A stretch of DNA of 64,000 nt from Lama guanicoe. Its lineage: Eukaryota. Location of the stretch: assembly GCA_013239625.1 (NCBI GenBank), contig MU056925.1, forward strand, positions 2,612,804-2,676,803, written 5' to 3'. The position numbers and the translations under genes were made by a program. The notes under the pieces were generated by a model that did not search any database, was not told where the DNA came from, and saw only the letters and a list, made by a program, of their open reading frames with translations. Below, one piece after another: positions 1-64,000 of this stretch (positions are counted from its first letter, which is position 1; the number at the start of each line of letters is the position of its first letter).

Positions 1-39
1 GTGGGTCGGGATATGGAATTAGATGTCACTGCATTTTTT

Positions 40-1065
40 TTTCTTCCACTTTTTTTTTATTGTGGTAAAATATATGTAATGTAAAATTTAGTATCTTAAC
101 CATTTTTCAGTGTATAGTGCAGTGGTATCAAGGACATTCAGATTGTTCTGCAGTCATCACCAGCTTCGCTCTCCGGAGAACATCTCATCTTTCAAAACTG
201 AAACCCTGCCCCCGTTAAACACGAACTCCCCACTCCCTCCTCTACCCAGCTCCTGGCAATCACCGTGTGACTTTCTGTCTCTGTGGTTTTGATTCCTCTA
301 AGTACCTCATCTAAGTGGAGTCGTACAGTATTTGTCCTTTTGTGACTGGCTTGTTTGACTCAGTATGATGTCCTTGAAGTGGTAGCATGTGTCAGAATTT
401 ACTACATTTTGAGGCTGAATCGTATTCCTTTGTGTATATATATCACATTTTGCTTAACCATTCATCCTTTGGGTTATTTCCACATTTTAGCGGCTGTGAA
501 TAATGCTGCTATGAGCATGGGTGTGGAGACACCTCTTCAAGTCCTTGCTTTCATTTTGAGGGGAGTATAGACCCAGAAGTGGTATTGCTAGATCACATGT
601 TCTGGTTTTCATTTTTCTGAGGAACCACCGCGCTGTTTTCCGTAACAGCTGTACCATTTTATGTTCCCACTAACAGTGCACAAGGGTTCCAGTTTCTCCA
701 AAACATGTAATTTTCTGGGGTTTTTTGATAGTAGCCATCCTAATTGATGTGAGGTGGTGTCTCATTATAGTTTTGATTTTTATTTTCCTGGTTATTGATG
801 TTCAGCATCTTTTTATTATGCTTATTGGTCATTTGTAAAACTTCTTTGGGGAAATGTCTATTGAAGTGCTTTGCCCATGTTTTACTAATTTACTTAATTA
901 TTTATTTTGCTCTCCCTTTTTAAAATCATGTTTTTGTTTTTAAGTTTTGGGAGTTCTCTATACATGCTAGAAACTGATCCCTTATCAAATATATAATTTG
1001 CAAATGTTTCCTCCCATTCCGTGGGCTGCCTTCTGGCTCGTCAACTGTGACTTCTGATCTGCAGA
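40..1065 (-). mobile_element. L1 (LINE-1) 3' end fragment, L1MA/MB-like
   Basis: Poly-T start followed by typical antisense L1 3' UTR/ORF2-end text (gtgaataatgctgctatgagcat, tgtaccattttatgttcccac, tttgcaaatgtttcctccca). Boundaries approximate. Confidence 0.8.
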
Positions 1066-2633
1066 ACCTGTGGGCACCACTGCATTTTGGGCCAGTGGTG
1101 AGTTGATGGACAAGGTTCAGTTGCTTAGACTGCTTTATGGTAAGAGCAGTTTTCCGAGAGCTGTTTTAGGAAAAACATCCATGTCCAGCATGCGGAGAGT
1201 TGACTCTTTGTCCGGATTTTCCTGAGACAGTCTTGGGTTACACCTCCGCTCCTGGGATCCCACCTGGTTGATCATTTGTCCCAGACAGCAGTTTTCTGTT
1301 TGGACAGTAAATGTGTGATCACCTTGATTGTGAGCTCTGCAGTGTGTTGCACTCTGCTCTGTCTCTGGCCACAGTGCCCACGGCCAGAGTCACCGTACAT
1401 CGGCCACTCTGTGTACTGAGAACAGGAAACCTCTCGAGCTGCTTGGTTGGTCTGTGGTTGATTTCTCCGTCAGCCAGTCACTCTCCTGCCATGGGAGCCC
1501 ACGGCCCTCCTGATGGGCCTGGAGGCGAGTCTGCTGTTCATTTATGCTGCGGCCCAGCATCCGCCCCTGAGTGGCTTGTGTTCCTTGGTCCTGGTTTCTC
1601 ATCTGCTCTAGTCCATAAATCAAGAATTTCCTCAAAGAAGTTCCTGCTATTGGTAACTTCTGTGTTCCATCGCTCTTGTGAGAATGTACTCTGCTTTCAT
1701 ATTTCTTTCAGTTGGGCTTTTTTGATTTTTGTCTTATCTTTGAGTCAGGAGACTAATTGTGTATGTTCATCTTCTCTCTCAAATTAGAACCAACTCTTCT
1801 TTATCAAAAAATTGTCCGTAAGAAAGTGCCTTCTTGGTCTCTGCCCTGTGCCAACCTCTTTCGTGTTGATACTGCTTCAGGTTTTGTCGTGGGAACTTTT
1901 CATATCACATCATCTCCTGTCCCCCTTACTCCTGGGGTACCCACTAGGCCTGCCAACATAGAATTAAAATAGTTTGCTTCTCTTCTGTTAGCCTGCCCTG
2001 CATCTTGTATACGTCACTCTGACAGTACCTCAAGCATTCATTCAGGCACCAAATTTTCATTGCTTCAAGGATGAGATGTGTGAGATATGATGTTTGAGAT
2101 AACACTTGAAGGAAGTAGGAAACTTAGCTGTGCAGGTAGCTGCAGACCGCCAGCTGTCAGAGCAGAGCAGGAGGTCAGAGGGCGACAGGGCTGACCCAGG
2201 ATGGACTGAGCCCTGCAGTGTGCCAGCAGGAGGAGGTCGGGGAGGAGTGCCCACCGGCAGAGGCGCCAAAGGAGACCACAAGGAATAAAATGCATGTGTT
2301 CACTGACCCAGCATCCTTATCAGGCTGCGAGCTGTTTGAGAGCAGGAATGGTGTTTCATTATCTTAACGCCCCCAGAACTCAAGAGGCTTCAGTCGCAAA
2401 ATTGGAACTCTTTTTTGTTTGAGAGTTTCTGAGTGGTTTGGGATTTGGGGGGGCATGTTAAAGAACCCAAAGGCAGTGTCTTTCCAATATGGTTTGTTTT
2501 CCTCCCATGATCTGTTAAAAAAAAAAAAATGGAGGTTTTCAGTGCTCATAGTTAACTTTACAGGGAGCTGGGTGAGCTCTTGTCCCACGAGTCTCCTTCA
2601 TGTCCCCTGTTTGCAATCGTGGTGCCATTGTAG

Positions 2634-2789
<156 letters not shown>

Positions 2790-3037
2790 TAGGGGTGAGG
2801 GTGAGGGGGCTTCCAATTTAATGGTTTTATGCTTGACTTTGAAGAAATCAGTGATAAGTCCTTTTAATTCCTTTTGGGCACCAGGTAGAGGATGTGTGTC
2901 TGCTTCTGCACTGAAAGGTTCTCATTTTGCTGAAGTGCAAAATCAGTGCTTTACTGTGTGGCTTCTGAAGCAGCACCTTCTCCTCCGAGGCCTGGAGCTG
3001 AGCAGCTGGTCCAAGCTCGGCACTTTCTCCTTCACAG

Positions 3038-3133
3038 GGTACGACAGCACCAAACCCAACGTGATCGTCAAGTTGGAGCAGGGAGAAGAGCCTTGGACAG
3101 CAGCCGGTGAACTCCCGCGGCAGGCTCACCCAG
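3038..3133 (+). CDS. RBAK: RBAK KRAB-B coding exon (GYDSTKPNVIVKLEQGEEPWTAAGELPRQAHP)
   Basis: Canonical 96-nt KRAB-B exon, ttcacag| ... |gtgagg, phase 1/1. GYDxTKPNVIxKLEQGEEPW matches RBAK as recalled. Confidence 0.92.
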
Positions 3134-5209
3134 GTGAGGCAGTGGGACGTGACGTTCTGTGAGTGGTTGCTCCATCCTTTGGGAGTGACCTCAGATGCCC
3201 CAGATCGCACTCCCAGGGCCCAGGTAGCGCTCCCCCTCCAGCACACAATTGCACGCTCCCTTTCTGGCCTTACACTGGCTTACATTTTAAGGGATTCTCC
3301 ATGGTTACCAGGACTAAAGATGCCTTCCCTTTGTCTCATGCTGTCCCTAACTTACCTTCTGCCTCATCGCAAGATTCCTTTGTTTTCAGAAAGTCAAAAA
3401 TCTGACAGAAAAGTTAACTGGAGACTTTCCTGGTCATTCTTTCTGTCTTCCATCCTCTTTCCTTCCCTGCCGTGGGATGCCTCTGGCTTGTGTTCTGCCC
3501 CGGGTTCACTCCCACCTCTAGGCCCTCAGATCCCAGCCTGGCTCTCTCCCTAAGCTTATTCGTATTCAGATACATGTTATATAACTTTGTGTTAAAGGTA
3601 TTTTAAAATTTAGGGAAAGGAGGCCTTCAGAAAGCTGGGAAGAGGTTTGATAAATATTTGAAGGCTTCCCCTGAAACATAGGTAGGTTTTGAGCACAGCC
3701 AGCATGGGAAGTCAGACTGAGTGAACAGAAGTGTGTGCAGACTTAGGGTTGGGAATGAGCAGGGCAGAGCCTAGGCTTCCTGGAGCAGAAGGTGTGCTTG
3801 GAACAGGAGTGCAATGGTAGTTTGAATATATATTGTGAATCTAGGTAATGAAAAACCTTACTGGTAAATGATAACTTTTCTGTTTTTTTCCCTATTGTCA
3901 TTTGGGGGTTTTGGTTCAGGGATGTTGTAGATTTCTGAGCACAGAGCTGTCAGTGTTGCGCTGAACGTGGATGAGAGTAACTATAAATAGTGCAGAGGAT
4001 CCCCAAGTTTGTAAGATACATAGAAATAGAAGTTAACATCATAGGAGCTACTGTAGGAATCTGATATTGAAGGTTTTACACCAAATGAAACCTGGGATTA
4101 TGGGAACTCTTATTTGTATTCAGAATTAGGTTGCAGTGTCATACCAGGAACGTGGCTGGTTTTGGTAAATTTAAGTCAGTAAATTGAGAGAAAATTCATG
4201 GCAAAACTTCACAAGTATTTGTATTTGTTTCGTGTCGCTGTTCTAAGTGGTTAGCATATACTAATGAATGCAGCGTTCTCCCAGCCCTCTGGCTTAGGAA
4301 CTGTTGTCTGCATTTCAGGTACATGAAACTGTGTCATAGTTAAGTAACTTGTCAAGGTCCACCAGCCTGTGACGCGTTGGAGTTGGGGTTCTAGTGCTCA
4401 TTAGCGCTGTTCTCTGTTGTGAAGGGAAGTTAGTTGGTGCTAAGACCACAGACCCCTTCAGGGAGCTGATCTTACTGGAGACATTGGTCTACCTTACATT
4501 TCTTTCAGATGTGTGCCTGGGTCTCTCCTTCCAGGTCCCTGTGATTCAGGGCCGGGGAGTTGGAGCCCTGGTTGTGGAACTGTCTCTAAACATGAAGAAG
4601 CTGGAGTGTTTAGAATGGTTCTTTGGATTTATGTGCAGAATAGGAAGGCAGAGATTTTGGAAAGGTCTGGGTTAGAATGTTACCGTGCTAATCTTCGTAT
4701 GGAGTGATACCTGATGGTTTAATGTCAGTTGTGATCTTTTTCTCCCAAACATCATCCATACTTGAATATTTCCTTTGAATGTACGTCCAGTGGTGGTGCT
4801 CATCCTCCCACCAGCCCTGCTGGCTCTGGGTCCTCCTGTTTCTGCCTGGATCTAGCACTCGTTGGAGACTTTGTCCTCTGCTCATGATTTCTTCAGTTTA
4901 TTTCACCTTTTCTACCAAAGTTTTGAACATATTTGTAAAGTAACAAAGCTACTTGTGTTCAGTGTGAGCTTACTCTCCCTTCTTCTTCTACTGCTAAGTC
5001 CGCATTCATCCCTTCCACATTCCTCCTCCACCCCCAGGTGTCTGTCTGCCTCGTATGACAAATCAAGGAGAGAGGACTATATGCTCATGATTACAAATAT
5101 TTGTGGAGATTAGCCCTGAAGCCAGAGTCAAGCCCACGCTGGGCCCACTCCTGTTCTGTAACTGGTGTGCTCAGATTCACAAGGCTTGTTTCATTTTACT
5201 CTTTTTCAG

Positions 5210-7119
<1,910 letters not shown>

Positions 7120-8339
7120 AGTCAGATCTCATTTTAGAAAACCCTCTGCACATAATGAATGTGGGAAACCCAGATGGGAGTCAGATACCACTGCTGAGTT
7201 CATGTTTCTGGAGAAGGAAGAGCATTTAGGCATTAGATTTATTTTAATCTGAGTTTTCACTGAGAAGAATCCCTAAAAATGCATCAAGAAGCAAAGCCTT
7301 CAGCGAGACCCTACAACTCACTGGATGCTAGATCATTTATACAAGAGTGAAACTCTATAAATATTTAATATTTATTTTGGATTCCAATTGTGTCTACATA
7401 TCAGGGACTTGTACTACAGCAAAATCTGTCTGAGTGAATGTGGGAAACATTGTCTTGGAAATTGCTATACTAAAAGCCATATTTCTGGTATAAAATCAGA
7501 TGCTTATAGGGAATATATCAGAAGCTATCAGCTCTGAATGAACCTTCATTGCAGAAAATGAAGTTTAAAAATCATCTGGAGTTGATAATGAGGACAGTAG
7601 CATTGAATATGTATATGACTGTCTCATGTTTCATAAGTGTGATTAACTAATTCTATGCAATTCTCTGAAAGTTTGGATTTGATACAGTTTGTGAAAAGGC
7701 AGTATTCCTGTGTGAGCATTAAGGTGGCAAAATGTGCTAACATAGGATGTATTGTTGGTGACACATTTGTAGGTACAAAATGGCTGAATACATAATTTTC
7801 TATTCTTTAGAGATATTTTCAAATGGGCTTTTAATGAGTGCTTCATCAGTAGAGGGGCCAGTGACTTTTGTAAAGTTTCCAACTGCATTTGAGCAAAAAA
7901 AAAAATGTGACTTAAAAATACTGTTTTCGTAACCTATGCATAGATCATTTGGAATCTGGTCTGTTCCGTGAAGGACCGCGGTGCTGCTCACGCTGGTGAG
8001 ACAGGCCAGCTCTGCTGCCACTTGTTTTTTACCCCATAGGTTTGAGTGTGCGACTGTTACGTGATTCAGAAATTTTATGTTTTTATTTGTTATGAATATG
8101 GTGTCATTATTTTGTCCACTGTCTCTTATCCCCAGTATTTTGGAACAAATTAATACAAGTTTCCAGCAGGTATTTTTGGTTGATAACTCAGTGTCCTTTC
8201 TCCCCTCATGTACTTGGAAGAGTTTAGTTACGTCTTCACGTGACACACGGCAAATCCTGAGTATAATCTAAAACAACCCTGGTAACGTCCATCTGGACAG
8301 CAGTAACTCATTTATAGTGGTTGCTTGACCCAGTCCTGG

Positions 8340-10570
8340 GCGACTGAAACAAACATGGGGTCTGGAAAAAAGATAGAACAGTGATCAAATGGGTCTTACT
8401 CCAGGAATGTGAGGGTGTTTTAATAATTTAAAAAAAACAATCACTATAATATATCACATTGAAGGAAAGTAACCTAGTATCCAGGGAACTCATGGTAAAC
8501 TCAACGTCATTTTGTGTGGGTGGAAAGGAACTTCCTTTATTGGATAAAGAGTGTCTTAAACTACAACAAACAGCATATTAAATAGTGAACTATTAAAAGT
8601 TTTCTCCTAAGATCAAAAAACCAGAGAAGGGTATCCACTGTCACTGGTTGTATTCAGTATTGTGCGGAGGGACCTAGCCGGGAAAGTAAGGGAAGAAAAA
8701 GGAGGAAAAGGCTTAAGGATTAGAAAGAAGTAAAACTTACTTGCAGATGACATGATTTTATATGTAGGAATATACAGGTAATTAGGACTGAGTAAATTTA
8801 GCAGGATCCCTGCCTAGAAGGTCATTATGCAAGAGTTGGTTTTTTAATATACCAGCAACAAACGCAGAAAATGAAAAGTTTTAAAGCAATACCACCTACA
8901 GTAGAATCAGAAATCCTTAAGTGCCTAGAGTGACAAGTTGCCTAACACTATATTTTCAAGAATTCTATCCAAAAAAAAAAAGTTATGGAGCAGTGAGAGG
9001 GAGATACCCTGTCCATAGATTCCAGGACAGTCTTAAAAAGGTGTCGGTTTTCCTTAGATTAATTCACACATTCAGTGCAATCTTAAAATCTTAGCAAGTT
9101 TTTTTAAACAAATTCATATGTGAATTCAAAAGACCAATAATAATCAAAGCTGTGTTTTAGAGAAGACAAACTAGAGGTTAGAGTGTCAGGTGTCAAGAGC
9201 TGTTACAGCCATAGTGATTGGGGCAGCGTGGTTGGTGTTGGCGCAAAGTTAAGCTGACCAGTGAAGCGGAATGTTGCTTCCAGAAACACCCAAGCAGTCA
9301 CTTGACTTCTGGTGAAGGTGATGACGTAACATGGGAAAGGATGTTCTTTCCAATAAGTGCTTCGTCAATTAAATTCGTAATTTAATAGAAAATAGAGAAA
9401 TCAGCTGAGGTGGAGTGCAGTTCTAAGTAAGGAGTGTAAAATAAGGAGGCTGTAACGAGAAAACCTGCACTGTATAATAACCACACGGGAAGCAAAGGTT
9501 TCTTAAGATCCCAAAGGCACTAAATTGTAAAACTAGTTAGTTTGAATATATTATGTTTAAGAACTTCTATTTCTCAAAAAAGACACCATTGAGAAAGTGA
9601 ACAGGCAGACCACAGAGGGGAGAAGGTACTTGAGTTCATGCACGTAACAGCAGAACTGAATGTGGAAGAGCAGTTGGCAAAGAGCGGTTTTTGGTGAGGG
9701 GCCTGGTTTCCTTCACGGCAGCTCAGCCTGGCCGTTGCAGCGTGAACGCCGTAAGACAAAACAGATGAGCATGTCTGTGTCGCAGTAAGACTATTCCCAG
9801 ACTGGGTTTGGCCAGCAGGCCGTAGCTGCTGACCCCTGATCCAAAATAAACACCTACAGATCAACAAGAAAAAAATAGAAAATGGGCAAAGGACTTGGAC
9901 AGCCATCTCACAAGATAGACTATCCAGATGACCAATAAACATTTGAGGAGGTATGTTAATTTTGTTAGTAATCTGGGAAATGGCAGATTTAAGACACCAC
10001 ATGTCACTATTGCCCACCCTCTGAAATGGTGACAATGAAAAGCAGAAAGAATCTAGCATGGAGCTTTGGCAAGGAGATGACGAGCTGGCCGACACTGGTG
10101 CTGCCCGCTGATAGGCCCGTGCAGAGAGCGGGCACTTCAGGCCACATCTGTGTGTGCACCCCTCTTACCCAAAACTGGCAGACACGTGTGGGTGTGTCCC
10201 CTGTGCACGGACGTGTCCACCAAAGGACACGCCCGAGACTTTTCGTGGCATAAAACCGCGAAACGATAGAAGACGCCCAGGCAGTAGAGCTTTGCGTGTA
10301 AGAGCTGTGTTTTCCTGCATGTGGTACTGTAGAGTGAGGAGGGTGACCAGGCGCAAGCACAGGTGACAGCCGCTCGGCATGAGAACAGGCAGAACTTGCC
10401 CATGCAGATAGAAGCCCGGATAGCAGCCAGCCTTGGACAAGGCCGCTAAGGTGTGTTTACCTGGTGCTGGTAATTGGTTCCTAAGTCTGGGTGCTGAATA
10501 TCTTGAGTGTTGTGTGCACTTAAGATACGTGTATTTTCCTGCATGTATATTACACTTCCATAAAAATTTT
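8340..10570 (+). mobile_element. Old, fragmented L1 (ORF2 to 3' UTR) within the RBAK 3' region
   Basis: Degenerate L1 ORF2 text (ctaagatcaaaaaccaga, cttgcagatgacatgatt, aaaatgggcaaaggacttg) and 3' UTR ending in a poly-A remnant. Confidence 0.7.
9670..9840. mobile_element. MER58-like hAT DNA transposon nested in L1
   Basis: Terminal motifs gttggcaaa ... tttggccagcaggccgtagctgctgacccctg. Confidence 0.55.
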
Positions 10571-10868
10571 TTAAAAATCACAAATGTCTACCATTTTTGT
10601 TGCTCAGCACTCTTGCCATATTTTTCTAAATGTTTATGGATATGCTGATTAGCAGGAATTAAATGGTAGATTTTGCATAATTTTGTGCAGGGAATACTTT
10701 AAAGTAGTTCAGTGGCAACTACTAAGATTTCCTACCCTGTGACCTTAAAGTTTAATATAATTTTCAGTAAATATTTGAAAAGGTCACAGGGCACTATCTG
10801 TTGTCATCCTACCCTTTTTTGTATATAAATGGGTCTGGCTTGTATAAGTAGGTCTGGACTGCCTCTTC

Positions 10869-10874
10869 AATAAA
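10869..10874 (+). terminator. Candidate RBAK polyadenylation signal (about 3.7-kb 3' UTR)
   Basis: AATAAA followed by GT/T-rich sequence (gatgtgtgt...ttttct), in non-repeat sequence after the L1 fragment. Confidence 0.5.
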
Positions 10875-12859
10875 GAACTGATGTGTGTAAACCTTTCATA
10901 TTTTCTCAGGCAAATTGTTTTTGACATTTCTGAATTTGGGGTGCATCTTAACCATCATCTTACCCTAGAGGTGACCTCTGAGATAAAAATCACAATGAGT
11001 TTAATCTGATGAGAAATTTTTTTTAACTGTTCAGGTTATCCTTTCGGCAAATGTGAGATATGCCATTAACAGCACAAATGTGAGTGAGTGAAGGAGACAG
11101 GAGCTTGCACTGTGAGAAGTGGAACTGCTTGGCGTGGGGAGTGGGGAGGGCTGGCTGGGTTAATGCCACAATGGAAATTATGACTTCGGATGGGGTGGAT
11201 GATGCACTTGATGTTATTTGGCCTTTCTCGCACTAGATTAGGTGTGATGTGTAAACATGTGGACAGCGCATTGCTTGCTGGTGGAGGGGTCACCAAGGCG
11301 TTGGGTGGGACTTGGAGGTGTGATCCCCGCACTGGCTAACTTCCCTCAGCCCATTGGGCTCAAGGGTGTGGTCAAGCAGGGCCAGGGCTCCCCTCCTGTG
11401 CCAGAAACCGACTGCCTGCTCAGTGCATCCTGAGCCCACCCCCCACCCCCATGCTTACTGCTGCTCAGCTTGGGGCCAGTTAACTTCAGACTTCTCCCTG
11501 AAGTCACCCAAATATGTTAAAAGGCATTAGCTCAAGACCACTTACAGCTGAGGGCAGAATTTCACCGACTGCCTTATTCCATCCCCAGTTACACCCTGGT
11601 AGGTTGCCCAGCAAACTAAGCCCTTTAAAAAGGGGAAACAGATGACATGTGGCAGTGACAGTGTCACAAGTGTTCCCCAACTTTCATTATATGAAGGCTA
11701 CAAAAATTTAAAAGTAACCCTCCCCAAGTACAGTGGTAATCACAACAAAAAAAATCCCCTTTCACAAAAAAATCCCCTTTCACATGAACAAAACCAGACC
11801 CCCGTAGTGCCTGTCGGTCTGGTGAGCTGCCACTGAATTGCTGACTTGTGAGCAAAGGGTGTGGTGTGGAAACAGAGTCAGGAAGCCTCGGAGGGGAGAG
11901 AGGGCAGCTGTGGTCACACTGGAGGGAGGTGTGGAGTCGGGGAAGAGACTGGCGCAAATAGCGCGGCGTCTGCTGGGCCAGACTTCAAAACCGGGTTCTC
12001 TCCACACGTGAGCCCAGGGCAGTCACTGCCTGACGGACGGGGCAGTGGGACGGGAAAGCCAGTACTGACCTCCCCAAGCCTGGGAGTGTTCAGACCGGAG
12101 TCAGCAGAAATTTGATGTTTCAGTGATGATTTTAAAATGGGGGCTGGGGGGTTCCTTTTGTAGCGATGTTGTCCAGGAGGGGCGCGCGGCCGAGCGCGAT
12201 CCGTCCCTGCCCGGCTGCCTTCCTTCCGAGGCTGCTGCGTCCTCCATCCACCCTCCCTGGGACGCGGGGGTGTGACTGGCCTTTCCTCCCGCCAAGCGTG
12301 CAGGAGCCCCCGGGAGAAATGAGTTCTGGCAAAAAGACTCCTGAGGGCCTCAGCCACACACACACACACACACACAAGACAAATGGAACACCTATGCTGA
12401 ATAAACATCCTCAAGGGAAAAAGAGTATTGGCAACGTGAAGTAGGGTAAACAGTTCATCTGAAGGGGAATATTAAGTGTCAACGATAAAAATTCAATAGA
12501 TGAGATGCACCAATGGTTAGAGTGGAAGAGACTGTGCAGCAAAGAGCTTTTGCAGAGGCTTCAGAAAGAATAAGGAGAATGTGGTGTGAAAAGGTCCGAA
12601 ATAGAGATTTCAGCAAGATACCAAGATGGGGAAAACGCCACAAATGAAGGGGAGGAGCTCCTTGGAGGAGGGGGGAGTGACGGTTTTGTGTATGTGAAAA
12701 AACCAGTATGATCTCAAATTGAAAGAGCAGGTGGAGTTTCAAACAGGAAAGATACTGAAACATCTACACTTCATTAAAGTGAAATATAAGAATATCAAAG
12801 ATAAGATTTCGAAAGCTCCTCTAAAGAGGCAGTCACGCAAAAGATAAGATTTCTCATCT

Positions 12860-13240
12860 TTCATTTTTAGCCAGGATGAAGTAACAGGAAACCGATTTAC
12901 TCTCCTGACTAAACAACTGAAAAACTGGGCGAAACAGGTGAAACTATGGCTTTCGGGCATGGGACATCAGGCAGGACAGGCATCCCCGAGAGAAGAGAAA
13001 GTGACCCCAGCATATCGCCGGGGGAGACTCTCTGGGCCACCGTGCAGGGAAAGGTAGTCGCCCCGAGTGGAAGAGACAGGGGAGGATTCAGGAAGGAGAG
13101 AATTCAGGGAGGCCAAGGAGCTAGAAATCACAGGACGGGGTGAACAGGAGAGACTGCGCAGGGCTCTGAGGCCCTCACACGCGAGAACCCCAAACGCAGG
13201 GGTGCTGGGGGCTCAATTCGGGGGCAGGACTCTCGCGGCT
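12860..13240 (+). mobile_element. Old L1M 5'-end fragment abutting the RBAKDN-like promoter
   Basis: Resembles an ancestral L1 5' UTR (caggatgaagtaacaggaaaccgatttactctcctg...gaattcagggaggccaagg); recalled consensus only. Confidence 0.5.
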
Positions 13241-13575
13241 CAGCAAACGGAGGCCTGACCGTGACTAGGGGGGGATGGCCTGTTGTAACGGGGCGTGGCC
13301 GTGGCTGGAGACTCGCCTCGCCCCAGGGTGTGGCTAAAGAATTCGGGCGGGGCCTGCCCTGGGGGCGTGGCCTCTGGCGTGCTGGGGTGGGCGTAACAAG
13401 GGGCGGGGCGGAGCTCGGGCCAGGGGCGTGGTCAGCAGTGGAGCTCGGCCTGGTCTCCACGAGGCGTCGAAAGCTGCAGCGGACGCTCCTCAGACGAAAA
13501 CTGTTTGGATCGCAGTCTTCGGGGTCCAGAGGCCAGAGACCGGGCTGCGGGCAGACGCGGCAGGGCTGCGGGCAG
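13180..13575 (+). promoter_or_regulatory. CpG-island / GC-box promoter and candidate non-coding first exon of the RBAKDN-like gene
   Basis: Dense CpG; about 7 GGGCGGGG/GGGCGTGG Sp/KLF-type boxes at 13290-13432; candidate donor cag|GTGAAG at 13575/13576. Confidence 0.7.
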
Positions 13576-13714
13576 GTGAAGAGTGACAGGCAGACTGGCG
13601 TGAGGCGCCGGGCACATGGAACGGGGAGGGGACTGGAGAGTGGGTGGGGGACAAAGGACAGGGCCTCTGACCGCCCACCCCTCGCACCTTCCCAGCCTCC
13701 CTGCCCGCCCGGCC

Positions 13715-13835
13715 ATGTGGCGCCCGCTGGTCCTGCTGCTGCTGCTGCTGCTCCCTGCCGCCTCGGTCCCCACCGCCACTGCCGCGCTCATCCCAGGCAC
13801 CCAAAGCCAGAACGGCCCGCAGAGCCGCCTCCTAG
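13715..13835 (+). CDS. RBAKDN: RBAKDN-like small secreted protein, coding exon 1 (MWRPLVLLLLLLLPAASVPTATAALIPGTQSQNGPQSRLL)
   Basis: Acceptor ccttcccag| at 13695; gccATG Kozak; signal-peptide pattern (basic n-region, poly-Leu h-region, small residues ATA-A). Lies directly downstream of RBAK. The phase-1 donor ag|GTCACC is weak. Confidence 0.68.
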
Positions 13836-14315
13836 GTCACCACAGCCTCTCATTGGAGGGTGGGGAAAGGAGGACGACAGAGAAGAGGGGCGCAGACACG
13901 CAGCGAGAAAGGACGCCAGAGGGACACAGAGGAGGAGAAACAGATATAGGGAGGGGGCCTGAGGGACAGAGACGGGGAGATCCAGCAGGACAGATGAGGG
14001 TCAGGAATAAGGAGATAAAGCGACAGAACAGAGACGGGGCAGAGGGACAGGGACCGTTAAGAACAGGGTGGGGGGTGGACCGGTGAGGCCCCGAGGGTCA
14101 GAGGGTGGAGCGGGAGGGGGTGGGGAGGACATGGGCTCAGACTCCCGCACCACCGCCCCAAGCCCCGGGGGACCTGCTGCGGGACAGGAACAATGTCCTC
14201 TCTGCCCCGTGACTTAAGTGCCTACCCGGGGACCCCCACAGCACCAAGGACCATGCGCTGGCTGGGGAGCCGCCCCCTTCCAGCCAGCACCCGGAGCTGA
14301 CTTTTTCCTCCCCAG

Positions 14316-14395
14316 GTACCAGAGCTGGAGGAAACGGGGGGCTACAGGCTGCTGAAAAGCAGGCCCCTCACTTTGGCTGCCCTCCTGCAGTATGA
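14316..14395 (+). CDS. RBAKDN: RBAKDN-like small secreted protein, coding exon 2 ((G)TRAGGNGGLQAAEKQAPHFGCPPAV*); 66-aa spliced product
   Basis: Strong acceptor: branch point ctgac, then tttttcctccccag| at 14315. Phase compatible with the upstream exon; TGA at 14393-14395. Confidence 0.55.
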
Positions 14396-14666
14396 GGTGG
14401 CTGCCTTGGTGGTGCCGCCCCGAAGCCTGGGAGGCTGGCCTGCGGCTCCATGACAAGCGTCCAGGGCTACAGGCCACCTGTGACAGGCTCCCACAGGGGG
14501 CCTCCAGGCAGGGGCCCTGGGGCCTCCCTAACCCCAAACAACACACCCCAAGACCCACTTCTTGGCCCTTCCCAGGCTGGGCAGCAGGGGCTGGGGGTGG
14601 GCATCAGAGCCCTGGCAGGGGACAGACATGTACCCTCACCAGCGCCCACACCCATCTCCATTTAGA

Positions 14667-14672
14667 AATAAA
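14667..14672 (+). terminator. Polyadenylation signal of the RBAKDN-like gene
   Basis: AATAAA at the end of the GC-rich last exon. Confidence 0.6.
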
Positions 14673-15084
14673 TTTCTTTCTGACGGCCAGCTGTGGAGTA
14701 TCCTTTCGGGCCCGTCCCCCACGTGTGGCTGACAAAAACAGTTTCTTCCCTTTTATCTAATCCCTTTGTACAAGCTCCTCAGTCAGGAACTGGGCTGTGT
14801 TGCATGATGCCCACCAGACAGAGGGGCTCACGTTTAATACTTAAGTCCGTTTTGTTTTCAAGAGTGAAGGCATACAGAGTTGTATCCACTGTGTGCTGTT
14901 CAGAGGGACGCTCTCCCAGATGCTCCCGCCCCAACTTGAAAATTGCCTAAAATGATGATCACATGGGATTGGTTAAAAATGCTAGCATCCCGTAGTCCTG
15001 GTGCTAAAAATTGAAGAAAACACACGAAGATGGCTACTGGACAGCACAGATATTGAGTGATGTCCTCTGGAGTGAGAAGAAACT

Positions 15085-15500
15085 TTAAGACGGACAATGA
15101 AGCCGGCCACCCCAGAAAGTGCCATTACGAAGTTATTGTAACTTACAGGCAGGACCAAGCGGACACCAACCAGAGGCCTTTGCAGTGGAACTCCATGCAG
15201 CTGAAAGGTGTCCAGGGGATAAAAAGGGGCCAAAGCTAAAAGCAGAATCTGACTACCAAGGGAGAAGCCTGTCCGCACTGACAGGAACCGGGGTTTTTCC
15301 TCCCCCTGGGGTCTAATGACCATTACCCGTGTGTGTCAGCCAAAGCCGTTCTTTTAGTTTTCATATAAGATGAAGGGTCAGCATGGACAGGGTGTGGTGC
15401 GTTCCTTGTGAGTAGGCTCAGTCATGCAGAAATGGGAGGGGTTCAGCCTGCAGGCCTAAGACAGAGCTGACAAAATGGAGTCAGTGTGGTTCAGCCCCAC
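15085..15500 (-). mobile_element. Probable ERV LTR remnant
   Basis: Ends in caaaatggagtca (tgactccattttg on minus), typical near the 5' end of ERV1 LTRs; boundaries uncertain. Confidence 0.35.
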
Positions 15501-15992
15501 CCTGGGTCATTCACAAAGGAGGACGCTTGCCTTTGGACTTTGTTAAAATGACGTTTTGAGGTTGAAGTGGTGGCATATTCCTCATGGGCTCTGTTCTGTG
15601 TTCTGGGGTCCAGAGTTGGGCCCAGGCCATGGAGTTGTCTGGCAACCAGGCAGCCCAGCTTTTCTTCAGCCTCTGACGGTCACAGCCATTGTCCGGATAG
15701 TGCCTTGCTCCATCCAAGCTGGAGGCACTGACCCACAGTGATCCCTGCTTTCAGATGGTGGAGCAGGGTAGATGCATGACATCCAGAAGAGGGCAGGGGC
15801 TGAGCTGGAGGCCAGAGGGGGCAGGATGTGCAGACAGAGTGGAGCTGGCATGAGGAGGCATGATGGGTGGGTGAGACAGATGATTATAAACTGGCTCAGG
15901 CCAGGGTAGGGGTGCAGCTGGTGAGGATGCGCAGGGGCCTGGAGTGAGTTTGCGCAGTGGAAATATCAGGCAGCAAGAAATGTCCTTTCCAG

Positions 15993-16090
15993 GAGGGAAG
16001 GGAAATAGCTCAGTGGTAGAGCACATGCTTAGCATGCACGAGGTCCTGGGTTCAATCCCCAGTACCTCCATTAAAAAAGAAAAAAAGAAA
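15993..16090 (+). mobile_element. tRNA-derived SINE (camelid vic-1 type)
   Basis: A box tagctcagtgg, B box ggttcaatcc, body agcacatgcttagcatgcacgaggtcctg, poly-A tail. Confidence 0.88.
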
Positions 16091-17388
16091 TGGGGCCCAC
16101 ATGGGTACAGGAAGACTACAGGGGGTGAGACCTGGTATGCGGACCCTTTATATCTTTGGGGCATGGGCCCCAAATCTCCAAACAAGGGGGTCCAGCCACT
16201 GGTCCACCCACTGGTCCACCCCTCGTGCCAATCCTTCCACACACTTGAGGAAGCTATTAATAGCAATCTTACATCAGCTCCAGAGAAGAGAAAACCTGTG
16301 TTTGGAAGCCAGAATAGCCTTGTTTCAAAATCCGAAAGTAAATTTTGAGAAAGGAAACATTGCAGTTTAGTATCTTTCACAAACATAGGGGCAAAGACCT
16401 TAAACAAGGTGTTAGCCAAATGAATCACTGTCTAAGGCAGACGATTGTGGGCATGCTGGCTTCATCAGGTGGAAAACCTCAGGCACCAGTTGCTGGGCAC
16501 AGAGCAGGGCTGGTGAGTCTACAACAGAGTAGGATCCGGCAACTGAAGACACAAAGAAGATTTCACACATTGTAGACCTCAGGGCTGAGGAAGGGGAGCG
16601 AGGCACCATGTTTTATTCAGGGGAAAGCGAGGCTCAGATGAAACGCTAATTCTGCAGGGGGTGAGGAGGAGACAGATCCATGAGGGACACACTTTTCTTC
16701 TAGTCTGGTTTTCATCTGCGGTGAGATCTGCTGACAGATGCCCCTCAAAAGGGTTATTTGTGGTGGAGACGTCAGCCCTGAGGACCTCATGCAGAGCGGA
16801 GCCTGCCTGGGGCAAAGACTCTACAACCGCTCCCCCCAAGGCTGCCCTCCAGAGGGAGAGGCCAGTCAGCAGTGTCCATTGCCGATGGGTGACTGCGTTG
16901 TAATCCCTTCTGTCCGGATGCGGGGTTCTAGAACCTGCTTGAGTTCTTTCTGCTCTGTGTGTGTGTGTGCTCTCAAGAGGAAGGGGAAGCAGGTTTGGGG
17001 TTTGGTCAGGAACGGGGAAACTACCAACTCTGTGTGATCAGAACCCTGAATGGTAGCGCCCACCAAGTTTTACAATGTAAATAATCCCACTCTGACCGAT
17101 TTGAAGATATTAATGTGATGTGTACCTCCTGCTTCTCAGAAAAGACAACTCCCCTGCCCCCCAGAGCCCACTGTTGCCCACAATCAATGACCCCCTCTTC
17201 AGTGTAGTTGTGGCTTCCACTATCTCTGTGCTTTTTTTCACTAAAGTGTTACTGTCTGCTATACATGTGGCATTATGCAGGATGCACGATGCCCCGTTAT
17301 CGGAGAAGGAAGTGCTAAGGATTGTATTATTTGATTTCCAAAAGTGGGTTTCACCCCTGGGATATAAATTGGGATCTGGAAAAATCTT

Positions 17389-17555
17389 TTTAAAAAACAC
17401 TTAATTTACTTATTTACTATTGTATCATTTTATTTTATTTTATTTTATCTTGGTGGGGGAGAGGTGATTATGTTTATTTATTTTTAGAGGAGGTACTAGG
17501 GATTGAACCCAGGACCTCATGCAGGACCACTTGAGCTATACCCTCCCCTCCCCCA
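17389..17555 (-). mobile_element. tRNA-derived SINE (vic-1 type) with internal deletion and perfect 17-bp TSD
   Basis: GGATCTGGAAAAATCTT repeated at 17372-17388 and 17556-17572; A and B boxes on minus. Confidence 0.9.
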
Positions 17556-18910
17556 GGATCTGGAAAAATCTTATGCTATGGATAACATTTGTCTCTCACT
17601 CCTCATGTTTCCAGAAAGGGATTTTCACACAAGAAGTAGAGAATGGCTTCCCAGCCCGAGTCTCCTGCTCACCTGGACTGACGGTATTTGTGAGTTTGGA
17701 GAAAGCACTGGGTATGCTGAGCAGACCTACCCAGTCTCCCAGGGCAGCCTGTCCTCAGGTCTTTCTTTCCCTCACAGAAGACACCTGTCATTTTCTATGT
17801 CACCTGTGACTGGCAGGTGCTAAGTATTGGGCAACCACATGGCCCCAGGTCTAGTTAATTCCTCCCATTCAGAGTCACCCATAATACAGCTGACATTTTC
17901 ATGGCTATGTGCCTGACTCCTGTGCGTGTCCCTCACTGGACTGCACACTTAGGATGGGAGGAGAGGGGGGTTAACTGCCTTTCACAAACCCCCAAACCAA
18001 GCTGTTATGTTCACTTACTGCATAAGTGAGTGTACGTGGCAGTGGCAGTGCCTCTGCTCTATTCACTTCATCCCAGCACCTCCTGATAATGGTGCCAGAA
18101 CTTTAATTCTGTGCCTCTGGATCTGCAGGAGGCAAAAGCTAGCTACCCTTCCCCCAAACCCACCAACCAGCTTGGAACAAATTTTCCTCCCTCCACTTGA
18201 AAGCCCACAACACGGAATTTATTTTTTGGAAAGGAGCTTAAACCCCAAGGATAAAGGGGACATAAAAAGAGCTGAAAGCAGAGGCGGGCGGTCCATACCC
18301 TGCTGCTAAAGAAGAGACACATGCCGATGGGCGTTGCCTGAGCCGAGCAAACCTATGGGAGCCTAATTCCTTGCAGAAGTAAAGATCAGAGGAGAGACTC
18401 GGGGACCTGGTGTGGGAATGGGGAGTGAGGCTGCAAGTAGGGGGGCTGGGGAAACGTCCGAGTGGAGAGCAGTGAGACGTCCAGACCCACCTCAGACACT
18501 GCAAGGACACTCAAGGAAGATAAAGCATTTGGACCCGAGTAAAGACGGACTTTCACGTGAAGGCCACACGCCCAACAGTGAGACCACGGCCGCCCCTTCC
18601 ACGGCTCGGCTCCAGAGCTGAGCGCACCCTCGCCCGTCAGCCCAGGTAGGAGAGTGGAGGAACCTCGGTGGAAAAATGGGCCTGAAAGACTAAGCTCGCC
18701 GCTGCCCTGGGACCACCGCTGTCCCGGGGGAACGGTGTGGCAGCCCTGCCCTCTGGTGGCAGCACTCGGAACTGCACCACCAACCCGGGTTCACTCGCTA
18801 CTGCACCGGGCCACCTGCTGTCAGGACCCCGAGAGACCCCCAGTCATAAGCGCCCTGTGGGCTAACAATCTAATGAGTAAACAGTCATAACTTTGATTAA
18901 ACAATTACTG

Positions 18911-19480
18911 GAGGGAGAGGGTAAAGGTCAGTTGTAGTGTTACCAAGTCCAAACTCGTTCTGCTCTCTGCAGGACAGGCCTAACTTGGGAGACAAGGTGT
19001 TGGGGCAAGGAACAGCAACATTATTCTGGAAGCCGGCAGACCGAGAGGATGGCAGAATAATGTCTTGGAGAACCATCCCCCCCGCCTCCAGTCACAATAC
19101 AGGCTCCTTTTATACTAACAAAACACGGGAGGGGGTGTGGTTGGTTGTTGCAAACTTCTTGGTGTAGGAACTCCTTGTTCTCGCAGCCGTCCACATGGGC
19201 CAGCTCATGGTGCTCCTGCAAAACCTTCAACACAACAAATGTTATTCTCTATTCTGCAACTTGTTATCTTTACGTGAGGGCAGAGCTAGTAAGACTAAGC
19301 CTAGAAAACAGGGCACAGGGTTAAAACCAAAGGAACAGATCTAATATGGAGTCAGATTTGTTCTTTTCTATTACAGTAGAAAGCATGCATAGCAGGCACG
19401 AGGTCCTGGGTTCAATCCCCAGTACCCCTGTTAAAATAAATCAATGAATAAACCTCATCCCCCCCCAATAAATTAAATAA
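18911..19480 (+). mobile_element. tRNA-derived SINE (vic-1 type) split by a solo LTR (halves 18911-18937 and 19376-19480)
   Basis: Head gagggagagggtaaaggtcagttgtag resumes as gtagaaagcatgcatagcaggcacgaggtcctgggttcaatccccagtacc. Confidence 0.85.
18938..19375 (-). mobile_element. ERV1-class solo LTR (438 bp) with 4-bp TSD GTAG
   Basis: TGTTA...TTACA termini; GTAG at 18934-18937 and 19376-19379; TATA-like GTATAAAAGG on minus near 19110. Confidence 0.88.
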
Positions 19481-20567
19481 AAATGATTACTGCTGTGAAG
19501 GGAGTGAGGATCTGAGGGAGACGAAAAGGGAGGAACTATCTGAAGATCAGGAAACTGGATGAGGTTTGAAGGATGGCCTCTGGGTCCCTGGGGCTACCCT
19601 GGGCTGTGGAGCAGCAGTTTTAGCCAGGCTGCCCATTCTGGTCCCCTCCTGCCCCCCATCCCAGGCTCTGAGCACTGGGCTGTGGGCCCCACCTGTGGTG
19701 CTGGGGCCTCTGGGCTGCCTCTGCCCAGGGCCTGGGTTTTTCTTTCCTCAGAAGGGGTTCGGGTCGGGGTCCCCGGTTCTTAGCACTGGGGTTCTGACTT
19801 CTGGGCTGGGGTTCCCTCACACTAAGCCCTGGGGGACAGATGTGGCTGGAAGGTGGAGGCTGGGAGACTGATGGCGGGGATGCTGGGAACAGCTAGCATG
19901 TCTGTGTGGCAGGAACCTGGGTGGGGGTTGCTCACTGTGGCACCAGTTCATCCTGACAACACCCTCCCGTTGACATCCAGGCTTGTGCCTGCAAAATTCT
20001 GGGGGCAGGGAAGGGGGACCCCCAAGGGTTCTTCCTCCTCAGGACCTGCCCCCAGGATTACCCACCCTCCTAGTTGGTTCCCTCAAAATGTCCTCCTGCC
20101 CAGTGTCCTTGGAACCAAGGAATGAGGCTGAGTTTGGTTCAGAAGCAAAGGAAAATTTTCTTTGATTGAAGAATGGAAAGGTGTGAGCTGGGGTTCTGGA
20201 GTACACACCGTCCCCAAAGGGAGGAAGGGCAAACTCAGGGGCTGCTTTACAGGGTTCGTGAGGAGGCTGAGAGGTGGGAGAGGGCGGGCAAGTGGAAGCG
20301 GTCGGTGATGGTCGTAGCTGCAGCTGCTTGGGGCTCCAGATCACAGTGCTGGGCCCAGGGCTTCTGCACGTGGCCCACGGGGGGGAAGTGTCCAGCACTG
20401 AGGACTCTGGTCTGCAGTGCCAGGTGCCAAGCCTCTGCCCACAGCACCCTATGAGCAAGTGAAACTAGACTTAGTACAAAGGGGAAAAAAAGGTTGGGCT
20501 TTATTTTATTACCCAGATTCTACTTTGATATCCCAGGAATTGTTAATGAGCTTCTGCTGGTGACACT

Positions 20568-21038
20568 TGTGATACCGACTGGGTCCTTGGTCCTTTAATC
20601 AATAGACATTGATAAGCCAGGGGAGAAATTCAGACAAGGTGTTACTGCGACTCATGCTGTAGCACGGAGAGTGAGAACAAGTAACAGGTGTCCTGGCTCG
20701 CCGTCTTGCTGAGGGCTGGTGAGCTGGTTGCTTCAATGGGGTGAGAGTGGGGGCAGGTTAGTGGGTGGGGCCAGAGAGGGCTTGGGTGGTCTGCCCGCCT
20801 CCTTGGTGGTGCCGGGTGCGGGGATCATGGGCAATACCCTGCTTTTGCTCCAAGCACCTCAGAAGTGGCATTTGATTTTTGGTCTTTTTGTATCTTATTG
20901 TTCATAATTTGCCCCAGCTTCACATGTGTGCAGTTATTTTTAGTCCCTTAGAGTTTCTTTGTATCCTGTTGCCGGAGGAGAGTGTGTCCAGGTGCAAGCA
21001 CTGCAGCAAAGGCTCCCAGGTCCCAGCCTATCTGGACA
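20568..21038 (-). mobile_element. ERV LTR
   Basis: TG...CA-bounded segment of about 470 bp with LTR-like composition; ends approximate. Confidence 0.6.
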
Positions 21039-21049
21039 AAACAGGAGCT

Positions 21050-21665
21050 GAGTTAAGGGTCTTGGGAAAGTGGCTGGCCAGATGCACAGCAAGCCAAACC
21101 CCCAGGTGTGCGGCTCTCAGCAAAGAAACGGTTTATTCCTGAGGCCGCCAAGCAAGAACAGGAAAACAAATCTCAAACCCAGCCCCCTGAGGGGGGGGCT
21201 CGGGATATGAGGAGACAAAGCTGCGGCTGCGGCGGGGCGTGTGGGGAACGGTGACTGGAGGTAAGAGAAAGGTGAGGTCGTCGCAGCTCTGCGGGGCACG
21301 GCTAAGCCGCAGGCTTCCTCACAGGAGGAGGACGCGGCTCCGGCACGTTCTGAGGGTGGAGCCTTCGGCCCTCTGACGTCTGAAGGCCGCCCCTGCGACC
21401 CTGGCGCACGCCCGCTTGGAGGGTCCGTGGTCTCCAGCAGTGTTAACCGGCTCAAGCTCCAGATAGACACAGCTGACGTCAAGTTCCTGAAAAACAACTC
21501 GGGCGAACATCTTACTGCTTAGGCTCCGTGCTGCTTGGAGGACATGTAAGCCTTTTGTAGCAGCAGTTAAGGGAGTCAGGGTGCAGTTCAGTGTGTATGA
21601 GGCACACTGTGTATTAAGCACTTTATAGTTGAATGGACCCAACTGACAACTACCCTCAGTCTGCA
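21050..21665 (-). mobile_element. ERV1 LTR (MER21/MER34/MER39-like), unusually CpG-rich
   Basis: Minus-strand AATAAA (gtttattc near 21131) followed by aacaaatctcaaaccc and aagttcctgaaaaacaactc, typical of this LTR group as recalled. Confidence 0.55.
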
Positions 21666-22314
21666 AAGGAGTGGACGCTCTTCTCACTGATGCCATGGCC
21701 CAGCTCCACGACAGAGAGATGGAGGTGGGCGTTTCAGACTTGGGACCTGTGTCAAGGAGACCCCTGTATCACCCCCAGGTCAGTTTGCCCTGGAGAGAAT
21801 CCCAGAGCCCCTGGAAGGGGTGGACTGGGCTAGGGGCTGAGGACTCTGAGAAGCGTGGGGAAGAATTGGGAGCCCAACGAGGCCCATCCAGCTGGAGAAC
21901 ATTCACAGTTTAAGAGTAAAGGAGACTGACCCCATCCAGCCCTGACTCTAGAGAAGCAGGACAAAGTCCAGTGTTCGGGAGGGGGTGTGAAATGGGGGAC
22001 AGGGTGCAGGTACAGACATCTGGCTGCCACGCTCCCCCAGGACAGTCTCTGCTGAGATGTGACTGCTCCACCCTCAAATTCAGGGTCTCCATTTCCCCAT
22101 CTGTAAAATGGGAACAGGAGTAGCACCTCCCACAAGAGAGGGTTGCTATCTTCTTGGGGTGGTATGTGATTGGGAGTGTGGAGCCTGGGTTTGTGAAGAA
22201 GAGGTGAGCTAACCAACTTTTATAGATATTATCACAAGGCCAAACTACTGGCCAAAGGTGCTCTGCATTTTGGTTCTTGCAGGCTTGTAAACCCTCCATC
22301 CACACAGCCTAACA

Positions 22315-23475
22315 TCTTTTGACTGGGTTATTTTTGTTTGTTTTTTGTTGTTAGAGTTGTGTGAGCTGTTTGCATATTCTGGACATTAAGCCCTTGACAG
22401 TCACATTGTTTGCAAATATTTTCTACCCTTCCATAGGTTGTCTTTTCCTTTTGTTTATGGTTTCCTTTGCTGCGCAAAAGTTTGTAAGTTTAATTAGATC
22501 CCATTCTGTGAGGGAGTGTTCTAATTTCGTTGATTTACATGCAGCTCTCCAGTTTTCTCAACATCACTTGCTGAAGAGACTTTTTCTCTGTTGTATCTTC
22601 TTGCCTCCTTTGTAGAAGATTAATTGACCGTAGGTGCGTGGGTTTATTTCTGGGCTTTCTGTTCTTGTCTGTTGATCTGTATGTCTGATTTTTATGTCAA
22701 TACCATGCTGTTATGATTACTGCAGCTTTGTAGTATTGTCTGAAGTCTGGCAGGGTTATGCTTCCAGCTTTGTCCTTTTCCTTCAGGATTGCTTTGGCAA
22801 TTCTGGGTCTTTTGTGGCTCCATATAACTTTTATGATGATTTGTTCTAGTTCTGTGAAAAGTGTCATGGGTATTTTGATAGAGATTGCATTAAATCTGTA
22901 GACAGCTTTGGGTAGTATGGCCATTTTAGTAATATTAATTCTTCCAATCCAAGAGCATGGGGTATCTTTCCACTTATTTAAATTATCTTTAACTTCCTTT
23001 ATCAGTGCTTTATAGTTCTCAGGGTATGGGTCTTTCACCTTCTTGGTTAGGTTTATTCCTAGGTATTTTGTCTTATTTCTTGATGCAATTTTAAATGGGA
23101 TTGTTTTTTCACTTTCTCTTTCTGATATGACGTTGAGAGATATATATGTGAGATACATATACAGAAATGCAACCGATTTCTGTATATTAATCTTGTATCT
23201 TGTTACCTTGCTGAGTTAATTTATTCTGATAGTTTTTGCGTGAAGTCTTTAGGATTTTCTATGTGAAGTATCATGTCATGTGCATATGACAGTTTTACCT
23301 CTTCCCTCCCAGTGTGGATCCCTTTTATTTCTTTTACTTGTCTGATTGCTGTGGCTTGGACTCCCAATGCTATGTGGAATAGAAGCGGTGAGAGAGGACA
23401 CTGCTGTCTTGTTCCAGAATTCAGCAGGAAGGCTTTCAGCTTTTCACCATCGAGTATCATATTGGCTGTGGGTTT
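22315..23475 (-). mobile_element. Relatively young L1 ORF2 fragment
   Basis: Minus-strand ORFs give L1 ORF2 peptides ([46 protein letters not shown]). Confidence 0.92.
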
Positions 23476-23589
23476 GACCTTAGACTTGAAATGCCTTCTG
23501 TCTTCACAAGCTTTGTACATTTGTCAAACTAAGCCTTTTTCTGCTCTACAGATATTTTTGCCAACATCAGTAGCAATACATCGTTAAAA

Positions 23590-24560
23590 GATTTGCTCCA
23601 GGTAATAAATTTTTTTCAGCTATTTTACATCCAGAAGTTTTAAAATGTTTGTCACCTTTTTGAAAGATATTTTCACTGGGTGTAGTTTTTTTTTTTTTAG
23701 TACTTTAAGAAGTTGCTGCATTGCCTTCAGTCTTGCATTGTTTATGACAAGAGTTTGGCTGTCACTTCTTATTTATTATTCTGTATATAGGATGTCTTTT
23801 TTATTTAGATTTTTTGTCACCTATTTAAAGCTTCTTCATTGTTTTCTTCATATTTCTTGTGCTTATGGTTTGCTGAGCTTCTTAGATCTGTGAATTAGTT
23901 TTTATTACGTTTTGAAATTTGGGGACCATTATTTCTTCAGATATTTTTCTGCTTCCTCCTCTCCTTTTCAGATTCCAATTACACATGTGCTAACTTGCTT
24001 GAATTTGTCCCACATCTTGCTGGTTCTTTTTTGTTTTTGTTTGCTTGTTTTGGAGGGAGGAGGTAATTAGATTTGTTTGTTTATGTTTAGAGGAGGTACT
24101 GGGGACTGAACCCAGGACCGTGTGCATGCTAAGCGTGCGCTCTGCCACTTGAGCTATAGCCCCCCCTCCTCGGTACATTTTTATTTAGTTCTTTTTTTCT
24201 CTCTGTATTTCATTTTGGATAGTTTCAGTTGCAATATTTTCGAGTTCAGTAATCTTGTCTGCATTGTCTGATCTACTGTTAACCCCATCTAGTGTATTTT
24301 TCATTAAGACATGGTTGTTTTCTCCTCTAGAAATTTGATTTTTCACCTCTTATACATATGCTACGTTTCTCCTTAACGTGTCCAGGCTTTCTTTTAGCTT
24401 CGTGAACATATGGAATGCAGTCGTGACAACTGTCGTGATGTTCTTGTCTACTAAACCTGTCATCTGGGTTGGTTCTGGGTTGGTTCTGATTGTTTTTTCA
24501 CCTCATTATGCATCATATTCTCCTGCTTTTTTGCATACCAGGTAATTTTTTATTGCAGAT
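23590..24560 (-). mobile_element. Old L1 fragment (ORF1 region)
   Basis: T-rich degenerate antisense L1 text (gaaagatattttcactggg, ccattatttcttcagatattttt). Confidence 0.55.
24025..24172 (-). mobile_element. tRNA-derived SINE (vic-1 type)
   Basis: gaggtactggggactgaacccaggacc...gcatgctaagc...cttgagctatagcccc with T-rich tail. Confidence 0.88.
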
Positions 24561-24929
24561 TAGGCATTACAGAAAGATAGCTTGTCCTTATTCTCCATAA
24601 CTAAACTCTCAAGGTTTTCTGGTGAAGCTACAAACCACTGAAACTGTTTTCTTTGATACCACTTAACAATCTACCTAAACACAGATTGTTCTGACCTCCT
24701 TGCTAGTTTATGGCTAGTCAGTGTACCTGAAAAAAATGTGCGAACAAAATTCATTGTTTCTAGACTGTCTGCAGCATTTATTCTTTCCTTTCCTCTTTCT
24801 TTTATTTAAATCCTGGTAGGTTTTATTTCATTATTTAGAAGTTAGTCCATGACTGATCTCCCTTGCATACAAGTAAACAGTATGCTGATACTTAACTGTA
24901 TGTCTTTAAGTTTTTCTTTGACATCAGAC

Positions 24930-26020
24930 ACAAAAGAATATGACCTGTAGAGTTCAAAGACAAGCAAAACTAATATAAGATGCTAAAAACCAGAATATTA
25001 TTTGCCTTTAGGGAAACAGTAGGAAGGGGGGATGACGAGGATTTCAGGAATTCTGGTAATGTTCTGTTTTATCACTTGGTGAAAATTTGTCCAGCTCTAC
25101 TATTATTGTGTGCACTTTTCTATAGTCCTATTATGTATCACTTATAATGTATATTTTTAAATGATGGCTGAAATCTGGTAAAAATAAGATAAAATTGGAT
25201 TCGTATCCCTCATTTTACGGGATAAATTGCATATAGATTAAACATTGAACTATTTGTTTTAAGTATACCATAAATGTTTAAGAGGAAAACATAGGCAAAC
25301 AGTTTTTCGTTTTTGAGTATAAAATAGTCTTTCAGGTATAACACACAGCCCAGAAGCAATAAAGGAAAATATTAATAAATCTCACTATGTCAAAATGAAA
25401 TAATTCTCAATAGGAAAACCCACCATAAACAGCATTAGAAGACAAATAGCAAACCAGGAAAAAGATTCACAATTTCTATACAAAGTTTAATTCCTTTGAT
25501 ATGTACGTTGAAAACCATTTATAATCAATAAGACAAAGAGCCAAAGGCTTTTCCCATTTAGAAAAAAAAAAGAATGTGAATAATCAGAGCAAAAAATACA
25601 AGTGTCTTTTTAAAATATGAAAAGGTCAACCACTCATAGAGAGGAACAAAATTAAAGTTATACCAAGACACTGCATTTCTATCAAACTATCTATGACAAA
25701 ACAGTCTGATAGCACTGTGAAGGTATGCTCTCGTATATTCCAGATATATATCCACAGCATGCTACAATAGCTATGGAGAAGACAGTGGCTATTACTAAGA
25801 AAATAACTAGGAAAATTAAAATGAACAGATCCTTTGACCTATTAACTCCCTGTGCGCCAAATACTGTATGGATGAGGGTATTTACTGCAATATCATTTGT
25901 AATAGCCCGAGATCAGAACTAATCTAAATGTCCTTCAACAGGAACTTGTTAAATCAAGGATGGCAAGAACATAGAATGGCACGTGATACAACGTGATAAA
26001 AGACAAGGACGCTCTTGGTC
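24930..26020 (+). mobile_element. Old L1ME-like 3' fragments
   Basis: A-rich degenerate L1 ORF2-end and 3' UTR text. Confidence 0.5.
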
Positions 26021-26742
26021 ATGCTGAGGTGTGCGGGATGGTCGGAGACTGCACGGTGGAGTAGTTAAAAGCACAGACACACACCTAAGTGCACATCCTC
26101 CTTCCCTGCTCTGTCACTTGGCAAGCACGGGAAAGCGACTCCACATCTTTAGGCTTTAATAGTGATAGTAATCCTCACATCTTTATTGTGAGGATTGAAT
26201 GGATCGGTATTTTTGTATCACTGTAGAGCAGTGTCTGGTGGCTACTTTACTAAAGTGTGTGTTAAATAAACTAAAAATATACCAATATAGAATGACTTCC
26301 AAGATGTACTGCTAAATGAAAAAAGGACATATAACAGTCTGGGGAGAGTGCTAATGTTTCATCAGTTAAGAATAGCCAATGTCACGTACATGTGTATGTA
26401 CCTAGAACATCTCTGTAAGGAGAAATATGAACCTGATACAAATCTATTGCATCTGGAAGAGTTTGGAATCAGGGTTCCTGGAGTAGACTATACTTTTATA
26501 CCCTCTGAAATTTGAACCAGGTATTTTGTATTTTAAAAAAGAAAAAAATTAACACTTAAAGTAGACAGTTTAGAAGAATATGTAGCAACATGGAAAATGT
26601 GTACAATTCAATATTAAATGGGAACAGCAGGATATGAAACCATATATTCTGCAATGCTATGATTTTCTCTGCAAAGGGGCAATGAGAACACAAGAAATCT
26701 GTGTTGTTGGGTTTGTTGCCCAGCACTTAAGATGCTGAACAT

Positions 26743-26829
26743 GTGATGATGATGGTGGTGGTGACTGTGGTGGTGGTGGTGGTGGTGGTGACTGTGGTGG
26801 TGGTGGTGGTGGTGGTGGTGATGAGGATG
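26743..26829 (+). repeat. Interrupted (GTG)n/(GAT)n trinucleotide microsatellite
   Basis: gatgatgat, then gtg runs interrupted twice by act. Confidence 0.95.
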
Positions 26830-27969
26830 TCTACCGCTGTCAGCTACACCAGTCAATCCATTCTGAGATGTTCAGTCTCCTGGCCACCCCTTAGTTCAAA
26901 CTTTGGGGGAATGTGGAGAGAGCAGGAACTTTCCTCTCCTCTCCAGGGAGCTGTCTGCCAACCTGCTTTGGACTGTTCGTTCCCCCGGGTTCAGGTTTAC
27001 CCCCAGCTCTTGCTGCAGACAGTCTCTCTATCACTTCAGGGAGGTGGCTTCCTGTCCCCTTGGCCCAGAAGTTTCAGACTCTCCCAGGATGCCCCAGTTC
27101 AGGATCTCAAGTCCCTCTCCAGACTCCAGCCTTCTGAGACCATCAAGCAATTTGGCACCACAGCAGGGGGAGAAGATCACTAATGAGCCCCTGGGGCTTT
27201 GGCTCAACCAGACCCTTAAGTGGGCCCTGGGAAACCTATTAAGTGACTCTTTTCTTATTGAGAGTCCCTGGGAGCAGACGTTGGAAGATGATGGGAGAAG
27301 AGGGAGAATGAGTGGAGTCTGTTGGCTCCTGGCTCCTACCAAACCTCTCTATAGTCTATGCCGCTACGTTCTTATTTTTATTCATAGAGGAGCTGATATT
27401 TGATCTTGGCCTTGAGGAATGAGTAGATTTCCAGATGGGGAAGGGACATCTGACATGGAGAAGGACGTGTGAGGTCAAGGAGGAAGGAGTGGCTGGGGCT
27501 GGTGCAGGTTGCTCTGTGGCTCACAAGTAAGGAGTGGGGCGGAAGACAGTGGAGGGTGAGGCCAGAAACGTCCAGTGGGTTCGTATCGTGATGGTTGGAA
27601 CTGGCGTTTCTTCCAACCAGAATTCAGGCCACCTTCTCAATGCAGACTGGATCTCTCCCTCTCTCAGGAGTCACTGCTCAGGCTCACTCCCTCTGGTATG
27701 GGAGGGTGGGCAATGCACCCAGTCAACTGAGGAGCTAAGGATTTAATTCAGCTGGAATTGGGGGGCTGGGTATCTTTTTGAAATGAATTTCCACATTCTG
27801 ATCTTTTCCCTGCAGGGACGCCATGAAAGATGGCGCCTTGCGGGTGTGGGCAGCGGGGCTGTGTGCACAGCCCATGCTGGAATCCACCAGCTGAAACCCA
27901 CGTTTGCAGTAGGGAGGGGATCCTGCGAGGAGGGAGCCTGAGGTCCCAGAAGGCTGGGGGCACGTAGGA

Positions 27970-28130
27970 GATTCTCTGTTTCTCCCTGTCTCTGTCCCTT
28001 CCAGTCTTTCTGTGTGTCTGCACCTCTCTCTCTGTCTCTCCACCCGTCTCTTTGTCTGTCTGCCTTTGTATTTCTCTCTCTCTTTTTCTGTCCCTGTCTC
28101 TCCATCTGTCTCTCTCCATCTCTCTCTGTC
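27970..28130 (+). repeat. TC-rich low-complexity tract
   Basis: Degenerate (TC)/(TCTG) repeats. Confidence 0.8.
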
Positions 28131-28376
28131 AGCCCAGACCCTGGTGAACCACTTAGGTTGGGGACCCTCTGCTGAATAGCACGTGTCTTCACTGCTGACC
28201 GGTCTGCCGCCCTCAGCAGGTGCGGTCCTGCCCGTTTGGGGTCGTGTAATTCATTCTGCTTCTGCCTCTTTGCTTCAGAGTCTGCTGCTTCCTCTCTCCT
28301 CCAGTCCCTCTCTATTTCCCTCATTTAGGGGGAGGACCAACAGATGAGAGAGACATGAGAAGAGCAGGCTCCCTAC

Positions 28377-28600
28377 TTAAGAGCACAAAGAGACTTTGAA
28401 ACAGCCAGATCCTGATTCAGGGGGATGCTGTGTGACCCCTTCAGCAGGTCAGTCTCTGAGCCTCAGGTCCTCACCTGTAAATTAATAACGATGAAGATGC
28501 CTACAATTTCATAGCGGTCTCGCAATGGTTAAATGATACTGCGCATGCGGAGTGCTGAGGACACGGCCCGCCCGGCACGAGGGCTCGACGGCTAGCAGCC
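28377..28600 (+). mobile_element. MIR SINE whose 3' part overlaps the CpG promoter
   Basis: MIR core ctctgagcctcaggtcctcacctgtaaa, head taagagcac...tgtgtgacc, tail ttaaatga...gcatg...gtgct...cggcac...gctc. Confidence 0.7.
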
Positions 28601-28990
28601 ATGGCGGCGGCAGTGGTGGTGGTCTCGGTGCTGCTCAGAGGGAATGGTGGGGGCGTTGCCAACGAAGAGCAAGGCAGTGTCGGTGTCTGTGGACAATCTC
28701 CCAGGAGACTGGAGGAAGAGCTCAGGTGAGGGGTTGGGGAAGAGAGGCCCCAGCTTGCTGGCGTTCCGGGTCTTGGAATCAGAGCAGGTGGGAGATGTGC
28801 TGATCCCCGTGGGGCGTGTGCCGCCGCGCTGGTCCCCGCGTTTCCTCTCCTCTCTCTGGTTCTGCGATTGGTATTTCTCACTGAGTAACAAACACTTCCG
28901 GAAGCAGCAGCTACTGGGCAAGGCACTCGTCACACATCATTTCCATCTATCATTCGAACAGTTTTCTGGGGTCGCGGAGGCTGCTGGTGC
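28540..28990 (+). promoter_or_regulatory. Small CpG-rich promoter and candidate first exon (donor cag|GTGAGG at 28725) upstream of the olfactory receptor
   Basis: NRF1-like TGCGCATGCGG 28540-28550; YY1-like ccATGGCGGC 28599-28608; ETS palindrome CACTTCCGGAAG 28893-28904; local CpG enrichment; consensus 5' splice site. Confidence 0.55.
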
Positions 28991-30930
28991 TTCCGAAGGT
29001 GAAAAACTCTCTCTGAGAGTGAAGTTTTAAGGATTGGGGTGTGTGGTGAGAGAAGAGAGGGAGAAGAATGTGTCTCTTGCTGAGTAAATTAAGGATAATT
29101 GACCTTTGATGGCTGGGATGAAGATGATGGCATCTCCTTTGATGAGAGATGAACATGGTCTAATAGGGTTTTTTTGTGGGGGAGGGGGCATTGACCCTGA
29201 CGATGATTGACTGCAGGTACCCCATCTGAGATTGGCAGCAACACTGATGGCAGATGCTGAAGAACATTTTTGGGGAGGAGCCCACAGCAGTTGGGGTGAT
29301 TGGGTGGGGCTCTGATTCTCTGAGGTTCCAGGACCAGAAGCCCAGGTTAGATACATAACAGGGGCACAGAGAGGAGGCATACATTTGGGAGAAATGAGGA
29401 TTGAGTAGCTAACTCTTTCACTTACAATAATTCAGCAAACGACAAATACAGCTCACATCTTTGATTCCAGGAGGCTGAAGTTAGTGGCGTTGCCGTAACA
29501 ACTGTGGATGACACCAAACCTGCCTGAGGGACAGGAGTCTTCAACCAGGATGTAGCTTGTGAGTTCAGCCTTAGAGGAAGAACAGAACTTCCCATCTTTT
29601 TTGGGTAGACAATGTGGAGACCCTAGGAGGTCCCAGGACGAGCTGGACGTGAAGCTGGACGTGAAGCTGTGAAGGGCAGAAGGACCACTGCACTGTGCTG
29701 AGTACTCTGGCCTTAAGCCTGAAGGTAAAGAAGGGAGGGTTAGGCAAAGCACTGCTATCCATCGTTTAGAAGGCTCATTCCCACTAGTGGAATGAAAAAG
29801 GGATTGCAGGAAGCAGTTAGGAGCAAGAGGGCCAGGTAGGATCTGTTTTCATCATTCAGGAAGGAGAAAATGAGCATCTTGAGAGAAGAGAGCCTCTGGA
29901 GGCCGGAGGAGTTCCCGGCGGGACGTGGTGCCCAGTTGTACTTGAAGGAGCAGGAGTGGAAATTCACCTACCATGCCTTCCTGGTTTCCAGCTCTGGCCT
30001 GGGACCAGCTCCTCCCTCAGAAGAAGGGAAAGTTTGGGTTTGAAATAATGCATTTAGTTCAGGACTGGTGAATTGGAAGTCTTGGTGGAAATGCTTGGGG
30101 TCTGCAGCTAAGAGAAGGGATCAGGGCTTGAGATAGATTCAGGGCTCACGTCGGAGGTTAAGTCATGGAGTGGGTGCTGCCACTCAGGAAGGCTCTTGGT
30201 GATCATACCATGGAGAGGGTGGACCGTTCTTCCCCGGTCATTTTTTTCTTCTGTAACTGAGTCAGAAACGAGGCCCAGGATTACCATGGGTTTGTCCTGA
30301 ATCCAGCCAAGAGGAAGAAATGGAAAACAAAATACAACAGGAAACAAAGGCTAGGGCAGGTAGGAGAGGGGTACCCATGTCTGTCAGCAGAGTTGGGAGG
30401 TGTGACCTCCCCCAGGGGTGGCGAGTGCAAGGGAGGAAGGTGGGCCCCTGGAAACCGGAGGTTCTAATGCTGCTCAAGGTTGGTCAGTAGAACGGGGACC
30501 CCTTCAGTCGTCATCTGTTCGAGAGTTCAGCCCCTTATCTCCATCACTGGAGACTGGAACCCGGGAGGCCTGGCTCCTTAGACACGGCGATGGGGTCCCA
30601 GATGGCTGGCTAGAAGAGCAGGGCAGGTGGACAGGTATGGCAGGTGTGAAAGAGACACACGGGTGCCTGGAAGTGCACAGGGCACAGGAGGCCGGAAGGG
30701 AGGCTGGACAGTGGTTCTGGCTGCTTGAATTCCTGGAGGACGTTGGGCAGGAGGAAATGAGGGGTGGAAAATCCTGGATTGGGGAGAAAGCACTGATTCC
30801 CTGGGGAGGGGGTGGGGGAAGCAACGGGTGGGCCAGAGAAGGCTGGGCATAGGGTTCCCAGCCCAGGAGAGGCCAAGTACACAGTGCTGTCTGCAGCCTG
30901 CACGTCTGTCCTCCTCCCCCAGGTCCCAAC

Positions 30931-31908
30931 ATGAGCCACTGGCCTGCGTTGAACTGGACCACCCCCCAGCAGTTCGTAATCCTGGGTTTCTCCGGGTGGC
31001 CCCAGGGGCTACGGGTGCTGCTCTTTGCCCTCCTCCTGCCGCTCTATCTGGCCACGCTGGCAGGAAACCTGCTCATCCTGGGCCTGGCCGTCCTGGATGA
31101 CGCCCTGCACACTCCGATGTACTTCTTTCTGGGGGCTCTGTCTGCCGTGGAGGTGGCCTACACACTGGTGCTGACTCCGCGCATGCTGTCTGGCTTCCTC
31201 CTGCCTCCCGGGGGCCAGGCGGTGGTCCCTTCCACCTGTGCGGCCCAGATGGGTCTCTTTGTGGCCCTGGGAGGCTCAGAGTGCCTGCTCCTGGCCGCCA
31301 TGGCCCTGGACCGCTACTGGGCCATCTGCCGCCCCCTCTACTACCCTCAGCTCATGACCTCGGGGCTCTGCTGGGGCCTTCTGGCCTCCTGCTGTGGAGG
31401 GGGCTCTCTCCTGGCCCTCGGCCTCACCGCAGCCGTATTCCAGCTGCCCTTCTGCCACGGGGGCTTGGTCAACCACGTCTTCTGTGACCTCCCGGCCGTG
31501 TTGGTGCTGGCCTGTGGGAACCGGGACCTGCAGGAGCGGGTACTGCTGGCAGCCTGCCTGCTGCTGCTGGTGCTGCCCCTGGCCCTGATCCTGCTGTCCT
31601 ACACCCGGGTGCTGGTGGTCATCCTCGGGGTTGGGGGTGCTGCCGGCCGCCGCAAGGCCTTCAACACTGTGGCGTCGCACCTCACCGTGGCTGTGCTCCA
31701 CTATGGCTGCGCCACGGCCATGTACGCCAGGCCCCTGAGCAGCCGCTCCCTGGAGGAGGACAAGCTGGTCTCGCTCGTCTACATCAGCCTCACGCCCCTG
31801 CTCTACCCGGCCATCTACACGCTGCGGAACCGGGACGTGCAGGGCGCGCTGCAGCGGGTGGTCAGCCCCCGGACGCCGGGCACTGTCCGCCAGGCTGATG
31901 GCACCTAA
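30931..31908 (+). CDS. OR10AH1: Olfactory receptor, class II, family 10-like (325 aa, intact, single coding exon); probable OR10AH1 orthologue
   Basis: OR motifs: N-terminal NWT sequon, GNLLI, LHTPMYFFL, MALDRYWAICRPLYY, HVFCD, KAFNTVASHL, PLLYPAIYTLRN; 7 hydrophobic segments. The OR call is very secure; the symbol is inferred from synteny with RBAK only. Confidence 0.9.
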   Translation: MSHWPALNWTTPQQFVILGFSGWPQGLRVLLFALLLPLYLATLAGNLLILGLAVLDDALHTPMYFFLGALSAVEVAYTLVLTPRMLSGFLLPPGGQAVVPSTCAAQMGLFVALGGSECLLLAAMALDRYWAICRPLYYPQLMTSGLCWGLLASCCGGGSLLALGLTAAVFQLPFCHGGLVNHVFCDLPAVLVLACGNRDLQERVLLAACLLLLVLPLALILLSYTRVLVVILGVGGAAGRRKAFNTVASHLTVAVLHYGCATAMYARPLSSRSLEEDKLVSLVYISLTPLLYPAIYTLRNRDVQGALQRVVSPRTPGTVRQADGT

Positions 31909-32059
31909 TGCTGGATGCCAGGTGGTGTCTGTTCTGAAATCTCCCCCCTGGATGGAAACCTCACATTCTAGAACCATCTGTGACTCCCCAAGGCCTACTG
32001 GACACAACCTGAGTGCAGCAGATGAGAACTCTGACAATGGACTGAAGCCTAGTTCTTCT

Positions 32060-32269
32060 GCTTTTATTGACATTTTGAGCCGGACAGTTCCCTCTGGTGG
32101 GGAGTCATCCTGTGCACTGTAGGCTGTGTTTAGCTGCATCCTTTGTCTCTACCCACTTGATGCCGGCAGCACACACCTCTCCTGCACCCAAGTTGTGATC
32201 ATCAAAAATGTCGCCAGACATCGCTAAATATCCCCTGGGGGCAAAATCACCCCTGGTTGAGAACCACTG
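32060..32269 (+). mobile_element. MER20 DNA transposon
   Basis: ttgacattttgagccgga...tcctgtgcactgtagg...gcaaaatcacccctggttgagaaccactg. Confidence 0.8.
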
Positions 32270-32299
32270 CTCCAAAATGCAGCCACACAGCAGCTTTTG

Positions 32300-32780
32300 A
32301 AGAGAAGTGAGTACTGATGTACAAGAAGTCTGTGGCAGCGCTACTTATAATAGACAAAAGCTGAAAGCAATCCAAATGTTTGTGAACATAGAGTAGATAC
32401 AAACAGCCTGTGGCATGGTCATGCAATCGAATACTACACAGCAATGAAGAAGAATGAGCTACTGCTGCTGGCAAAAAGTAAGGACAATACGGATGTAATA
32501 GCGCCTAAGAAACAGGACACACAGAACACGTACTGTAGGCTTCCCTTCAAATAAAGGCCAGTGACAAACTAATCTATGGTGGTTGGTGTCATAATCGTGG
32601 TTAACTGGGGGAAGGTTACAGGTCAGCAGATGGCACAGGGAGATTGCCTGGGCACTGGAAATGTTCTGTATCTTGACTTGGGTGGTGATTACATGGGTGT
32701 ATGTGTATGCATATATGCAAAACTTCATCAAGATGCATACTTAAGATCTGTGTAGTTTGCTGTATGTGAAATAAACTATG
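32300..32780 (+). mobile_element. L1ME-like 3' UTR fragment
   Basis: aagcaatccaaatgt, ggaaatgttctgtatcttga, gcatacttaagatctgtg. Confidence 0.6.
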
Positions 32781-32900
32781 GCTGATTCAAGCTATTCGCA
32801 AAGTAAGGCAAGCCTTCACTCGTGCTGCTTAATGCCCCGATGCCTCTTTCTAGCTGTGAAAATACTTCGTATTATTTAGCCACAGCCTGAGTACTGTACC

Positions 32901-33231
32901 TGCTGTAGGCTGACTGTTGGTGTCTCCCCCAAGTTCATATGTTGAAATCCAGTCCCCATTACTAGGTTGTTACTGGGGGGTGCAGTCTCTGGAGGCAGTG
33001 AGGTCATGAGGGTAGCGCCCTCCTGAATGGGATTAGTGCCCTTATGAAAGAGACCCCAGAGAGTGCCCTTGCCCCTTCCAACATGTGGGGACACAGCAAG
33101 AAGGCAGCTGTCTATGAACCGGGAAGCAGGTGCTCACCAGACGCTGAAGCTGCTGGCGCCTTGATCTTGGATTTCCAGCCTCCAGAACTGCTCTATGATA
33201 TTCTGTTACAGCGGCCTGAATGACTAAGGCA
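32901..33231 (+). mobile_element. MaLR solo LTR (MLT1A-like)
   Basis: tgctgtaggctga...aagttcatatgttgaaatcc...gggattagtgcccttat...ccttgatcttggatttccagcctccagaactg...gactaaggca. Confidence 0.85.
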
Positions 33232-34032
33232 GCGTGCCTTTCTCCCCGTCTCAGTTACAGCTGTAGTCTCTAAAATGTAATTTTAGCATCTGCTTCATGT
33301 CCCCCTCCCCTCCCCCACCAGTTAGACTGAGCTCTTTAAGCCAGATTTCAGATCCAATTCTTCAAGATCCATGACCTTTCTTAATAAATGTTGGAGGAAT
33401 AAGTCATAGATGGGCTCTGAGTTGTTTTGGGGTCTCACCTATCGGCCCTAGGGCGGGGACGCAACTCTCTCGTCCTGCCAAGGACGGGAATCTGTAAGAC
33501 TGACTCCTCCTTGGGGTCTTTTCTCAGCATCTCAGCTGGCAACTTGGACCCAATGTACCAATGCAGGGAGCCTCAGAAGCAACACATTTGTCACTTGACA
33601 TAATAGCTGCATTCAGAGACCTTGATATCCCTGACTGTTATCCCTGGGGCCTGAGTTCCAGAATCCATGAGTAGGAACTTTTCCTAAAAATGCCTCCTGA
33701 AGGGTCCATCAGGAACTGGAAGTCTCAGAGCCAGGATCAGCGTGGGTAAATCCTGCCTACCTAACCTCCCGTCCGGAGAAATTGTGCATCTATGAAAACT
33801 GATTTGGAACCTGGGACGAATTATATGTGTGCAGGTCACGTGGGACACTAGAATGATCTATCAGCTCCTGAGAAATCTTGTGAAAGGGGGTCTCTGTCCC
33901 TGCTGTCTGCATTCTTACCTTCTGCTTCTCCTTGGGGCTGGCACTTGGGAACTGAGGCACACAGGAAGCCCCCCCACCCAATTCGTCCCCAAGTCCTACG
34001 GGTATGAGGAAGTCCTTGCTTAAGAAACACTT

Positions 34033-34116
34033 GGGAGGGGCAAGCATAGCTCAGCGGTGGAGTGCGTGCTTAGCGAGGCCCTAGGTTCAGTCCCCAGTAC
34101 GTCCATTAAAAAAAAA
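34033..34116 (+). mobile_element. tRNA-derived SINE (vic-1 type), short copy
   Basis: tagctcagcggtggagtgcgtgcttagc...ggttcagtccccagtac followed by poly-A. Confidence 0.8.
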
Positions 34117-36955
34117 GGCCGCCAGCTGTTCTAACAGGCCTGCCCTATTTGTTCCAGCGCACCTCCTGAGGCCAGATTAAGCCCAAGAGTTCCACCAGCA
34201 GTACGAGTACCCACGCTGTCCATGATGAGAGTAAAGGTAAGACGGGGCAGGGGCCCTTGATTCCTGAGTTCTTTTAAAAGGTTATGCATTTTGGGTCTTT
34301 GGCAATATGGCTAGTGGCCCGTGATGGTGAGTGGCAGTTCCAAGCCCAGACTTGGACACCTTCGACAGCTTGCTGGTCCCTCTTCTCTTTCTCCTGCTGT
34401 ACAAAGTCTGAAAAGATTCTGAATCTTGAGACGCATTAAGTTTCAAGTTGCAGTTTATTTATTGAGAGATAATTGATACGTAACATCATATTGGTCTCAG
34501 GTGTACAATGTAATGATTCGATACTTGTATACGTCACGAAATGATCACCACAACAAATCTAGTTAACATCCATCACTTGGTGTAGCTGGTGAATTTTTTT
34601 TTCTTGTGTTGAGAACTTACTGTCTTGGCCACTTTCAAAGCTGCGATAGAGCTTCGAGTTTCAGCTTCTAATTCTCTATGACCCCGCACTGATTTGGCCT
34701 TCAGGATGTTACCAAACATCCCTGAGGTGGACTCCCAGGCAGCCGGACTCCTAGGCGGCTGCCTCCCCTCAGGGTGTCCCAATCAGCTCCCACCAGCGCA
34801 GAGACGGCAGGATCACTGGAGCTGGGACCCCGGGGCCTAGAACCAGCGCTTCAGCGAGCTGGGGGCTGCAGGATGCTCACGCGTCCCAGCCCTCACCTGC
34901 CCCTGCAGGACCTTTTGAAAACCATGGCCAATTCTCTTAAGAGTCGACAGCTGGGTCTGCGCTTGGACTGGGGAAATCCCCCCAAGTCTTAACGCCTGCT
35001 GGGGGTGCTCACCCTCCATGGGGCATTGACAGGTGGGAGACACCTGCAGCACCTCAAGCCAGCTCCCAAGAGTGTTGCTCCAAGGAGGGCTCTGGGTGCT
35101 CCTCTGGGAGCCTGCCTGGGGGGTGGAACGGGCTCCACATGGGAAGCAGCCCCTGTGCAAAGCAGCACCCACCGCCAGCAAGCGTGGGGCCCCCCGGTTG
35201 CAACTCCCACTTGGGAAGTGGGTCTGGGGGAGGCAGTTAGCCAGCCACTCACAGCTAAAAGGTGTACCTCCACCAGCCAACTGCAAGACTCTACCATCTT
35301 GTTCCCAACTGCCATGACTTTATTAAATGAACACTTGTTAAACGGAACACAGGGTGCAGAACAGTGAGTGGGTTCCACGAGAGACCACAGAGAAATAGAT
35401 GAGTTTCTGACTCACAGGGCCTGGACCAAGTACACAGCACCCTGGGGGGGCCACAGGGGAGGTCGAGGCAGAGTGCAGACAGAGACTGGACTTGGCACAC
35501 GTGCCTTTACTAGAGTCCACGTTGGGGGTGCTTTGGGGTTCCTAGGTTAGGACCAGATCGGTCGATTCAGACCCAAAGAGCGGGGTTTGGGTAAGCTCAC
35601 GGGGGTCCTGGCTAAGGGGCACATAAGGCATTGCAGGCACTGGGAGGCAGGAGGCTGCTGGCCACAAGGGCTGCGGGGAAGTCACACTGGGGACTTACAT
35701 CTGCTGGTGGCTGAGCGGCTGCGGGGCTCATGTCAGTTAAGGCCCCTGCAGCCGCCTGACCAAACATGACTGATGACAAGGCAGTAATACCACTAACGGC
35801 TTAGCTGAACTCTCGACAGAGAGACATCCGGCCCACCTGGAGGTGGGTTGGTGTCTGGTTCTTCAGGCAGACGCTGTCGCGCTGCCTCCATCTGCTAATG
35901 CACGGCTTTGCCGCGTCTGGGCCAGGACGTCTCTGAGCGTTTACTTTTCTTCCATGTTTTTCCCTCTTGTCTTTCAGGAGCTCCTGTTTTGCTCCCCCCT
36001 TTTTCACGTCTCTCACTGGTTCTTTCACATTTTCCATCTCTCTATACACCGAATTCTGTGAATTTGCTGAGCTCTGCCTTCCTGTTCACATTTTCTTCAG
36101 CTGAGTAGGACCTGCTATTTGACATGTTGAATAATGTTGAGTTTGTAGTTTCAGTGACTGTACCTTTCACCCCCAGACACCCTATGTAGTTCTTTTTCCA
36201 GATAAACCAGTTCAGTTCTCCTTCTTGGTGCCTTTGCTTTCATGTGGTTTCAAGTTTTTGCTTTTAATCACTTTTTAAAGACAGTCATTTTTATAGAATT
36301 TCAGATTTTTCTCTTACCGAAAATATTTGAGATTCTTATGTTATGGAAATGTCTGTCGACTTCCCTTGCAGTTTGTAACTCTGAATTATGAGCTCATCTT
36401 GGGTTTGTGCACATCAGAATCTTGAGAAACATGGGTTGAGGGTATCTTACTTCAAGAATATTTTGTTTGGTTCTGGAAGTTGTTTCAAAGACCAGGATAA
36501 ATTTCTATGTTAATTGTGCAGTTTTCCCACCAGGACATGAATAGGGCAAATTCAAAATTCTAACTCATACGAGGTGCAGGTCACGGCTTATGAATCATGA
36601 GGGTAAACTCCCTACCAGAGCCCGGGAGAGACAGACAAGCTTCCTGTGCAAATGAGCAGAGTGTTCTCTGGTCCACCCTTTCCCTATAGGTACGGGCTTT
36701 TGAAACTTCTGAAAGCGTGAGTTATTTCAGTGCCAACCTTCTGCCTGTGGTCTTTAACACCCAAGCTTCTGGGTAAACAAAATTAAACCCACAGGGCAGT
36801 CCAGCATCAGCTCACAAATTTCTCAGTCCTCTCTGTCCAGCTGGTACCTGGAAACCTCACTTATGTTCTTGCAGGCTGAATTATGCATGTAAAAGAATGT
36901 GATCTGTTACTGTCCATCATTACTTGTTGTTTACAGTGGAACATTTTGAACTTCA

Positions 36956-37044
36956 TTATTATTTTTTAATGGAGGTACTGGGGATTGAACCCAGGACCTC
37001 AGGCATGCTAAGCACGTGCTCTACCACTGACCTATACCCTCCTC
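36956..37044 (-). mobile_element. tRNA-derived SINE (vic-1 type)
   Basis: ggaggtactggggattgaacccaggacctc...gcatgctaagcacgtgctctaccactga. Confidence 0.88.
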
Positions 37045-37820
37045 TCATTTTTCACTTTAGATGGTCCACCCTATTGCCAGGGAAAGGAGTCCCAACCTTA
37101 CGCATTTAACATAAAATATAACTTATAAACTAGTTGATTGAGAGATATCAGAATTATGTCATGAAACGGCTGGTTTCCAGATCGGGGGTGGGGGGAAGGG
37201 CGGCTCTGTAATACTCGCCAGCAAACAAAAAACCGAAAGGTCTGTGGTTTGGGGTATGGACCTCTGGTTGGGCAGTAAACTCATATTGTTCCAGTTATAA
37301 TACATCTTACAAAGACAAAAGGGTGTCATTTAGTGTGGAAACTCTTGATAGTGTTCACTCTGTATATTTGGGTGTCTGTGTCTACAAGGTCCCAATTATG
37401 TTCAACTGCAAATGCAGCTCAAAAATAAGCAAGATAAAATTATTCTTCTGTAGCATCCTTAGGAACGTAACCCCTACAGGCCTGTGGGATTGTTCTGTTG
37501 CTTATTAGATCTGTTGTCTTAATGGTTTAAATTACTCACTTACTCCCGCGTTCCAAATCCACAGGTAATACAGACACAGATACTCTTCATAAATAAGTCT
37601 CTCCTATAAAAATAGACCACCCCAGGGCATCAGTACCCTTCTGCCCTTAGTTTTAAGAGAACAGGCTTTTCCTAATTCTCCAGATGGGCTGGATTTCGCC
37701 TTGGTATGGCAGGGGCGTTGGACTTCCTGCTGAAGGATTTTTCCGTGTCCACAGAATCCACAGGTTTTCATCCCGAGAGGGGCTGGGACTTGCCGGTGAA
37801 AACCTCCTCCCTCCCGCACT

Positions 37821-38908
37821 TTATCCGTACAGTTTCTCCCTGCTGTGGATCCTGTGGTGTCGGATGAGGTTGGCCTTCTGCGAGAAGGTTTTGCCGCAGT
37901 CGGAGCACTCGTAGGGCTTCTTGCCCAGGTGGGTCCGCCGGTGGATGATGAGGCAGGAGTTCTGCGAGAAGGCCTTCCCGCACTCGCTGCACGCGTAGGG
38001 CTTCTCTCCGGTGTGCGTCCTCCGATGCAGGATGAGGTGGGACTTCTGGAAGAAGGCCTTCCCGCACTCGCTGCAGCCGTAGGGCTTCTCTCCCGTGTGG
38101 ATCCTGTGGTGGATGATGAGGCAGGACTTCCGCGAGAAGGCCTTCCCGCACTCCTTGCAGCCGTAGGGCTTCTCTCCCGTGTGAGATCGGTGATGTTCGA
38201 TGAGCCGCGACTTGTGGGAGAAGATTTTCTCACATTCTGAGCACTTGTAGGGCTTCTCTCCAGCCAGAACTGCCTCGGGTAGGGAGAGGCTTGTCCTCTG
38301 GGGGAGCTTCTTACCGCCTTTGCTGGCGCCCCCGGGTTTCTCTTCTGTGTGGCCTCCCCGCCCTCTGTTGAGGGAGACCCTCCCCTCCCTGAGGCTGTTC
38401 CCTTGTTCGTTGCATCCATCGGGTTTCTCATCTCTGTGGACTCTCTGATGGGCGATGAGTTCTGATTTGTGGGAAAAGCCTCTCCCACATTTGGTACATT
38501 TGTGGGGTTTGCTGTTGGTTCCCTGATTGGCATCAAGGGCTTGGTCCCTGCTTAAAGCTTTTCTGCACTGGTTACATTCACGGGGCTGCCCTTCAGAATG
38601 TGGGGTTTCCAGCTTAGAATAGAGAAATAAGTTCCCCTGGCCATCATACTCAAATCTCCTTCTTGCAAGGTACGCGTTAGGAGCAATGTCCACGTTTCGC
38701 GGTAAGGTCGAGCCACACGACTCACACTTAGGGACCCGCTGATTTGAAGGAAGGACATTTGTGTCTGGACAGGTGTTTTCCTCAACCGTATTGCCTTCAC
38801 TGTGCTCTCTGGGGGTCAGTTTTTTCTTGTCTGGGAGTGCAGCTTGCTTCAAGAGTTTGCCTTGGTGTTCCTGCTGTCTGTCACGTTGGGCATCAACTTG
38901 CAGAACTT
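37821..38908 (-). CDS. KRAB zinc-finger gene, last coding exon (spacer, degenerate fingers, 6 intact C2H2 fingers); probable orthologue of human ZNF890P/ZNF815P
   Basis: Minus-strand acceptor ttttcctcctag| at 38909; open frame to TAA 37821-37823; one isolated intact finger plus five tandem fingers with GEKPY linkers. Confidence 0.9.
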
Positions 38909-39522
38909 CTAGGAGGAAAACAATAAATAACGACAGCAACTGGTGAATCTTTCTAGGGTCACATCACAGAAATAAACTATTTCAGAAATGTCTGGAAAGA
39001 GGCTTAACTTTGTGGTCTCACACCTGATTGCCTAGTTTAATAATCCTAACCCTGATCCTACTACACGCACTTGTTTGGCTTCGGAAAAGAAAAAAAATGA
39101 GATACTAGAAATGGAAAAAACCCCAGGACACTGGCAGTGAGTACAGGAAGCTCTGCTGTTGGCACGTCTGGCACCGTGAGTTGGGAAGAAAGTGAAAATG
39201 CACGCGAGGAAAAGTGAGTAAGAGAAGAGCGGAAGGGAGCGTGGACTCGGGGCGTTGCGGTGCCGACGGACCGGTGCGCCAAGAGGAAACGAAAACTTCG
39301 TCAATGGCATTTACCGATTGCCATGCTGAAAGCATCCCCTCCCAAACCCCGTGGCCAGTTTCAAGCTCCCAAGATGATGGCACTGAGTGCAGAGCTGGGG
39401 GTTCTGCTACAGTTGCTGTCATGGGCCGGCTCTAGCATCCCTGGGTAAGGGGGAGACACAGTAAGGTCCCATCAGGAGATACGGAGTTTTAGGAACTATG
39501 AACAAAGCCTAAGGAACAACTA

Positions 39523-39681
39523 GGCGGGGAGGGTATAGCTCAGTAACAGAAAGCGTGCCTGGCATGCACGAGGTCCTGGGTTTGATCCCAGGTACCTCCA
39601 GCTATATAAAAACTGAACAAACAAACCTAACCCCCCCCCAAAACACCAAAAACAACAAAGAAACAAACAAACAAACAAAAA
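39523..39681 (+). mobile_element. tRNA-derived SINE (vic-1 type)
   Basis: ggggagggtatagctcag...gcatgcacgaggtcctgggtttgatccc with (CAAA)n tail. Confidence 0.88.
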
Positions 39682-41186
39682 GACTAGAATTTCTGGGGGA
39701 ATCTAGGAAGAAGGGTGTTTAGGAAATACGAGCAAAGGACTCAGGTGGAAGGAAGTGTGAGCTCCCCTCGCTTGATTCCTAGGTTGCAAACAGGCTCTTC
39801 ACTCCTGTCCCTCCCACCCTGATGTCCCCTCCATCCTGTTGACCAAGTTAATGTTCTCAAAGCATTAAGTCTTTTACTGTTAAAGGAATTCTCCTAGAGC
39901 CAGTGGTCCATTCTGCAGGGATTCATTCTCACATGGGCCTACACCATCTTCATGATGTCCAGGATACAGACACAAAGAGAAGGACCCTACGGTCCAGACC
40001 AGAATGCAAGCCTGCCTTGCCCCGGGAAGATTTCCCCTTGTGTTCTGATTGCTCAGATGGCCAAATCCCACGTGTCCCCTTCACACACGCCCCACAGACT
40101 TGGCTGCACAGCTGGCACTGAACGCATCCTAACCCTCCCTGGGCAGGTGGGTTTCCGCATCTCTGTGGAATCTACTTGCAGAAACTCAAATGTCCGATTC
40201 TTCATCCTATGCTTAGATCTGTATTTGCTTTTATCTTCATTTACATTTTAAACCACAAATGTCCCACCATTTCACCTCTGGCCCCCATACCCAGTGCACT
40301 CATGGAACTCCTTTGTCGAGAAATGTTTATGTTCCCAGAGCTCAACGGCTGAATTCCTAAGAGACAAAATCAGTGCCTACTGATCTTCCTAAGCAGGATT
40401 TTCTGGGTTGGGACCCAGCCAGGGAGCATTTTTCAAGTTCCTCCAGTGATTCTCTTGTACACCCCTGATTAATAACAACTGCCCCAAACAAATGCTTGGT
40501 AAAGGATCCTTGTCCTAAAAGGTGGAGGGAGTTAATCAGTGTCCACCATGTGTGTCCCACAGAAATAAGGCCGAATAAAACAAAGGCTCTGCTCCCCGAT
40601 GGGACTACACTGAGACGGAGAAAAGCTTCAGGTATAACCTATCAGACAGAAGGGGGATATATGACATGGTTTTGCAAGAAGAGGAACTTAAAGTCATATA
40701 AAAAGTAACAAATAAGTTTTTGATGCATTTCACAGTGAAAGAAGAGAAAGGACAAAGGACAACTAAAATTAAAATGAGTGGCACAAAATAACAGGTGTTT
40801 TAAAAGAGGGCAAATTTACCAATCCCTGAACGCATGAGCAATCCTGTTTCATAACCATGGGGGCAAGCGTGAGCCTAAAGATTCCAGAGAAAGACTGAGA
40901 AAGCAAGGTCTTAGAAGGGGCTGGCAGAGTAGAATGAATGGATAAAATTTAAAAGAGTATGTGTTTATCTAAAATCTAGGGAAAGGTGAGAAATCATGTA
41001 GTGGTGATGTGTGCAGGTAGCAGGAATCACTTGGGCATCTCAAGGTCTTGAACCAAATGCCTACAGCTGCTTGCAAAGATTCAAGGTTTTTAAGAACAGT
41101 TGCCCCAAACAAAACAAAACATCAAAGGTTCTGTCTCTTAGAACCTCCTGTCCCCTGCCCCCCCCCCGAGGCTGGTCCTCTCTCAC

Positions 41187-41282
41187 CTGGAGAGCTCCAT
41201 CGGAGCATCTCTTCCTCCTTCATCCATGGTTCCTGCCCCCGCTCCAGCCTGGAGATCACAGCTGGTTTGGTTACTTGACACC
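41187..41282 (-). CDS. KRAB-B exon of the minus-strand KRAB-ZNF (GCQVTKPAVISRLERGQEPWMKEEEMLRWSSP)
   Basis: 96-nt exon, aaacag| ... |gtgaga on minus; KP-x-VI-xx-LE-x-G-x-EPW motif; phase 1/1. Confidence 0.9.
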
Positions 41283-41562
41283 CTGTTTATGAGAAATAGT
41301 TACAGGATTTACGATGGGCCACCTTGGCCGTCCATGGAGGCAGAAGGCTCAGGCCACACAGCGAACAGTTACATCTCAGCCAAAAAGTAGCTGTCTCACT
41401 TGGGAGGAAGCTTCACAAACAAATAATCCAGGTGAGATGAGAACAGGGCCTGTCAATGACTGAAGCCCAAGGCCACACACTTTCATGACTTGAGGGGTTT
41501 TACGTAACTGAGGACAGAAAGGCCCTCGGACACAACCAGGGGACATGACAAGTCTTCCTCAC

Positions 41563-41689
41563 CCACGGACACCAGGTGGCTGTAGTTCTCCAGCATCACT
41601 TCCCGGTACAGGGTCTTCTGTGAGTCATTCAGCTGCTGCCATTCCTTACGGGTGAAGCCCACAGCCACGTCTTTGAATGAAAATGACCC
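41563..41689 (-). CDS. KRAB-A exon of the minus-strand KRAB-ZNF ([42 protein letters not shown])
   Basis: 127-nt exon, ttccag| ... |gtgagg on minus; KRAB-A consensus. Confidence 0.92.
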
Positions 41690-41899
41690 CTGGAATGGCA
41701 CATTCCTGATTAATCTGGAATGCTCAACAGAGAGTGTGATGGCAAAGGTATAGAGGAGATGGATCTTACCACCTCTGAAGGTCAGGTTTCCCCATGTTAA
41801 ATTATATAGGAAACTTAGCATGCCCCTAACTCTGTACTACATTTTCTGGGAGAGAAAAAAAAAAGATCATTAGAAAATATCTCACTTCTGGATCTCTAG

Positions 41900-42620
41900 T
41901 CATCCACCCATCCATCCACTCATTGAGTAAGCAAGCAACTATGGACGACCAGGTGTGTTACTGGCGTTCTGTGTGGTGCTTGGGGTTGAAAGCTGAGTGC
42001 CACCACTGCTCCTATTCGAAGGCATTTGTAGTCTGGTGGAGTGAGATGGACATCAAAGGCTGCTGTATAGTAACATGACACTCAAGGTTATGATGGAAGT
42101 ACATTTAAGTACAGTGCAGACACAGAAGAAAACAGCAGTCAAATTCACTGTCCCGATGTCAAGGTAAGCTTCACTGGAGGTTGCATGTGAGCAGAATCAT
42201 GAAAAATAAAGTGTGTTCTGATGTTGGAAGGATATTCTTATCAAGAGGCACGGCATGAGCAAAGGCAAGGAGTCATAGGAAAACCTGGGAGGAATTGCAA
42301 ATGGTTGGGAATGGCGGTATAGAGTATGGGAGATAGAGAGAGATGGAGAGGGAGGGGGAGAGAGAAGTCAGATCACAGGACAAATGAAGGGTTTCTTCCC
42401 TACAGGCAACATGGACGCCATCACAGTATTTAAGGAAGGGAATTACAAGACAATCTGATGTAGAAGATCACTGAATGACTGAGGTGGAAATCACTGGGAG
42501 GGAGAGAATAAATAAAATTTGGGTACAATTATAGTCATTGATATGAGATACGGCCAAAATTAATGTGGTAACAAGAGGAAAGCAGAGAAAGGATTCCACG
42601 TATATAGAACAGGGCTTGGC
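41900..42620 (-). mobile_element. L2 LINE 3' fragment
   Basis: catccatccactcatt terminus and purine-rich L2-like body. Confidence 0.55.
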
Positions 42621-42699
42621 TCCCCTTCCCCCTCCTTCTCTATGAATGAATTAAGGAACAAAATTACAATTTTAATTTGTATAGAGTACCGTATTATGT

Positions 42700-45685
42700 A
42701 TATAATGTTAGTGTGTAAATCATTTTAAACACTGGTTTAGAAGTTAAAAGGCAAAAGTTTAAGAATAATTGTAATCACAGATGTGTTCATGGGAACAATA
42801 TAAAAGGAAGTAAAATCTGTCATAAATAACAAAGTGGGCGGGAGTAAACTGTGGAGTTTCTGTATGTGATTGAAGTTGTTATCAAGTTAAAAATAGACTC
42901 TTATACCTATTAAATATTCAACGCAAGCCTCATAGTAACTACAAAAATCTGTAATAGATACACAAAAATAAAGAGAAAAGAATCGAAGTATATCACTACC
43001 AAAAAAATCCTCAAACCACAACAAAGGCAACAAGAGAGGAAGAGATGAACAAGAGAACGATAAAACAGGAAGCAATTAACAAAATGGCAATACTAAGTCC
43101 TTACCTATCAATAATTGCTTTAAATATAAATTAACTAAACTCCCCAAATTAAAACACATACTATAGCCAAATGGAGTTAAAAAAAAAAAGGACTCACCTA
43201 TTTGCTGTCCACAGGAGACTCACTTTAGATTTAAGAACACACATTGGGTGAAAGTGAAGGGATGGAGAAAGATAGTCCATGCAAAGGGTAATCAAAAGAG
43301 AACTGGTCTGGCTCTACTTATTTCAGACAAAATAGACTAAGTAAAAACTGTCACAAGAGATCAAGAAAGTCATTACATAATTCCAAAAGGGTCCATTCAA
43401 CAGGAAGATATAACAATTATATATGCACCCACCATTCAAAGCACCTAAATATATAAAGCAAACATTGACAAATCAGAATAGTGAAGTAGACAGCAATACA
43501 ATAATAATAGCAGACGTAAATACTCCATTCTCAATAATGGATAGCTCATCCACACAGAAAACCAATAAGGAAAGAGCAAAACTGAACAACACTACAGACC
43601 AAATAGCCCTAAAAGATATATACAGAACATTCCACCTAACAGCAACATAATACTGATTCTTCTCAAGAGCACACAGAACATTCTCCAGGATGGATCACGT
43701 GTTAGGTCACAAAAATCTTAACAAATTTAAGAAGACTGGAATTATTCACAAAGCTAGAAATCAGTAATAAAAATGGGAAAAAATTTAAATACATAGAAAT
43801 TAAACAACCACACATTTAAATACCACTGTGTCAAAAAAGAAATCAAAAAGCAAATTAGAAAATATCTCAAGACAAATGAAAATGAAAACACACAAACCAA
43901 AACTTACAAGATGCAGCAAAAGTGGTACTAAGAAGCAAGGTTAGGCAGTAAACACCTACATTAAAAAAATAAGATAGTAAATAAACAACCTAAATGTGCA
44001 CCTTTAGAAAAAGAAGAAACTAAGCCTAAATTAGGAAGTTTTTTGGAAAAGATAAAATTGATAAACCCTTAGCTAGACTAAGGGGGGAAAAAGACTGGAA
44101 TATATAAAATCAGAAATGAAAGAGCAGATATTACAACTCATGCCACAGAAATAAAAAGGATCATAAAGACTATTATATACACCAACAAATTGAACAATTT
44201 AGAATAAATGGATACATTTAAAAATACCAACTTACCAGTGTGAATCAAGAAGAAATAGAAAGCCTTAACAGATCAGTAACAAATAAAGAGAATGAAGAAG
44301 TAACCAAAAAACTGTCAACAAAGAAAATGACTGAATTCTCCNNNNNNNNNNNNNNNNNNNNNNNNNNNNNNNNNNNNNNNNNNNNNNNNNNNNNNNNNNN
44401 NNNNNNNNNNNNNNNNNNNNNNNNNNNNNNNNNNNNNNNNNNNNNNNNNNNNNNNNNNNNNNNNNNNNNNNNNNNNNNNNNNNNNNNNNNNNNNNNNNNN
44501 NNNNNNNNNNNNNNNNNNNNNNNNNNNNNNNNNNNNNNNNNNNNNNNNNNNNNNNNNNNNNNNNNNNNNNNNNNNNNNNNNNNNNNNNNNNNNNNNNNNN
44601 NNNNNNNNNNNNNNNNNNNNNNNNNNNNNNNNNNNNNNNNNNNNNNNNNNNNNNNNNNNNNNNNNNNNNNNNNNNNNNNNNNNNNNNNNNNNNNNNNNNN
44701 NNNNNNNNNNNNNNNNNNNNNNNNNNNNNNNNNNNNNNNNNNNNNNNNNNNNNNNNNNNNNNNNNNNNNNNNNNNNNNNNNNNNNNNNNNNNNNNNNNNN
44801 NNNNNNNNNNNNNNNNNNNNNNNNNNNNNNNNNNNNNNNNNNNNNNNNNNNNNCAAGGATGCCCATTCTTGCCTCTCCTATTCAACATAAAGAGTCCAGC
44901 CAGTGCAATTAGGCAAGAAAAAGAAATAAAAGGCATCCACATCAGAAAGGAGGAAATAATGTATCTCTTTTTGCAGATGATATTACTTTATTGAGTGCAG
45001 GATCTCAGAGATATCTNNNNNNNNNNNNNNNNNNNNNNNNNNNNNNNNNNNNNNNNNNNNNNNNNNNNNNNNNNNNNNNNNNNNNNNNNNNNNNNNNNNN
45101 NNNNNNNNNNNNNNNNNNNNNNNNNNNNNNNNNNNNNNNNNNNNNNNNNNNNNNCCCACCATTTGTGACACCATAAATGGACCTGGAGGACATTATGCTA
45201 AATGAAATAAGCCAGAAATAGGATAACTACTGCATGGCCTCACTTTTATGAGGAATCTAAAACAGTCAAATTCATAGAACGAAAGAGTAGCATGGTGGTC
45301 ACCAGGGGCTGGGAGGGGGAGGAAATGAGGAGGTATTGGCCCAAGGATTGAAAGTTTCTTATGGAAGATGAATAAATCCTGGAGATCTGCGCAGCACAAT
45401 GCATTGTACTTAAAACTGCACAGATAGTCCTAGCTTTATTAAGTACAGACACTCCCATCAAAACTTGCAGAGAATACAGATCTTGTGTTAAACGCTCCTA
45501 CCACAAAAGAAAAATGTTGTAATTTCTGTTAATTTTTGGAGGCAATGGATACATTTATGGCCTTGACTGTGGCGATGGTTTCACGTGTGTACACTTATCT
45601 GTGTTGTGTATATTATACTCAAGTTGTGTATATTAAATATGTAGATTTGTATGTCAGTCGCACCTCAGAGTGGTTTAAAAAATAA
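42700..45685 (+). mobile_element. Fragmented L1 (ORF2 endonuclease/RT remnants and 3' UTR) with two assembly gaps (44342-44853, 45017-45154)
   Basis: Peptides APKYIKQ, DIYRTFH and NQEEIESLNR; L1MA/MB-type 3' UTR. Confidence 0.88.
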
Positions 45686-45689
45686 TTTC

Positions 45690-46062
45690 TAGTAGTCACT
45701 TTAAACAGTACATAAATTTTAGTATCTCTTCTTTAACCTAATATATCCAAAATACCATTTCAGCATGTAATTTAAAATCCTTGATCTGTTTTCCCTCGTT
45801 TTATCATACCACATCTTCAAAACGTGGTGTGTATTTTCATTTAAAGCACATCTCCATTCAGACAGTGTTTTCAGTTCCACTTGGGTGAAAGGTAGTCCTA
45901 CCAAAACAAAGTTGTGTTTCCTGAAAAAATGTTTTACTCTGATTCAGTTTTAAAATTTAAATGTAAATTAAAAACTCAGATCCACAGTCACACTAACCAC
46001 ACTTTGGGTGCTCCGTATCTACCTGTGGTTGATGGCCGCCATAATGGACAATGCAGGTCTAA
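45690..46062. mobile_element. MER33/MER3-like hAT-Charlie DNA transposon
   Basis: tttaacctaatatatccaaaata ... cagtcacactaaccacac ... ataatggacaatgcag. Confidence 0.6.
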
Positions 46063-46139
46063 ACTGCGTAACCACGGCTGGATTCCTTTGCTGGGGATAT
46101 CCTATTCGCAGATAAAACTACAGTTCAGTCATTAAAGGC

Positions 46140-46335
46140 CCAGTTCTATCTGTCTCTCTGCATTCAGATCCCAACTCCACACCTAATGGATGTTAATATG
46201 TCTAAGCCTCAGTTTGTTCATCTGTAGAACAGGGGAAGGGATTAATGATAATATCTATCTCACAGGTTTGTTTGTGAAAGAATATATGAAAAACACAGAG
46301 ACCAGCACGTAAGTGCTCAGCAGATAGTTTTATAA
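46140..46335 (+). mobile_element. MIR SINE
   Basis: ctaagcctcagtttgttcatctgtagaa core. Confidence 0.65.
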
Positions 46336-47951
46336 ATTTTATTGTCGTTCTCTTTATTGCACACAGCCCTAACAGTGAGTTGTCCTCAGTGAGACTTGGT
46401 TTCCTACAAAACAACAGCTTCCCCAAAAGACACCAGTGAAACCCCCAACGTCATATATACATCTGACAGCCCCAAGTCGCAGTCAGCTCCTCTCCGCTGA
46501 GCAGGCTGTGGAGTCACCACCTTGTTTCAAACTCTCACGCTGGTCCTGTCCCCAGATGTTACTGCTATCCAATATCCACATAGTCCTAGCTTTATTAAGC
46601 ACAGACACTCCCATCAAGACAGATCCCTCAACTAGACATCCAAGACCCTGTGAATGCTCGTCTTCCTGGGAAGGGGGGGCAGCTGACATGTTTATCTGCC
46701 AGGTTTCCTCTTCCTCTGGGACTAACATCCTCCCTCCCCACCAACCGAAGCACATGGCTGAGAGCTCCCCATGCAGACACAGCCTCTCAGCCCTTGAACT
46801 AAGCTGGGCCAATCCCGATCTTTCCCAGAGATCTTTTGAACTGGCCCTACGGGAGGAGACTTAATCCCATTCTACGGCAAAATTCATAAATGTGAGATTT
46901 CTGGCCACAAGGCAGGAAATCACAGAGGTATGAGAAAAGGAGTCACAGGAACAGGGACAAGGGAACAAGAGATTCCTGTCAGTAACTGAGCTCCTGGACA
47001 TGACTCCCCCAGTCCCAGCGGCACGCCTGCTCTTCCCGGAGTGTGGGGCACTGCCTAGATTCTGTCTCTGTCCTAAACTATCCCTAGCTGGTTTTCAGGC
47101 TCCTATAGCTTCCAGGATTCTGACCAGTGCATTTCATGTTCATGCATCCCTGAAGCCCTGGAGAGGGAGGCCCTTTAGCAATAGATGCATTTGAGAATGA
47201 CAGAAAACAACAATGCCATGATGTCTGAAGAAAGGTAAAATGACCAGTGAGAAAGGATGCAAGGGAGGTTGAGGGCAAATGGGTGAGGTCTAAGTTGTGG
47301 AGAGAGGACGGAGGAGAGTTTGAACCATCTGCCCTCCCACCCCTGCCCAAAATCGAAGCTTTGAGCTGTCCAGGCTCCGTCTGTGTCAAAACTTATGAAC
47401 AACAGTTTGAAGAACATGCCGCTCATTTGTTCCCCTAGGTACTGCAGTGTTTTGTCTAGGTCAGTGTGAACCGTAACAAGGCTGTTTCTGTAGATCTGAG
47501 TATTTTCATTCCCCAAACAACTGTAACCACAGATTTCTGCAGTGGCATAATACCCACTGTTTATGTTGGGGAAAAAAAAAAAACAACCCAGGAGATTTGC
47601 TGTTGCATTTACTTGAACGTTGTTTTAACTGAGGAAACTGCCTGCTACATCTCACATGAGGACCCATCACATAAATGTCTAAATACCCAAAAAAGCCTCA
47701 TTCCCCCTGAGAAGGTGATATGCTTGTCCCAGACAACACAAGTCATGTTGGATGGAATCTGTCTTTTTAAGGTGCCGGACATGTCAGACAGAAACGTGTA
47801 GGGCTGCTGACCACTCCAGCAGCCTCTGTGGGCCTGCGCCCGGCCCTTCCCCTGGCCCCGATCTGCATTTTGTTGTACTGGATGAATTCTTACAAGCACC
47901 CTGAAATGCATGGTAGACCAAAGGCGCAGTTTAAAGAAATGCCACACTCAC

Positions 47952-47960
47952 CTGGCACAT
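47952..47960 (-). CDS. Start-codon segment (ATG TGC CAG, MCQ) of the minus-strand KRAB-ZNF, in a 43-nt exon at 47952-47994
   Basis: Minus strand: cctccacag|GTGTCTGCTTTTCCCAGAACAGCAGGGAAGGACCATGTGCCAG|gtgagt. Typical pre-KRAB exon with a phase-0 donor and accATG Kozak. Total CDS 9+127+96+1088 = 1320 nt (439 aa). Confidence 0.7.
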
Positions 47961-50499
47961 GGTCCTTCCCTGCTGTTCTGGGAAAAGCAGACACCTGTGG
48001 AGGCAGAAATTGGGGTGGGGGAGGAGAGGACATGAGAGGCCAAGCTTGCCTCCGGCCTCAGATTCAACTGCTGCAGCTGCCACCCCAGGCACAGGGCGGT
48101 GGGGTGGGGGCTCCTCCCAAGAACCCCGTTTATCAGAGCAAAGCCCTCACCCTGGAATGTGATGGGGACCCCACCGTGAGGCTTGACCTTGAATTATTTT
48201 TCTACTTAATGAATACGCATTTCTGCGTCTCAGGGTTCCACGTGCAATGTATTACCCTCTCTCGCCATTACCCAGAAATTTAATTAAAAGAAATTTATTC
48301 TGAAGAAACAGTCATGAGTTCGGGCAAAGATTTAGCTGCCCAGATATTTATTACAATTTGGTAAAAGCTCTGAAAAAATAGAAATAACTATCCAACTATA
48401 GACGACTAGTTAAAAGAATGTACCAAAGGGAAATATCATGTAGCTAATAAAAATAAAACCATAGAAGACTATTTATCGATAGTATACTGGCAATTGAAAA
48501 AGGTGGTTGAAAACTGTTTGATTCAACACACACACACACTCACTCACACTCACACAGAATCATCTCTGAAATGATGTAAGACAAAAATGCAAGTAGTAGT
48601 GAGCTTTGCATAGTTGGATAATGACTATTTTCACATTTTTTAATTTGTACTTAAATTTTTTAACCTTTTCTATGACCAACGGGCATTTCATATATGATTT
48701 CTGTAAAATTATTATTTAAAAAACATCTGTAGGCTACTCATCTTCTAACCCAAAGCTTCTATCACCAGTCCCGCCCCTGGCATTGAAGAAATTCACAGGA
48801 AACTATAAAAATGGGTCCTACACGGCAGAGTCCATTCAGTGGCACTGAGCTAAAGCAGCTGGAGGTTTACGAGCCTGGACACTCAGTTCTGCGCGTGGAT
48901 CCTGCTGAGTTTTGTTTGGTTCGCCTCCTCTCGTCGTTGCAACTGGTCACCAGTTAACTTATTATTAAGAACTGTCCTGGCTTAACTCTGCTGATCTCTG
49001 CCCAGGAAGCGCTCCCGGTCTGGCTCTGCCACTTACCAAATATGGGACAAGATCTGATGACTTCTCCTGAGCCCTCCTCCTCCTTTCCTCATTTTCCCAG
49101 GGAACAGGAACACGAAGGTTCAGGAGCAAATTTACTGTGGCTGGAAGCATCAACTGGACCCCACACCTATCCTCTCCTGAATAGACATGAGGTCGGTCCT
49201 AGGTATGTTCCTACTCAGGATAGAGACACTGGAGTTTGATCCAAGAATTCTGCGGAGACACTAAAACTCTAGAATTACAGACACTCCATCAAGAATTCTG
49301 AGGGTGTTTTTTTTTTAATTGGAGACTACCTAAGTGCTTAAAAATAAGAGATTGGTTAATAAATTATGATACAATTAAAGCATGCCAAGCTATGAGTCAA
49401 CTTAAAATATTATAGAATAGATATTTGATATGGAATGACCTTCCAACAATACCAGCAGATGAAAAATAGCAGGGGACATGGCGTATGATTCACAGATGGA
49501 GAACAGGAGAATGAATGGGATTTTCCCACATGCCTTAAATTTTTTGCTGAATCCTGAAACACCCCAAATTCCAAGGAGGAGCTGCCAGACACACCCTAAC
49601 AGAGTCCTCCCTTTGCGAGAGGGAAATTATCAAAGGAGAGCTGGCTGTTGAAGGAGCGTACTGTGGGGCTTGTCTCCCAGCCTAGCTGAAGGTTGCTCCC
49701 CTCCAAAGGCAAGAGGTGGGGGACTTGAATGTTCATGGACCTGAAGGGAGCCTGAAAAAAGGGAGGACACCCCAAGGCTGGGTATGTATCCAGCTGCAGA
49801 AACTTGCCAGAGGTGCCCAGAGGGAAGCTCCTTGGAATATTTAGGGGGTACAGGCCCTGGAGGCAGGAGCCCCCCATGGCGGCCAGGGGAGGAGGGGGGC
49901 AGGAGTGGCAGCCGCCGGCACTGCCTGCATTTGATGGGACAGGGATGCAAGGGTTCTCGGGGAAGCCAAGTGGATGGCGGGCTGCTGAGTGGGCCTGAAC
50001 CACAGGGCAGGGACGCTGACCAAGCAGGCTGCTTGCAGGGTGAGGAGAGCTGGCTGTGAGGGGCAGGACCACTGAGCCCAGAACTGCAGGTGGGCATGGA
50101 GGTCTGCTCGAGAACCACTGCTGGTGGCACAGGCTGAGCCCTGCACGGGGGCCATCATGCGGCCTCCTGCACAGTGGAGGGTAGCCAGCGCTGGGCAGGC
50201 CACACCAAGCAGGGGGAAATCGGAGCTATTTTTCCTCTGTTTTCCCCACCCCACACCCTGACCCTGGAAGAGGAAAACCAATGAGAAGGAAGAAGTGAGG
50301 GGCAGAGACAGAACAGATCCTTCCCAGCAGGAGGTCCCAGACCTTGGGCTCCGCAGGGAGGAGGGAGAAGCTGGAACCAGGACATGAGAGTGAGATGTTC
50401 ACAGACAGCCGGCAAGTGAGGGGAGACTGTTCTGTACTGTCACCTGAAGTGACTGAACAGCTCTGGGCTTCCCTGAGGCATCCTGCAGGGGGAGCACTC

Positions 50500-50963
50500 C
50501 AAGTTGAACTGTGTTCCCCCAAAAGATATGTTGGAATTTTAGCCCCCAGTACCTTGGAACGTGACCTTACTCAGAAACAGGATCTCTGCAGATGCCCAAG
50601 TTCAAATAAGGTCACTGGTGTGGGCCTAACCCAGTCTGACTGTGTGTGTCCTTATAAAGAGGGGAAATTTGGACACAGAGACACACAGACAGAAGACCAT
50701 GTGTAGAGGAAGGCAGAGATCAGGTGATGCAGCAGAAACCAAGGAATGCCAAGGATGGCCGGCAAACCTCCAGAAGTTTGGGGAGGGGCCTGGAACAGGT
50801 CCTCCCTCACAGCCTCAGAGGGAACCAAATTTGCCGGCACCCTGACCTCAGACTTCGGGCCTCCAGGCTGTGTGAGATTTCATTTCTGTTGGGTAAACCA
50901 CTCAGTGTGTGGTGCCTTCTGTGGTAAACCACTCAGTTTGATGGTGGCCCCGGGGAGCTAACA
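50500..50963 (+). mobile_element. MaLR solo LTR (MLT1B/C-like)
   Basis: gttgaactgtgttcccccaaaagatatgttg...ccaaggaatgccaagga...ccctcacagcctcagagggaacc. Confidence 0.85.
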
Positions 50964-52299
50964 GAGGAAGGTGGACCATACAGTGTATTTAAAAAAAAAA
51001 AAAAAAGGTAGTCTGGGACCCTCTGCTCCATTTCCTGTTCATCATCATGGAATGGGTTTTTATTAACAGATAAAGAATAACTTCTATAGGAAAAAGCAAA
51101 ATGTTAACCACGTTTACCTCTGCATGGTAGGATTTGTTGGTTTTTACATTTTCTAACTTTTTAAACAATAAACGTGCTCATTGCTTAATAATGAAATATT
51201 TTATAAAAATATACATATATCATCTTACTGGGTTCTCTCTCCACGACCTCCTATCAGAGTCCTGCCCCTGGAGGAGAGGAAATCCGTGAGAAGGTCTGAA
51301 GGGGTGGAGGGTGGGGAGGGGCAGACACACAGGAGGAGGGCCCCGCCTGGCCTCCTCTGGACAGGAGCCCTGGGGGCCAGTGCTGGCTCGGCCTCTAGTA
51401 AGCTGAGTGGTTCTCAACACCTCTCTCACGCCCATTTTCTTTCGTCTTTAACAGGAGAAGGAAAAACGAAATACTCTTAGGTTAAGAAAGCAACTTCTGG
51501 GCCTTGACTCAACTAAAAAGGGGGTTACATGTCACGAGGAGTCGGGTATGGAGGTGACCGTGGGATGGGACGAGCTACAGCCCTAGCTGGACGCACAGCA
51601 GAGTGAGAGTAAACGCGCATGAGTGGAGAGGAGCCGATGGTTGGGGAGGTCCCTCTCTTAGAGCGTGAGGATCCCTTCCCTCCTAGTTCATGCTTTCACA
51701 CCCTCAAGCAGGAGACCCCTCTTCTCCTAGCCAGCCTTCCCCTAGACCAAATCCTGGATGATCCCCTGAGGCGATGACATCACCCGGATTCGGTCCGCAA
51801 GCAGGTTCCAGGCTGTTCTCTGGACACTTGTGGGGGGCGGGGGACCTGCCCCATACTGCGAGCCTCCAACGTCAGCCCTGAGCTAAGGTGAGGTCTTGGG
51901 GGATCCTCCTTGCCAAAGAGATTACTGTCCTCGGGTCACCTTCTTTATGAGAATTATTCTATTCTAGGTTGCCTGGGATTTGGGGGTTGGGGGGCAATTC
52001 CGACTGCCAAAGTTCTGCTCTCCTGCTGGGAACTTACCGTCAGCTGGAGGCTGAGCTCTGGCCTCCGAGACTCTCTGGGGGCAGAAACAAGCTTGAATAT
52101 GCAGACAGGACCGAGCCGCCTGAGCGACAGTCCGATGCTAAGCCTTTGCAAAGACACTAAGAAAACCTGAAAATAAATAGACGACATGGTGAGACTCACA
52201 TGAGAACATTGGCAGGACGGTTTCCCTCTGAGCCGGAATCGACTGGGGGCAGAGGGGGAGCCAGGAAGGGCAGGAACACGAGAAGGAGCCCGCGTCTCT

Positions 52300-52570
52300 G
52301 GAAACCGACGTGGGGAAGAGGAGATGCTGCGGGAGGGCATTTGCTGCCCTAAAATGGCCAGAAACCGGCTTCCCCTGACCCTCACCGCGCCTGGAGCATT
52401 CTCTCTCCCAGCGCCCCAGAGAAGAGGCCCAACTGTCCAGCGCCTTGATTTTGGACTTGGAGACCCAAACAGAGAGCCATGCCTACCGGGACGTCTGGCC
52501 CCCTAACTGTGAGCTGCTTTAAATCCCCCAATTTGTAGTGATTTGTTACACAAATATAGAGCACTAACAC
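52300..52570 (+). mobile_element. MaLR LTR 3' fragment (MLT1E/F-like)
   Basis: gccttgattttggacttg...aactgtgag...tttgtagtgatttgttac. Confidence 0.6.
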
Positions 52571-53199
52571 AGACGGGGCGGGCGGGGAGACCACACAAAA
52601 AGACACTCCCTGCGCAGTGAAAGTCTAGAGGAGGGGAGGGGCTACCCCATCCTTCCAGAAATTTCTCTCCTGAGCAACCAAAGCTCTAGGTTGCTGGAGG
52701 AAGGGCAGCAGAACCTTGCTGCTCCCAGAGCACAGGTTAAGACCTGCATAGGGCAGGAAAAAGTGAAAAAGTCCTTTCTCCGTGTCAGAGGGGCAGACAC
52801 AGGTCCCAGGCTCGGACTTTTAGAGCCTGCCACCTCCGGGGGACGGACAGCATCCCCGACAAGGCCCCAGCGCCCTTAAGACTGAGACAGAAAGAGGACC
52901 CTGCCCCTCCTCCACCAGGCCAGTCCGCACCGAGGAGCCAGCAGGAGAGCCCCAGCAGGAGGAGAGGGTGGGGTGGGGGCTCGGAGCGGGGAGCAGCAAT
53001 CAGCCCGCTCTCAGCGCAGAGCAACGCCACGGAAACGCGAAGCCGGCGGAGGCCCACGGTAACCATAGCAACAACAAATGCCAGCCCTGCGCCCCTCCTG
53101 ACCAGTCTCGTGGCAACCAGCCTCCTGCGCTCCTAGCCCCACACACAGTAACAGCCCAACCGAAGTCTCCCACACACGATGTCCGGTATTCATTTAAAA

Positions 53200-55700
53200 A
53201 ATTAGGAGACATACAAAAAGCAAGAAAGAACAACTCGCTGGACAGAGTCAAAGCTACGACCAGAAGCCGCCTTGATCTTAGGTCCCTGTGCTCCAGCAGA
53301 TGTACATGATGCATATGCAGCTCGAATGCACATCAACACTGACGCGACGCAACGAGGAGAAACTGACAATCTTCAATCACAGTAAAGAGATTTTAGTATA
53401 CATTTTTTGAAACGAAGATCTACGAGACAAAAAATAGTAAGAATAGATGATGTGAATATCAATTTAAAAGCCTGACTGTTGGATCACACAGAATGAACGC
53501 AATAGTTAAAAGAAAATACATTTTTAAGTGTATTTGAAATAGTTATAAAAATTGACAAATAAACTGAGAAATAAACCTCAACAAATCTTTTAAAAATTAC
53601 TATTACATAGATGGCCACTCTCTAAACCCAAAAGTAATAAAATTAGAAAATAAAAAGAATGAAAAAATTTGTAAGAGCTGCAAAAATACAACATATCAAA
53701 ATTGGTGGATATTTACACACACATACTGAAAGGAATATTTACAGCCCTAACATCAGCATTACATTAAAACTGGAAATTAATGACATTCAGTGCAAGAGTC
53801 TAGCACAGAAAAAAAAGGATAAACTCAAAAGATGTAAAAGAAAGAAATATGAGCAGAAATTTTAAAAGAAATAAAAGAAGTAATTGAGCAGGTTAAAAAA
53901 AAAATCCTGCCACAAATTATTACCTGAATCTAATCATCTAATCATGATGAAACATCAGACAAATCTAAACTGAGGAACATTCTATAACTGGCTTGTATTC
54001 TTCAAAAATGTTAGTTATTAAAACCAATGAAAGATTAGGACACTGTTCCAGAGTAAAGAAGATTAAAAAGACGTGGAGGGGGGATGCAATCTGTGATCTG
54101 AGATTCCTTTAGCTAGAAAGAAAAGGTATTTTTGAGACAGCTAGTAAAATCTGAGTAAGATCCATGGCTTAGACAATGGTTATTTCATCAGTGTTAATTT
54201 CCTGATTTTGATCATTATTCTGTGGTTGTGTGAGGGAATGCCCTTGGTTTTGGGAAATGCACACTGAAGTACTTACACACATATACACATATGTATAGAA
54301 CAGGGAGGAAAAGCAGAATAAAAGCAAATTGTTACATAAATTAGCCAAAGACGGCCTCTGTAGAGTGGCCCCTGGGTTGTTTCTTCACAGCCGGCTGAGA
54401 CCACTAGCTCAAAAGACCAGCAGCCCCAAACTCAAATGTCAACACATGTAAATGTTTTAAACAGAGTCCAAACAGGAGCAAATCTTTAGTCATTTAGAAG
54501 CTGCCTGCTTTACCTACCCTGTGAAACTGCACCCAGGTTCTGGTAGCTATAGATAAAGTAAACCATGAGGCTACAAAGGCCCCACGCTGCTCTGACCCAA
54601 AGATACCTCCAGGTTGCCTTGTGCTCCTTCTTTCTAGGAAGTGGCCCCTGGCCCCAGCCTCCGGGTGGTCTCATGCTGCAAGGGCCCCCCTCCCCAGTAT
54701 GCATGTGTAAATAATGTTTGCATGTGCCCCTGCCACCTCATGGTTACATCTTTTTCGCCCTGAAATCCCTCCAATTCCTGGAATCCCCATACAAATGTGG
54801 TAATATCGAGGGGAATTTAGATGAAAGTTATTTAGGAATTCTTTGTACTATTATGACTTCTCTTTAATTCTGAAAATGTGGCCAAATAAAAAAATGAAAA
54901 AGAAAAAACTAAATTCAATTATTGGAAAGGATTTATTACAACTAATAATTGTTTTGTATTTTAAACTAATAAAATAGACTAACCAGGCAGGACTGATCAA
55001 GAAAACAAGAGAAAACAAAACGAATTTTTGGACATGAAAAAGGAGACAATTACAGATATACTGGAGTTCTTTTCCTTAATTATGAGACTATTATAAATAA
55101 TTTAATTCCATAAAGTTGAAATTAAATTGGAAAACTTTTCAGAAAAATACAAATTACTAAAATTGACAAAACAACAGAAAACCAAATAAACCAAACCACT
55201 AAACATTAAGTGAACTGGATCCACACTCAAAAATATACCCATCAAAGAAACACTAGGTCCAATCAAATTCGATTCAAGATTTTTGAACAAGCCAAAATGG
55301 ATTTGTATCTAGACTATATACTAAAAATAAATAAGAAAACAAACAATCTAAAAGAAATAGAGGCAGAGGTAATGAACACACAACACAATCTTATGTATCA
55401 TTTATGGCTACATTCATATCTAGTAAGTAAATAAAAACATGAAAGGATACATGGCAATTTCAGAAGTTACCTCTGTGTGAGAGGAAGGAAAAAGTAACAG
55501 GGAGGGTGCAAAAAGGTTTGAAGTATTTATGAAGTTTTAGTTGTTCAGAAAATCTGAAGCAAATGAACTTTAACATTTGCTCAATCTAGATGATGAGCAC
55601 AAAGTTTTTTTTTCTTTTTCTACTTTGCTTGATGCATTTGAGATATTTTCTGTTACTAATTAGAAGTAGTAAAAAAAATTAGATTGCAGGAGTAAAAATA
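53200..55700 (+). mobile_element. Patchwork of old L1 fragments
   Basis: A-rich degenerate ORF2 text and L1MC/MD 3' UTR text (aatcatgatgaaacatcagacaaatc, ttaatttcctgattttgat). Confidence 0.6.
54330..54793 (+). mobile_element. ERV solo LTR inserted in an L1 3' UTR
   Basis: TGTTA...ATACA termini; flanks aaagcaaat| ... |aatgtggtaa rejoin as contiguous L1 sequence with a short AAT duplication. Confidence 0.7.
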
Positions 55701-56619
55701 AATCTCCTTCAATAAGATCCAAGTTCATGGCATAATGAAAAAAAAACTGATACATTTGACCTTATCAAGACTTAAAATTATAATACCAGTTTTATCTTCC
55801 CCCCCAGCTCAAATCTGTCCCATTTTGAACAAAAAAGGCATCAGAGAAAGACAAATCCCCCATCATTTCTACATCACATCCCACCCTCCCTTGCCTTCTC
55901 TCTTCACCAACTGCCTTAAAAGAACAGTCTTCAACTAAACTTTCTCAGTCTGCAGATGCGTTCACACTGTCCCACCTTCACTCCCCCAGGCCAGGCGCAG
56001 CTTTGACTTCATAAATCCGAGATACAAGCCCCCTACTCACTTTTCTCACTACCTTATTCAACCGCCATCAACTCTAATTATTGCTGCTATAGGCCGACCG
56101 AAAAAACAAATATAATCGCGCCACTGCCTTAAGACTCTTCAGGCATCAATGGGACCCAGTCCACACCCCCTAACCTAGCCTGATCTGTCTGCCCCCTGAA
56201 CCATTTCCAGCCTCACCACCCCGAGGCTCCTCCACAGCGCCGAAATCTAGCAGTACCCACTCGGTTTAAGCCTCTTACCTTCGCATATGCAGTCCCCTCC
56301 TCTTGGAAGACCCTCTTGCCCCCTTCCACCTACAGACCCTATTTAAATCTGATCTTTAGTCCCGCCTCCCCCAGGAGGAACCGACCTCCTCCTTGGGTAT
56401 TTATTCATTGAGTAGAGGTAACTATCAGGGCACTCACGCACTGAGGACCCTTTTCTGTTCACATGACTGACATCTCCACAGGACCCCAGCCAAGGACGGG
56501 ATCCAGTGCTTCCCCAGGACCTGACCCGACACTCAATAAAGGCTTGTTACATGAAGACCAACACTGTAGATCCCTGGAATAATCATTTCACAGCCTTCCT
56601 CAATTGCCCTCATAGCTCA

Positions 56620-57480
56620 GAGCCTACCCTTGGCGGCGATGTAAGGTCCCTGGGGCCAAGGATGTCACTGGGTACCCTGCGGTAGCCCCTTGCGGATGGC
56701 GGGCTCTGAAGTGGCTGAGCTGCGGGAGGTCAGAGAAGCAGCGAGACCCAGCCTGCCTGTGGCCCCCACCCCAACCCAGACAGAAACCCCGACCCTCTGC
56801 AGAAGACGTCAGACGGAGCCGCCCACCCGGACCCCCGCACGGAGTACCCCCTCCCAGCGCCCGCCTGGCTCTGCAGCCGTGGATTCCGCCACACGTGCCC
56901 TCTCTACAGCCGGGAGCCGAGGCAACCACTAGTCCGAGGTGCCGCGGAGACCTCAGAACCGACCAGGTCCAAGGTGCTGGACGCCACGAGACCAGCCTGG
57001 GGTCCGGAAGTGCGCAGATCACACTCGGACACCCCTGCACTGCGTAGGTGCCCCCTAGACTGTGGTGAAACTACAACTCCCGGGAGCCTCCGCGGCAAGG
57101 CACTTCCGGTCAGCGCCCAGGGACTTCCGGCCACGGGGTGGCTGGCGTGGGCGGGCACGCGTGGCGACGTGGACGGGCACGCCTGGCGACGGGGACGCGC
57201 AAGGAGGCGTCTAACGTGGCATCCCTGGTGGGTCGGCGGGCTGTCAGTGAACACACCCTCCTCCACGTTGTTGCCAGGCGGCCGTCGCGCTGGCATTTTC
57301 GTGCCGAATCTGATCGCGTCTGGCGCCATTTTGAGAGCTGGGCTGTGGCTGCCCCAGACTTGGAGATCCCCGCGGTACCAGCTGTGGGCCGCGTCCAGAA
57401 CCTCTGCTGTCTGGGATCTCCACGTCGGGTACTTTAGTTCATAAAAACGCATGTCTTTCAGTACTCATGACAACGCCCGC
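56620..57480 (-). promoter_or_regulatory. CpG-island promoter, most likely of the minus-strand KRAB-ZNF
   Basis: Dense CpG; ETS/GABPA sites CCGGAAGTG 57004-57012, CACTTCCGG 57101-57109 and ACTTCCGG 57123-57130; ZNF143/THAP11-type ACTACAACTCCC 57070-57081; YY1-type GCGCCATTTTG 57323-57333. Confidence 0.8.
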
Positions 57481-57659
57481 AGTAGGTATTGTTATCCCCA
57501 TTTTGGAGTTGAGGAACCAGAAGCAGCCTCCCTCTGTGTTTTACTGTGGAGGCACCCTTGAAATAATTATCAGGTGTCAGGGAAACCTTCCCTAAATATT
57601 ACATCGGGGGCTCATGATAGAATATGGAGACACACACACACACACATTCTGCATATATA

Positions 57660-58185
57660 AACCGGACAGTGGCTAGACCACATAGAAAAACAGAATGCTG
57701 ACCTCCCAGCTCAGCAACCTACCCAGGAAACCAACCTCCTTGTCTACAATAAAAAGCCCAAGAGGCCAGACTGTTAATCTCTAGTCATCATCCAAGAAGC
57801 TAAACAGTAACTTCTATAGCCGTCGGCTCCAAATGACCAGGACTTGATCGACAATTTGATCAATAACTAACAGCTTCCCTAATTTTTGTACCGACTTCTA
57901 GTTAGGACCAACTAGAGAAAGTCAAACGTGCTTCCCTAACCAATCACATGGGATGCCCCGCTTCTAGTTAGCCAGCCTCAGCTTCCCTATCCCAACAGCC
58001 TTCAGATAGGACACACCAGAAATCTTACTTTTTTCCAGTATGAAGTTTTCCCATTCCTCTGCCTGGCTTTGAGCCTGTGCTAAAACAAGTGACAGTGACT
58101 GACTCCTTTGCAATAACAAGCTCTGAATAAATAGACTTTGCCTGTTCTCATTTGGTTGGTCTTCAATTATTCCCAAAGATACAGT
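57660..58185 (+). mobile_element. ERV1 LTR (MER34-like) next to the CpG-island promoter
   Basis: ccaggaaaccaacc, ccaggacttgat, ctaaccaatcacatgggatgccccgcttctagttag, AATAAA near 58126. Confidence 0.7.
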
Positions 58186-58449
58186 TAATGGTAAGTTTTT
58201 TTGGTAGGTTCTGTTTATTTTGGCTAGCTACTGTATCGTGAAGCTTTCCTCTCATCATTTGCCATTAAAATTTATTATTTAAAATTCACAAAGTGGAGGA
58301 AAAAGGAATTTAAACTTTAATGCTTTTCAGATTTCAGTGCAACACAAAAAAGAACTTTGTGATCCCTAGAGCTGTTGAAAAGTGTAATGGGGCTCAGGTG
58401 AAGGGTCAGAGGATATTGGAAGAAAGTTTTCCTTTGTAATAGTATATAG

Positions 58450-58672
58450 ATCTGTGCTCTTCAGTATAGTAGCCACTAACTATATGTGACTGAATACTTG
58501 AAGAATGGCTAGTCCAAATTAACATGTGCTTTAATTGTAAAATGCCCTGAATTTTCAAGATTTGGTATGAAAAAACTGAATGTAAAATATCTTACTAATA
58601 ACTATATAATGGTTCTATGCTGAAGTAATATTTTGGACATATTGAGCTAAATAAAACTATTAAAATTAATAA
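58450..58672. mobile_element. MER33/MER3-like DNA transposon
   Basis: gtagccactaactatatgtgact ... aatattttggacatattgagctaaataaaa. Confidence 0.65.
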
Positions 58673-58863
58673 GTAAAATGTTTTTCATATGCTTGTATCA
58701 TTTATACTGCTAAAGTTATTAAAGCTTAAAACTTTAGGATATCCTATATTACATAATGGTGTTAATAAATTTGACTAATATTGTTGCCGGTTTTGTGTGT
58801 ACTGTTTAAACAACCAAATATGACATTGATCTAAAATAGATATTCTTTGTGGCATGTATCCTC

Positions 58864-58908
58864 TGTGTGTGTGTGTGTGTGTATGTGTGTGTGTGTGTGT
58901 GTGTGTGT
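58864..58908 (+). repeat. (TG)n microsatellite
   Basis: About 22 TG units with one interruption. Confidence 0.97.
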
Positions 58909-60787
58909 TGGAGGGGGATGTTAGGGGCAAAGAATGTCATTATGGGATTTTTAAAAACCTATTAAAATGGTCATTTAAGCTACTTACTAATTTGTTTGAA
59001 TAGTAAGTTTCATATCAATTAACCTATTTTGCATTACTGGACACAACCTATAAGAATTTCTAAAATATACTGTTAGATTCATTCAGCCCATGCTCTTTTT
59101 GAAAAAAAGAAAAAAGTAATCTTATTCTTTTGTAACATGGGATTGCCTTTCCTTTTGTTTCTAATCCCTGTACTAGGTTTGGCCATCAGGGATCTGAGTC
59201 CTTTGTCGGTTCAGCTACATAGCTTTCTACCTTTTGGTTTGTTTCTAGAGATAATTACAAACAATAGAAATTATCTCCTTAAAAATTTTTGAAAAGATTC
59301 ATTTGTGAACCTTCTGAGGATAGAACCTTTTACAGAATAATTGTTTAGGGGTTTTATGTCTTCTGTTCTTTTCTTCCTTTTGAACCAATTTTGGTGATGC
59401 ATTTTTTTCTTCTAAATTATCCTTTAATTCAGTGCTTTCAAGTTTTTTTTTCACTCTGTTATTTATCATGTCTATTACTTTGAATTATTTAAAATTTCCA
59501 GATGTATTTTTAGAGTTTTCCAAGAATTGGTATTTCTTTTATATTGATTAGCACCACCAGAGATTTGTTTATCACTTATTTTTTTCCCCAAAGTAAAGCT
59601 TTGGATTTGTTTATTTTTTTTTCTTTTCTTCTCTGATGAGAAAGAAAATAAAACTCATTGCTGTCATCTTCTAACACCAAGATTACAGAAACTACTTTAA
59701 AATAAATGGGGAAAGGAATCATTCTATTTCTAATTACAAAAGGAGAACTAAACACGGATGGAGCTATATTATTTAGGACATGGATAAAACTGCTGTAATA
59801 GAGACACTAAACAGTGCCTTAAAAAATCATGGGTGATTATTTCTCATAAACGCATCTGAGCAGCTGTGAGAGACTTAGAAAACTAGGCTTCTTCTAAATT
59901 ACTACTCTACCATTTCTGGGGGAGGGTTCTTATCTATGTGATTCAAGATGGCCATCTGTTTCTTAAACAGCAGTAAGAAGAAAAAAGGAAGTACATGAAA
60001 TTTCCTTTCTTTTAAGGGCAGAATCCAGAAGAAGCATGAGTCACTTCCTCTCACATCCCATTGGACAGGTCTTAGTCACATGATCCCTACTATTTACAGA
60101 GAAGACTGGTAAACAAAGTCTTTATTCTAGAGGGCAATATTCCTAGCTAAAAATTGGGGAAACTTTTACTACAGAAGCAAAGAATACATACTAAGAGATA
60201 ACTAGCAGTCTCTGCCTAAGGAAAGCAGAAAGGGTTCACAATGTCACAGAGTAGCCAAACAAGTGAAGCAGATTGTGTCAAGTTAGACTTATCAAGTTAG
60301 ACTATAGACAGCAATGAATTTTTTTCATTTTCCCCATTTCACTAGAGAACAAAATTTAATTTTCTAGGGATGGGGTTGGGAATGAGAAGCAGTACTAGCT
60401 ACCTGGATATGCTGGATAGAGCTGGAGATGGGGGAATCTAACTGTTCTGATTATAGGTTTTTATATTTTTCAATTTATTTGAAGAACATAATAAACATAT
60501 GACGTAACAAATCAAACAATACAAATATAAAGAGAAGGCTAATTCCCAAGCCAGTATATTCCAAAGTAACAAATATAAATAGGCTAGTGTCTATTTTTCT
60601 GTATAATTCCCCTGCCTCTATGTAATCACATAAAATCATACTCAGACCATTCACATTTAATATGATTATTAATATGGTTGGGTTTAAATCTCTCATCTTG
60701 CTATTTGTTTTGTTTGTGCCATTTGTTGTTCTCCTTTTCATCTTTTTCTGCCTTCTGGTGCATTAATTGAATGTTGTTTATGATTCC

Positions 60788-61125
60788 TGTCCTGGTCTCT
60801 TTGGGCTGCTGTAACAGAATACCATAGACCAGGTGACTTACAGTTCTGGAGGCTGGGAAGTCCAGGCTCACGGTTCCAGCATATTCAGTGTCTGGAGAGA
60901 GCCAACTTCCCAGTTCACAGACGCAGGGCTTTTCACCGTATTCCTACATGGCGGAAGGTACAAGGGAGTTATGTGGGGTCTCTTATACAAGGTTCTAATC
61001 CCATTCATGAGGACTCCACCCCCATGAGCTAATCATCTCCCAAAGCCCCCACCTCCTAATATCACTTTGGGGGTTAGGTTTCAACACACGAATTGTGGGG
61101 GGACACAAACGTTCAATCTATAGCA
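60788..61125 (-). mobile_element. MaLR solo LTR (MLT1A-like)
   Basis: gggctgctgtaacagaataccatagac...cagttctggaggctgggaagtcc...ggggggacacaaacgttca. Confidence 0.85.
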
Positions 61126-62458
61126 ACTCCCATTTTATCTCTTGTTGGCATATTAGCTATAACTCTTTGTTTTCTTATTTTAGTGCTTGCTTTAGATTCA
61201 TAATATCCGTTCTAATTTATCATAGTCCACCTCCCAGTGATATTATACGACATCATACGTAGCCCTCGCTGGCACTCTGTCCTAAGAACTCTAACTTCTT
61301 TGATCTCCCTGGAGTCTCAGGTCCATTTCCTCAACTCAAGGAGCCCACTGGACTTCACCTGGGTTACCCTCTTCATGCCCAAGCATGAAAACTTTCCCAA
61401 AGCTGTAACCTGGAATAATCACAGGGTTCCTTCATTTATTTCCTGGCTCTGAGGAATCGCTGTTCATTTCCTGATGCACAATGTCTCATAAATAATTGTT
61501 TCATACATTTTGTCTGCTTTTGTGTTTTTCAGGTGGAAGAGTAAATCTGGTCCGTGTCAGTCTATCTTCACTAGAAACAAAAGTTCATCTTCATCTTTGA
61601 AAGATATTTTCACTGGGTATAGAATTCTACATCAACAGGTTTTGTTTAGTTTTGTTTCTTTCAACACTTAAAATGAAGCATTTCATTTTCTTCTGGCTTG
61701 CAGAATTTCTTCCTCAGCAAAGAAGCTGCCTTTATTACTTTACTGTGTTTATTCTTATGCTTCCATTTTAGGAATTTTAGAAAAAGAACATCAAACTAAA
61801 TTAAAAGAAATTAGAAAGAAAATGACAGTAAGACTGGAGGACAAATTGACAGAATAGAAAATAAACAAAAGTAGAGAAGGTCAAAAATCTAAAAAGCCTA
61901 GTTGTGAGTGGCAAAATTAGATTACTTTTGAAGATATAAGAGAATATCTTCATGATTTTAGAACGAGAAAGAGAATTTCCTAAGAAAACCACAAAAACCA
62001 TTAACTATGATGACTGGTAAGACTCAGGGGTAAGGACACCATGTGAGAGTGCATGTACTAGCCATGCAGTGAGAGAAGGTAATATGTACAACTTCCAAAG
62101 ACTCATGTGCAGAATTAAGAATTCCTACAATCAATAAGAAAGAAGCAGATGATGCAATTTTAAAAAAGCTGTCAAAAAAGCTTGAGAAGGCACTTTCAGG
62201 AAGAGAAAACCCAGATGGACAATTAAGGATACAAAAAGGTGCTCAACTTCAGTAATGATCAAAGAAATGCAAAATATAAACCAGCAGATTGGTACTGGCA
62301 ACTCCAAGAAGGAGCAGAGCTGTAAAATCACTGGAACACTGATTACTGGAGGAAATTAATACAACTACGGGGGGCCACATTTTGGTATTCTCCAGTGAAG
62401 ACAGACATGCATATACCCTGTGCCCCAGCAATTCCACCTTCAGGTATATACTGTTGAG

Positions 62459-62663
62459 CAGGGTTTTACAGCCTCAGCACCATTGACATCTGGGGCCAGT
62501 TAATTCTTTGTCAGAGGGGGAGGGGCTGTCCTGTGCACTGTAAATGTTTAACAGCATCTAGTAGCACCTTCCACAATTTCGATTACCAAAACTGTCTCCA
62601 GACACTGACAAATATCCTCAGAGGAGGGGGAGAAGCAAAACTGCCCCCAGTTGAGAACCTCTG
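62459..62663 (+). mobile_element. MER20 DNA transposon
   Basis: cctcagcaccattgacatctggggcc...gctgtcctgtgcactgt...ctgcccccagttgagaacctctg. Confidence 0.8.
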
Positions 62664-62904
62664 GTTTAATCTAGTCCAGTAGCTTATGTAAATTGGGCAA
62701 GGAGTTACAGCCTCATCAGACTAGAAATTGAGATAATGAGCAACTTGCATCCAGAATATGTGTCTTGCAAGGGAGAATCTGCTTTCCTTCTTCCGTGACC
62801 AAACCTGGGCCATCTTCCCCCGGAACTGATGGGGTTCCTGCAGCATCTGCACTTGGAGAGCTGAGCTTGGAATCCCTAAATCAAGTATTAAACAGTGTTT
62901 CTCC

Positions 62905-63200
62905 AAACTAGCAGTTACCAGTGGGAAGAGGGAAGGGGGGAGAGGCGATGTAGGGGCAATGTGTTAGGAGGTACAAACTATTAGGTATAAAATAAACAGG
63001 GATATACCGTAGAACCCAGGGAATATAGCAAATATTTTATAATAACTATAAATGGAATGTAATCTTTGAAAATTATGAGTCACAACTAACACATTGTAAA
63101 TCAACTCTACTTCAACAAAAATAAAAATAAAAAATTTTGAATCACTATATTGTGATTGTAACTGTAACTTACTATAACCTAGAAAATATAATACAAAACA
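62905..63200 (+). mobile_element. L1 3' terminal fragment with poly-A
   Basis: gaggtacaaactattaggtataaaataa...cagggaatatagc...acattgtaaatcaact. Confidence 0.75.
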
Positions 63201-64000
63201 AACAAAAAGGGCTTCTCACTCATTTCTTTGAGAAATTTTGCCCAGGAGAGCAGCCCCAGACCTCACATTCAGCCTCAAGTCTCTTTACAAACGTGGAGAC
63301 TCACCCACATAAAGCAGCCCCACACTCTGAGACAGTTGTAACAATTTGACAACTAGCCAACGAAACACAGTTAAGATAACACAATGCCAACAATATTTTT
63401 TTAAAAAGTCCCAGATTTCAGTATTATGAACCCCTGTTATCAATGAGCTTCAACTGAGGAATCAATGTCTCGTAATAAAATTGCCTGTTAGAAAACTTTA
63501 AATTACTAAATCTCTTATCCTTAACTTGAAAACATTCTGCACAACTCTGCTTATGTGGGTCTCAGATGTCTGGATGAGATCTACCTTCCTTCTTTTAAAA
63601 CCTGCAGTGTCTCCCATTAAAACTAATGTTTCCTTCAACATCTCCAGAGGTGAATTAATTCTTCCCCAAGGCTACTGTGTTCCCACTTTTCCAAAACCCC
63701 AACGAGTCAACTGTTTATCTAAAAATACATGGCAGCTGTAAGAAGCTTAGAAGTCACCACTCTATCCACACAACAAGTAAAAAGCTAAACAAACTGAAAA
63801 ATCAATATTCTTCTTAGATTTGTCAGAAAAGGTAAGGTCACAGGGCAAACAGCTACCTCCAAAACTGGAGGTAAAGACAGAGCAACACAACTTACCAGAG
63901 GAGAAACCTCCACCTGGACCAGTTCAGGGTGAGAAAGCCTGGACTGTAACTGATGATTTGCTGGTGGCTTAGCCTGGGCAAGTGTGAGAGTCAAAAACTC

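Follow-up and report, generated by a model that had tools for sequence, protein, structure and literature searches.

The long intergenic non-coding RNA (lincRNA) RBAKDN, or Rbakdn in mouse, is restricted to the testis, and its position is preserved across mouse and human (PMC6999611). For the mouse RNA the CPC score is -0.896 and the cytoplasmic share about 60%, and in spermatocytes the transcript reportedly binds Ptbp2 and makes it more stable (PMC8542969). In the guanaco DNA analysed here, a stretch of 64 kb that we call the window, the first-pass annotation had placed a complete gene for a conserved secreted microprotein at the equivalent position. The question is whether this locus encodes such a peptide or whether it belongs with the known RNA. 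We consider it probable, at roughly 0.65, that the locus is the camelid counterpart of the RBAKDN lncRNA, in which the small open reading frame (sORF) behind the first AUG drifts neutrally and its peptide is not a conserved secreted factor.

The identity of the locus was assessed from its neighbour. The zinc-finger exon at 5101-7119 shares 80% identity with an "RB-associated KRAB zinc finger protein-like" sequence, while the other zinc-finger matches listed for it reach at most 58%. A masked run of N lies within this exon at 6795-6963. The start codon of the putative peptide is located 6.6 kb 3' of the zinc-finger exon, and the two lie on the + strand, so that the locus is directly downstream of an RBAK-like gene in the same orientation. 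A compact transcription unit, running from promoter to poly(A) signal, is thus supported in the RBAK-downstream position, and position is the basis on which we take the locus to be orthologous to human and mouse RBAKDN. The features of the locus are collected in Table 1.

Table 1. Features of the RBAK-downstream locus and of its upstream neighbour, in window coordinates
Feature	Position	Strand	Remarks
Last (zinc-finger) exon, RBAK-like KRAB-ZNF gene	5101-7119	+	ORF and protein matches
CpG-island-type promoter, TATA-less	13180-13700	+	GC 0.69, CpG obs/exp 0.71, 42 CpG
GC/GT boxes of promoter	13291, 13345, 13363, 13400-13406, 13424	+
Candidate exon 1	13440-13575	+	Donor CAG/GTGAAG; 5' end provisional
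Candidate exon 2	13696-13835	+	Good acceptor; 3' end uncertain
Start codon ATG	13715-13717	+	First AUG of exon 1 + exon 2 RNA; dromedary XP_031289176.1 uses the equivalent Met
Perfect (CTG)6.7 microsatellite	13733-13752	+	Encodes poly-Leu core of the "signal peptide"
Proposed exon-2 donor ag/GTCACC	13836-13841	+	Weak
Purine-rich block inside proposed intron	13838-14026	+	No visible dromedary difference; best-conserved piece of locus
Stop of unspliced 123-aa ORF	14084-14086	+	Dromedary model continues here in other frame
Exon-3 branch motif CTGAC (14296-14300), pyrimidine tract, AG acceptor	14296-14315	+
Candidate last exon	14316-14690	+	TGA 14393-14395; AATAAA 14667-14672

All of the gene signals proposed in the first-pass annotation were recovered at their stated coordinates, namely the GC-box CpG promoter, the donor of exon 1, exon 2 with its gccATG, the acceptor of exon 3 with branch point and pyrimidine tract, and the AATAAA. 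No TATA box was found in the region 13180-13700. The exon-1 donor after 13575 has a PWM score of 3.6 bits, which places it at the 97.5th percentile among all GT sites in the window, and is spanned by a 12-nt tandem repeat (13542-13576). The acceptor of exon 2 (tcccag/C at 13696) is preceded by 80% pyrimidine and by a CTGAC branch motif 24-28 nt upstream, and that of exon 3 by the tract tttttcctcccc, followed by ag/G at 14316. The AATAAA at 14667, which is the sole poly(A) signal in 13400-16000, has a GT-rich stretch on its 3' side. The donor of exon 2 had already been called weak, and rightly so: TAG/GTCACC, at -2.6 bits, ranks at the 69th percentile of all GT sites and does not rise above background. 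Alternative donors are present after 13859 (2.3 bits), which leaves the phase unchanged and would give a product of 74 amino acids (aa), and after 14082 (5.2 bits), in a different phase. Taken together, promoter, both acceptors and poly(A) signal form a coherent small gene, of which the exon structure is putative.

RNA-seq runs from five studies, two of them labelled "reproductive system", contain part of the stretch. The best of the RNA runs hold 0.30-0.31 of the sampled words, as compared with 0.86 for DNA runs. After scaling, the expected share is 0.31 for a short exon plus exon 3 and 0.65 for the unspliced form, so that the observed share fits a spliced rather than an unspliced RNA; it is compatible with splicing and does not place the junction. 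The runs from the two "reproductive system" studies hold 0.10-0.31 of the words, with tissue and sex unspecified.

The ATG at 13715 is the first in a transcript composed of 13300-13575, which contains no ATG at all, and exon 2. Its context (ccGgccATGt) is an adequate Kozak sequence with G at -3 and T at +4. The frame crosses into exon 3 in phase 1 and stops at TGA 14393-14395; counted exon by exon, 40 codons, a GGT codon divided by the junction and a further 25 codons reproduce the length of 66 aa that had been claimed for the spliced ORF. The 123-aa ORF predicted for an intron-retaining RNA likewise ends at 14086, as its stop was found at 14084-14086. Since the frame opens with the first AUG, whose context is adequate, and closes in the last exon, its translation is mechanistically likely if exon 2 is included. 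The N-terminus also follows the classical rules for signal peptides, in agreement with the textbook layout described earlier: by a rule-based check, an n-region MWRP and an h-region LVLLLLLLL are followed by PAASVPTATA/A, with A-x-A at -3/-1.

Neither the ORF nor its "signal peptide" is unusual compared with chance. At the local base composition, taken as frequencies pooled over the three exon stretches, 66 codons without a stop have a probability of 0.23. The hydrophobic core is encoded by the CTG repeat, which in dromedary is shorter by one Leu codon, and a crude n/h/c rule is satisfied at four other loci in the 64-kb window, three of them on simple repeats. Together with the background-level donor, these observations make the ORF and its leader unremarkable.

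Protein searches were performed exon by exon and with the unspliced 123-aa ORF. Among 1.84 billion representative proteins the sole relative was XP_031289176.1 (236 aa), "uncharacterized protein LOC116147235 [Camelus dromedarius]", which the NCBI pipeline calls protein-coding; no relative outside Camelus was found. A word-indexed search of 5.8 billion proteins gave no match for the unspliced 123-aa ORF (lengths 68-215 aa) or for the 40-aa exon-2 part (lengths 22-70 aa), and the exact look-up in a protein collection found none of the 123-aa ORF, a 156-aa ORF and an olfactory-receptor ORF. No host-derived relatives were detected in a metagenome scan, Pfam has no family for the ORF, Rfam returned only sub-threshold miRNA-like matches (E at least 0.35), and no human protein was returned by any of the searches. 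In the literature, no paper was found that connects RBAKDN with a microprotein, A6NC62 or "protein RBAKDN", and RBAKDN is absent from the examined supplements of Sandmann et al. (2023). With up to 3 mismatches allowed, the window contains no match to two 20-nt FISH probes for mouse Rbakdn, a result that is uninformative at such an evolutionary distance.

The dromedary protein allowed a comparison within the camelids. XP_031289176.1 has the same Met and leader (its first 38 aa are 95% identical) and then reads through the proposed intron. Aligned to the window, it occupies three frames; at least two indels shift the frame, and in-frame stops occur at 14084-14086 and 14298-14300. Within the 66-codon frame, exon 2 differs by three non-synonymous changes and the Leu-codon indel, and exon 3 by G>D, G>E and one synonymous change, which amounts to at least five non-synonymous changes and one synonymous change in differences visible at the amino-acid level in a single species pair. 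The resulting dN of at least 0.0355, set against an intron proxy of 0.026-0.044, gives for this one camelid pair and its amino-acid-visible changes an omega of at least about 0.8-1.4. An omega of 0.2 or less is rejected (P = 0.0009-0.009), while an omega of 0.5 is still allowed under the higher neutral proxy. Visible substitutions per site amount to 0.043 in the putative coding sequence and to 0.026 in the intron, the coding sequence being no better kept. None of the 15 visible substitutions falls in the block 13838-14026 (P = 0.0065, post hoc).

On this evidence the 66-codon frame appears to drift at about the neutral rate between the two camelids. With five non-synonymous changes to one synonymous change plus a codon indel, it does not behave as the coding sequence under purifying selection that a secreted microprotein would have; in this one species pair and at the level of amino-acid-visible changes, the locus agrees with the RBAKDN lncRNA in having no ORF under purifying selection. 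The claim of a conserved secreted microprotein is therefore not upheld, given this omega, relatives only in Camelus and a coding sequence no better kept than the intron. Secreted proteins with reproductive roles frequently show an omega near 1, and neutral-looking divergence in one pair is thus compatible with function.

The rival closest to the first-pass annotation is a three-exon mRNA for a 66-aa pre-peptide, cleaved after A21-T22-A23 to release a fast-evolving, Gly/Gln-rich germ-cell peptide that has a single Cys in about 43 aa. Such a peptide would account for the classical layout from MWRP through LVLLLLLLL to the A-x-A at -3/-1, for an ORF that opens at the first AUG and stops in the last exon, and for the Met and leader retained in dromedary; the share of words in RNA runs agrees with short exons and exon 3, and an in-phase donor after 13859 would also preserve the exon-3 frame. 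We nevertheless regard it as unlikely, as the donor at 13835 is at background level, the leader is a microsatellite of variable length, and at least five non-synonymous changes to one synonymous change have accumulated in a coding sequence no better kept than the intron. Moreover, the searches yielded no relative beyond Camelus and assigned the ORF to no known family, neither a processing motif nor a fold is recognisable in the mature part, and mouse Rbakdn scores as non-coding. A wider proposal is that RBAKDN is a bifunctional gene, in which germ cells would translate the first-AUG ORF of the camelid transcript, and possibly those of the transcripts of other mammals, to produce a secreted peptide of about 43-50 aa that evolves rapidly. 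The human RBAKDN locus may have a similar ORF, which we counted against an explanation by lncRNA only. The bifunctional gene strikes us as improbable.

Two further rivals would assign the start codon a different role. Exons 2 and 3 might mainly provide alternative 3' exons for RBAK read-through transcripts, in which the ATG at 13715 would be internal and irrelevant. Several papers regard human RBAK-RBAKDN as a gene, and the same strand as the RBAK-like gene, two strong acceptors and a frame that is also open from the exon-2 acceptor up to the ATG are consistent with read-through; against it, the locus has its own CpG-island promoter and exon-1 donor, and we consider this use of the exons distinctly improbable. 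It would be compatible with the RBAKDN lncRNA explanation and not exclusive of it. Far less credible is a protein-coding gene of the type annotated by NCBI as dromedary LOC116147235, with an unspliced ORF of at least 236 aa running from the same ATG through the "intron" into exon 3. Although XP_031289176.1 starts at the same Met and is 95% identical over 38 aa, its path through the window needs three frames and meets two stops, so that the long ORF is not common even to camelids. The protein is alone in its 90%-identity cluster, it has no Pfam match, the share found in RNA runs is far below that expected of an unspliced RNA, and stop-poor GC-rich sequence gives long ORFs by chance. A continuous ORF from the ATG through 14420 is contradicted in the window.

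Under the preferred reading as the camelid counterpart of RBAKDN, the CpG-island promoter would drive a short polyadenylated transcript in reproductive tissue, which would act, if at all, as an RNA; such an RNA-level function is carried over by analogy from mouse Rbakdn. The first AUG at 13715 would open a small frame with a hydrophobic leader derived from the CTG microsatellite, and ribosomes may well scan into it. As the sequence appears to drift about neutrally, the peptide would most likely be a by-product rather than a conserved secreted factor.

A genuine peptide would mean that a lncRNA with a reported role in controlling the stability of Ptbp2 in meiosis also encodes a factor secreted by germ cells, and the published knock-down phenotypes would need to be re-read. 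Under the preferred reading, a CTG microsatellite behind the first AUG of a GC-rich transcript from testis can take on the look of a textbook signal peptide, and automatic annotation, as in the 236-aa dromedary model, can raise such a frame to a "protein" that fails comparison with a sister genome.

Compared with known systems, the locus shares with XP_031289176.1 the start codon and leader, and the remainder is collinear, whereas the dromedary model has one Leu fewer, reads through the proposed intron and occupies three frames on the window. Like lncRNA-encoded microproteins, the locus has a first-AUG ORF of fewer than 100 codons with a hydrophobic N-terminus in an RNA annotated as non-coding; validated examples are backed by ribosome or peptide evidence and usually by conservation, while in the present case the pairwise divergence looks neutral. 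With regard to RBAKDN/Rbakdn, stabilisation of Ptbp2 is documented in mouse cells only. The likeness lies in the position immediately 3' of, and in the same orientation as, an RBAK-like KRAB-ZNF gene, in the small multi-exon polyadenylated unit, here composed of candidate exons, and in the presence of part of the camelid locus in RNA runs labelled "reproductive system".

The first-pass annotation had placed a three-exon gene at the RBAKDN position, and every feature that it listed (promoter, exon and splice coordinates, ATG, poly(A) signal) was found in 12900-14900. Seven GC/GT-box matches spanning 13291-13431 lie in the promoter stretch (13180-13700), in which no TATA box was found. A GGGGCGTGGCC/GGGGCGTGGTC motif is repeated at 13291, 13363 and 13424 with a spacing of ~61-72 nt, a GGGGCGGGGCGG box lies among these copies at 13400, and the exon-1 donor is overlapped by a 12-nt tandem repeat (GGGCTGCGGGCA x3.2; 13542-13576). 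Since there is no ATG in 13300-13575 or in exon 2 before 13715, the ATG at this position is the first AUG of an RNA joining exons 1 and 2. Translated exon by exon, the frame runs for 40 codons, then crosses a split GGT codon and has 25 more before a TGA at 14393-14395, in agreement with the proposed length of 66 aa; the unspliced frame likewise gives the proposed 123 aa, with its stop at 14084-14086. The stop of the 66-codon frame is overlapped by the ATG of a 122-codon ORF (14392-14760, +). The latter has no stop through the AATAAA, which would make it a non-stop frame once the RNA is polyadenylated, and it is most likely meaningless.

Features of the candidate gene. Donors were scored with a simple position-weight matrix and ranked against all GT sites in the window.
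Feature	Position	Strand	Details
Promoter-type stretch	13180-13700	+	GC 0.69, CpG observed/expected 0.71
Exon-1 donor CAG/GTGAAG	after 13575	+	3.6 bits, 97.5th percentile of the window's GT sites
Exon-2 acceptor	exon opens 13696	+	80% pyrimidine, CTGAC branch motif upstream
Start codon ATG	13715	+	context ccGgccATGt
Exon-3 acceptor	last exon opens 14316	+	CTGAC at 14296, 12-nt pyrimidine tract, AG
Poly(A) signal AATAAA	14667	+	sole poly(A) signal within 13400-16000

The position beside RBAK was borne out by a zinc-finger ORF of 672 codons (5101-7119) on the same strand upstream. A search that scored the 8000 best word-sharing candidates gave 80% identity to an 'RB-associated KRAB zinc finger protein-like' entry and at most 58% to other zinc-finger proteins among the matches listed, which included no camelid RBAK; with an RBAK-like protein as best match, the RBAK-downstream position holds. 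An N run of 169 bases (6795-6963) lies within this zinc-finger exon, and others are found at 44342-44853 and 45017-45154. An intact olfactory-receptor-type ORF of 325 aa (30931-31908, +), whose exact sequence is absent from a collection of 15 billion proteins, lies ~16 kb downstream of the candidate gene.

As the annotation itself had cautioned, the proposed exon-2 donor (TAG/GTCACC) is weak, its -2.6 bits (69th percentile of all GT sites) being at background level. A stronger donor after 13859 (2.3 bits) has the same phase and would give 74 aa with the exon-3 frame unchanged, and another after 14082 (5.2 bits) has the other phase. Part of 13400-14700 is contained in 17 runs, with sampled-word shares of 0.83-0.86 in DNA-type runs and 0.09-0.31 in RNA-seq runs from five studies, two of them labelled 'reproductive system'. 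Scaled by 0.86, the share expected for a single short exon together with exon 3 comes to 0.31, compared with 0.47 for a long exon 2 and 0.65 for unspliced RNA. The best RNA runs (0.30-0.31) equal the first value and lie well below the other two; therefore, most of 13836-14315 is probably removed from the RNA. The word share thus favours a spliced transcript, fitting an exon 1-exon 3 and an exon 2-exon 3 junction alike and leaving the donor unlocated.

A 66-codon ORF is not very unusual here: with a stop probability of 0.022 per codon, derived from the pooled base composition of the three exon stretches, 66 stop-free codons are expected at P = 0.23. What had been called a textbook signal peptide does satisfy a crude rule for n-, h- and c-regions with small residues at -3 and -1 (MWRP, LVLLLLLLL, A-T-A/A), but the poly-Leu stretch of its h-region is encoded by a perfect (CTG)6.7 microsatellite (13733-13752), and the same rule is satisfied at four other loci in the 64-kb window, three of which sit on simple repeats (poly-Val at 26746; CVCV at 58854 and 12408).

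Word-indexed searches of 5.8 billion proteins, run with the unspliced ORF of 123 aa (lengths 68-215) and with the exon-2 part of 40 aa (lengths 22-70), returned no match. When 1.84 billion representatives were searched in full by HMMER with the exon-2 part, a single protein was found at E ≤ 0.001, XP_031289176.1 ('uncharacterized protein LOC116147235 [Camelus dromedarius]'; 236 aa, E = 1.8e-11, 95% identity over residues 1-38), the sole member of its 90%-identity cluster. It starts at the candidate's Met, whereas its reading continues straight across the proposed intron, and the annotated dromedary 'protein' therefore differs from the 66-aa product. Its match to the window is spread over three frames (13715-14026, 14023-14154 and 14157-14420), implying at least two frameshifting indels between the two camelids, and its path meets stops at 14084 and 14298; thus, the long ORF is not common to both species and is probably a species-specific annotation artefact of stop-poor GC-rich sequence. 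No family was found in Pfam or, above threshold, in Rfam, and a metagenome scan yielded no host-derived copies. As to the putative human ORF that the first-pass annotation had matched to both exons, the protein searches matched no human protein, and the literature search found no paper mentioning A6NC62 or an RBAKDN protein. The blank protein and family searches are weak evidence of absence beyond camelids; to pass in a library of 1.84 billion, a 40-aa Leu-rich query must score ~41 bits or more.

Single-nucleotide differences were deduced from the dromedary protein where they alter the residue encoded in its frame ('visible' changes). In exon 2 they fall at 13799 (T/A), 13811 (N/D) and 13833 (L/R), in addition to a difference of one Leu codon in the repeat, and in exon 3, in the 66-codon frame, at 14316 (G>D), 14331 (G>E) and 14353 (synonymous). 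The proposed intron holds nine. Visible change per site is 0.043 in the putative CDS versus 0.026 in the intron. Within the proposed intron, a purine-rich block of 63 codons (13838-14026) shows no such change, all 15 visible substitutions falling outside it (P = 0.0065, post hoc); this block may be an RNA element under constraint or, alternatively, genuinely exonic. With dN of at least 5/141 = 0.0355, omega comes to 1.4 or more if the whole intron serves as neutral proxy and to 0.8 or more with its variable part alone, for one species pair in which synonymous changes of exon 2 escape notice and the mutation rate of CpG islands may be elevated. Values of omega ≤ 0.2 (P = 0.0009-0.009) and ≤ 0.3 (P = 0.005-0.04) are rejected, and 0.5 under the lower neutral proxy only. 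Even so, conservation as strong as an ancient peptide should show is excluded.

A real secreted peptide that evolves fast is unlikely in our judgement, and a rapidly evolving germ-cell peptide hidden at the locus keeps a rather slim residual chance. A role of the exons chiefly in transcripts that read through from RBAK, as at human RBAK-RBAKDN, is quite improbable, although compatible with the reading preferred below, and a long protein of the dromedary type, annotated in that species and interrupted by frameshifts and stops in this one, is highly improbable.

We favour, with a probability of about 0.65, the view that the locus is the RBAKDN orthologue of camelids and a small lncRNA gene of the testis or reproductive tract. 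It would be driven by its own CpG-island promoter, and its first AUG would open a microsatellite-derived ORF that resembles a signal peptide and drifts neutrally. The first-pass interpretation is supported in part: the gene that had been proposed is present, but its reading as a conserved secreted microprotein is not supported. Translation of the 66-codon ORF as such is plausible in view of the first AUG, its adequate context, the last-exon stop and, in mouse, an RNA that is mostly cytoplasmic. RBAKDN/Rbakdn has been described as a testis-restricted lincRNA whose position shows conservation across mouse and human (PMC6999611), and mouse Rbakdn as a meiotic lncRNA (CPC score -0.896, ~60% cytoplasmic) reported to bind and stabilise Ptbp2 (PMC8542969). 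As to its kind, the locus is a known one, the RBAKDN lncRNA, of which the dromedary has an annotated counterpart.
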